Shown here piece after piece: positions 1 through 55,181 of a stretch of 55,181 bases of DNA. The position numbers and the translations under genes were made by a program. Source of the stretch: Intoshia linei (lineage: Eukaryota; Animalia; Orthonectida); NCBI GenBank assembly GCA_001642005.1, contig LWCA01000099.1, positions 1 to 55,181 on the forward strand, in the 5' to 3' direction. Below the pieces are notes generated by a model that saw only the letters and a list, made by a program, of their open reading frames with translations, searched no databases and was not told where the DNA came from. How positions within the stretch are numbered: the stretch's first letter is position 1; the number at the start of each line of letters is the position of its first letter.

Positions 1-883
1 AGTATTTTCTGAAATGCTGGCCAATTCTTTTCCATTTAATATATTTGTTTTTTTGGGAACAAATAGGATGTAATTCAAATCATTCTCATATTTTAGTTTA
101 GTATCAGAAAATTTTATAATTGGTTCGCATTTGAATTCCCGTTTTTCTGTTCTTTTTATTTTGGATGGATGAATATTAATCATTTCGACTATATTTGATA
201 CTCTACCAACATTACAATCTGTATTACTTTGTTATTAAAAAAACTCTTTATCTTCCATACAAATAAATAAATTGGTTTTAATGTCGAATAATTTTCTCCA
301 TAAATTTTTAATATTTAATTTTTTGTTTTCCTCCTTTTTTTGTATTGTAATATTTATACATTTTAATGCAGGTATTTTCTTATTAATTTTCTTATAACCT
401 GTCTTATATCTTGATGAGGAATACTACATTTTTTTCACAAATTTATTAATTCAGTAGCAATTATTTTAACTGTTGATACAGCCTTTTGATATTTCAATAA
501 ATAGTGATAGCGTCCTAAAATATCAGCATTTGTAGCAAGACTGCTTTTCAAACAGAGAGGTTGATCAATAAAATTTCCATATGCACGGATTTTTGACATT
601 ATAACGATATTCAATTAAATTAAAAATAAATTATTGTTGTATGCTCAATAAACTTTTTAAACTTCAACTCAAATTTACAAAAAATAGTTAAACCAATAAA
701 ATTTTAAAAAAATTAATAAATATTAGTTACGATGAACGATAATATGTTTAAAACTTTAAGGGCATAGCCCCAACGTTTTTTTAAAAAACTGTAAAGCAAG
801 ATTAGGTGCAAATTGAAGACACAAAAATTGCTCATAAGATGAGTGGGTGTACTTTTGATATCAAATTTTGACTTACACCCCTA
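1..883 (-). mobile_element. Degenerate DNA transposon, 5' part (hAT superfamily, probably hATm-like); truncated at window edge
   Basis: Minus-strand frame from ATG ~599: MSKIRAYG..LATNADILGRYHYL..IATELINL*KKCSIP, resembling the 'V..IW.KASIP' N-terminus of such transposases, with in-frame stops. Terminus TAGGGGTGTAAG at ~883 next to GTATAC. Confidence 0.5.
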
Positions 884-894
884 GTATACATACA

Positions 895-1980
895 TTAGGG
901 TGTTTCAAAAAGTAGAAATTTTGCGAGTTTTTTGTTGAGGTAGGAAAAATTAAGCTAGTATTCATATTTTCGTAAAATTTATATTTAAAAATTGTAGATT
1001 ACTATGTAAAAATGACAATTTTTACAAAAGTTCAAAAGAAAGGGGTTTGCATATTTTCTTGTAAAGTATTCAAATTTTTTCGAAATTTTTAATTATATAA
1101 GTTCAATTTTTAAATGGCATCCATTATTAATTCTTTCCTCAAATTCATCAAATTTCTTGACCTTTCTTTGAGAATATTTAGTTTTGATAATGTTCTCTCG
1201 TAAAATTTCATTTGTTAGTCGAACATTTAGTTTTGGTTTAGAACTATATTTAGGTTTATTTAAGAACCCAATGCATTTTGAATTTCCATGAAGCGAAGTC
1301 ACTAATTTTTAGTAGCATTTTGATTGGGAATTTATAGATACGCTGTTTCCATGCTTCAAATCATAAATCCACAATAAAATCACAACATATTTCTAAACCG
1401 TTATCCGTACAACCAAGAATATACGCTTTCAAAGCTAAATTAGCATGTATGTTCCATCTAGAACTTGAGAGATTTGGAAATTTATTAAATTTTATTTTTA
1501 GTTTATTTCTAGAAACTTTTAACATTTTATAGGAATTAACTAATTTTTCTAATTCAGCATAATCGCCTCTACACCAAATAGTGCTTTGTGGTACATCAAT
1601 TTCTCCTACGTATTATTGACTAAGGTTGTCATAATTCGACATTAACCATGATACAAATGAGTAGTTAAAGTTTGGACTTAATGTAAAAGGGTCAAATATT
1701 CCATCCATGTATATTCTAAGGAGTCTATCCAATATATGGCGTTGGTACCCATAATACTCCACTTTTGTATTAAAAACATTATCATTGAGCATTTTTACAA
1801 CTCTATTTTTTTTGCTTTTTTCAATAAACTAACTGAGAAATCATAAAATGAAAACTTTAAACTTCAAGACTGGTTTTTTTTAATAAAAATTAGAAATATT
1901 AATATCATTCTGTAGAAAATTAAGCGGCGCTCATTTTCTATATATGTCATTTTTATATTAGAAAAATGAAATAACCCTAA
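895..1980 (-). mobile_element. Internally deleted DNA transposon with transposase pseudogene (hAT/hATm-like, C-terminal half)
   Basis: Termini TTAGGGTGTTTC (895) and GAAATAACCCTAA (1980). Broken minus frame EYYGYQRHILDRLLRIYMD..SPNFNYSFV..FPNLSSSRWNIHANLALKAYIL..CCDFIVDL*FEAW with stops and a frameshift. Confidence 0.6.
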
Positions 1981-2169
1981 TATACAATGTATATTATAAA
2001 TATGTACGTCCCACATAAAAATTATATGGAGCTTACTGCTGGCTCTCCACAGTCATGATAATGATGCTAGTCATTTTAAATTAAAACTTAAAGGAATTTC
2101 TGTACTTGAGAAAAATTTCAGTCCGTTAACCAGGAATTAACCTGCGATATACATATATGTATATCGTCA

Positions 2170-5100
2170 TACATTTTTTGGAAAACTAATTTTTATTAAA
2201 AGGGACCAAGATATGAAAAATTATCTAAAAAAAAGTATTGTGTATAATTGATATAATTATATATTATTTCGTCAGATTCTCTACTATTCCAAAATTATAA
2301 AAATCCTAACATTCACAAACTAATGAGAGAATGATGTACAATGCATAATGTATATTGTACAATGTACATATATTTGAAAATACATGTATAATTTTAGCTT
2401 CGACTATAAAAATTATCATATAGTTGTTGAAACTGATAATTCTGTGATTATGAATAATTGGAATAAACTGTCTATAGAAATAAAAAACGAAAACGCCTTT
2501 ATGCGTTTAAATATAGGACCCATCGCTCACAATAGCAAATATGTAATTTCCTATTAATTTTCAAAGTGTTTAGTGTTTATCAGTGACTGCGAAAAGTACA
2601 GAAAAATGATTAAATATTATACATCAATATAAATTAAAAATATATGTAGGTATGATAATAATCATGTATGATATTATTAATAAATTATAACAGTAAGGTT
2701 TATACATTGTGAAAAATTTTAACTGTTATAACAATTATAGATTTTTCTATTTTTTTTTAATTAGTAATGGGACATTTCCTAATATAAAAACGATTCTGAT
2801 ACTCAAAAATATTGAAAAACTTATAAATTAATAACTGAATTAAAACTAATGAATAAATTACCAGTTAACTCTTCAATCGAAAAAGCACATGCTCAACTTT
2901 CAAAAAAAATATAGAAATATACACACTGGTTCGATTATATTAATACGTAAATTCTAAAACAGAATCTTAAATTAAAAAATTTTCAAGTTTCTTTTCTGAC
3001 CGTGTTGCAGAACTTAATTAAGAACATGCAACATATCAGAAAATTTCATCTTATAGCGGCCCATCAATTTGAAATCGTTTTCTAGATTACAAATAAACCA
3101 TACTGGTATATTATAATACATTTAAGTGTAAAAAACAAACATGTGTATTACTTACATTGTACATTATATTATTTATAGTGTTAACCCAGTGCTTCCAAAA
3201 TGGTGCGCCGGCAGCTGAATCTCATTTTTTTAAAAATTCGATTATTTATTTTAACGATCTATTATTTAAAATTATAAAAATGTCCATTTAATACATAGTC
3301 GGCAATCAGTGACCCACAGTAAATGTGTAAATTATTTATTTTTAAATTTTTGAACTTTTAAACACTTTTCTACCATAATTGGCTCATTTTAATGATTTTA
3401 ACTCTGAATTTTCAGATCTCCCTGTATATTATTTTGTTGAATATACTAGAACCGTTTCTCTTCAGTTAAAATTAAAATTCATGTGTAAATTTTATAAAAC
3501 GAGCCCAGTATAATTTTTTGATAAAAAAGTGGCCCACGAGATGCAAAAAGTTTCCGACCACTGATTTAATGTTTAAAGTACATACATTTTATAAATACAC
3601 TTAAACAAACTTTAATATATTTTTCTGTAATTATAATTATTTCAAAATTTTCATTATAAAAAAAATTATAAAATATTGCATTTCAGGGAACCTTATTAAA
3701 AATGTTCGAGAACGACTGTGATAATACATATTTACAAAAATATAAATATATTTAATGTATATAATGCGCGGAAATTTTTGTATTTATATTTTGGTGCGCC
3801 GCGAACATAAACAGTTTATGAAGCACTGTGTTAACTGTTAACTAGATCTAAGAGTTCGGAAAAATGTATATTCAATTTAATGAATTTAGCGTTTAATTAA
3901 AAGTAAAAGTTTACCAGAATACTATTCTTTAATACCCGGTTTGTATATTGGAGGGTTCAACAATATTAAATTTATTCAAAATCTTCTTTCAATAAGACAT
4001 GTGGCTTACAAAGGATGTGTAAGCCTAGTACAAATCAATAAATTAAACATGTACAATCTTTGGTATAATGCCAAAAGCACCGAGAATGTTGGTATAAAAT
4101 ATATTTTATTTTTAATTTGAAAATTGTAAATTCTATCCAGCCTTACTAAAGAATCTACTCAAATAGAGCAATGTTTCTAAGCATATTTTTAATATATACA
4201 AGGTAGTCAACAGAGTTCCATCTAATGCTTTTTAATTTAAATATATTATTTCATCTAACTCGGTTTTTCTGAGAAATGCAGCAAACTTATTTTTTCAACG
4301 TAAAAATTATACATTAAGGCGTCTCATAAAAAATAAATAATCATATTTTAAAAAAAAATAATTTTTTTAACATCGAAATAAGGAGGAAAATTAGATAGTT
4401 GACCCTATTTTTTATTACTAGTATCGTATTGAATTTTATGGTCGTCTTTTCGTCATATTTAACCTAGAGTTGAATTGGCGGCCAAACCAAATTAATTTAA
4501 AAGTTTAGTATTTATTTACACGTTACTTATGTTAAATTTAAAACTTTATATATATAATATAGTCCAAGTCCTTATTAACGGAATTTTTGTTAGCGGAAAT
4601 TCCATTTTAACTAAATTGATTTTTTGTTTGGAGATTTGTATGAACTAAAAATTCCAAAATTTTATCTCTAAACCTCTATAATCTATTTTTAATGACTATC
4701 ATAAATATAAACTCACTTTTTAAATAATTACAAGTCAATTTATTACGTTTTTTATTAAATTTTTAATAGATATTACATTAGATGACGTCAATTAGAAATA
4801 ATTACTATCATTGCGGAAATATTATTTTATTTGTGTAAATAATTTAAAATTTATAAAAATTTTTATGGACCCAAAAAATTGCTGTGGACCAAGGGTCTAC
4901 AAGGACCTGTTGAGTATATTTTGTGTATATTACGTGGTAATGTATTATTCGAACACTCATAATAACAATAAATATGACCATTTAATGGTTTTTATTTAAA
5001 AAAATTAAATTCCGTTAACAAGTACAATATTATAGGGAAAATTCCATATTAACGGAATTTCCAAATTTTCACTTCCGTTAATAAAGACTTATACGGTATA

Positions 5101-7895
5101 TAAATATTTAAAGGAACTTGCCATCAAGACACATTTTTTTTTGAAATGATGGATAAAAATTCTAAAAAAAATTGTACAAAAAACACGTCAATTTACTCAA
5201 AAAGATTAGAAAAATGTACATGTATGATGGGATATATTGGATCCAACTGTGAAAAAAGTATTACATCTATATATTAATAATTTTTTTGGTATGTCATTAA
5301 TGTTTCTGAACAGTCGCACAATATGACTAAGATGACTAAATACCTACCCTGATTAATGTTAAATAATTAAAAATAAATATTTAGAAGTAAAAATAACAAA
5401 TCCATATTTTAACGGAAAATCTACAAATCTGTGTATCACATTCGATAACATTTCAACACTGGAAAATATCTACTATTTTCAGTTTGACATTAAATTGATG
5501 GAATTAAAAAATAGTGTTATTTTCACAATGTGGAGTCATTTGAAAAATAATACACATATAATTGTTTCTGTTCAAGATAATTGCCTAATACTCAACGTGA
5601 AAAACCCAAATAATTTAATAAAGTAATATAAAATAAAATTATATAAATATTTACTTGTATAATATGCTACGAGATTTTTGTTTGTGTGTGTGTTCCACTT
5701 TATTTAAATAACTACCCGTCTTAGAATTTTATAAAATCCACATTTTAATTACAGTTTTTTCCGGGGGTGTTCGCAAACATACTTTCAACCTCCCAAACTC
5801 ACATCTTACAGGTCAAAAACCCCAATTATCCTTTTTTTTGAAATTCAAACGAGTTAAAGAAATTCAAAAAATATATACGCTGATACGGATTTTAAAATTA
5901 TAAACATTATCATAAATTTAAATTTAAAAAAATTATATCTTCAGGGCCAAAACCCTAAATTACCCTTGTTTTTATAAAAAAAGCCCTAGAATTTAAAAAA
6001 ATTACAGGTGGTACAATTGTATCCTGTTAACACACACAAAAAATTTCAATCCGAATAAGTGATGACTTGACGGTCAAAAAAGTATTTTAGTATTCATATA
6101 TTTTTTTTCCGAAACATTTTATTAACAACACTAAATTAAAAACAAGTAAATTAAAACAAAAAATGTGAAATAATTAAATAATTGATTTTTAAGTTAGATT
6201 TTCAACGTGAATTTATTTTTTAAGTATAATAAAAATGTGTCCTCGGCAGATCTAAATCCTGGTGTACGTACTACATAACAGTCAACCTAGTTATAATATA
6301 AAACCCAAAATGAATGAGTCAGAATCAAAAATTTGACAAGCCCTAGAAATAATATAATAGCAATAGGTAATAAAATATTATATTATGAATATAAAAATGA
6401 ACTGTCACACTATGATCAAGAATTGAACTTTATACTTGAAAAAAATCTAAATTTTCCCCATAAACTAAAATCCAATTCAAACCATCCTGTAAATTTAATT
6501 TTTTAGCTTAAATAATAATTGTGAATAGATATTCAAAAAAATTAAAAGAAAAGACATGGTACAATGTATTAATTCTATTATCAGAAAATGAAATTGTAGT
6601 AAAACTGAATTTTATCAAAATTATACAATACCGCATTTATAAAATGATTATATCAACCTACAAAATTTGTATGGGACAAGTAAATTTGAACCAAAAAAAA
6701 TCAGATAGAAACGATGAAAACCATCCTCAAAAATTGAAAATATTCCAAAACTTTACACCAATGCATGCATGCGTTCAAAATGTATTAAAAAAACTTTTAT
6801 TTCATAATTTAAAATTTAACCGATTAAATTAAATTCTAGATTCACTGGAATGATGCCAACTTGCTAAATAATTCAAACAATAAAAGCATAATAGGACAAG
6901 ACGTCACAAATTGCCAACACCAGTGTAACCACGATAAAATGTGTAACATTTTGGGTAAAAATACTGGAAATTGCGTGTACAGCCTAGATCAATTTCAGTG
7001 TAATTGTCGATTTGGGTATAATGGAAAATATTGTGAAATTGGTAAAATTTTAATATTTACTAACCCTCATGAAAAATCAATTTCATCAAATGATAAACTA
7101 ATTCATTTTAACCATACCACAATAATACTTTTGTGCAGTGTCGTTTTCGTAAAAGTTTGGTACAATTAAGACAGTAACATCCAGTTTTGTAACGGTATAT
7201 TTTAGAATCAAAATCATCAAATTACATATATTTTTGGAAAAATAGTTTTTTAAAATTATCAAATCCTGAAATTTTACAGTAATACAACCATTTTAATATA
7301 TACTGAAAATATTTACAGATATATCTCGAATAAGCACTGTATACTTGATCTACATGTCAACTTTATGACCATGCGAGACAGAGGAATTATTTACTTACTA
7401 AAAAGTAAAAATTCTCTAAAATACATCATGATATCTATATATAATGGACACTTGATATATACATATCAAGCAGAAAACGTAAAAAAATATATAATTGTGC
7501 ACTCTCAAAAAATAATCAAATACGAGTGGAATTCTCTAAATATATACTGGTACCTTAAAATCAATTTATTAATGTTATATAAAACATTTAGTAAAAGTAA
7601 TCATATTTTGATTAGACTGAACAACAGAATAACAAAATTGAAAATTCAAATGAACCACGATATAATTTTTTACATAGGTTATCATCAAAAAATTTAAACG
7701 TTAAAATTGATTTCATTATTTGTAGGTGGAGTCAGCTCTTTTCTACAAAAAAAATTGGGATTAAAATATAATCAAGGATTATGTGGAAAAATGAAAAATT
7801 TTTACATAAACAATAATTACACTAATGATAAAGTTTTAAATGAAATAAAAATATTTAATATGGCAGATACGACACAAAATATAAACATTGTTTAA
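2170..7895 (+). CDS. Laminin-G/EGF repeat extracellular protein (LamG-EGF-LamG-EGF-LamG; pikachurin/EYS/agrin-C-terminal-like); 5' end uncertain
   Basis: Phase-compatible exons at about 2170-2234, 2277-2335, 2388-2542, 3890-4091 (GLYIGG..YKGCV), 5114-5257 (CTCMMGYIGSNCEK), 5385-5622 (NPYFNG), 6530-6781, 6840-7041 (CNCRFGYNGKYCE) and 7171-7895 (FYIGGV..GLCG). Stop TAA at 7893-7895. Confidence 0.75.
3187..3828. mobile_element. hAT-type MITE with a second hAT MITE nested at 3294-3563
   Basis: Outer TIR CAGTGCTTC..GAAGCACTG with 8-bp TSD TGTTAACC/TGTTAACT. Inner element ends CCGACCACTG with TSD ATTTAATA/ATTTAATG; the inner family recurs at ~10472, ~30567 and ~43507. Confidence 0.8.
4560..5096. 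mobile_element. Tc1/mariner-pogo-type MITE
   Basis: 24-bp TIRs TAGTCCAAGTCCTTATTAACGGAA / TTCCGTTAATAAAGACTTATACGG flanked by TA; internal TTAACGGAA repeats. Confidence 0.75.
5650..6290 (+). mobile_element. Dispersed ~640-bp repeat, putative non-autonomous Helitron
   Basis: 5' TG-microsatellite and 3' end CAGTCAACCTAG|T. Homologous copies at ~9620-9785, 35830-36831 and 44020-44250, and inverted at 46990-47545 and 51350-51970. Confidence 0.6.
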
Positions 7896-7903
7896 AATAA
7901 AAC

Positions 7904-10900
7904 TTACATTATCAATTTATTGTATAATTTGAGTATTTTAAATGGATTTCGAGTACAATACATTTCATATGTATTGGGGTGATTCACTCGAAACTAAATA
8001 AAAATATTAAACATTACAAAGGAAAACATGAAAATGTATACAAAATTTGAATCTAAGTTCGGTTTTTCGTTAATTGTTTAACCAAAAAAAAAAAAACCCA
8101 TTTTTTAATAATTTACATGTTCAATTAAAGGGAAATAACTTATATATTCCTTTAATGATTGGAAAAATAAATCTTAAATGTTCCTTTTATAATTTCTTTA
8201 AAAATTCCATACAAACTACAAAATACGAAATAAACGATCATTTTCTAGATAATGGAATTAGATGACACATCTGCATATTGTCAATTAATTAGTCTATTTT
8301 TAATTCAAAATAAATTTAAACCATTTTTATTTTGACCATTTTTTCTTGAAAAGTAATAATATTATTATCAATAATAGAATCTAAAAGCATAATTAACGAC
8401 ATTGTTGTATTTTTTTGTCGTTCTTGTTCAAACTCTTGTGGACAAATTTGTTGACAATAACTCCAAATATTGTCTTTTAAGTCCGTTTTAGATTTAGATT
8501 TTTTTTTAAATTCCTCGTCGTCTTCTTTTAAAGTCTTTTTTGAGCGAATTCTCTTTTGAAGGGGTTCATAAATAGTAAAAATTGAATGACACTTTCTAAC
8601 AATAACATCGATAAATAATCTCAAAACACATGGTTCGATTTCTTCAACACAACTGATTTTATCGAAAAATAACAGCATACACCACCCGAGAAACTAAATT
8701 AAAAATGTAATGCATAATTTATTAATTATTTGTAGACCCACAATTTTTAAAATGGGATACACAGCTGTATAATATACAAAGAGCCGAACCTACCATACCT
8801 CAAATAGAAACAAAAACTAAATGTTTTGCAAATGATATGTAACGTCATACACTCTAACCACCTCTCCATGGCTCTGAACTTGCAATTGAAATTTGACATT
8901 TAATGATATTTTTTTAAAGACCGATTTTGAAAACATGAAAAAATAAGTTTCAATTTAAAAATTTCTTGAAAAAAATTTTCCTCTCCCAGAATAGGTGTCG
9001 GCTTTAAGAATAAATCTGTTAAAAAATTAAATATTACTTCAGCATTATTATCATGCAACGAATATGAATCTGATACCATGTAGTGAGATACAATGTCCAA
9101 TATTGAATATGCTCGGTTTCTTTCTTCAATGCTTAGAGATACTAATATTAGTTGAAGGTAAGACGTTATATTTTCATCAATCAAATATAACAATAACACA
9201 TCAGACAATGTGGATTCTGTTTGATTATTTGTCTTTGGCTAAAATATCAATTTAATCAATTCTTTAAAAATAAGTGGCTCCACGAAACAATATAATATTA
9301 GATTAAAATTCACACCTCGAAAAAATATTTAAATAATAAACTTTACCAATTTAAGACGTTGAAAACCATCAAATTGAGATTCAGAAATTATAGAAACTAT
9401 ATCCTTTTGACCGAAATCAATAAAACTCATTGAAGCAAGTTGTTTCATGTTTTTTCCACTCTTTTTCAGATTTCGGCGTACATTATTGATAGAAGTACGT
9501 TCAGTATTAAAACCATTCTCATCTAAAATATAATCATCATTTTAGATACATGATTCTCAACTCTTTTCTACTACTACATGTACTACATTACCCACAATAT
9601 TTTTATAATGTGAATTTAAATGTCTTAAAATTTTATAAAGTCCACATTTCTATTACAGTTTTTTTTCGAGTGTAAAAGTAAGATAAATTTCAAACTCCCA
9701 AACTCACATCTTACAGGTCAAAAAGCCCAATTATCCTTTTTTTTGAAAATCAAACGAGTTGGAGAATTTAAAAAAATATACACTCTTACTATACTATACA
9801 AAATACTAAAAACTTTTTTAAGGTTTCGATTAATGATAATGCTTATGATTTTAATAACTATCAAAGAATGTATGTTTTTTTAAAATTTTGGGTTTATTTA
9901 ATTTTTAAAAAAAGAGCAAATTGGGTTTTTGACGCTCAAGAACTAAATTTTAATAAATAAAACTTAATTAAAACCACAAATTTCGCGATTACTCATGATA
10001 TATATCAAATTACCCACATATATGGAAAAAATTGTTTTAAATACATGCTTCTCAAAAACTTTTTACTTTTATTTATTAAACCAGTAATGTTCAACTTTTT
10101 TAACATGTGAATATCTGAAATTTAGTTCATCAGTAGTATACAAGATAATTCTGTATATTAAGTTCGCAAGTTACGACTCGCGGGCAAAGTCTGATCTTAT
10201 TTTATTGAGGTTACTAATATAATCAAAATTTAAAAAAATTAAATAACATTAGTACCAATAAAAATCAAATCACAATTGTTTTTTTTTGATTGAACAAATT
10301 CTAAAATTGACTTGAACTTTTTGAAGAATCTCATACAAGTACAAAAAATGCAAAAACATTGTTTTAGATATTCTACCCTACCCAAAAAAATTACCAATCC
10401 ATGTTTTACATCAGATAACCTCAACCATTTAAAATTACATTGTAGGTTACTAATTTTTTAATGCAGTAGACTAGGGGTCTGCAACCAGTGCCGACAGAAT
10501 AATTTTGGTGGTCCTTTAAGTAGATATGCCAATTTTTCATTAATTTCTTTCATTTTCTTTAATATTAATTTTGGGTGTCTACTTAAATCCAACCATTTTT
10601 AATAAAAATCATAATTTACCAACACTAAAAGGAAAAATCCAGTTTTACCAACCCTAAAAGAAAAAATTCGGTTTTAAAAATCCTTTAGAGAAAATTCCAG
10701 TGTTACCAACCTTAAAACGAAAATTTTAGTTTTACCAACCTTTAAGGGAAAAATCCAGTTGTACAGAATTGCGGAGTATCCCATAAAAACTCAATATCAC
10801 AAACACAACAAAATGAAGTTCTCAAATAGAAACATTAGTGATAAACAAGTTATCCTGGAAGAATCAGATTCAATCAAAGTTTTCACGTGAAACCAACAGT

Positions 10901-13787
10901 TAACCCATATGGTGGAACTACTAAGGGTTTCCATAGTTTTTTAATATGCCTTGCCTTCGTCAGTCGTAATTATTTAAATTATACACTGTTTACCTTTCTT
11001 TTTGCATGTCTGTTTCAAAAAATTCAGCCCTTCAAGCATGCTGTTTGCATTTTTTTTCACATAAAAGTTTGTTAAAAGTGAGTTTTCCCATAAGGGTTGG
11101 TATTATTGGGATTTTTCCCTTAAAGGTTGGTAAAACTGGAATTTTCCCTAAAGAGCTTTTAAAACCGAATTTTTCTATTAAAGGTTGCTAAAAGTGGGTT
11201 TTCCCATAAGGGTTGGTAAAATTTGGATTTTTCTTTAGTGGTTTGTAAAAGTGGATTTTTAATAAAAATGGTTGGGTTTAAGAATATTCTCATTAATTAT
11301 AATCATTTTAATTCAGAATTTTCAGATGGCCGGTATATTATTTTGTTTAATATATTAGAACCATTTCTCTTGAGTTAAAATTAAAATGTATAATGTGTAA
11401 ATTTTGAAAAAAGGGCCGTAGAATTTTTTGGTATAAAAAAGTGGTCCATGAGACGCAAAAGGTTGCAGACCCCTGTAGTAGATCTCTCCAATTGTATCGT
11501 ATTGTAACTCGTATTGGTCATGTACCTCCGTGAAATCATCTTAAATTTTTATAAAATAATGATAAATTCACAGATGTTTTCGCTGGTTGAGAACACTGAA
11601 ATATTTAGTACCGACTAAATCTGAAAGGACTTTCATTTTCCGCTAATGATTATGTTATTATTACTTGACAATGAACAAAAAAATCAATAATTTTTAAAAA
11701 GCGCGTTAAAATATAAATTTTAAATTAATCTAAGAAAATTAATCTGTTGACTCTGAGGTTCATTACATAATTAAAATTACGTTTAATTTCAATATCATTT
11801 TCTAACGCATTCTTAACAAATTGAACGTGTATAGAGTCATCTAAAATTGAATTTATCCTATTTGATGTATTTCCATTAGACAAAATAGATAATTGAAGTG
11901 ATTGAAAAGAATCATCCTGATGATTCAAAATTTTTATTTTGTTTAGATCCAACTTTTCCTTCTTCGACAAGTTACCATTTACGGATTTAATGTATGATGC
12001 AGGCGAAATGAATGGATCGGAGACTTGATTTAAAAAACTTTTTTTACCAATATTAGCTTTTTTTTTCTTTTCTAAAGAATCTAAAATATAAAACTAAAAT
12101 ATAAATATTTTCAACAAAATAAAAATTTAAAAAAGTTAAATAACTTGTATTGATTTAGGTTTAAAAATTTTTATGTTTTCGACCCTACGATTATAATAAA
12201 TATTGATTCAATTAATGTTTGTAAAAATAACCATGTTTTTTTGAGTTTAGTCTTTTTTTCAAAGTAGAATTTACAGAACAAGCTGAAAAAGCTCGCTTTA
12301 AAGTAGAAATATTAGATTTTGAGCTACTCTTTGAATCACGATTTTTCAAATGGTAACTTGAACTACTTTTGCCTATATTTTCAATGTTATTTTTACGACT
12401 AGGTCCCATTAAAGCATTAGATGAATTGTTGGATAACCTTAAAGGTATCATCATCTTTTTAGAATTACATTCTCTTGATTTTTTCATTTTACTTTGATAA
12501 TTTTTGGAAATAAAATTTAGTGGGTGTTTTTCATTTTTATAGTTAGTTTGCTCTAAATATTGGTAGTGGGTAGAATTTAAAATGGACGCTAAACATTCAT
12601 TAAAATTCAATAATAACAGATACAATACCCAAATTAACAACTAAAATATTTTGAACATGTTCGGGGAAAAGGTTGCCACCAAATATAGATCTGATTTCAA
12701 ACACCAGATTGTATTTTTCATCAATGGTAATATCTGAAAAGTAGTGAATTAATTAATAAACAAATTAACATGTAAATAATAAATTGTCCAACCTTCAAAC
12801 AATTTATGAATCAATTTGTTCAATTGGCGAATAGTTCGATCAGTATAAACTTTGGGTTCTTTAAAAGGAGGAGATTCGTTAACAGAATTTAAAACTTGTC
12901 GAAAATTTTCCTTGGATTCGCACAGAGTCAAATAATTGGCACTCACATGTGCAATTTTCAGAGTTTTACAAAAACTAATTAAACAACAATTAAAATATGA
13001 TATTTAAACGGTACTTTTCATAAGTTTCTTTCCAAACTTCCCAGCAAGTGTCAGACGACAGTATAACATCGCAAGTATGTTTACGTTTCCTACTAGACAA
13101 TTCTTTTGGATCGGTAATATTTTTAGTTAAAATTTTGACACGTTTGCTTATTTGTGATGTGATTGTGGAATTATTGAGAACAGAAATAATTGCATTCTTT
13201 TTGTCTTGACTTTTGGAAACTTTTGATAAATATTCAGGTTTTCGCACAGTAGCACCCCGTAAAAGTTTTATGGCCTTTGACTTGAGATTATTTTCGCTAC
13301 CTGATGCTTCTTTGGGTGGATTATCCGTAGGTTTAATATTTCCATTATTTTGTATGTAATTGTTACTAAATCTAAATTAATTAATATATTATTAACATTA
13401 TTATTGTAACCTGTATAAATAATTGTTATCATCAAATTTGATGTTCCTTTTATAAGGCCAGACTTTAACTATTATACCTTCGTCCAAAAAATATTGCATT
13501 AGACGCATCGTTTGACCTCTATGTAAAATACATAAAAAAATAATTGAGATTAACCTTTCAATTTTTTTATTTTCGTATCTGGGCATATTACTAAGATAAT
13601 CTAAAAGAAATGTGATTACGTTTGATGCCATAAAGCAGTCATCAAAATTTTGCATCATTCTACGGTATCTGGAACGAGGAAAATTATTATAAACTATACC
13701 AATCAATTCATCCCACTAAATTTGACTTAAAATTTGTTTAATTTTGTTTACTAATTTTGTAGCTTCAAATTGTTGGCATTGTGTCAT
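7904..13787 (-). CDS. DEPDC1: DEP domain-containing protein 1 (DEPDC1/DEPDC1B family; DEP + RhoGAP-like), multi-exon
   Basis: Spliced N-terminus MTQCQQFEATKL|WDELIG..FDDCFMAS..ERGQTMRLMQYFLDEG..FDDNNYLYRF matches DEPDC1 'YRATKLWNEV..NCFTA..TRQQTIQLL..DDNNQLFRF'. C-terminus WSYCQQICPQEFEQERQ..LLDSIIDN..|FRVNHPNTY. Confidence 0.85.
10472..11475. mobile_element. hAT MITE interrupted by a foldback-like element (10580-11290), in a DEPDC1 intron
   Basis: TIR TAGGGGTCTGCAACC / GGTTGCAGACCCCTG with TSD CAGTAGAC/TAGTAGAT. The inner element has long inverted arms built from ~31-bp tandem units (AAGGGAAAAATCCAGTTTTACCAACC). Confidence 0.75.
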
Positions 13788-13916
13788 TTTTCGTTTTAAA
13801 AAAAATTAAAATTAAAATTTGCGCCGTAGTATTAACAACAAGACAACAAAGGTGTATTTAAATTGGTTGTTAATATGAATTATATATTCGATATTTAAAT
13901 TTTCAATTTTTCTGCT

Positions 13917-16900
13917 ATGCATATCAAGGAGCAATTGTTGGTGAGATTTAAACCAACCAAAGTTTTTTCGGATAATAGCGACAATATAAACAGCCTAGAT
14001 TTTAGTAGAAACGGTGAAACTTTAATCACTTCGTCTAATGACGATTCCATTCAAATATATGATGCTATGCAGGGAATGTATGTGAATTTATTGTATTTAG
14101 TAAATTTTATTTTAAATTTAGAAGAAAACATTCTTTAAACTCTAAAAAATATGGAGTTTCGTTGATTAGATGCACCCATGCTAATAATACGGCTATTCAC
14201 GCATCAACCAAAGTCGATGGTATTTTTTAATAGTATTTGATATTGATTAGTATAAATATCTTAAAATCTAAATTTTACCAAATTATCGAAATAATCCACT
14301 TTGACAGCCTCGAAGGGTCCATGTGGACCCCAGGGATCCACGCTATATAACAGGGATGAACAGCTAAAGTGATATAATATTTCAGGAACTAAGTTAATAT
14401 TATGATGAAGAAAATACCACTAAATTCAGAAGTGAAAATTTACCATCCTTAAGGGAAAAATCCGTTTTTGCCAATCCTGACTAGAAAAAACATCTTAATG
14501 CAATTCTATAAGAAACAATCCAATTATACCAACCGTTAAAGGAAAAAGCATATTTTTTTCAATAATTTTATAGAGATTGTTCCGGAAAAAAACCGGGATA
14601 TTTAATAATTCCCGGGAATTATTAAATATCCCAGGATTTCCAGAAAAAAATTGAGACATACTTGTATTTGATTTATGTTTGTTATTACTATGAAAATATA
14701 ATTATATTATAATATTTAAAATTTACCATTTCAAAACCATCACTAATAAAATTTAATTAAATATATCATGTCAAGCCCTCATGGAAAAATTGTCTTACAC
14801 CGATATTCTTTTCAAAAATCCGATTTTACGAGATCTTATGAAAAAAATCCACTTTATCAAACCACAAATAAAAAATCTAATTTTTCAGCCCTTAATGGAA
14901 AAATATCCTTTTCCAATACTTATGATAAAAACCTTTTATTCTAACCACAAATTACTAACGCTTGATGGATTTATCTTCTTTTTCCAATATTATTTTGAAA
15001 AATATTATGAGTTGTTACGAGCTGGAACGCTATCAATGATATCATCAAAATTGTTAAAATTAAAGGAAACCCTTATGACCGTTCAACCTACATCAACACA
15101 AAATGAACTTTCTCTATGGTACTTTCTCTACTGTTTCTAATTTCGTTACAAAACGTAGAACGCATTTAAAAGACGAATCTATCAATATTATGTTTTGAAA
15201 CACTTTTTCAACAATCTAGATTCGTGTTATTTCATTAATTAAATTTTTTTTTGTTTCTAAAATTTTTAATGTGTCTAGATTGGATAATAAATAACAAGGC
15301 TAAATATATTTTGTATTATTACGCCAACTAGATAAAACGAAATGATATGCATAGCCACACGGTTGTCTATTAATTACACCAAAATTTCATTGATTTATTT
15401 AGTCATAAAAATAAAATTTGATGATGAAACAACAATAAACTAATTTATATAACTTAAACATTTTTTATATAATTATATACTTGTATACAAAAAATAAGAA
15501 ATTTTTAATTTAATTTTCTAATCTTTTCTTAATATTTTCTCTGTATTTGATTTGCGTCTTTTTTTTTGCGTCACGTGGTCTTTTTATTCATAATTTTAGC
15601 GTATAATTTTTTTTGATATTTTTGACCAGGTTCGGTTAAATTAGTTTTACATATCAATTCGTTAGTGAGCAATACAGCGTTATCGAAATCAATGTCGAAA
15701 TTTTGAATATCATATCTATAAATCTCAGAAAAAACTGAGAAAGCTTGCTTTAGTCTTCCTAAGAATCTTTCAACAGGTGATCTTATGGTACATTGTTCGT
15801 CGTGTTCTTTGATTTGCTTTTAGATGTAAATGCCTTGTAGTCGTGTACACTTCCCACAGTCGATGGACAAGAAAATAATGCATAATGGGGCTTGAATGCC
15901 ATGACGCCTACTTCTTTTTTCAAAGCATTAAACTGGTGTTTCCCATCCCACATTCTTTTTTGTCACATTCCGTACCCTGGTTTATATACTAGTATTGTCC
16001 ACTACAAGCCCTATATATGGATATCTTCCAGATAAAACAGTGGGTCGCCTTCTTTCATCCCACCATTTTTGTATTAACATTTCATTTATTGGCTTTCTCA
16101 TTCGATCAATCGCCTTTGCCACTGTACTTAAGTTTTTCTCATTAAAAATTTTAGCAATTATGTATAAATTTTCACCGGTTTTGAGCCAAAATAGGTATAT
16201 AATTAAAGCTGATATGTCACCAATTTTCGGTTTAGAGCCTCTTCTTCTTAGAAGATGTACATAACTTCTAATTTCTTCAAACATTATCGTTATTTCGATT
16301 TTTGAAAAGTTTATACACTGATGAAACGAGGACGCATTATTTAAAAACTTAAATACCAGATCTTCAGGTTTCTCATCAGAATTTAGCAGGTGGTCAAAAT
16401 TATTAATTTTCTCTAACTTCACTTTATTTTTTTCAATTGATTTATTCAAAAAATTTAAATCCATATGTATTTGTAAATTACAGTGTATTATGATAAAAGA
16501 TAGAGTATTATGACGTTTTAATTAATGCATTTCAAATTAGTCAAATTTATTATAACCATATTTTATTACGTCTATTACATAATCTTAAGCAAACAATCAA
16601 TTTTGTAATCAAATGAATAATTTATGGAATACTTTATGGTAATCAACAGACCGCGGTTTCATTGGTGTCATCAATTAATTTTCAAAACATAATTTATTTT
16701 AAGTTTTACATAATCATCAAATTTGATGACTAATTAGTTTGAAATACAATAACATAATATGAAAATTTACTTGATATAACAAAAAATACCAAGAATTGTT
16801 ATTTTTTATTTATTATATATGAATAAAAATTTTTTATTTTTTCCGGGAAACCACAATCACTAAATTTTACCAAATCTAAGGAAATAAAACCACTTCATCC

Positions 16901-18522
16901 AACCCATCAGAAAAGATCCAAGTTTAACAACCTTTAAGTGAGAAATCCACTTTTTATAATTTTATTTTAAATTTGCGATTTTATTAAAAACATGTGAAAA
17001 AACTTTTTAAAAACGAAATATAATTTTTTCTACGACGTGATTTATATAGCTATGAATATAGCTATATTTCAATATCGTAATATTATTGTGTAGTTTAACA
17101 CAAATTCTGATTATTCAGGGTTTATTTGCGGCTAACAGACAACTATATAATTATTAACATTTTACCTGGAATCTATTCACTACCAAAAATATTGAATTGG
17201 TTGAATAAATATCTATATAATTTAATATTCCTTTCCCTAATTTAATTAAAGGTAAGACTTATGTTTTTCTACGACGTGAAATATATTTATCGATATATTG
17301 ATTTGTAGATATATTTCAATGTCGTAATATTATTGTATAGTTTAACACAAATTCTGATTATTCAGGGTTTATTTGCGGCTAACAAACAATGTATTTTAAA
17401 TTATTATTTTCGATTTCTTACATTTTTTCTAGACACTATTCGCTACCTTTCTCTTCATGATAATAAATACATACGTTATTTTTCTGGGCACAGCAAAAGG
17501 TGATAAATTTTTTAATTTGTTAAATATTTTATTCATTTAGAGTTATTAATTTGGAAATGTCTCCTAATGACGATACATTTATTTCTAGTTCGGAAGACAA
17601 TACTTTTAGGATTTGGGATTTGAGATCTCCAAATTGTCATGTAATTTTTTTCCAAGCACAGTCAATATTTCAATAATCAAAAAAGAATTTTTTGAAAAAT
17701 TAACCGTATGAATAAGATGGTGATCTTAAGTCATTTCTAAGCTGGCTTAGGTATTGGTTGTTCATGTTGCATTTTAAATGTTACCAGTCACTAGACTAAA
17801 ACCAATAATAGAAATCAAGGATGGAAATGCTTTTATAATATTTATAATTTAGGGACTTATTAAAAGCGATAATAGTATTCTCGCATCTTATGATCCAGAA
17901 GGTATCCTTTTTGCCATTGCGTCTGAAAATGAAAAAATAAAACTATTTGATAAACGTTCATTTGATAAGGTTAACTAAATTTTTGTTGTATAACATTGTT
18001 TTATAGGGACCATTTTTAACTTTTAAGTTGGAAGGAATTGAAGGATTTGGAACATGGAATAGCATTAAATTCAACCCTAATGGAAAAAATATTTGCTTAA
18101 TGACTCAAAATAATTCCCTTATTTTGGTTAATGCTTTTAAAGGAAACATTGTGCATACATTTTCGGTATCATTTTTTTGAAATAAATGTAATTTTTATAG
18201 GATCACGTTACTTCTAAACCAGACAGTAATTTCGATTTTACACCAGATGGAAATTTTTTGTTTAATGGTACTTTATTTTATGTAAATAATTACATTCTTG
18301 TTATTAGTATCTGCTTCAAATACTTTAAATTGTTGGAAATTGAGCGATGGTAAACAAATATCCACCATTCCCGTCAAACATAAATCTAAATGTCAACATG
18401 CACTGTTTAACCCTCTTTACATGTCCATTGCTACTGCAGGATCAGAAATGGTAATTAGTATAATGCACATTATTATATTTGTTTATTTTTAGATCATTTG
18501 GCTTCCCGAAATCGGAGCTTGA
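13917..18522 (+). CDS. WDR82: WD repeat protein 82 (Swd2; COMPASS/PNUTS-PP1 subunit), 9 exons
   Basis: Spliced translation contains [28 protein letters not shown]|[53 protein letters not shown] and ends IIWLPEIGA*. Confidence 0.95.
14571..16862. mobile_element. hAT-derived element in WDR82 intron 2, carrying a hAT C-terminal fragment
   Basis: TIR TAGAGATTGT / ACAATCACTA flanked by direct repeat AATTTTA. Fragment [32 protein letters not shown] at ~15060-15200 resembles the hAT dimerization domain. Confidence 0.65.
15358..16656 (-). mobile_element. PIF/Harbinger (ISL2EU-like, DDE_Tnp_4) transposase pseudogene nested in the hAT element
   Basis: ORF 16464-15982 (HTH-like [16 protein letters not shown], then GLVVDNTSI) continues through breaks as [34 protein letters not shown]. 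Imperfect TIRs at ~15358 and ~16656. Confidence 0.75.
17024..17389 (+). repeat. ~120-bp direct duplication in WDR82 intron 2
   Basis: TTTTCTACGACGTGA...GATTATTCAGGGTTTATTTGCGGCTAACA occurs at ~17024-17143 and ~17264-17389. Confidence 0.85.
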
Positions 18523-18601
18523 GTATCCAACGAAAGAATTTGTTTCCAAAACAATACCACTGACCAACATATTGTTTACCATATTGTAAAATAAATTGTT
18601 A

Positions 18602-19403
18602 ATGAATGAAAAATCTTTTAAAGTGAAATACACTCCAAAATCTTTGGTGACAATTTCCGAAAGTGGAGAAAAGGAGGACACAAATTTCACAAAAACTGAG
18701 GATGATTCTTTAGAAAGTGAAAATTTAAAAGAATTCGAAATAAGTGAGATGTCTGAACGATATCCAATATATTCCAACCAAGATGTACGAAAATCTTCAG
18801 AAAAAAGTTGTGCTTTATCTGTCTTAGTGAGCGAACCAACTCAATTGCCGGATACAAAAGAGGCCAGTTTAGTTGACGACAAAAGTTGTTTAGGTTCTGA
18901 GGAAAAAAAAGAAAATATTCATTTGAATCAAACGTTTCTAGAGTACTTGGAAGATGATGCTTATTTAAAAGATATGATTCAAAATGATTTTCTTTATAAA
19001 ATAGCACCAAATCCAATAGATGTGATTCCATATGACCACGTAAAACTAATTTCTAACGATTTAAAAGAAATTATAATCGAGACTCACTATGCAACAGTGT
19101 CGGGGAAAATAAAAGCTATAATAAACTCACCAGGTATGATATTTAAAATGTAAATGAATTAAACATTTTCATTAGAAAACCTCGAAAACCCTCAATTGAA
19201 TAGAATCATTTTTCGTGACATTCCGTATAATTTAGTATTTACATTAATTTAAGTAACGTAGATCATACATTTTGGACAAGATTTGCGAATATTTTGTATA
19301 TCAACGCAAGTATTGCTTAACATCCGCAGAAATCCCAAAATTTAATATTCCAACAGAAATTGCTCTCGAACTCTTAAAGGCTTCAAAATTTTTAGAATGT
19401 TGA
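18602..19403 (+). CDS. ELOC: Elongin-C homolog with long acidic N-terminal extension (240 aa; exons 18602-19133, 19176-19224, 19262-19403)
   Basis: C-terminal part HVKLISND..SGKIKAII..IIFRDIPSYILDKICEYFVYQRKY..EIPKFNIPTEIALELLKASKFLEC* aligns with Elongin-C [56 protein letters not shown]. Confidence 0.85.
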
Positions 19404-22400
19404 TCAGTTTAATTTTATAAATATATCAATAAAATTTCCATGGTCTTGTTCATAAAAATAAGAATGATAAATCCTCTTGTGAAATACAAAGTTATGATTC
19501 GTTAAAATTTTCAAAAAATTTTTTGTTTTTTGTTTCAATTTTTTGTAGTTTATACTGTGCAATTCATTTATAATTGAAAATATAGACAGAGGTTCCGCAG
19601 TTTTTGAAAAAAAAAGAATGTAGTCATAATTTGAAAGGTTCATATTTGAAATGTATTTAATTGGATTTTCGTTAAATTTACGAGATTCGTTATTATCTAC
19701 ATTAAATATGTCGCAATATAGATATTTAAGACGATTTCTGTCGACGTTTTCTGTACGTGTATAATGATAGTGACTAAAATTTAAAAATTTATGGTATTTT
19801 AAATAAAACCTATATCCTGTATTCGAGTAGCACTGCATAAGGAAAAATATACGAGGATTTTTAATCTTTGAATTCATTAAAAATCGATTTGCATCCAAGG
19901 AACCACGTTGATGAATTATTCCGGCAAATATTATGGTAATGAGATTTACGATAAAAGTTGCATATAAAAATCTTATCAAATTTCTTTTGAAAAATTTGTT
20001 GATGTATAAACTATTTGACATTTCTGGTATCAAAAGTGGCAGTAAAGCATATATAAATCTATATTCTTTGTGAGATATCCCACTATTAGATTTTTATTTC
20101 ATATACAATACTATGCATTTAAAAAATTACCTGTACACACAAATTGTCAGTATGGTAGAAATTGGGATAACAGATTTAAACAATCTTTTGTAAATTGTGT
20201 ATACCAGCAGCGGTGTCATCGTGGTAAAAACCACGGGTATTCCTACGAAAAGATACCAATATGGACTATGTTCACCAAACATTTTTGATTTTTTTTCTAA
20301 GAAATTGAATAAGAAAAAGTTCCATGTTGTACATGTAAGTTTCTTGTAATAGATGGAATCCACTGTAATAAAAAATATAGCAGATATTGATCTAAATTTG
20401 CATTAATGAGGGATTGTCGTTATCATTAACAGATAAATTTTTTAAAAAGTACATTCCTTCCATTAATTGGAATCGTCCATCGTGAGAACTTGGTTCAAAT
20501 TTAAACCAGCAATTCTCTATCTTTTCCAAGTGTAGTCCCCTCAAATTTTTATTTATTATAGACCCTACTGTAAAATCTACTTAAAATTTCAAAATCAACT
20601 TGATAAATAATTTTTCGCTAGATCACGGCAAACATTCTTTAAGTGACATAATGATCGATTTTATTAATCTATCTCTATTAATCAATTTATCCAAAATTCC
20701 TCAGAGTTAAATAATAATAAATTTATAATCATAATATTTATTTTTTGACAATATTTTTGAGGTTTCAAGGTCCTTTAATAACAATGACCAAAATTTTATA
20801 GGATTTTGAAGGGAATATTATTTTTTACTCAATTTTTAAAGATTTTGAAGATAACTTTGGGACCAAAATTTTTTTAGCGTTTTGAAAGAAATATTATTTT
20901 TTTACCCAAATTTAAAGATTTCAAGGTTCTTTAATGACAATGACCAAAATTTTGTAGTGTTTTTAAAAAAAGTTTTTTTACCAATTTTTAAAGGCAATTT
21001 TGGGACAAAAATTTTATAGGGTTTTGAAGGGAATATTATTTTTCTACCCAATTTGTAAAGATTTTGAAGATTATTTTGGAACCAAAATTTTGTAGGGTTA
21101 TAAAAAATGTTTCCTTAAAATTCCTACCAAATATTAAGACAAAAATTATCTTAAAAATATTTAAAAAATAGCTAGAAAAAATAATAATCCCTTCAAAACC
21201 CTAAAAAATTTCGGATATCTAAAAAATAAAATGTTGAACAACTTATAATACCAAAATAAGATAAAGAAACCCGCTAAAATTTCGTGAAAAAATCAATATG
21301 ATAAATTAGTAAAATGGACGATTATGTCTAAGATGTATCGCTCAAATAAATATTGCTCCAGAGAATGGACATCAAAAATTAAATAAGAATTATTATTATT
21401 ATTCACACTTATTTTTTGATATTACAACGTACTTGACAATGAAGAAGAAATGTAATTTTTTTCAAAAGTGCGGCGTAAAATTTTTTAACTTTCAAATAAA
21501 ATGACCATTACATTAAATATTCATAATTCAGTAATGAAAATATAAAAATTAATAGTTATCCCAAAAAACATTATCGACCAGTTTTAAATATTGTAAATTA
21601 TAATATTAAATTAAATTACCCAACAATGGAATATATTTTGAGTGAGGTAAGTATATTTCCATTCTTATAAATATTCAATAATGCGAGAGGTGCTAAAATA
21701 ACCACTGAAGTGGGTCTAATGAAAAAACCAATAGCTACAGATAATACAAATGTATATTTTGTTCCGATAAAATATAAAGCAAGTATCGTAAAAAACCAAT
21801 CAATGCTATTTACTAAGGTTCGTGGTGACATAAATAAGGTAAACCAAGATGTACATTGTAAGAATAAAGCAATGTTAGCGATCGAATGTGAGTAATTTTT
21901 TTGTGTATACTTAAATAACAAATAATCTCCAGTAGCCGTCATAACTGATTGAAAAATTCGAGGTAATTGAATCTAAAAATAAATACATGTATGACGATTT
22001 TAAACATTAATAATCCAATTTTTATTTTTTACAAAAATGTATATTAACATGTGGCAGAGCTAGATGTTTGTACGCTGTATAAAACATAATGCATTTAATA
22101 ATTAAAATTACCATTAATAAATTGCAGTCTAACCCAGTTATTTTTAAAAATCCAAATATTAACGCATAAAATCCAGGGTATATGATGGATCTTAAACTTT
22201 GGTTCCATTCCCAAGTCAAATGACCAATTCTAAATGTTTATATACCGTTTTTTTGATTATTGTACCCATAAACCATTTTGTAAGCAACTTCCACCGATTG
22301 CCAATGCTCGTCCGGTACAAAACTTGTTTGTATTAATAACGAATTTAACAGTCGGAATATTATTAATTTTGCATAAATCATAAATTTTGGATATTTCCTT

Positions 22401-22468
22401 TTTGTATATATAGTAACAAATAAAATAATACAAAGCAGTAATAAAATTATATTTTGAGCCATTTTCAT
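19404..22468 (-). CDS. PIGB: GPI mannosyltransferase 3 (PIG-B), 5 exons
   Basis: Motifs [60 protein letters not shown] and [10 protein letters not shown]. Confidence 0.92.
20627..21343. mobile_element. Foldback-like element (tandem subrepeats in inverted arms) in a PIG-B intron
   Basis: Tandem units GATTTTGAAGATAACTTTGGGACCAAAATTTT..GAAGGGAATATTATTTTTTAC followed by an inverted arm ending TAAGATGTATCGCTC. Same family at 42840-43375. Confidence 0.65.
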
Positions 22469-22532
22469 ATTTTGTAAGAAATTTAAAACATGTAACTGTT
22501 TTTAATGGGTGTAAAAATTGTGATTTTTTAAC

Positions 22533-22800
22533 GAGAATATTCTTAAAACCAACCATTTTTACTAAAAATCCACTTTTACCTACCAATCAAGGGAAAATGC
22601 AGTTTTACCAACCATTAAAAGATTAATCCACTGTTACAAACCTTAAAACGAAAAATCTTTACTTAAAACTTAAAACTTTTTCGTTAAAAACTTAACTACA
22701 TTTTTCCTTTTAGGGTTGGTAAAACTGAGTTTATAATTTTAGTCTTGGTAAAACTAGATTTTTCCCTTAAGGTTTGGTAAATATCGATTTTTCGTAAAAA
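22533..22800. mobile_element. Short copy of the ~31-bp-unit foldback element between divergent PIG-B and PSMD14
   Basis: Starts GAGAATATTCTTAAAACCAACCATTTTT, the reverse complement of the 11260-11290 terminus; inverted subrepeats follow. Confidence 0.7.
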
Positions 22801-22973
22801 TGATTAAATTCAAGAGATAATGATTCATTATTACGGCAATACCCCGTATTAATTTATAATAACCAAAGTTATTTGGATAATTGTGAGTTGTAATAACATA
22901 CAATAATGTAATCGCTATAGTCAAAAAATAAAATAAAGTTTTTTGAATTAATTTGAATAAATATTTTTGCAAT

Positions 22974-25900
22974 ATGAACCGGTTTATAGGACTCAACTCT
23001 GATGCCGCAGACGTATGTGTTTATATATTGTGTTCTATTTAAAAGGGTTAACTATGTCTGAGTGTAGACTCAATTTCTATCATTACAAATTAGCAACATT
23101 TTTATTTTTTTATATATGTTTAGGCTAATCAAACGGACACGGCAGAAACAATCTACATTTCATCCTTAGCTCTTCTTAAAGTAGCGATTCTTTGATTATA
23201 AAATATATTTACATGTAAGGGATGGGTGACATGCGAATAATAACAAATTGTACATTTTTAGCAGCATTAGTTTATTTAGAATTACATTTACATAAAATTT
23301 TAAATTTAAATTTAATTTTTTTTACTCATTTTATGTTATATACAAAACCTCACGCAGGACTGTGAAGAGAGGTTAGTTGTAAGATCGAAATTAGGGTCTA
23401 AAATTTTTTGAAAATGGGATGTCTACACATTCTTAAAAAATTAAAATATTAGACCTTCATAATAGTAGGCAAGGCCGTGGAGAGAGGGTAACATGTACCC
23501 GGTCTACTGTTAGGTCTCCGCAGTCCTGACCGCACATATAATTAGCTGTTTAGTTTTATAAATTTAATTTTATTCTAAGTATTATATAGAAATGATAGTT
23601 TCACTTTATGTTTGTGCCTATTAACCTACTCTTCAATCATAATAATATTAATGGATTATTAGGGTTTAGTAAAATGAGGTTTTTATAGTGTTCTATTAAA
23701 ATGGATTTTTTTTTTATGATTTGGATTATATGAATTTTCTATTTTCACTGAACCAGGAATTATGAATTTAAAAAATATTTCAATTGTTTCGTAGTTGTAT
23801 AATTATTTATTTATAATCGAATGCTATTGAATTCAGTCGAGATTCAATCTTGTAACAAATAAAACATCGTATGTTTCCATCCCTTATTAAACTATTGTGA
23901 CGTATATTTAAGATGTTAAAACACGGTAGAGCTGGAGTTCCAATGGAAGTGATGGGTTTAATGGTTGGAGATTGTGTTGACGAGTTTACAATTTATGTCG
24001 CTGATGTTTTTGCTATGCCACAATCTGGAACTGTATATTTCTAATTCCAATTATGTCGACTTATTCATTTAGGGTGTTAGTGTAGAAGCTGTAGATCCCG
24101 TTTTCCAGTCAAATATGTTGGAAATGCTAGCTCAAACTGGACGTGCTGAATGTGTTGTTGGGTGGTATCACAGGTAAATTCTAATATAATATTTTACAAG
24201 ATTTAACTTTTTAGTCACCCTGGATTTGGTTGTTGGTTGTCGGGAGTCGATATAAACACTCAACAAAGCTTTGAGTCGCTTAGTGAAAGGGCAGTAGCCG
24301 TTGTTATTGACCCAATTCAAAGTGTAAAGGGGAAAGTGGTTATTGATGCTTTTAGGTCCATAAACAATACCATGGTTATAACTAGTGCTAATGAACCTCG
24401 CCAAACCACATCAAATATAGGACATTTAACAAAACCTACAATTCAAGTAATTATATATTGACGGGTCAAGTACAAATTGAAAACATCAATTTAATGATTT
24501 TTATCGGTACTGAGTCAGGTACTGACGATGCATCATTACTGTCCATGTGTATTTGAAAATAGAGTCTCAAACAAAAGCAGATACTGGTCATGATTTACTG
24601 ATCGTAACGAAGTATATGTACGATGGGTGATACCGAAAAATATTGACCATACTTATTTTCATTAAAATCTAACACTATTAGTCACTGATCAATGATTATT
24701 TTTCGACAAAGAAAAACTTGCCTTAAAAATGATAAAAACATATATTTTTCAAACATTTGGAACCATTCACGTGAACGGTCAGCCATATCCAAACCATATT
24801 GTTATTTTATTTAAATTGTGCAAAATGAACGTGTCCCATGAATTAAATGTTTTTTTTCAAATCTGAAAAAAATGGCATTTTAAAACTATGTATAAAGCAT
24901 TAATTAACAGTATTAAGCGATTTGATTAGAACAGTGTTTCTTAACTTTTTAAGTGTCATACCCCACTTTTATCCTTACGAAATTTCTACGCCACACCATA
25001 ATTTGTAACAAATATATCCATAGTAGTGTCCTAACAGATTTTTTTATGCATATATATTACTGCGCCACAAAATGGGGTAAAACGTTAAATTAAAATTTAA
25101 TTAATGAATTAATGTGATTTTTGAGTTTGGTGTTTTTTGTAAAGATTTTCTATTTGAAGCACCATTTTTGTAATCTTTAAACGCAGAATCCCTCTAATGA
25201 TTATGTCCAACTTGTTTTTTTTTTTATTAATAGATCACTAACTGCACTGAAGCCACATTCTTCTAAGTATGAAAAAGGGAAAGGTAACATAACTCATGTT
25301 TCTGTCTCATCACAAAGCCATGACATAACTCTTTTATATGTTGAACATTGATTTCATTGACTCATCATTTTGCATTTCCGAGATAACTCATTGATATTGC
25401 ACCAAGATATCACATACATCCGCTAGCATTGGATGCATCGTCCATACTGGAAATTCAATATTTTTTAAATCAGAAAATCTTTCTTTGAAATCAGAAGCTA
25501 ATAATTTCAAATGATCAACTATTATAAGTACATCAGCATCAGTTACGTCACACCTCTTTAACCAATACACCAGTTTTCTATAGTAAGCCGAGTGAATTTG
25601 TTCGCAAAAAATATGAGAATTTATCAAAGTTTAGATTATCTTGATTTCTTGACAAATTTTCTATGCCCCACGTTGGGAATCACTGGATTAGAACATACAA
25701 TCAAAAAAATTTTAGGCACTGATACATGGATTAAACCGAAGTTATTATTCAATGCCAATTAAATTTTTGAAAGAACCATTAGAAGAAACTGTAATTATGG
25801 TTAATAACATTTTATTTATATATAGATGCTACTTAATCTCAGCAAAAAAACTTGGATGGACGGATTGAAATTGGAAAATTATCAAGTTTGTTCTGAAAAA

Positions 25901-26149
25901 ATTTCTGTAACTTTGAAAAAAATGCTTTCATATGCTAAATCTTTCAAAAAGGTAATGAACCGTTTGAATTTATTCATATTGTATTAGGAACTTGAAGAAG
26001 AAGAAAATATTTCTGCAGTTCAACGGGAACTAAAAAATATTGGTAAAATGGATCCAAAGCGACACTTGATGGAAAGTATAAATGATATAACAAACAGTAA
26101 TGTAACTCAGTGTATTGCAGCCATGATGCATAATGTTGTATTCAAATAA
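22974..26149 (+). CDS. PSMD14: 26S proteasome deubiquitinase Rpn11/PSMD14, 8 exons
   Basis: [36 protein letters not shown] motif [47 protein letters not shown]; ends VVFK*. Confidence 0.97.
23355..23528. mobile_element. Small hAT-type MITE in PSMD14 intron 2
   Basis: TIR CAGGACTGTGAAGA / TCTCCGCAGTCCTG with flanks ACCTCACG/ACCGCACA. Confidence 0.6.
24932..25685 (-). mobile_element. Non-autonomous hAT (Buster/ZBED8-like) element with transposase C-terminal remnant in PSMD14 intron 5
   Basis: TIRs CAGTGTTTCTTAAC / GTTGGGAATCACTG and a perfect 8-bp TSD GATTAGAA (nnnTAnnn). Remnant [44 protein letters not shown]. Confidence 0.88.
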
Positions 26150-26656
26150 GAAATTAAATTGTTTTAAATCAAATCATTTACTCTTTTTATCTATCAACTA
26201 TCAAAGATGAATATTAAATATAACTATATGGGAATATCGGGTTATTACGTTATTATCATTAGTTATTGAGTTGTATTAAAATTTAAATTATACAAAACTT
26301 TGCAAATGGTGAAAAATATGAATAAATAATTTAGCACCCCAACTAGGCTTAGGTTGAAAGTCTAAATTACAAAAAAGCTACATTTTTTATTCTGAAATGA
26401 TTTACATTGAGTGAAGTGTTATAATTGGGATAATGATATTCAATATTTATTTACTTCAATTAATAATAAAGTAATCATAATAAAATTTCACTCCACCAAA
26501 AACAATTTAATACGGTACGTAGTTGTTTAATGTTAAACTCGAGGTTTATTTTGAAACAAAATTTGCAATAATTGAACAAAAATTTTAAATTGAATCCAGA
26601 CTCTTCACACGATATCTTTACAGTAATTTTCGTTAGCAATTAAGAAATAAAAAAAA

Positions 26657-26744
26657 TCCCGTCACCTGGAGTTGAACCAGGGACCTAGCGGTAACTACTA
26701 TGTAACATCTACAGCCGCTCGCTCTACCACTGAGCTACGACGGG
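26657..26744 (-). tRNA. tRNA-Tyr(GTA) with 16-nt intron
   Basis: CCCGTCG TA GCTC AGTGGTA GAGC G AGCGG CTGTAG[ATGTTACATAGTAGTT]A CCGCT AGGTC CCTGG TTCAACT CCAGG TGACGGG A; C1:G72 and A73; T-run terminator. Confidence 0.95.
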
Positions 26745-27249
26745 TCAATATTCTCCGCAGTTTACAAATATTGTACTATTTGTACTGTAATATTGTACAA
26801 GTATATTTTCATATTCGCAATGCGTACTGTACTTTTCAATTTGAAAATTTTAATTGCACAGCATGTGTGTTGTAAATTAAAAATTAGTTTATATAGTTAC
26901 ACATACCAGTGTACAAGATGTAACAAAGTTAAATTTTAAAATGAATTATTAATTACTAAAAATTTTAGTCACTTGTAATTAGTGCTTTCAAATGTGCGAT
27001 TAGAATTATTCCAATATTAAAGTAAATTATGGTTGCTATGAAACACTGAATTAATGTTACTGAAATGTTAATCATTTTGATTAGGGATCAGAAAAAATTA
27101 ATTGCAAATTTTTTTTTTAATTAATTAAGTGTTAAAATATATAAAATCGAATTAACTTATTTGAATATGACAATTAATTATCAAATATATTAAAACTTAA
27201 ATTAAAGTGGCCAGAAAAAATACGTACTACCAATTTTAGATTATTTGGT

Positions 27250-27930
27250 GTTAAATGTATGCCAAAACTACTTATCTATTATGACGAATAAAAATTTTCG
27301 GCTTAAAATATATTTGGTTTTTTCAACAATGGAAGAAATGAATTTTGGTGTAGAAGCTTATTTTAATTATATCTAATGGGTTTTAATATTTTATAATAAA
27401 AGTTTTATGATGTCTGTTTAATTGATGATAATTATGCAACAAACAAATCACTTAGTGATAAATATCATAAACCTGTATGGGTGCGCTTATCATAATTTTA
27501 ACTTAAGTGTAAATGAATATCTCTTGAAGCATGAGATTGTTTTTAATAAAGTCAACATAATAATGGGAAAGTTAAAAACGATATTATTAACTGCTAAACT
27601 GCGCCAATTCACGGATTTACGTCTAGTTATAGCTACAAGACTCGGTAAAGTAGTACAGCGGAAATGGTTCGTCAATATTTTCAAGTAAAAAAATACTTAG
27701 TAAATTTTAATGACACTCTATTAATATATAATATGTTTAATGCTTGAGAAAATGACGATATACTAAAATTGAATGTACATTTAGAAAAATTAAACAGCAT
27801 AACCAAAGCACTTCAGGGTCCAATTAATTGCTTAACAATTAGAATTTTTTTTGACGAAATTATTAGCCTACATCCATGCATGTCACAACATTTATCAACT
27901 GAATCGATTATATCATCAATGATTTGAAAT
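27250..27930 (+). pseudogene. Degraded hAT/Ac-type transposase fragment
   Basis: Across frameshifts: LIDDNYATNKSL..GCAYHNFNLSVNEYL..KVNIIMGKLKT..AKLRQFTDLR (DN and CxxH motifs), then LEKLNSITKALQ. Confidence 0.65.
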
Positions 27931-28160
27931 GATTCATGAATTGATACTGGAAGCAATACTTGTAATTTACAAGTTGTAAATGTAGTCGTTAATTAAAATA
28001 TACTAGTGAATATAATGAAATAAACATTTGATTTCAAAATAATTTGCCAAAATTAGACACAAGAAAAACGAATTGCGTCAAAAAACCTCATATTAAATAT
28101 GGACGTTTAAATTTTTTTATTTTAAAAAGTCGGAATTTTATTTTTATCGAATAAAAAAAG

Positions 28161-28248
28161 TCCCGTCACCTGGAGTTGAACCAGGGACCTAGCGGTAACT
28201 ACTACGTGACACCTACAGCCGCTCGCTCTACCACTGAGCTACGACGGG
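28161..28248 (-). tRNA. tRNA-Tyr(GTA) with 16-nt intron (second copy)
   Basis: Exons identical to the 26657 copy; intron GTGTCACGTAGTAGTT differs at 3 positions. Confidence 0.95.
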
Positions 28249-29057
28249 GTAAATATTCAGTTATTTAATGTTTTTAATTGAATATTGAAATTGTAATTTG
28301 ACATTTATCGAATTAGTTTAGTGTAAAATTAAAGTGTTAACATCAATGATATTCACAACAATTATGTACATTGTACAGTGTACACATTCTTTGGTGTGTC
28401 ATTGATGTAACATTTAAAACTATAAAATAAGACAGTGGATTGAAGGTTGTTAATCAAATAATTATCTGTTTAAATGTATAAAAATAATAAAAAGTATATA
28501 TTTAAAATATTATGTTATTTGGATAGCTTCATTTTCACAGATCGAGAATTTAAATATTTATTTACTGAAACTAAAATATATTACTGACATTTAACAATAT
28601 TTCTTATTTGATTGGTATCCAAATTACTATTACTATCTCGCCTCTACTGGGCAAAGTATTACAATTACTATTTTTACAGTAGTTTCTGAGATTTTTGTTA
28701 ACTAAATTAATCATAAATACACTTACCAATGTACTTATTTGTGTTCAATCAACATAGTTGGTGTCATTTAAAAGATTGGAAAAAATAAAAATTTAAATAT
28801 AGTTTATTAAGCAAATAAATTATTCAATTTGAAATTTAACAAAATTCATAACATAACAATGATAAAATATAAAAAATATGAGTCCGTTGGTATGTCATAG
28901 AATTTATTTATATACTATCATATTATCATATCATATTATTTGTTCTTATTTAAATATTATTGCTACTTTTTATTAATTAATTATGATTAATGATTGTAAG
29001 ATTATAGTATAAACCTATTTAGATACAGGAGGAATTGATAACAATGTATTTTATAAA

Positions 29058-32000
29058 ATGCGAGATAAATACCAGAAAAAAGACCGAGTGGGATGTGAAC
29101 ATGAAATTGCAAATACTCTAGTTTCAACAACAGATTATGAACCTGCCAAGAAAAAACAAGCTTACTCACATATGTGGTTAGTTGCAGTCTCTTTTTTGTG
29201 TAGTTTTGTTTCAGGGATTGGATGTTGTTTTACGTCACCAACTTTAGCGACAATGATTGAAGAAAATCTGCTTTATGAAAGTACTGCTCCCTGGTATACG
29301 TCACTATTAAGCATTGGAGCAATTTTTGGTGGTCCTTTAACCGGACATGTATTAAATAAATATGGTAGAAAACCTTGCATATTTATTGTAATATTGTTTT
29401 TCGCAATTTGTTGGTTTTTTACCATTTCAGCTGAATTTATCAAAATGCCATTCATTGTTCTGTACATCTCTCGTTTTATTTTTGGATTGGGATTTTCCAT
29501 GTTGTTATTAGCTTTTCCTACATATTTGAATGAAAGTGTTTACAAATCACAGAGGGGTTGGTGTAGTTCCAGTGTGGGGATCGGTATTGGATTTGGAATT
29601 CTTTTGGTTTATTCAGTTGGAAATATAATTTCCTGGCAGTATATTTCCTTGATTGCTATTATTATTCTCATACCAGCTCTATTGCTAGCTCTATGGATAC
29701 CCGAGAGTCCTAGATGGCTTATACGACATGGTAAGTTGGAATTGGGTTATGAATCGTTATTATGGTTACGTCAATGTGAAAGGCAAGCCGAAGAAGAAAA
29801 GTCGGACATATTCAACTCTGTGCAAATGAGTGACGGAATAAAGATGTTTAAAGATTATTCTGAACTTAAAAATAAAAAACTAATTAAAAATTTTGCTGCA
29901 TGTCTTGCTATTCATGCTATACAGCAACTCAGTCTTATTAATGTAATTTTAAGTTATTCTACAGGATTACTCAATGATGCTGGATTTTCAAATACCACTT
30001 TGCCACTTATTTTTATTGGAATCGTTCAATTATTCAGCGGTATGTTAAGTGCCACTTTGTTGGATAGATTTGGCAGAAGACCTCTTGTCCTCGCTAGCTC
30101 AACTCTTATCATGATTAGCTTGGCTTCAATGGGAATTTACTTTCATTTTATTTGTGCCGATCTTATCAGTCAATCTTATAAATGGATTGTTCTTGTTATT
30201 ATTACTTTTTATTTTATCAGCTACAATATGGGTATTGGAAATATACCATGGGTAATTTATAATATGTCTATTTAATACAAATAATTATTGAGATTTAAAA
30301 AAATTAGAGGAATATTTCAAAATACCATAAACAAAAATTTCTATTAAATAGAAATTTGTTCATTTAGGATTTAATTTTATAAATGTAATTCGATGCAGAG
30401 TTGCCAGAAAGTGTGTAATTCGCGCATTTCCATTAGTAATGTACATTTTAACGAACTTAATATATAGTGTTAATTAAATATTGAAAATTGGAATATGTAA
30501 ATTGTACAAGACTGATTAACTTTATAGACCAGTTTCCAAGTTTTTTTAGTATATTACCCATTAGGGCAGTGGTTGGCAGTCTTTGAGTAAATATGTAAAT
30601 TATTTATATTTAAATTTTCAACTTTAAACAATTTTCTACCATAATTGGTTCATTATTATTATTTTAACTCTGAATTTTCCGATGTCCTTGGATATTATTT
30701 TGTTGAATATACTAGAACCGTTTCTCTCAAGTTAAAATTGAAATTTATCATGTGTACATTTTAAAAAACGGGGCCCGTAGACTTTTTTGATAAAAAAAGT
30801 GGACCACGAGACGCAAAAGATTGCGACCCTTGCATTGGATGTCCACTTTTGATCTGTTTTTTTTAAAATTTGAAAATCCATTTTGCATGGGGATGGCTTT
30901 TTTTGATTCTAAAATTTATCCAAAAAAATGAAATTGGTTAATATTTACTCCCTCAAATGTAATCATTGAAATTAAGATAAAATATTAAGATAAATGTAAA
31001 ATATTAATAAATACATGTATAATGTAAAATATTTTATGTATAATAAGATTTCCTGTTGTTTCTATAGATAATTATGTTGGTAATTCCTTTGATGGATTTA
31101 CCATGGTTTGTGGATTATTTTGATTTTTAAATTTATTTCTACCTCATTTATTTTGGTTTTTAATGATGTTTGAATTTATCATAATTAACCCCAAAAACTA
31201 TACATAAAATTTATTATAAAGTCAAAATTAATTTCGTAAAAACCAAAATAAATGAGTTAGAAATGAATTTAAAAAACTAAATGGTTTATAAAACATGGTC
31301 AATACATCAAAGAAAATAAAACGATATTAACCATATACCTTTCATAGTTTTTGATAAATAAATACTTAATATGATATGTGTATTAGGGCTGTTCGTTTTT
31401 TACAAAAATAGATTTATGTTAAAAATACCCTATATCACGCTAAAAAGGGTACTTAAAAACCCCTAAAAAATATATTTTTAGAAAAATTTACCGTAAAAAC
31501 ATTAAGGTGTTTTTCTTTTTAAGGTTTTCGCGTGCTTTTTCCTTTTCTTCTTAATTGGCGCCAATGATTTTATTTAAACGTGAATACGATTAATGTACGA
31601 CCCACTAAGACATATATCAAATTTGTAATAAAAAAATGAAATATTCGCGATTACCCATGAAAAATATCAAATCAGCCACTCGTGGGTAAATACCACAGGT
31701 TGGGAATCACTGTAATATAAAAATTCATAAATATTTTATTTTTTTTGAAATGTAAGCGAAGAATAAATGATAGGATTGCAGATTACGACATATTTTTTTA
31801 TCATGGGTAGTCAAAATGGTTAGGTATTTGATTAATGTAGGTATTAAAGGTAATTAATGTATTTGAGATTATTTACGAAACAATTTGTTTATTTATGATG
31901 TTTATATATTATGTATTATATGTACCTTATTTAATCATTTTTTTAATTAATTCTTTTTAATACGTATAATAGTTTTACCCATTTCCTAATAATTTTATTT

Positions 32001-32607
32001 TATGGTTCCATGGGATATATAAAATGTGAATTGGTATCCATGGTGAAAAAAAATGGCGACCCATGTTGTATATAAAAATTTTCAATGGACATTGACACTT
32101 TTTCTATATTAATCTAACTAACATCTTTAAATAATTTGAAAAAAATTACTAAAATTTTGTAAAAATTGCCGGGGTTTAGAACAAATAGATTGTAGGCCAT
32201 TGTCTATTCCCAGCAAATTTGATTTTAGTTTTTTGCGTAAATTTCATAAAATTGTCAATTTTTTCAATTAAATTTTTTGTAAACATTGTTGTAAATGACA
32301 TTATATACGGTTTAACTATACATTTTAATTTTTAATTCATATTGTTTAGATAGTTATGTCAGAATTATTGGTATGTAATCTTCAGGAAGAATTGTCTACT
32401 TTGATTACATTTTTCAATTGGATGTTTTCATTCCTTGTGACAATATCGTATCCTTATTTAGATAAAATATTAGCTAAACATTCTATGATGTACATATTTG
32501 CAACATTTGTTGCGGGTTGTTTGTTAGTAACTGTGTTGATTCTTCCAGAAACAAAAGGAAAATCATTGGAAGACATGAAATTAAATTATGACGAAGAAAT
32601 AAAATAA
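29058..32607 (+). CDS. MFS sugar porter (Tret1/GLUT8-like); exons 29058-30251 and 32350-32607
   Basis: 12-TM pattern with KYGRK, PESPRWL, QQLSLIN, DRFGRR, IPW|IVMSEL and LPETKGKSLE. Confidence 0.92.
30567..30833 (+). mobile_element. hAT MITE (same family as 3294-3563)
   Basis: CAGTGGTTGGCAGTCTTT..AAAGATTGCGACCCTTG; internal sequence shared with 3320-3560. Confidence 0.7.
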
Positions 32608-33562
32608 TAAATTTTATATACATATATTCATTCATTTTAATATTAGCATATTCTTTATATGTTATACAGTCGAAGCCTGCCAGTTAGAGCCGAACCTACC
32701 CAGCTTGAGGCCACTAAAATGAAATTTCACAAACGATACATAGTGTTATATAGCTCCTAGCTATCTCTCTAAAGCTCTTGACTTGATATTTTAAATTTAA
32801 CAAAAATAGTTATGATATTCATGAATATAATTTTTTAAAACTCAATCTGGAAAATGAAAATTCTACCCCATTTTACAAAAATTTCTATAATGCCCGTAGA
32901 GAGGTGTCAGTACGGTAGTTTGAAATTCGAATCAAAATATAAAATTAAATTAAAAAAAGGAACTGTATGTGCTAATAGCAATATCTACTACTTTTTTTCC
33001 GTTAATTATAATTTTTTTTAAATTATAATTATATTTTATTATTTGAATCAAAAAAAATTAAAGTATTCTTCATATTTTTAAGTAACAGTTATATCACATC
33101 CCCGATTGTGATATATTAGTTAATTTTAAGTGGAAACTTAAATTACCGCAAGAAAAGTTAAAAAATTTCAAAAGAACAAAGACAAAGAATTAAATAAAAT
33201 TTTAATAATTTGCTCTCTTTGGATGACGCAGATACCCAACATGACAAGATTATTAATTTAATAAGAAATAAGCGGATATTGATCATTACATTAAATATTT
33301 TTTTAAAATATTTTTTTAATACAGAAAAACAAACAGGAAATACCAATCACATCCTTGTTAAAGAGGGTATACTCTATATAACATAATTAGTTTGTAATTG
33401 CACTAAATAAAATATTTCTTAAACATTGTGGATCACTATGAATCATCAACATAGAAACATTATGTAACATATATTGTCTGGTATATAAATAGTTTATAAA
33501 ATAATTAATATACAAATACAAAAATAATCAATTATAAACCAGTTTTGCAACATTGAGTCTCA

Positions 33563-36500
33563 ATGAAGATAAAAATATTTAACAAAAACAGAAAGTCCAG
33601 TGATACAAGTGTTTCGAACAATTATTCTGTAAAATCCATTATCCCAAACTATAAAAATACAGGACGAGGTGAAATATGGATAGTCATTTGTACACTGTTA
33701 ACCACCTTTTCTACAGGGTGTAGTTTGGGATTTCCATCTCCAATTTACCATCAGTTGATTAAAAAAAGACTACTGAACAAATTCAACTCTTCATGGTTTG
33801 TTTCTTTGTTTAGCGTTGGAGCCATATTTGGAGTACTCATTGCCACATCTATATCTAAAAATTTTGGGCGCAAAAAGGCAGTGTTATTTTCAATTTTTTT
33901 ATTGGTTGTATCATGGTTATTGATTTTATCGTCAGACTACATATCGATTCATTGGGCATTTTTGTTGTTATACACATCAAGGCTTATGGCTGGAGCTTCT
34001 GCCGCAACGTGTCTGTTGGTTTTACCAATGTACATAAATGAATCCGTTCGAAAAAATGTCCGTGGACTGTATTGTTCATCTGTTGCCGTCGGTATTAATA
34101 TGGGCATATTTTTTATATATGCTATTGGGAATATTTTACCCTGGCAATTATCCAGTATATTACCTATGGTCACTCTCATTCCAGCCGCCATAATACTCGC
34201 AAAATGCACAGAAAGTCCGTATTGGCTAGTACTTCAACAAAAACAAGATTTGGCCAATAATTCTATTTACTGGTTCCGTGGATTCAACCATTATGACCCT
34301 GAAGAACTCAAAGAAATAACTAAATATGTCGAATTCACATTGAAGGAAGCGTCACCTTCATTTGTTAACAAATTAAAATTGCTAAAAAATAAAAAAATAT
34401 TAAAAATTTTTTTGGATTGCTTGTTTATGCATTGTGCCAATCAATTCAGTATGATTAATGGAATAATCAGCTATTCTGGAAAAATTCTGACAAAAGGTGG
34501 ATACGATAAAACAAATTTTTACCCATTGTTTATTTTGGGTATTTCGCAGCTTGTTTCTACTATCATTAGTGCACTTCTTCTCGATAAATTTGGCCGCAAG
34601 ATCATGATTATGATTAGCACTATGTTTGTCATAATAACTTTGGGAGCAATGGGAGTTTATGATCAACTTTTAGATATTGGTGTACTCGATATTTCAAAAT
34701 CATATATTTTGCTCATTTTAGCGTCTTGCTATTTATTTGCTTTCAATAGCGGATTGCATTCCATCCCATGGGTATTTTAATATATTATCATTTATGCAAT
34801 TATTAAAATGTTTTCATATTCATCTTCAACAAACCATACAGAAATATGAATCATATACAAGTGATATGTCAAACAATTAGTGCAATAAAACCTTTATAGA
34901 AAATACTGCCTATTCCCGTCAAAACTGGTAATAACTAAGAACAGACTTTCTTGTAATTTTTCTCCGTCTAAGGAGAATATACCATCCTATAATCGGTTCC
35001 ATGAGACATACAAAAATTGTCCATTTTTAAATGACATAACTAGTCAATATGATACACATATAGCCACTATCAATTGTAAACCTCAATAAAATTAATTAAT
35101 CAATACGGTGGTTTTTTAAAGTGATACAGCTCGCAACAAACTTTTCATAAAAAATGTAGCGCCCGAAAGTGAACTTTATTTCGAATTTCATTATTAACCC
35201 TTTATAGTACCCTATATATACTATAGTACATGGGTTTTTAACCTTTTTCCACTTGGCACCCTTAATTATAATAAAATTTGGTTTGGGCTCTATAAAAATG
35301 TAATAAACTTAAATTAACAGAAAGTTAAAAATAGTTAAAAGTATGTGTTAAAATAATGTAACCATGATAACAAAATGGCTATCGGCAATACGTATCAAAC
35401 GGTATCTGAATCGGCTAAAAATTTGAATTAGACAAAAATTTTCACATAAAAAACACTGTGATTTGTATGATTTATTAATATTATTTATTTTAGTATCGTT
35501 TAATATTAACCGATTTCACTTTTTTGGATAAATTCTAAAAATAAAAAAAAGCATCCACATGCAAAATGGGTTTTTCTAATAAAAAAGTGGACACCCTAGT
35601 ATACATATTAAAATTAATAAATAGAATTTAAAATTATTTTTGAAACTTTATTTAAGTTTAAAAAATTTAGCTGTAAAAAGATTTTTATTGAAAAATCTGT
35701 CACCCAACCCCCTTTCTTTTATAGGTTTGGGTCCTGGGGTGCAGACACCCCAGGTTCAAAACCCATGCTATAGAACAAATCGTTTGAAAAAATTTTGAAC
35801 TATTTTTAAATGTATAATCGTAACTTATTATATTATACATATTATAATATGCTACCCGATGTTTGTGTGTGTTCAGATTTATTGAAATTTGAAATACTTG
35901 TCTTAGAATTTTATAAAGTCCACATTTCAATTACAGTTTTTTCCAAGAGTGTTTGTAAACTTAATTTAAACTTCCGAAACTCACATCTTACGAGTCAAAA
36001 ACCCCAATTGTTTTTTTTTTGAAAATCAAACAAGTATAGGAATTTAAAAATATATATGCTGATACGGATTTTAAAATCATAAACATGATCATAAATTTAA
36101 ATAAATTATATCTTCAGGGCAAAAACCCCAAATTACCCTTCATTTTTTTAATGACATTTTTAATAAACAGTCCTAGAATTTCAAAAAAATTACAAATTGT
36201 ACAGTTTTATCCTGTTAACACACATAAAGAATTTCAATCCGAATAAGTGATGAATTCACGGTCAAAAAAGCATTATAGTATTCATATATTTTTTTTCCGA
36301 AATGTTATATTAAAACAAAAAATGTAAAATAATTAACGGTCCAAAAATTAAAAAAAAAAATTAATATGATAGATCTAATTCCAGTTAATATAAATACAAA
36401 ATTTCAACCCCAGAAATTTACGCATTCCCGGTGAAAAATAATTTTTAATATATTATCAACCAATATTTTTCAAATATTTCGAATTAAAATAGAAAATGTA

Positions 36501-37251
36501 AATATTGATCCTACAATTTCAAAAAAAATGTGCAGTGAAGTCTAAACCTAAACGTCCATCTTAAACAAATTTGAGAAGCACTCCTTTAAATGATTGATAA
36601 TAGTGAATAGTAGGATTTTTAAATGAGATTTTCAACGTGAATTTATTTTTTAAGTATAATAAAAATGTGCTCTCGGCAGAGCTAGGTCCTGTTTGTACGT
36701 AGTATGTAAATTTATTTTTTGGTAGTATAAAAATGTTCCCTCGGTAGAACTAGGCTACGGGGATTGATAATAGTGAATAGTAGAATTTTTAAGTTAGATT
36801 TTCAACGTGAATTTCATAACAGTCAACCTAGTATGAATATATTGACTGATAAATGATGAATGAGTTGACTATACTAGATTTCACTCTGTAAATAGTTAAA
36901 TAAAAGAAATACAGAGTAGAGTATATAAAAATGACTTAAATTTATATAAGAGTCCCTTAGAACGTATAAAATTTGCATATAATTTTGTAATTATTATAAA
37001 TTTAGATAATGATGTCAGAGTTGATTCCAATAAATTTACGTTCTGAATTTTCGGCAATCTTAACAATAATAAACTGGATGTTATCATTCGCAGTAACAGT
37101 ATGTTTCCCATTTCTGTGCAAAACGATATCATCCTACGGGACAATGTACACTTTCGCAGGATTATGTTTTGCAACGTTTATTTACATGAGCATTTTCCTA
37201 CCAGAAACGAAAAACAAGTCATTATCAGAAATACAAAATCAATACAAATAA
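33563..37251 (+). CDS. MFS sugar porter paralog; exons 33563-34771 and 37006-37251
   Basis: NFGRK, TESPYWL, NQFSMIN, DKFGRK, IPW|IMMSEL and LPETKNKSL; same intron position as the upstream paralog. Confidence 0.92.
35830..36831 (+). mobile_element. Longer copy of the Helitron-like repeat with duplicated 3' segment
   Basis: Colinear with 5650-6290; ends CATAACAGTCAACCTAG|T. Confidence 0.6.
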
Positions 37252-37314
37252 AATTAAATATAACCAATATTTCTAATAAACGATGATAACTAAAGTTTAC
37301 TAAAGATATATATC

Positions 37315-38910
37315 TTAAGATGAAGAAGAATTTTCCGATACATTCGCATCTTTTTCTGGTTCAGGACTGATTAAATCATCATCTACATCTTTATATTCGA
37401 AATATTCGATATTTTCAGATTGGCATTTTTTTAATATCTCCATTTCATCAGAATCTTTGCGAGACTCTGATTTTTCCAAAGATTTAAAATCAGAAAATGA
37501 TTCAATATTATCAAACTGTTGTATAATTTCGTCAATTTCAGAATGATTGTTTTTCACAGTATCTATTGTATCTGGGAGGTGTTCTTTATTTTCATGACAT
37601 GTTGCACCTTCAAACTCAGACATTATAGATTCGGAAGAAAATATGCCATCATGAGATTTCTGGTTTAGGTTAGGTTTGGGTTGATACAAATATCTAATTT
37701 TACTTTTAACGACATTAACCAAGTGATTTTTGGTGGAATGGTAATGCCTCGAGATGTTAGTGGTAATTTTTAAATTATCACTGGATTCGACGTTACTAAG
37801 TATAGTAGATTTGATTAATTTATTTGAGTCAACTACAGGTTGACTGGGATTTTTTTCTGAATTCACGTTTGCGAGGATTACTGAAAATTTTTTTGAATTA
37901 GCGACGGTATTTTGATTTTGAAAAATATTTCTATCCGCAATATCAGTTTGTTCAATCTCGCATGTCGTTTTAAATTGCTCGATTTGATTAGATTCTGCAA
38001 AATGAATTTTCACCAAGGGTTTGTCTTCCTTTAATAATTGTCTTTTACATTTAGTATCAATTCTTCTTTTATCGTGGGGACTTTTGCTTGATCGTTTGCT
38101 CACAATCAATTTACCATTCATTTTACGTTTGGAGGGAGATTTTATACAATAAATGGTTTTGGAAGATTTCACCTTTTTATCCATATCTTTGTCGTCATTC
38201 AAAATAGAACGTAAATTGTTATTTTCAAAACGAAGCTGAGTAATCACTTTTTTAAAGTAAAATACAGCTTCTTGGTCGCTTTTTTCAGCTTCCTTGACAA
38301 CCTTTTCTAAATCTTGAATTTTATCTAGGTACATTTTTTCCAGTACAAATGATTCCAAAGTTGTATCAGAATCAAGCAATTTCTCGAAAAATTTTTTTCC
38401 TTCTTCGGTGCCATATTTAAGTATAACTAAATCACCATTTTCGTCTACATTGTACGGTGAAAGAAATTCTACTTTTTTTTTGTTTGCAATCAGATCCATG
38501 TCTAATTCATTTATTTTCTGAATCAAATAATTGTTTTCAGATAATAATTGCGACACGTGACTTCTATATTTTTCCATTAAAAAATTTGTTGAATTTTCAT
38601 ATTCAGCTACCAATTTTTTTAACGATTCACATCGTTTCTCCAATTTTGTCATGCTTGATTTTTCACGGACTAGACTCAGTAATCTAGTAGAGTGTACCTT
38701 GTGTTTGTTGGCGCATGTTTCCATGTATTGAATGTCATTAGATAGCTAAATTTTATGTACATCAATCAAAGTTGATGATACCTCTGCAGATTGCTTCAAT
38801 TTCAGTGAAACTTGTTCGTACTTTTTTGTTAATGTGTCCAGTCTATTCTTTCTCTCGTACATCCTGCTTGCAATTTGAGTCGCATCATGTAACGCTTTTT
38901 CTATTGACAT
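37315..38910 (-). CDS. FGFR1OP2/SIKE-family coiled-coil protein (STRIPAK-associated) with long C-terminal tail; 36-nt intron 38746-38781
   Basis: MSIEKALHDATQIASRM resembles MSCTIEKALADAKALVERL; FLMEKYRSHV resembles LIMSKYREQM; ITQLRFENNNLRSIL resembles IFQLEQENKGLREIL. Confidence 0.75.
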
Positions 38911-39276
38911 TTTCTCAATAGTATTAGATTCAGATACAGATCAAGTGGATTGAATTTTTTCAATAAATCCAATCATGTTTCTATAGATTAGAGACGCGTC
39001 AAGCAACGTTTACTAATGTTTATTTTAACTTTATTTTGAAAAGTACCTATTAATTTCCATTTCGCTTATTGATTTAGGATTGGGATTATTTTTTGTTCAA
39101 AACATTAATTGTATTGTGTACTCAATTTAAATTATAAATGTACACATATTTAGGTTAACATGTAAAAAATTTAGTTCATAAAATAGTTATAACTTTCTAG
39201 TTTAAAACAAAATTACGTTTTTATTATATCCTGCTGCACACATGAATTCAATTTTTCATTTTCTAAAATAAAAAAA

Positions 39277-39349
39277 TGCCTCCAATGAGAGTCGAACTCA
39301 CGACCCCTGGTTTACAAGACCAGTGCTCTGACCACTGAGCTATAGAGGC
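39277..39349 (-). tRNA. tRNA-Thr(TGT)
   Basis: GCCTCTA TA GCTC AGTGGTCA GAGC A CTGGT CTTGTAA ACCAG GGGTC GTGAG TTCGACT CTCAT TGGAGGC A, followed by a T-run. Confidence 0.97.
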
Positions 39350-39697
39350 TTGCAATAAGTTAAATATTATAACTTATTAAATAATTAGAATAAAAATAAA
39401 TAGCAAACGAACATATGTTAAATTAAAAGCTAAGATAAAATGACCGGAAAAAATAGGTACTATCAAATTTAGTTTATTTTGTATTAAATTTAAAGCAAAA
39501 ATTACTCATCTGTGATGAATAAAAATTTATGTCAAATAAACTAAAAGTGATAGTACGTATTTTTCTGATAACTTTCGTCTTAGGCAAAGACTTAGCCAAA
39601 ATGTAAGGTTTCTTTCAAGGTTAATAAAAAGCTGAAATAATCTAATATTTGTAAGTTGCAATAAATGTAGTACAATTTTATTGTTACAATATTGAAA

Positions 39698-40573
39698 TTA
39701 GATAAGTCTTTGTGGTTTTCCCATAGTACTTTTAATGTGAATAGATTTTATATTTTGCCATTTCTTCTTTAACAACGAAACGAGAAAATTGATAGCCATT
39801 GTGATATTAACTAGCAACTCTTCTTCAGTCATTGAAACATTTCCAATTGGAACAGCCAAAGTTAAAACCTAAACGAGTAAATAAATTTCCTTAAAATGTT
39901 TAATTTTTACCTTTTTCATTTGAAATTTTACAGTAGATTTAAGAGCCGAAACCTTATCTACCATAGCATCACTGTGCGCAACTGAAATTGGGAATTTACC
40001 CATTTTATTGAGACTTGGTCCCAATAATTTTGGTATAAATTTAATGAGTTTATCAGAAGCCAAAAAGGCATCATAGGATTTAACTAAAAATACATTTGAT
40101 AAAGGAAAATGCACAAATACCTAATTTCTTAATAACCTTTTTATTACGATTCAACTTTTTTAAATCATCATGTGATCTATGCGGAACGCCCAGTTCATCG
40201 GCTTCATCACAGTGTTGTTGATCTCCAAGTAAACAAACTTTGAAATTTTGTTTGGGAATGTACTTTAATCTAAAACAAAAATGTAAGAAAATTTAATAAA
40301 TTGAGATTACTCTCAATGTATTTAAATTAACGCTCTGGACTAGAGCTCCCCAATTTTGCGGTGAGGGTGAACCGTACCTTATGGATCCGTTAAAACGTTT
40401 GTCCTTTTGTGTGTCATAATTTTTTAAATTAAATTGCAATTCAACAGTTTCCAAAAATTTTCTCTTCCTCGTTTGACTACCTTCCAAAACTCTGTGTATC
40501 GAATCGTTTAAAACGTCAGTGTTGATTTTACTATGTTATTGTTAATTATTTGTAAATTAATATCAAACCTCAT
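39698..40573 (-). CDS. RPL10A: 60S ribosomal protein L10a (uL1), 5 exons
   Basis: [30 protein letters not shown]|[72 protein letters not shown]. Confidence 0.98.
40324..40356 (-). promoter_or_regulatory. Putative uL1/L10a-binding intronic RNA element (L10ARE-like) between alternative 5' splice sites
   Basis: RNA AAAUUG-GGGA-GCUCU-AGUCC-AGAGC-GU-UAAUUU forms a stem/asymmetric loop/stem between donors at 40377 (GTACGG) and 40310 (GTAATC). Confidence 0.65.
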
Positions 40574-40730
40574 TTTTGTATTTTTTATTATCGACCACTA
40601 ATAAATGTTTATTTTTAAGTTTAAATTAAGTCGTTCATAAATGGGTAACAAATGTTTCAATATTACAGTCAAGTTAGTTGCAAGTTGTAATGAGAATAAT
40701 TTTGATATTTTATATTTTTAAATTTTTCAA

Positions 40731-41605
40731 ATGTCTTTGTTTGACTACAACTCATTGTCGACGTTTCAAATATTCTCTTATTAGACCACTTATAACGGAG
40801 ATCAGATTACACAGATCGACAGTATAAGGTTCGACGAAAGTTAATTATATTATATTAGAAATTTTAAGTTGGATTAGAGGTAAAAACTAATGATGAATTG
40901 ACTATAAACTGAAAACATTTTGTCATTGATATCAGCTATAATTCAGCGACTCATTTGGAAATCCTAACTTCTAATGGTTTCAATAGAGCATTTTCGTTGA
41001 ATAATTTTATTGAAAACAATTTGTTTTGTGCAATATCGTGAGATATATTTTTCAAATAACGTTAATATATGCATTAGATTCTTATGGTTCACTCAGTTTA
41101 AATGATCAGTGAAAATATGTAATTGATTATTGAACTTTTTTATGAATTTAACTAGAATATTACAAATTTTTTTAAATATTTGTTGCCACTATGCATTTGA
41201 TATAAAAAGAAGAATTTTAAATTATCGATTTTTGAACAAAAATATTAAAATGCTGCTTTGTAAATCGATTAATGTGGTTGCCGCAAACAATGGAGATTTT
41301 AATACATAAAAAACAATTGACTATTTATGTTTAATTGGTTTGAATGATTGTTGAAATAAATTGGTTAAATGTATACTTTGTTTATTAATAAATTTACATT
41401 TATTGCTAATCTAGGTAGATCAAGTGACAGTGAAAAATTAATAAAATTAGAAACAATAGATTGTATCAAATAAATAAGTACAAGAGTAGAAATATTACAA
41501 CTATTCCACACTTTCGAAAGATTTGTGAATTCATTATGTAGATCAATCTTAATAATAGACAATTTTTTGCGTTCTAAATGTTGGAAACTATTTGATCAGT
41601 TGTAA
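40731..41605 (+). pseudogene. Probable decayed multi-exon gene of unknown family
   Basis: Protein-like segments separated by intron-like GT..AG stretches, with in-frame stops such as TGA 40910-40912 and TAA 41471-41473. Confidence 0.3.
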
Positions 41606-41666
41606 CTTAAATTAGACTGTACAATTTTGTAATCGTTTGAATATTTAATTGAGTAAATAAATAAAT

Positions 41667-44618
41667 ATGCCAAATTTACACAGAAGTTATATTCCTATAT
41701 TACCCGCTCAAAGCAAATTATTACAAAAAAGATGGGATGAATTAACATATAAAAAACATATAAATAAGGTTTATATTTAGTATATTATTTTGATTATTAT
41801 ATTGCTTCAGTTAAAGACTATTCGCCCTGTTGTGGATACTAAGGCACCTGACACCTTCATGCATTTGCACCTCAAATTAAAGAAAATACAAGTAATTTTC
41901 GTTATTTTTTGCTAATATAATGTTTATCCTAGATGGAAGCTGAGAGACTGGCCGAAGTAGAACGGGATAATCATTTATTATTGGTTTTTTCGAAATATGT
42001 ATATTTTTACATTTTTAGAACAAAATGACTCAGATTATGCAAACGAAAGGTCGAGTTGATAATGTTAATACTGTTAAAAGCAAAAGGTTTTTTCAAAAAT
42101 TAAAAAAAATCAATAAAATATTATGTTTTACATTGCGTCAGTCATTCAATTTATGGATAAATCCCGAATCCTAGTTGTTGTAAATTGACATGATTTAATA
42201 ACGCCAATGAACATTAGATTTATAACTTTTGATAAATAATTTCCATTTATCTCAATATGATTTTAAAACGCGTCCCGGAATGTATGTTTTATTAAATTTT
42301 TGGGCTGATTCTTATTTAAGCAAAAGGGAAATTGGGTTTTTGACCATGAGGGACTCAAATTCGGAAACTGAAAAATAGATAAAAACACGCTCGGGGAAAA
42401 ACTGTATTAGAAATTGGATTTTATAAATCCAACGACTGTCAATTTTTTCAATAAATGGTTACACACACAAACACATACAGAAATTCATTTTTATATAATT
42501 AAAAGATAATTATAAATTGGTGATTAGAGTTTATGAATTACTACACGTATACGAATTTTTAAATCAAACAATATTTTAGCCTCAACCGAGAAAAAAGGAT
42601 CAGAGATTTTATAAAAATAACTAATGAAAATAAAGAGGTAAATAACATACACTTTAACATAATGTAGAATTATGCATTTTGTATATTATAATATACATTC
42701 ATTTAATACTACAATAACTATGTACAATTGTATAATTATAATTATGATGTTGTGTGAAGAACCTGCCCTATAAACTACGATAAAAGGACAAATTTAATAT
42801 TTATTTTAGAATCCGTAATTTTTAATTTAATTTTTTTTCGAGCAATATATCTTAGAGCGACATAATCATAGATTTTACTAATTAATCATATTATTGATTT
42901 TTTTCACCCTATTTTTAAATACTTTGAAGATAATTTTGGGATCAAAATTTGGTAGGGTTTTTAATGGAAGCTGATTTCACACAATTTTATAGATTTTGAA
43001 GATAATTTTGGTTCCAAGATTTGGTAGGGAATATTTTTAACATTTTAAGGTATCTTCAAAATCTTTAAAAAGTGGGTGAAAAAAATTGTTCCCTTAAAAC
43101 TCCTTTAAAAATTGGGTGAAAAAATTTGTTCACTTTAAAATCTCCAAAATTTTGGTCGAGAAATTATTATAAAAATCTTTAAAAATTGGGTGGAAAAAAT
43201 TGTGCCCTTCAGAAACCCTTCAATATTTTGGTCGAAAAATTGTCATAAAAATCTTTAAAATTGGGTTTAAAAAAATTCTTTAAAAACCCTAATTGTCTTA
43301 TTGTAATTGTAAATTGTCTTCAAATTCTTTAAAAATTGAATGAAAAAATCAATAATATGATAATAGTAAAATCGTAATAGTAATTATTACTAATAACCCT
43401 TTAGGGGATTCCCTGATTGTTGAGATGTTGAGAACCAGTTCTATCTATTGATTGTCTCATTTTTTATTTATTTTTAAGTCTATTTTTTAGAGATTGTTGT
43501 TTATGTCAGAGGGCGGCAACCAGTAGCCCGAGGCCCAAGTTGAAATTTCTAGTTAAAATTAAAATTTATCATGTGTAAATTTTAAAAAACTGGGACCATA
43601 TAATTTTTTGATATAAAAAAATGGTCCACCACATGCAAAAGGTTTCGGACCCCTAGTTTATATTATAGCAAACCATTTTTTAAAAGTAATCTAATTTGTA
43701 ATTAGTGCTTCTCAAATTATTTTATATTGAAACTAATCGAGACGGCGGATAGGGCTAAACTGGGCGACATATTTTTATTATTGAAAACATGTTTGAATGT
43801 TAATGTATATTTTAAAAAATAATCAGAAGCATATAATCTGTCTTTTACCAACCTAACGGTATAATTCTGTTTAATAATAATCCGTAACTGAAAAATCTAC
43901 TGTTGTAGTTTGCATCAATTTGGTTTCAGTTATTATTTTTCAGTCCTTAGTTAGGACGCCTTACATATACAAAACTCTTTGTTTTTCAGTGTTTCTGTGT
44001 ATGTTATCGGTTATTTCAATAACTAAGAGTTTTAAAATTTTATAAAGTCCACATTTCTATTACAGTTTTTTTCCAGGGTGAAAGTAAGATAAATTTCAAC
44101 CTTCGACATTCACATCTTACCTGTCAAAAACCCCAATTTTCCTTTTTTTGAAAATCAAACGAGTTCGAGAATTTAAAAAAATATAGACTCTAATACAGAT
44201 TTTAAAATCATAAATATTATCATAAATTTAAATTTAAAAAATAAATATCTTATAAATGTAATATCTATATAAATATATTTGTATTGTATGCATATAAATT
44301 TTAGATACTTGGCAGATTATTAACACGAAAGCCTTTGTATTCCAGTGAAAAATGGAGAAAAGAATGGATTGAAAACTGTAAAATGATGGAAAATATAGCC
44401 AGATTCCAAAAAGATTGGTGGAAGGTTTACATTTTTATAGTTAGTGTTAATCACTGCGTCTAAAACTTTCATAATCAGAAATTATTAATTAAAGTAAAAC
44501 CATTTTAAATTTAATTTTAAGTCAAATATTAATTATTATTTCATTGTTTAAAGTGCATAAGATGATATTATTATTCTAATTATTAACGTTTTAGAAGGAC
44601 AAGAAAAAGACTACTTAA
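41667..44618 (+). CDS. CFAP97D2: CFAP97D2-like (KIAA1430/Hemingway domain) ciliary/flagellar protein, 7 exons
   Basis: MPNLHRSYIPILP..LLQKRWD..|RPVVDTKAPDTFMHLHLKLKKIQ|MEAERLAEVERDNHLLL|NKMTQIMQTKGRVD..SLNREKR..ITNENKE|ILGRL; absent from the ORF track because the exons are short. Confidence 0.85.
42840..43375. mobile_element. Foldback-like element (second family) in a CFAP97D2 intron
   Basis: Terminus GAGCAATATATCTTAGA..; inverted arms of repeated GATTTTGAAGATAATTTTGG / AAAATCTTTAAAAATTGGG units. Confidence 0.65.
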
Positions 44619-44640
44619 TTTGTAAATTTTAATAAATTGA

Positions 44641-46131
44641 TTATTTATTTTTTTTTTTTTTGCCTTTCTTCCCTTTTTTACTTTTTTTTGAAAATGCTCC
44701 AAGCCCTTTTCTAACTATGACGCCCCTAAACCAAGCTTGAACCTAACAATAAAGATTAATATGATTATAAATAGAAAAGCAAGTGTCAGTGTACTTTAAT
44801 AGCTGCTCGGTGTTGAATTTCTACAATTTGTTCAATTTTTTCAAAACGCTTTCGTTCATCTCGGTCATAAATGACAACTTTTTTATATTGATCGTACTAT
44901 ATTTGTGAAATTTAAAATTTAAAAAAATTTACTTTAGCGCTAATTTCATTTATTTGAGATAAGGTCTAAATGTGAATGTTTAGGGTCATTAGATAAAAAC
45001 CATTTTTTCAATTTGTGAAAGTTCATCAATTTCCCTTTGCTTGTCTTCAATGTTATTGGTACTTTTGTTATTCCAGAATTCTAATTTATCTGTCAAATTC
45101 TAAAAAAGATGAAAACTATCCTTATAAATAAAACAGTTTGGTTGTTATTTAGAAAATTCTCAATTTCATTGTTGACCCGAATTTCCATGTCTATTTCATA
45201 TTTCAACTTCTAAAATTTCAATTAGACAAGTACGTGTATTATTTTTTATTACAGATAAATTTTTGGATAAAACCATTTCCATCATGTACTGTTTTTTCTT
45301 TGCTTGTGTTAAACTGACATCACAACAATTTTTTACATATTTTCCTTCGATATTAGTTTTTGCCTTGGATTCTTGTAGTCTTAATTTAAAATCAAAATTT
45401 TTAAATTAGAAATGCAACATACTCATCTTTAAGGTGGGCAATTATTTCGTTTTGTTGGTGACTTTCTTTTACAGAAATCTTTTTCATCTCCTTTATTTTT
45501 TGTTGTAATTGGCGTATTTTTAATCTGCTTTTTTCTTCTCTAATAAACAAATGTACTACAAATGTATATTATAATTAATTTACTCATCTATGGTGTCGAC
45601 TAGTTTCATTTTTTCGTAGTGCACTTCATCTACGGCTTCGCATAGTGGTTTAAAAGAATTTCCACTTTTTAATGATTCTTTAGTAAGGCTGAGCATATCG
45701 TCAAAATAATTTCTGTCGTTTTGAATTTTTCGTAAATTTTCAGGTGAGTATGGATTATCTTTTGCGGTTGTATTCTGTAGAGATGTTAAATGATCTTTAA
45801 ATAATGAACGAGAATGCCCTTTATCCGATACCGAAGATTGTGTGGTTGATGCTTGCACGCGTTTGTTTAAAGAAGTTTTGTAGTTGTTTTTCAATCGATC
45901 AGTTTCTCGTACAATATCTCGAATATTTTCGTTTAGGATCTAAATTTAGTTGATCTTTTTATTTGAGAATTAAACTTGATCGGTTTCTTCTTGACTCACA
46001 TTCGGTAAAATTTTTTCTAGAATTTTTAATTGGTTTAAACAACTTTCAAATGCCAATCGGACATAACAGGATGTGATATCGTCACTCAAAGTGTGTTTCA
46101 CATTATCATTTGGTTTCATTATTTTTGTCAT
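44641..46131 (-). CDS. IQCG: Dynein regulatory complex subunit 9 (IQCG), 9 exons
   Basis: KIQNDRNY..EEEKSRLKIRQLQ..IAHLKDELQESKAKTNIEGKY..EIENFL..LEFW..IQ motif AAIKVQAWFRGVIVRKGLG and a Lys-rich tail, matching DRC9/IQCG. Confidence 0.88.
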
Positions 46132-46989
46132 AACATTTATTGTTTGTTTATAATTTCCAAGTTGTGTGTTGTAAAAATTTATGAGTATATAATTTAACTG
46201 AAATTTATAAACATGTCGGTATGTAGAGCAAATTTTATAGTTAAAATTGTATTAAACGAAAATCAACCTATTTACACCAGGGGTGTCAATTATGTTGTCC
46301 GCGTTATAATATACATTTTTATTTTTATAAAAATTTTTTACACAATTTCTTTTTTTAAAGTTTTTCATGATTTATTTATTCATTACAAATTTAACATTAT
46401 TTGTACACTTATTCCATTATTATTGTTTTTTATTTCATTTTATGAATTAAAACTGTTAGTTTTAACATAATTTTTTGAGTAAAAATTTTTTTCAGATTGG
46501 TCCCGCCAAGCAAATTGAGTCTGACACTGCTGTTTACATAACTTATTCTAGACAGAATCATTTACATAATAAATGCGTTTAATAATAATGAATAAATATA
46601 ATAAATGTAGTTTACGGTTAACAAACAAATTAAAATTAACATTTCTTAAAAACATTAAACTTTTTTATCGCTGAAATCATAGTATAATAGTTTCCAAAGA
46701 TGAAGCTATAATTTTTATGATGCGGCACGACACGTATTTGAGTTTGACATGGCTGTATTATATTGAATATGTTAGAAAACTAACATTAAAGTTGAAGTAT
46801 CAAGATAATAATATGTATTGTATTATGTATTACAGTCGGATTAGTTATCTATTGACACGATCAAAGACTGCCTCCAATTCCAAATCATATGCGACAATGC
46901 TGTGCTGGTAGTTATGGTTGGGAGGTATTTGGTTTCGAAACTCAGACCGATATACCGATGTATGCGTCATAAACACCACCATGAATTCT

Positions 46990-47545
46990 AAATTTGGTAT
47001 TTATATCAACTGGAATATGCTCTATCAGAATAATTTTTTTTTTAATTTTCTGACCGTTAATTATTTCATTTTTTGTTTATTATAAAATATTTCGGAAAAA
47101 AAATATATGAATACTAAAATGCTTTTTTGACCGTGAAGTCGTCACTTATCGGATTGAGATTTTTTGAGTGTGTTAACAGGATACAACTGTACCACCTGTA
47201 ACTTTCTTGAAATTCCAGGGCTGTTTTCGTTAAAAAAAGAAAGGTAATTTGTGGTTTTGGCCCTGAAGATATAATTTTTTTAAATTTAAATTTATGATTT
47301 TAAAATCCGTATCAACGTATATATTTTTTTAAATTCTCCAACTTGTTTGATTTTCAAAAAAAAGGATAATTAAGGTTTTTGACCCGTAAGATGTGAGTTT
47401 GGGAGGTTGAAATTTATTTTGCTAACATCTCCGGAAAAAAACTGCAATTGAAATGTGGACTTTATAAAATTCTAAGACGGGTAGTTATTTAAATAAAGTA
47501 GAACACACACACAAACAAAAATCGCGTAGCATATTATATAAGTAA
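46990..47545 (-). mobile_element. Inverted copy of the Helitron-like repeat
   Basis: Reverse complement of ~5650-6180. Confidence 0.7.
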
Positions 47546-47653
47546 AAATTGTGTAAAATGTAAATAATTATAATTATTTACATATTGTTAATACAGATTT
47601 AATACTGTTTGTAAGGATTGTTATTAAATATTATTTTGTAAACAAAGTAAATT

Positions 47654-50108
47654 TTATTGAGACTTTGTAATGTTTCTTTCCTTCGAAATAGAATGGATAC
47701 TATCTATATAAGCTTTAACATTTTCGATTGGTGTTTCTGTCAGAATTCCATGTCCCAAATTAGCTATATAACCTAGAGTTCCAAAAGAATCCAATTGATG
47801 ATTTGCATACTTTTTCATTGATACCTACATATTATCTATTATTTATTCATGTTTTATATTAACCAAATTTTATGTGTGGTCAGCAAAAAATTGAAAACGA
47901 TCTGTACACCGTTTCAACTGGGGTCATTTAAAATTTAAATCGTATTTTTTAATTTTTTGTGCATCATTTGCACTTTTTCCTTACAAAATCTTATATAATG
48001 GTAAAGATTATTAATAACCACCCAACAAATATACATACTATGTATAGATGTGCTTATATGGAGTCAAGTGACTTGACTCAAGTCTATCGACTCATCGCCA
48101 AAGAGTGATCACTGATCAGTAATAACTATATTATAGTAATTTAAAAATTAACAATATCATCAAATAAAGCTGCTGGTTCTAAATTTCCTTGCAACGAAAA
48201 TTTGTTTGTGGTTTTCATTCTAAAGATATTAACACGTAAAAGAATAATTACAATTATTAAACCTAATAACGGCGGGATTGATCGTATAGTCTAAAGATAA
48301 AACATTGTATTGTGTTTCACACAACATATTTGCAGCATAATGTGCTCCTTTAGCAAATAAAATCTAAATTTAACTAATTGAGATATGCGAAAATATCAAA
48401 TAACTCTTCAAATAAATTAAAATTATGAACGTGATTGTTTAATTTTTTGGTTCATAAACAAAATTTATTTTTACATTAATTTTTAGTTTTTGAAATGTAA
48501 TTTTTGCAAAAAGAATACCATTGGAACTTGAGGAATGTCTAATTTCTTTAATTTCAAGGATACCTCATTTCTAATTCTATTTAAATAGGGCAAAGAAAAA
48601 AGAGCAAAAGTTTCAATATTTAAATCTCCAGCATGAGATTCAAAAACTTGACAAATCTAAACATGTATGAAATAGACATTTAAAATTGCAACCTGCGCAC
48701 CAGCCTTGACACATCCTACCAAAAGATGAACGCAATAAGAACAAACCTGGTCAAAAAATTTTAAAACTTTTTTTTTGTCTCTGTACAGATATTTTTTAGC
48801 ATTTTTACCATCTTTTACCATGTAAACAAAAAGCGTCCACTAAAAAATTATACTGATATAACAAATATTCATATCTTTACCGGTGCAGCACAAAAAGCAA
48901 TTATCGGTATGCGATTTTTTATTTTTTGTTTGGTAAGAGTCACAGTTTTATATACAGAATCATACTTTTTATCGGCTGTGTACGGATCTATGATGTATTC
49001 TTTAACGTCGTCCATACTTACGATAGGATTGCCACAAACAGGACCCTTTGAATAATATTTTGAATCTCATATAATTACCTTTCCAGGGATTATTTCAAAT
49101 TCAAATCCCATTGCTCGAGGTACAATCATTATATCAGAAAAAATTATAAGTGCATCCACATCAAATCTGTTGCTAGGCTAAAATATAATGATATATAATA
49201 AAAATTAGAGCAGCGGTCCTCAAATGTCAATCCGTAGAAAAATTTTATAATAGAAATACGTTAAGACTTATTGTTAACTTATTACTTAGTATTAAAAAGA
49301 TTGAATTAATTCAATTAAGATTTTTTTGTTTGTTTTGTAGGATAATTTCATTTTAGTGGTCCACGAGAAATTTTATAGCAAATTACTGGTTCAGCAGTGA
49401 AGACACTGTGGGAACCCCTGTATTAGAGTATGGTACTATCTGTTTGAAAAAATGTTTAAAATAGAATTTGAATATAACAAATCCTAGTATATTCCAAACC
49501 TTATGTGAATAATTCACTTTTTCCTATTCTCAAAAATGTTTTAATAAATGTAACCTTCAATAAAAATTTTTTTTTTACAAAATGTATGTAAAATAACCTC
49601 ATTTTCATATATATGAAATGAAAGAATCAATTTTCACCATTTACGCTGTAAACTTGAATAAATTATTATTATTTCATTAAGGGTAACCATACAAAATAAA
49701 TTTAAATACAACCTATTTAAAGTTAGAATAAACTGAAATTGATTGTACAAAGTAAAATGTGCGTATATTCTCCAGGCCATCTACCTTAGGCTTAAGTTAA
49801 ATTACATTTTTTCCTTAACATTGACAAGAATGCATGATCCATATCAGAATTAGTAGGATAAAATATTAGTTATAGCATTATTTCAAACGGACCATTAATG
49901 TTTAGTTAATAATAATATTTACATATAATGTAACTTCAGAAGCTAATTCAGGATTATCGCAAATTTCAAAAAAATTATATTTTTCACGCATTTTTCTAAA
50001 TTCGGGTAAATATCGACCAGCTTGTCGCATTATCCAGATGGGTACACAGTCAACCGGTTCTCCTTTTGACGCTTTATACATTCTATCATTTTCTGCTTTT
50101 TGCCACAT
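47654..50108 (-). CDS. UROD: Uroporphyrinogen decarboxylase, multi-exon
   Basis: [57 protein letters not shown] and YIANLGHGI. Confidence 0.95.
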
Positions 50109-51349
50109 GTAGATCTCAGCTTTATTTCAAGTTTATATTAATTTAGTCTTACTATTGTAACATAGGAAATGTATTTTTACGTTACACATAAATTATGTGC
50201 CATAATGTGTAACCCATTAGTAGGGTTATATTTTTTATTTTCATGAAATCGTACATTCATTTTTATTATAAAAGTGTGGCAACCTTTTATTCACTCCACC
50301 CATCAGAATACTTATCACAAATGTCGGGTATTTTCTTTTGCTGAAACGTTTAATCCTGTATTTGTTAAGAATGTTTTGTAAATATAAATTTTTTACTATA
50401 AAAAGTCGGAACCCCTGCATTATTATGATTAACTTGATATTAAATTAAAAAATAAAACTATGGTAACATCAATTAAAATAAATGTTAAAGTTTTAATAAT
50501 TATATGTATAACTAATTTATTGGGGTGGCCGGACTTTTTCAAAATTTAAGCTTAAAAAACTATACCACGACTCTTAAGTGTATATTTCTCATTCTGTAGT
50601 AACCTGTATTTTTGATTTAAAAAAAAAGTTAACAAGCTGCAGGATTAAAAACGTACTCATATTACTTAGTTACAAAATTATAATGTTGAATTGTAATTTT
50701 ACAAGTTTTTAGTTTTAAACTATGTAAAATACAATTAAATTAAAATTTAATTTAAATATTTTCTTATTTGAATTGTAAATGATTTTACATTATTTGGATT
50801 AATCGTGTACCATAGCGTATTACATTTTTAAAATTATTAAAGTTTATTATAATAAACTTAAATTTTTAGTAGGTTTTTATCAGTGCTGCCTAAAACGTAC
50901 TTCTGGCAGCTTTAACTAGTTTAGTGCTTTCAAACATTTTTGGTTGGCGACACAAAATAACAAAATAAACGATTGATTAATTAATATAGTTGAACCAATT
51001 TTTTTCTAATAATAATTTGAAAATAAGCTATGTAAAATTTATCATTATTACAAAAAATATCTTTGATTTGCATTTTTATGTCTTCCAATGATATTGTCTG
51101 GTAATGGAATTTAAAAAAAATTAAATAAAATTTTAAGTTTAGTGACACACACAAGTGTCACGACACACCGGTTAAAAAGCGCTGCCCTAGTGTATATAAC
51201 TAATTTTTAAATCTTCAGAAACTGTTCATATTAAACAGAACTGACTTTAGTCAAAAAAAATATATGATATGGGGTGCCTCAAAAATGCCTGGTGTAGACG
51301 ATTTGAATAGGCTTCAATAAATACTAAACGATAATTATCGTAATTATAA

Positions 51350-51970
51350 TAATGTTTTGTAGTACCTACAAACAGCATCTAGCTCTGCCCAGGGCGGACT
51401 TATCTAATTTTAACAATAAAAATTTAAATGTAATCTAACATGATTCATTACCAATTATGTATCCATAATTAACGGAAGCTGCAGTCTAAAAACACATTTC
51501 GGATGAATTTTACCAACATTGCAAAGTATTGTAATAAATACAAAAATAATAATAACAAAGTTGTACTTTTAGTTGCTGTAATTTTAAAATATATTTCGTT
51601 AAATTTTTTCAAAATGAGTATTTAAGAATGAAAAATTGCGTAGCAATGAAAAAAAATTCGAAGGAATGAATTATATATATTTTCACCCATATTTCTTTAT
51701 TGGAAATGTGTAGACATTCAATGGACATTTTTTTTGAAATTTTGTATTTATATCAATTGGAATAAGCTCTATCAGAACAATTTTTTTTCTTTTTAATTTT
51801 CGGACCGTCAATTATTTCACATTTTCTGTTTTAATAAAATATTTCGGAAAAAATATATGAATACTAAAATGCTTTTTTGACCGTGAAGTCGTCACTTATT
51901 CAGATTTCAATATTTTATGTGTTAACAGAATACAATTGTACCACCTGAAACTTTTTTAAATTCTAGGGTT
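51350..51970 (-). mobile_element. Partial inverted copy of the Helitron-like repeat (3' part)
   Basis: Matches 47000-47220 and the reverse complement of 36660-36700. Confidence 0.6.
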
Positions 51971-52034
51971 GTTATTAGCGAACATAGCGAAAAAACAAAG
52001 CGTTTTATATAAGTGATGATTTATTTAAAATTAT

Positions 52035-52336
52035 TTTAGTCTGCCTTGTAACAGTTTCAATAATTCTTTGTCAGAATTTGGTTTTTCTATTGGTACGTAA
52101 TCAAATTCTTTATTAGTAGAGGAATTCTAAATGTTTAGAATATAAAAATACACTAATTACTTTGAGTCTATAATCTTCTTGCATTTTATCAATAACTGCT
52201 TGACAAACTGATCCCTATTTATAAATAAAAATTTAAAAACAATTGTCCCTTAATATACCTTTTTAACTCTCTTATTATGGTTATCACGTGTTTTAAAAGC
52301 AACGTAGATTAGAACACCACTAGTGCCAGTCCAAAT
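52035..52336 (-). CDS. Small spliced hypothetical protein (last 3 exons; first exon unresolved)
   Basis: IWTGTSGVLIYVAFKTRDNHNKRVKK|GSVCQAVIDKMQEDYRLK|NSSTNKEFDYVPIEKPNSDKELLKLLQGRLK* joined by canonical short GT-AG introns. Confidence 0.55.
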
Positions 52337-52630
52337 CTAAACATTTTATATTAACAATAGAATAAAATTGATTCAATGAAAAATGTAATAAAAAATAGAA
52401 AATTGTTAAAATACTAAATATTAAACATCCCAAACCAAATTTCAGTATAACGAAGAAGTAATTACAGAAAATTTCAACAATTGATTAAATTTAGATTCTA
52501 ACATTGAAATTGTATCCAGAAATCATTTTGAAAAAAGTCTACATTTAATGACAATTTTAGTTTATTTATTTTTAACTTTCATCAAAAATATAAAACAGAA
52601 AAATTAATAAAGTTTATTTTATACAAAAAT

Positions 52631-53800
52631 TTATTCATCGCTGAGAAGGTAATGCCATTCTGAAATAAGTTGACCAACCGAAAGCTTTACTGCCCTATTC
52701 CAATGATTCATTTCACTTTCGCCGCTATTTCCAACGACTAAATTATAAAAACCTTTTAAAAATTTACTTGTTACCATTTCCCATAGCTATCCACCCAATT
52801 ACATTCTTTCGACCTAGAGATTTTTTTTCAATTACAGTTATCATTAAAAGAGCATTTTCAATGTTTCTGTTGGCCAATTTTAACTGAAAACTTTCTTGGT
52901 AAATTGGATGTGCCTGTTTTTCGCATACTTCAGTTTTGCATTTTACAACTGGTTTCTCAGGTAAAATGTATTTTAACTTTACATACGTGTCTGAAAATAT
53001 TATATAGATTGGTTAAAAATAAAATTTACCGGGTTTTTCTTTCTTTATAACTTGTTGGAAATTATTTCCTCTAATTAAACCAACTTTTACTATTCCAGTT
53101 TTAATTGTGTACTTGATTTCTACTATAAAAAAATGGAAAATATAAAATCATATTACTCAAAACTTCTGGGTATCCACCATATAATAGTTTTCTTGATTCA
53201 CTCAATTTTACTGTGTTTATATTGTCTCGATACTAAAATATTAAATTAGTCGAGGGTCCTTACGGTTTTTAAAAAATCAATTTTTTACCAAATGAATGTG
53301 TAATATTCGAAAATCTTACCGCTAAATTGCTGATTGGTTCCATGTTTAAAGAATGAACGTCTTCAGAATTCCAATCAACATATTTTAACTTGATCATATG
53401 CTGACAAAACACACGTTTTTTGTGTATGATTGAACCAGTAACCGAGTATAATTTGAAAATTGTTGCTGATGTGTTTTCTTGATTATCTAAATTTTCATTC
53501 TATGTATACAATAATTATAAAAAATATTACTTGGACATTTAAAAAGTAATACTTCGTTCATTTCAATAGCTGTTGAATTGTCTGCTATTTTATTTGCCAG
53601 TTTGGTGGAGACTATGGGACTGTTGAATTCAGGTAAAAAAGATAACTCTGCAAAAAAATGTTTTGGCCCTCCTCTATCCACATTTGGTAGGTTTTCAATT
53701 GATAATATGCGAATGCCAAATGTTTTCTTTTTTATTTTGTCTCGGAAAAAGATTAGGTTTACAGTTCCACTAATTATACGTAAATGTAACACTTGATGCA
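52631..53800 (-). CDS. Tandem-C2 synaptotagmin-14/16-like protein; 5' end unresolved
   Basis: C2B GGYPEVL|VEIKYTIKTG..PDTYVKL..HPIYQESF..VIGWIAMG..NSGESEMNHWN..GQLISEWHYLLSDE* matches SYT14/16 'GWISLGLNSSGEEELNHW..GQQVCRWHALL'. Confidence 0.75.
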
Positions 53801-54559
53801 AAATTAAAAGTAAAATGTTTCCATTTTGTACTAAATCAGGGCACATGACAAGGTTATGTGTATATATCAGTTCCTAACCCTTATTTTTTTGGATCTCTAG
53901 CGGATAATACAATTGAAAATATTTGGGGTATATTTAAAATAGAATATATATAGTATATTCCCTATCATTCGAAATTTGAAAAACCGATCAATAAGAAACA
54001 TTAAAACTATACAAACTAAATACTTTAAAACAAATTCCCTTTTGTCTATTAAATTATAATAATAATTATGCGATATAAATAATTTATTGAACTATTCTTA
54101 TAGCTATATATACGTATTAAAGACGTAACATAATATATACGTAAGGATATGTAAAAAACAAGTCGTGTGTACCATTATTCGTGACCATAATGTTAAAAGT
54201 TTCCAAATTTACTACAATGCGCGACATAAGTCTTAGGCACCCTACACATTCTGATCAAAATCTATTATAAAATTAATAATTCTTAGATTTAACCTGAAAT
54301 TAAACCTTAGACAATTAAATTATGATCTCATAAACTGGTCCAGTGGTTCCCCAACTTTTTCTACCATGGACCACTTGTCACATAAAAAAATGTGTGTGGA
54401 CCACATAATTTTTTAAAAAAATCCCCTTAATCCTGAACACGTCACTAAAATAATATTTTGATTTTTTTATTATATATTCGTCCTTAAATCGAAAATTTTA
54501 CATTAATTTTGACAAGGTAGCTTAAATGTCGTAATTAAAAAAATTCCAAAAAAAATTAA

Positions 54560-55181
54560 ATTTAAAACATACTTATGGCGAACTACCAGTGCCGCATGCG
54601 AGATCCTTCCACCGAGAAATCTCGACGAAATTTTTTTTAAAATAGAGGCTTTAATTTACTAAGTTGAGCATTAAAAAAATTCCTGAATATCAACTCAAGA
54701 GTCTTAGATAAAGTTATATGACATTATAATTCGTTTATAAATTTTTTTAATGGGCTATTTTTCATTTTTGAATTGGCGACGGGTTTGCTAGGTTCAATTC
54801 CAGAGACTACAATCGAACTAAGTTAAATCGTTACATAGATTAAATTTAAGGCACGTGAAAATTATTCACGTTATTCAGTTATTCACGTTGACAGCTTTGG
54901 AGGTCAAACAACACTCGAATAATTGAAAAAATCCAATTTTGAGGACGGTGCAACGTGTATTATATAGATTTGGATTATATGAAAGAATTGCAAGTCGAAA
55001 ACCGTTTCTGAAACAAAAGTCACAGATCAAACCGTTTAAAACCGTAAACCGTAAATTAAATGGTGTAAAGCAAAAGTGGCATGAACAAACCAACGGCAAA
55101 ATGTAGCTTTTACTGATGAAAGTAGATTTTAATTGTTTTCAAAAAGGAGAGTATATGTACGAAGACCCAAAAAAACAAAGT
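54560..55181 (+). pseudogene. Tc1-like transposase pseudogene, truncated by window end
   Basis: RTVQRVLYRFGLYERIASRKPFL, then frameshifted NVAFTDESRF*LFSKRRVYVRR (Tc1 'V.FSDESKF' motif). Confidence 0.8.

Follow-up and report, generated by a model that had tools for sequence, protein, structure and literature searches.

The window – a 55-kb stretch of the Intoshia linei genome, from an assembly of 41.6 Mb in 3520 contigs that is, like the window itself, 26% G+C – carries on its minus strand the gene for ribosomal protein RPL10A (uL1). The gene runs over five exons and is set out in Table 1 together with the features of its second intron. Its four large exons translate cleanly and are colinear with the Pfam family PF00687 (Ribosomal_L1), covering positions 3-35, 40-86, 88-147 and 150-197 of the profile. 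The protein searches took single exons as queries, one at a time, rather than a joined, spliced protein. In the whole assembly this gene is the sole match above the Pfam cut-off and the only cytosolic RPL10A/uL1 copy found. A second match to Ribosomal_L1 (C2289:31369-31653, minus strand) is weak and, at 25.5 bits, falls below the cut-off; it may represent a mitochondrial L1 or some other L1-domain protein. The genome search returned no close relative of the assembly, the search of representative sequences with exon 4 gave identities of at most 72%, and a word search with exon 2 found just three distant proteins, all intron-less.

Table 1. The RPL10A gene of the window and the elements of its second intron (positions in window coordinates).
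Feature	Position	Strand	Remark
RPL10A / uL1 gene	39698-40573	-	ATG to stop; five exons
Intron 1	40568-40531	-	38 nt
Intron 2	40377-40270	-	108 nt; interrupts the Arg codon of GSIR/LK in phase 2
Intron 3	40120-40084	-	37 nt
Intron 4	39910-39869	-	42 nt
Proximal, productive 5′ splice site GUACGG	40372-40377	-	its use keeps exons 2 and 3 in one reading frame
Stem S1	40359-40374	-	CGGU (40374-40371) with ACCG (40362-40359); loop UCACCCUC
ACCC in loop of S1	40365-40368	-	proposed partner of the downstream GGG
UUGGGGA	40347-40353	-	3′ strand of the proposed helix 1, together with the G and A that form the bulge in the uL1 motif
Helix 2 hairpin	40332-40346	-	GCUCU (40346-40342), loop AGUCC, AGAGC (40336-40332)
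3′ tail GUUAAUUU	40324-40331	-	its GUUA matches the G-Y-U that follows helix 2 in the bacterial consensus
Perfect 7-bp hairpin	40300-40317	-	AUUGAGA-GUAA-UCUCAAU; -6.7 kcal/mol
GUAAUC, candidate unproductive 5′ splice site (distal)	40305-40310	-	leaves a 41-nt intron
Premature UAA	40293-40295	-	on retention of intron 2
Premature UGA	40207-40209	-	on use of the candidate distal donor; the exon 3/4 junction follows 86 nt downstream

Intron 2 stands apart from the remainder of the gene. An earlier note on this DNA had singled it out as unusually long and rich in G+C, and so it proved. Whereas the other three introns are 16-24% G+C and the exons 30-32%, intron 2 reaches 55% over its first 49 nt and 45% over its first 67 nt, before falling to 17% in its last 41 nt. 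A segment at 55% G+C, set in a genome of 26% and beside introns of 16-24%, argues for selection. Stretches of 49 nt that reach 55% G+C are found in ten regions of the window, three of which overlap predicted tRNA genes; islands of at least 55% outside tRNA genes lie at 14287-14364, 23465-23536, 32663-32719, 35701-35777, 43488-43553 and 54568-54628. The tRNA calls made by ARAGORN, all on the minus strand, include a tRNA-Thr(UGU) at 39277-39349, some 350 nt downstream of the RPL10A stop, a tRNA-Leu(UAG) at 28160-28248 and, at 26657-26744, an unusual tRNA-like prediction whose anticodon has two bases.

Two 5′ splice sites are to be considered. The productive, proximal site cuts the Arg codon of GSIR/LK between its second and third base. 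The candidate distal site had been proposed in the earlier note, and the reading frames bear out each part of that proposal: its use would leave an intron similar in G+C to the ordinary introns of RPL10A, would add 67 nt that hold no stop in frame, and would shift the reading frame towards a premature UGA. Retention of the whole intron would likewise lead to a premature UAA. In both transcripts the stop comes early, with two exon junctions downstream, and the genome encodes UPF1 (contig C808; zinc-binding domain, E 7.7e-64, in an open frame of 835 aa). By a hand count the distal donor agrees with the consensus at five of nine positions, as does the donor of RPL10A intron 1. Its GU lies inside the loop of the perfect 7-bp hairpin, and this enclosure may favour the retention variant.

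Between the two donors the intron holds a series of short elements – UCACCCUC, CAAAAU, UGGGGAGC and a hairpin. The hairpin that the earlier note had described here (40356-40324) is present and, at -7.4 kcal/mol, is the lowest-energy structure predicted for those nucleotides; its inner stem, GCUCU/AGAGC, recurs in the fold of the whole intron, for which the z-score is -2.65. The first 67 nt of the intron, in contrast, are no more stable than their shuffles (z -0.04), and the signal is therefore one of sequence motif and not of fold energy. Upstream of the hairpin the minimum-energy fold of the whole intron contains the short stem S1, which taken alone is worth -3.0 kcal/mol; beginning at intron position +4, it overlaps the proximal donor. 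We propose that the ACCC in its loop supplies the A of a G-A pair, while on the other side of helix 2 the UUU of the 3′ tail could pair weakly with the GGG. A role as host of a snoRNA or a miRNA was considered and set aside: inspection by eye revealed neither C/D nor H/ACA boxes, and the stems are too short. An Rfam scan of the RPL10A region returned only noise (E above 1), a silence that is uninformative on uL1 sites since Rfam misses the E. coli L1 operator as well.

The position of intron 2 is one that is known from other animals. Takei et al. (2016, PMC4937301) described the L10ARE, a stretch of 39-40 nt between two alternative donors that is conserved in vertebrates and a fly; the intron that contains it interrupts C. 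elegans rpl-1 after the second base of the Arg53 codon, and an intron-retention isoform of human RPL10A is reported as well (PMC4937301). The earlier note's statement that L10a regulates its own splicing through an element between donors agrees with this, and the window intron occupies the same position. So do introns in seven other animal contigs (among them L007, L008, L011, L012, L015 and L016) of our comparison set, which was made up of genomic contigs with RPL10A exons from public assemblies; none of these looks human, and the protein matches P0089, P0098, P0106, P0124, P0133 and P0149 look mammalian. Judged by this comparison, intron 2 and the intron that carries L10ARE in other animals are orthologues. 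It also shows, at the level of sequence, the arrangement that characterizes L10ARE: an element placed between two alternative donors, the downstream one of which – here a candidate – leads to a premature stop.

The seven contigs share a near-invariant core. It opens with CGGACC and, after two bases that vary, continues with CACCCAGGGUCUU; a linker rich in A and U then leads to UGGGGAG-R-C, which a hairpin follows. Across eight animal L10AREs the common order is ACYCA, a gap of 14-18 nt, UGRGNA, a helix that starts with G, and then G or A; the helix was located by a stem finder in seven of the eight and by eye in L012. Among the eight ACYC does not vary beyond its Y, and the pairing of ACYCA with UGRG is supported by covariation: one pair changes from C-G to U-A, and another is A-U, G-U or G-C. 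Paired cells amount to 96% in the proposed register as against at most 64% when the partner is slid. The window presents the same series, with a gap of 12 nt that lies outside the 14-18 nt range. It resembles the L10ARE in possessing ACCC, an A/U-rich linker, UUGGGGAG and then a hairpin, in the same gene and in the same phase 2 intron. It differs in that just the 3′ part is present – AAAAUUGGGGAG and a G-C-closed hairpin, plus the upstream ACCC – while the GGACC..GGUCU stem is not recognisable, the four-pair CGGU..ACCG standing in its place. A further difference concerns spacing: the ACCC of the window, in an intron of 108 nt all told, is 9 nt from the donor, whereas elsewhere ACYC lies 46 to about 420 nt away.

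Searches with models of the element gave a divided answer to the earlier note's proposal that the window be aligned and folded against them. A covariance model of the eight L10ARE cores, built with the window left out (R2), had its best window match at 40344-40359, within the expected intron. That match scores just 7.5 bits, with an E-value of 3.3 when the whole window is searched and of 0.008 when the search is confined to the intron, and covers just the fourteen 3′ positions, and an nhmmer profile of the same eight cores found no match in window or intron. An alternative placement produced by MAFFT, in which the hairpin of the window was aligned with the GGACC/GGUCU stem and its distal donor with UUGGGGAG, was rejected because the covariance model gives it 0.1 bits against 7.5 for the other. 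Since MAFFT leaves the variable hairpins unaligned, a covariance model that included helix 2 could not be built, and a scripted descriptor was used instead.

Several further observations were made on the comparison contigs. Upstream of the core there is in some a second unit of GG(G/A)AG, hairpin and CGGACC (L011:385-410, L008:2833-2855 and L012:2400-2428), which by its sequence could be a second uL1 binding site; the window intron has no room for such a unit. Contig L109, which extends from within RPL10A exon 4 into exon 5, has an L10ARE-like core at 782-836 on its minus strand, in the intron between these exons, which is not the usual one. In L139 (2226-2731) and L140 (1563-2068) RPL10A exon 2 is fused to exon 3, with neither an Arg53 intron nor an L10ARE at that point; the intron in these genes lies further inside exon 3.

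Could the motif be there by chance, in an intron that is merely somewhat longer than its neighbours? For the pattern GGGAGC-N5-30-GCGYT the window contains one match where 0.02 would be expected, and the 41.6-Mb genome contains six; ACCC-N5-20-GGGGAG-N5-30-CGYT has three matches in the genome. The descriptor derived from the animal sequences, with its gap widened to 10-20 nt so as to admit the 12 nt of the window, has one match in the window, at the RPL10A intron 2 site, while 16 of 200 block shuffles give any match at all. It is true that the GGGAGC-type motif is short and was defined after being seen, that the model scores are near noise over the window as a whole, and that, with a median intron of 57 bp in Intoshia linei (PMC6543705), a length of 108 nt is not extreme. 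Yet one of the few sites in the genome falls in the single expected intron, on the sense strand and between two donors. Chance is hard to credit on this evidence, and we regard it as very improbable.

A second line of comparison leads to bacteria, where the L1 site is a stem with an internal bulge whose flanking base pairs are critical for binding; in the mRNA site the bulge contains an A that is unpaired and, possibly, a pair of G with A (Fu et al. 2013, PMC3616713). The E. coli site that the earlier note had quoted proved to be the real rplK leader, and its resemblance to the window is close. The leader reads GGGGAGCCUCUCAGAGGCGUUAUUACCC, that is, GGGGAG-CCUCUCAGAGG-CGUUAUUACCC; the window counterpart is GGGGAGCUCU-AGUCC-AGAGCGUUAAUUU, and the two differ mainly in the loop and in the length of the helix. 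In 60 gammaproteobacterial leaders GGGGAG, CG and ACCC are invariant around a variable hairpin. The window agrees with these leaders at GGGGAGC, at the closing pairs of the hairpin and at CGUU, and GGGGAG-CY..RG-CG-YU is common to the window, the E. coli rplK operator and all 60. What differs is the position of ACCC, which follows the hairpin in the bacterial and archaeal layout; in the window it stands 12 nt upstream and none comes after. A covariance model built from the 60 leaders (R1) finds no match in the window (0.9 bits), since no ACCC, invariant in the leaders, stands 3′ of the hairpin; the comparison with an L1-leader model that the earlier note had proposed was therefore negative.

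The same logic is visible in ribosomal RNA. The L1 stalk of E. coli 23S rRNA, at the junction of helices 76 and 77, reads GGUGG-GA-GGCU..AGCC-G..A-CCACC, and shares with the window the scheme GG-GA-G-C-helix-G..A-CC; the window has neither helix 78 nor the long 3′ strand. The E. coli molecule was the only one compared, the organism's own L1 stalk being absent from the assembly. The main 28S copy (contig C1, L002:1015-3519) stops at the end of its contig, near model position 2254-2290. No contig of the assembly has the conserved 3′ motifs of 28S (the sarcin-ricin loop and GGGAUAACUGGC), so that the assembly seems to lack the 3′ third of the gene. A scan of viral contigs for the L1 stalk of eukaryotes gave a single rRNA-like fragment, in a 90-kb IMG/VR contig (L266:10180-10260, plus strand): about 60 nt there, GUGUAGAAUAAGUGGGAGCUCU..CGUGAAAUACCACUAC, resemble the stalk of eukaryotic 28S, but Rfam identifies no rRNA gene in the surroundings. 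With regard to the bacterial leaders, the likeness of the window is most likely a matter of convergent mimicry of rRNA and not of descent. Regulator family and, as we propose, the logic of negative feedback are the same in the two cases; the leader controls translation from a 5′ UTR, whereas the window element would control splicing from an intron.

We favour the view, with a probability of about 0.55, that intron 2 contains in its first half a compact and diverged L10ARE, an operator through which uL1/L10a would control the splicing of its own transcript; as far as its sequence allows us to judge, the element probably belongs to the L10a feedback system already known. The ACCC, presented in the loop of the short stem that starts at donor position +4, would pair with the GGG of UUGGGGA; the G and A that follow would form a bulge, on which the G-C-closed hairpin would stack. 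Such a fold would resemble the uL1 junction of the rRNA L1 stalk and of bacterial and archaeal operators, with the strands of helix 1 swapped. Once uL1 exceeded the supply of free rRNA it would bind this fold and occlude the productive donor GUACGGU – with ACCC just 9 nt from the donor, surplus uL1 could simply hide it. Splicing would then shift to GUAAUC at 40310, or intron 2 would be retained, and the premature-stop transcript of either kind would be removed by NMD. Fold, binding, splice switch and decay are steps that we infer. Yeast RPL30 offers a precedent: there the protein binds an rRNA-like fold that includes its own 5′ splice site region and blocks splicing. The protein and the motif, a kink-turn, are other than those proposed here, and no alternative donor is involved.

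In favour of a compact L10ARE are the intron position, the series shared with eight sequences, the covariation in these, the descriptor, the rarity of the motif, the G+C content, the single gene copy, UPF1 and the premature stops; to these may be added the placement of the best R2 match by a model that had not seen the window, and the nucleotides held in common with the rplK operator and the 60 leaders. Against it, the proposed helix 1 comprises just three G-C pairs and spans a gap shorter than in any of the eight animals; the profile is silent, both covariance scores are low, the first 67 nt fold no better than shuffles, and the distal donor is weak and enclosed in a hairpin.

This last point bears on a related reading, in which the operator acts by occlusion only: GUAAUC would stay unused, and bound uL1 would lead to retention of intron 2, with its stop at 40295-40293, or to retention of the transcript in the nucleus. 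An element that begins at donor +4 makes simple occlusion sufficient, the GU of the weak distal donor is in a hairpin loop, and a retention isoform is reported for human RPL10A too (PMC4937301). The last 41 nt of the intron nevertheless look like an ordinary intron of this gene, both in length (37-42 nt) and in G+C; GUAAUC is the only GU in intron 2 that is followed by AA; and the known systems do use the downstream donor. We consider occlusion without a switch of donors unlikely, while leaving it a real place among the explanations.

The suggestion made in the earlier note, that a reduced genome keeps the circuit in compact form, stands as regards intron position, donor, frames and UPF1. It stands less well as regards the element, of which only the 3′ third is recognisable. 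It might then be asked whether the structure is a decaying relic of an L10ARE, or serves some other end such as splice-site definition or the binding of a different protein, uL1 feedback being absent from this lineage. The failure of the bacterial model and the unremarkable fold energy would agree with such a history. But a run of 49 nt at 55% G+C is unlikely to last without selection in a genome of 26%, and the nucleotides that have been kept – ACCC, GGGGA, the G-C closing pair and the G that follows – are precisely those that are invariant in known uL1 sites. A relic, or a structure with another role, seems to us quite unlikely. If the feedback circuit has, as our preferred reading suggests, been kept through extreme genome reduction, this argues for its importance.

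That RPL10A is subject to feedback by its own protein in nematodes and vertebrates is known; what is added here is the lead that the element would imitate the junction at which uL1 binds rRNA. The near-identical reading of the window element and the E. coli L1 operator points to a mechanism, namely occlusion of a donor by an rRNA-like fold, and a natural element of about 45 nt with just ACCC, GGGGA and one hairpin indicates which nucleotides matter. One step further, the L10ARE and this minimal version of it might both be strand-permuted forms of the universal uL1 junction, composed of ACCC, GGG-GA and a G-C-closed helix. We offer this tentatively and suspect that it will more probably prove wrong than right; as an inference it is at odds with the statement in PMC4937301 that the L10ARE is unrelated to the L1 stalk, a statement that also tells against our reading of the window. 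Were it true, a single RNA code would serve the assembly of rRNA, translational feedback in bacteria and archaea, and splicing feedback in animals, and the orthonectid element, abutting its donor, would define the minimal operator with a plainly steric mechanism.

A scan of metagenomes for the core pattern brought to light something of a different kind: more than 100 copies of a SINE (in contigs L019-L138; for example L098:1830-1975 on the minus strand and L083:2300-2445 on the plus strand), with a tRNA-like head in which A and B boxes are visible. The L10ARE-like core of L109 described above has no such head. For about 45 nt, between CGGACCAACACUCAGGGUCUU and CUGAGGAGAACGUGCUG, the body of the SINE is nearly identical to the L10ARE, and it has a very close counterpart in the L012 RPL10A intron. 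Relative to ACCCAG/CUGGG, the pairing partners in the SINE have changed together, to ACUCAG/CUGAG, so that CUCAG goes with CUGAG. The function of SINE core domains is described as unknown (PMC4824008), and these sequences hint that one conserved core domain could be a uL1-binding site. The metagenomes in which this tRNA-derived SINE is abundant are of coral type.
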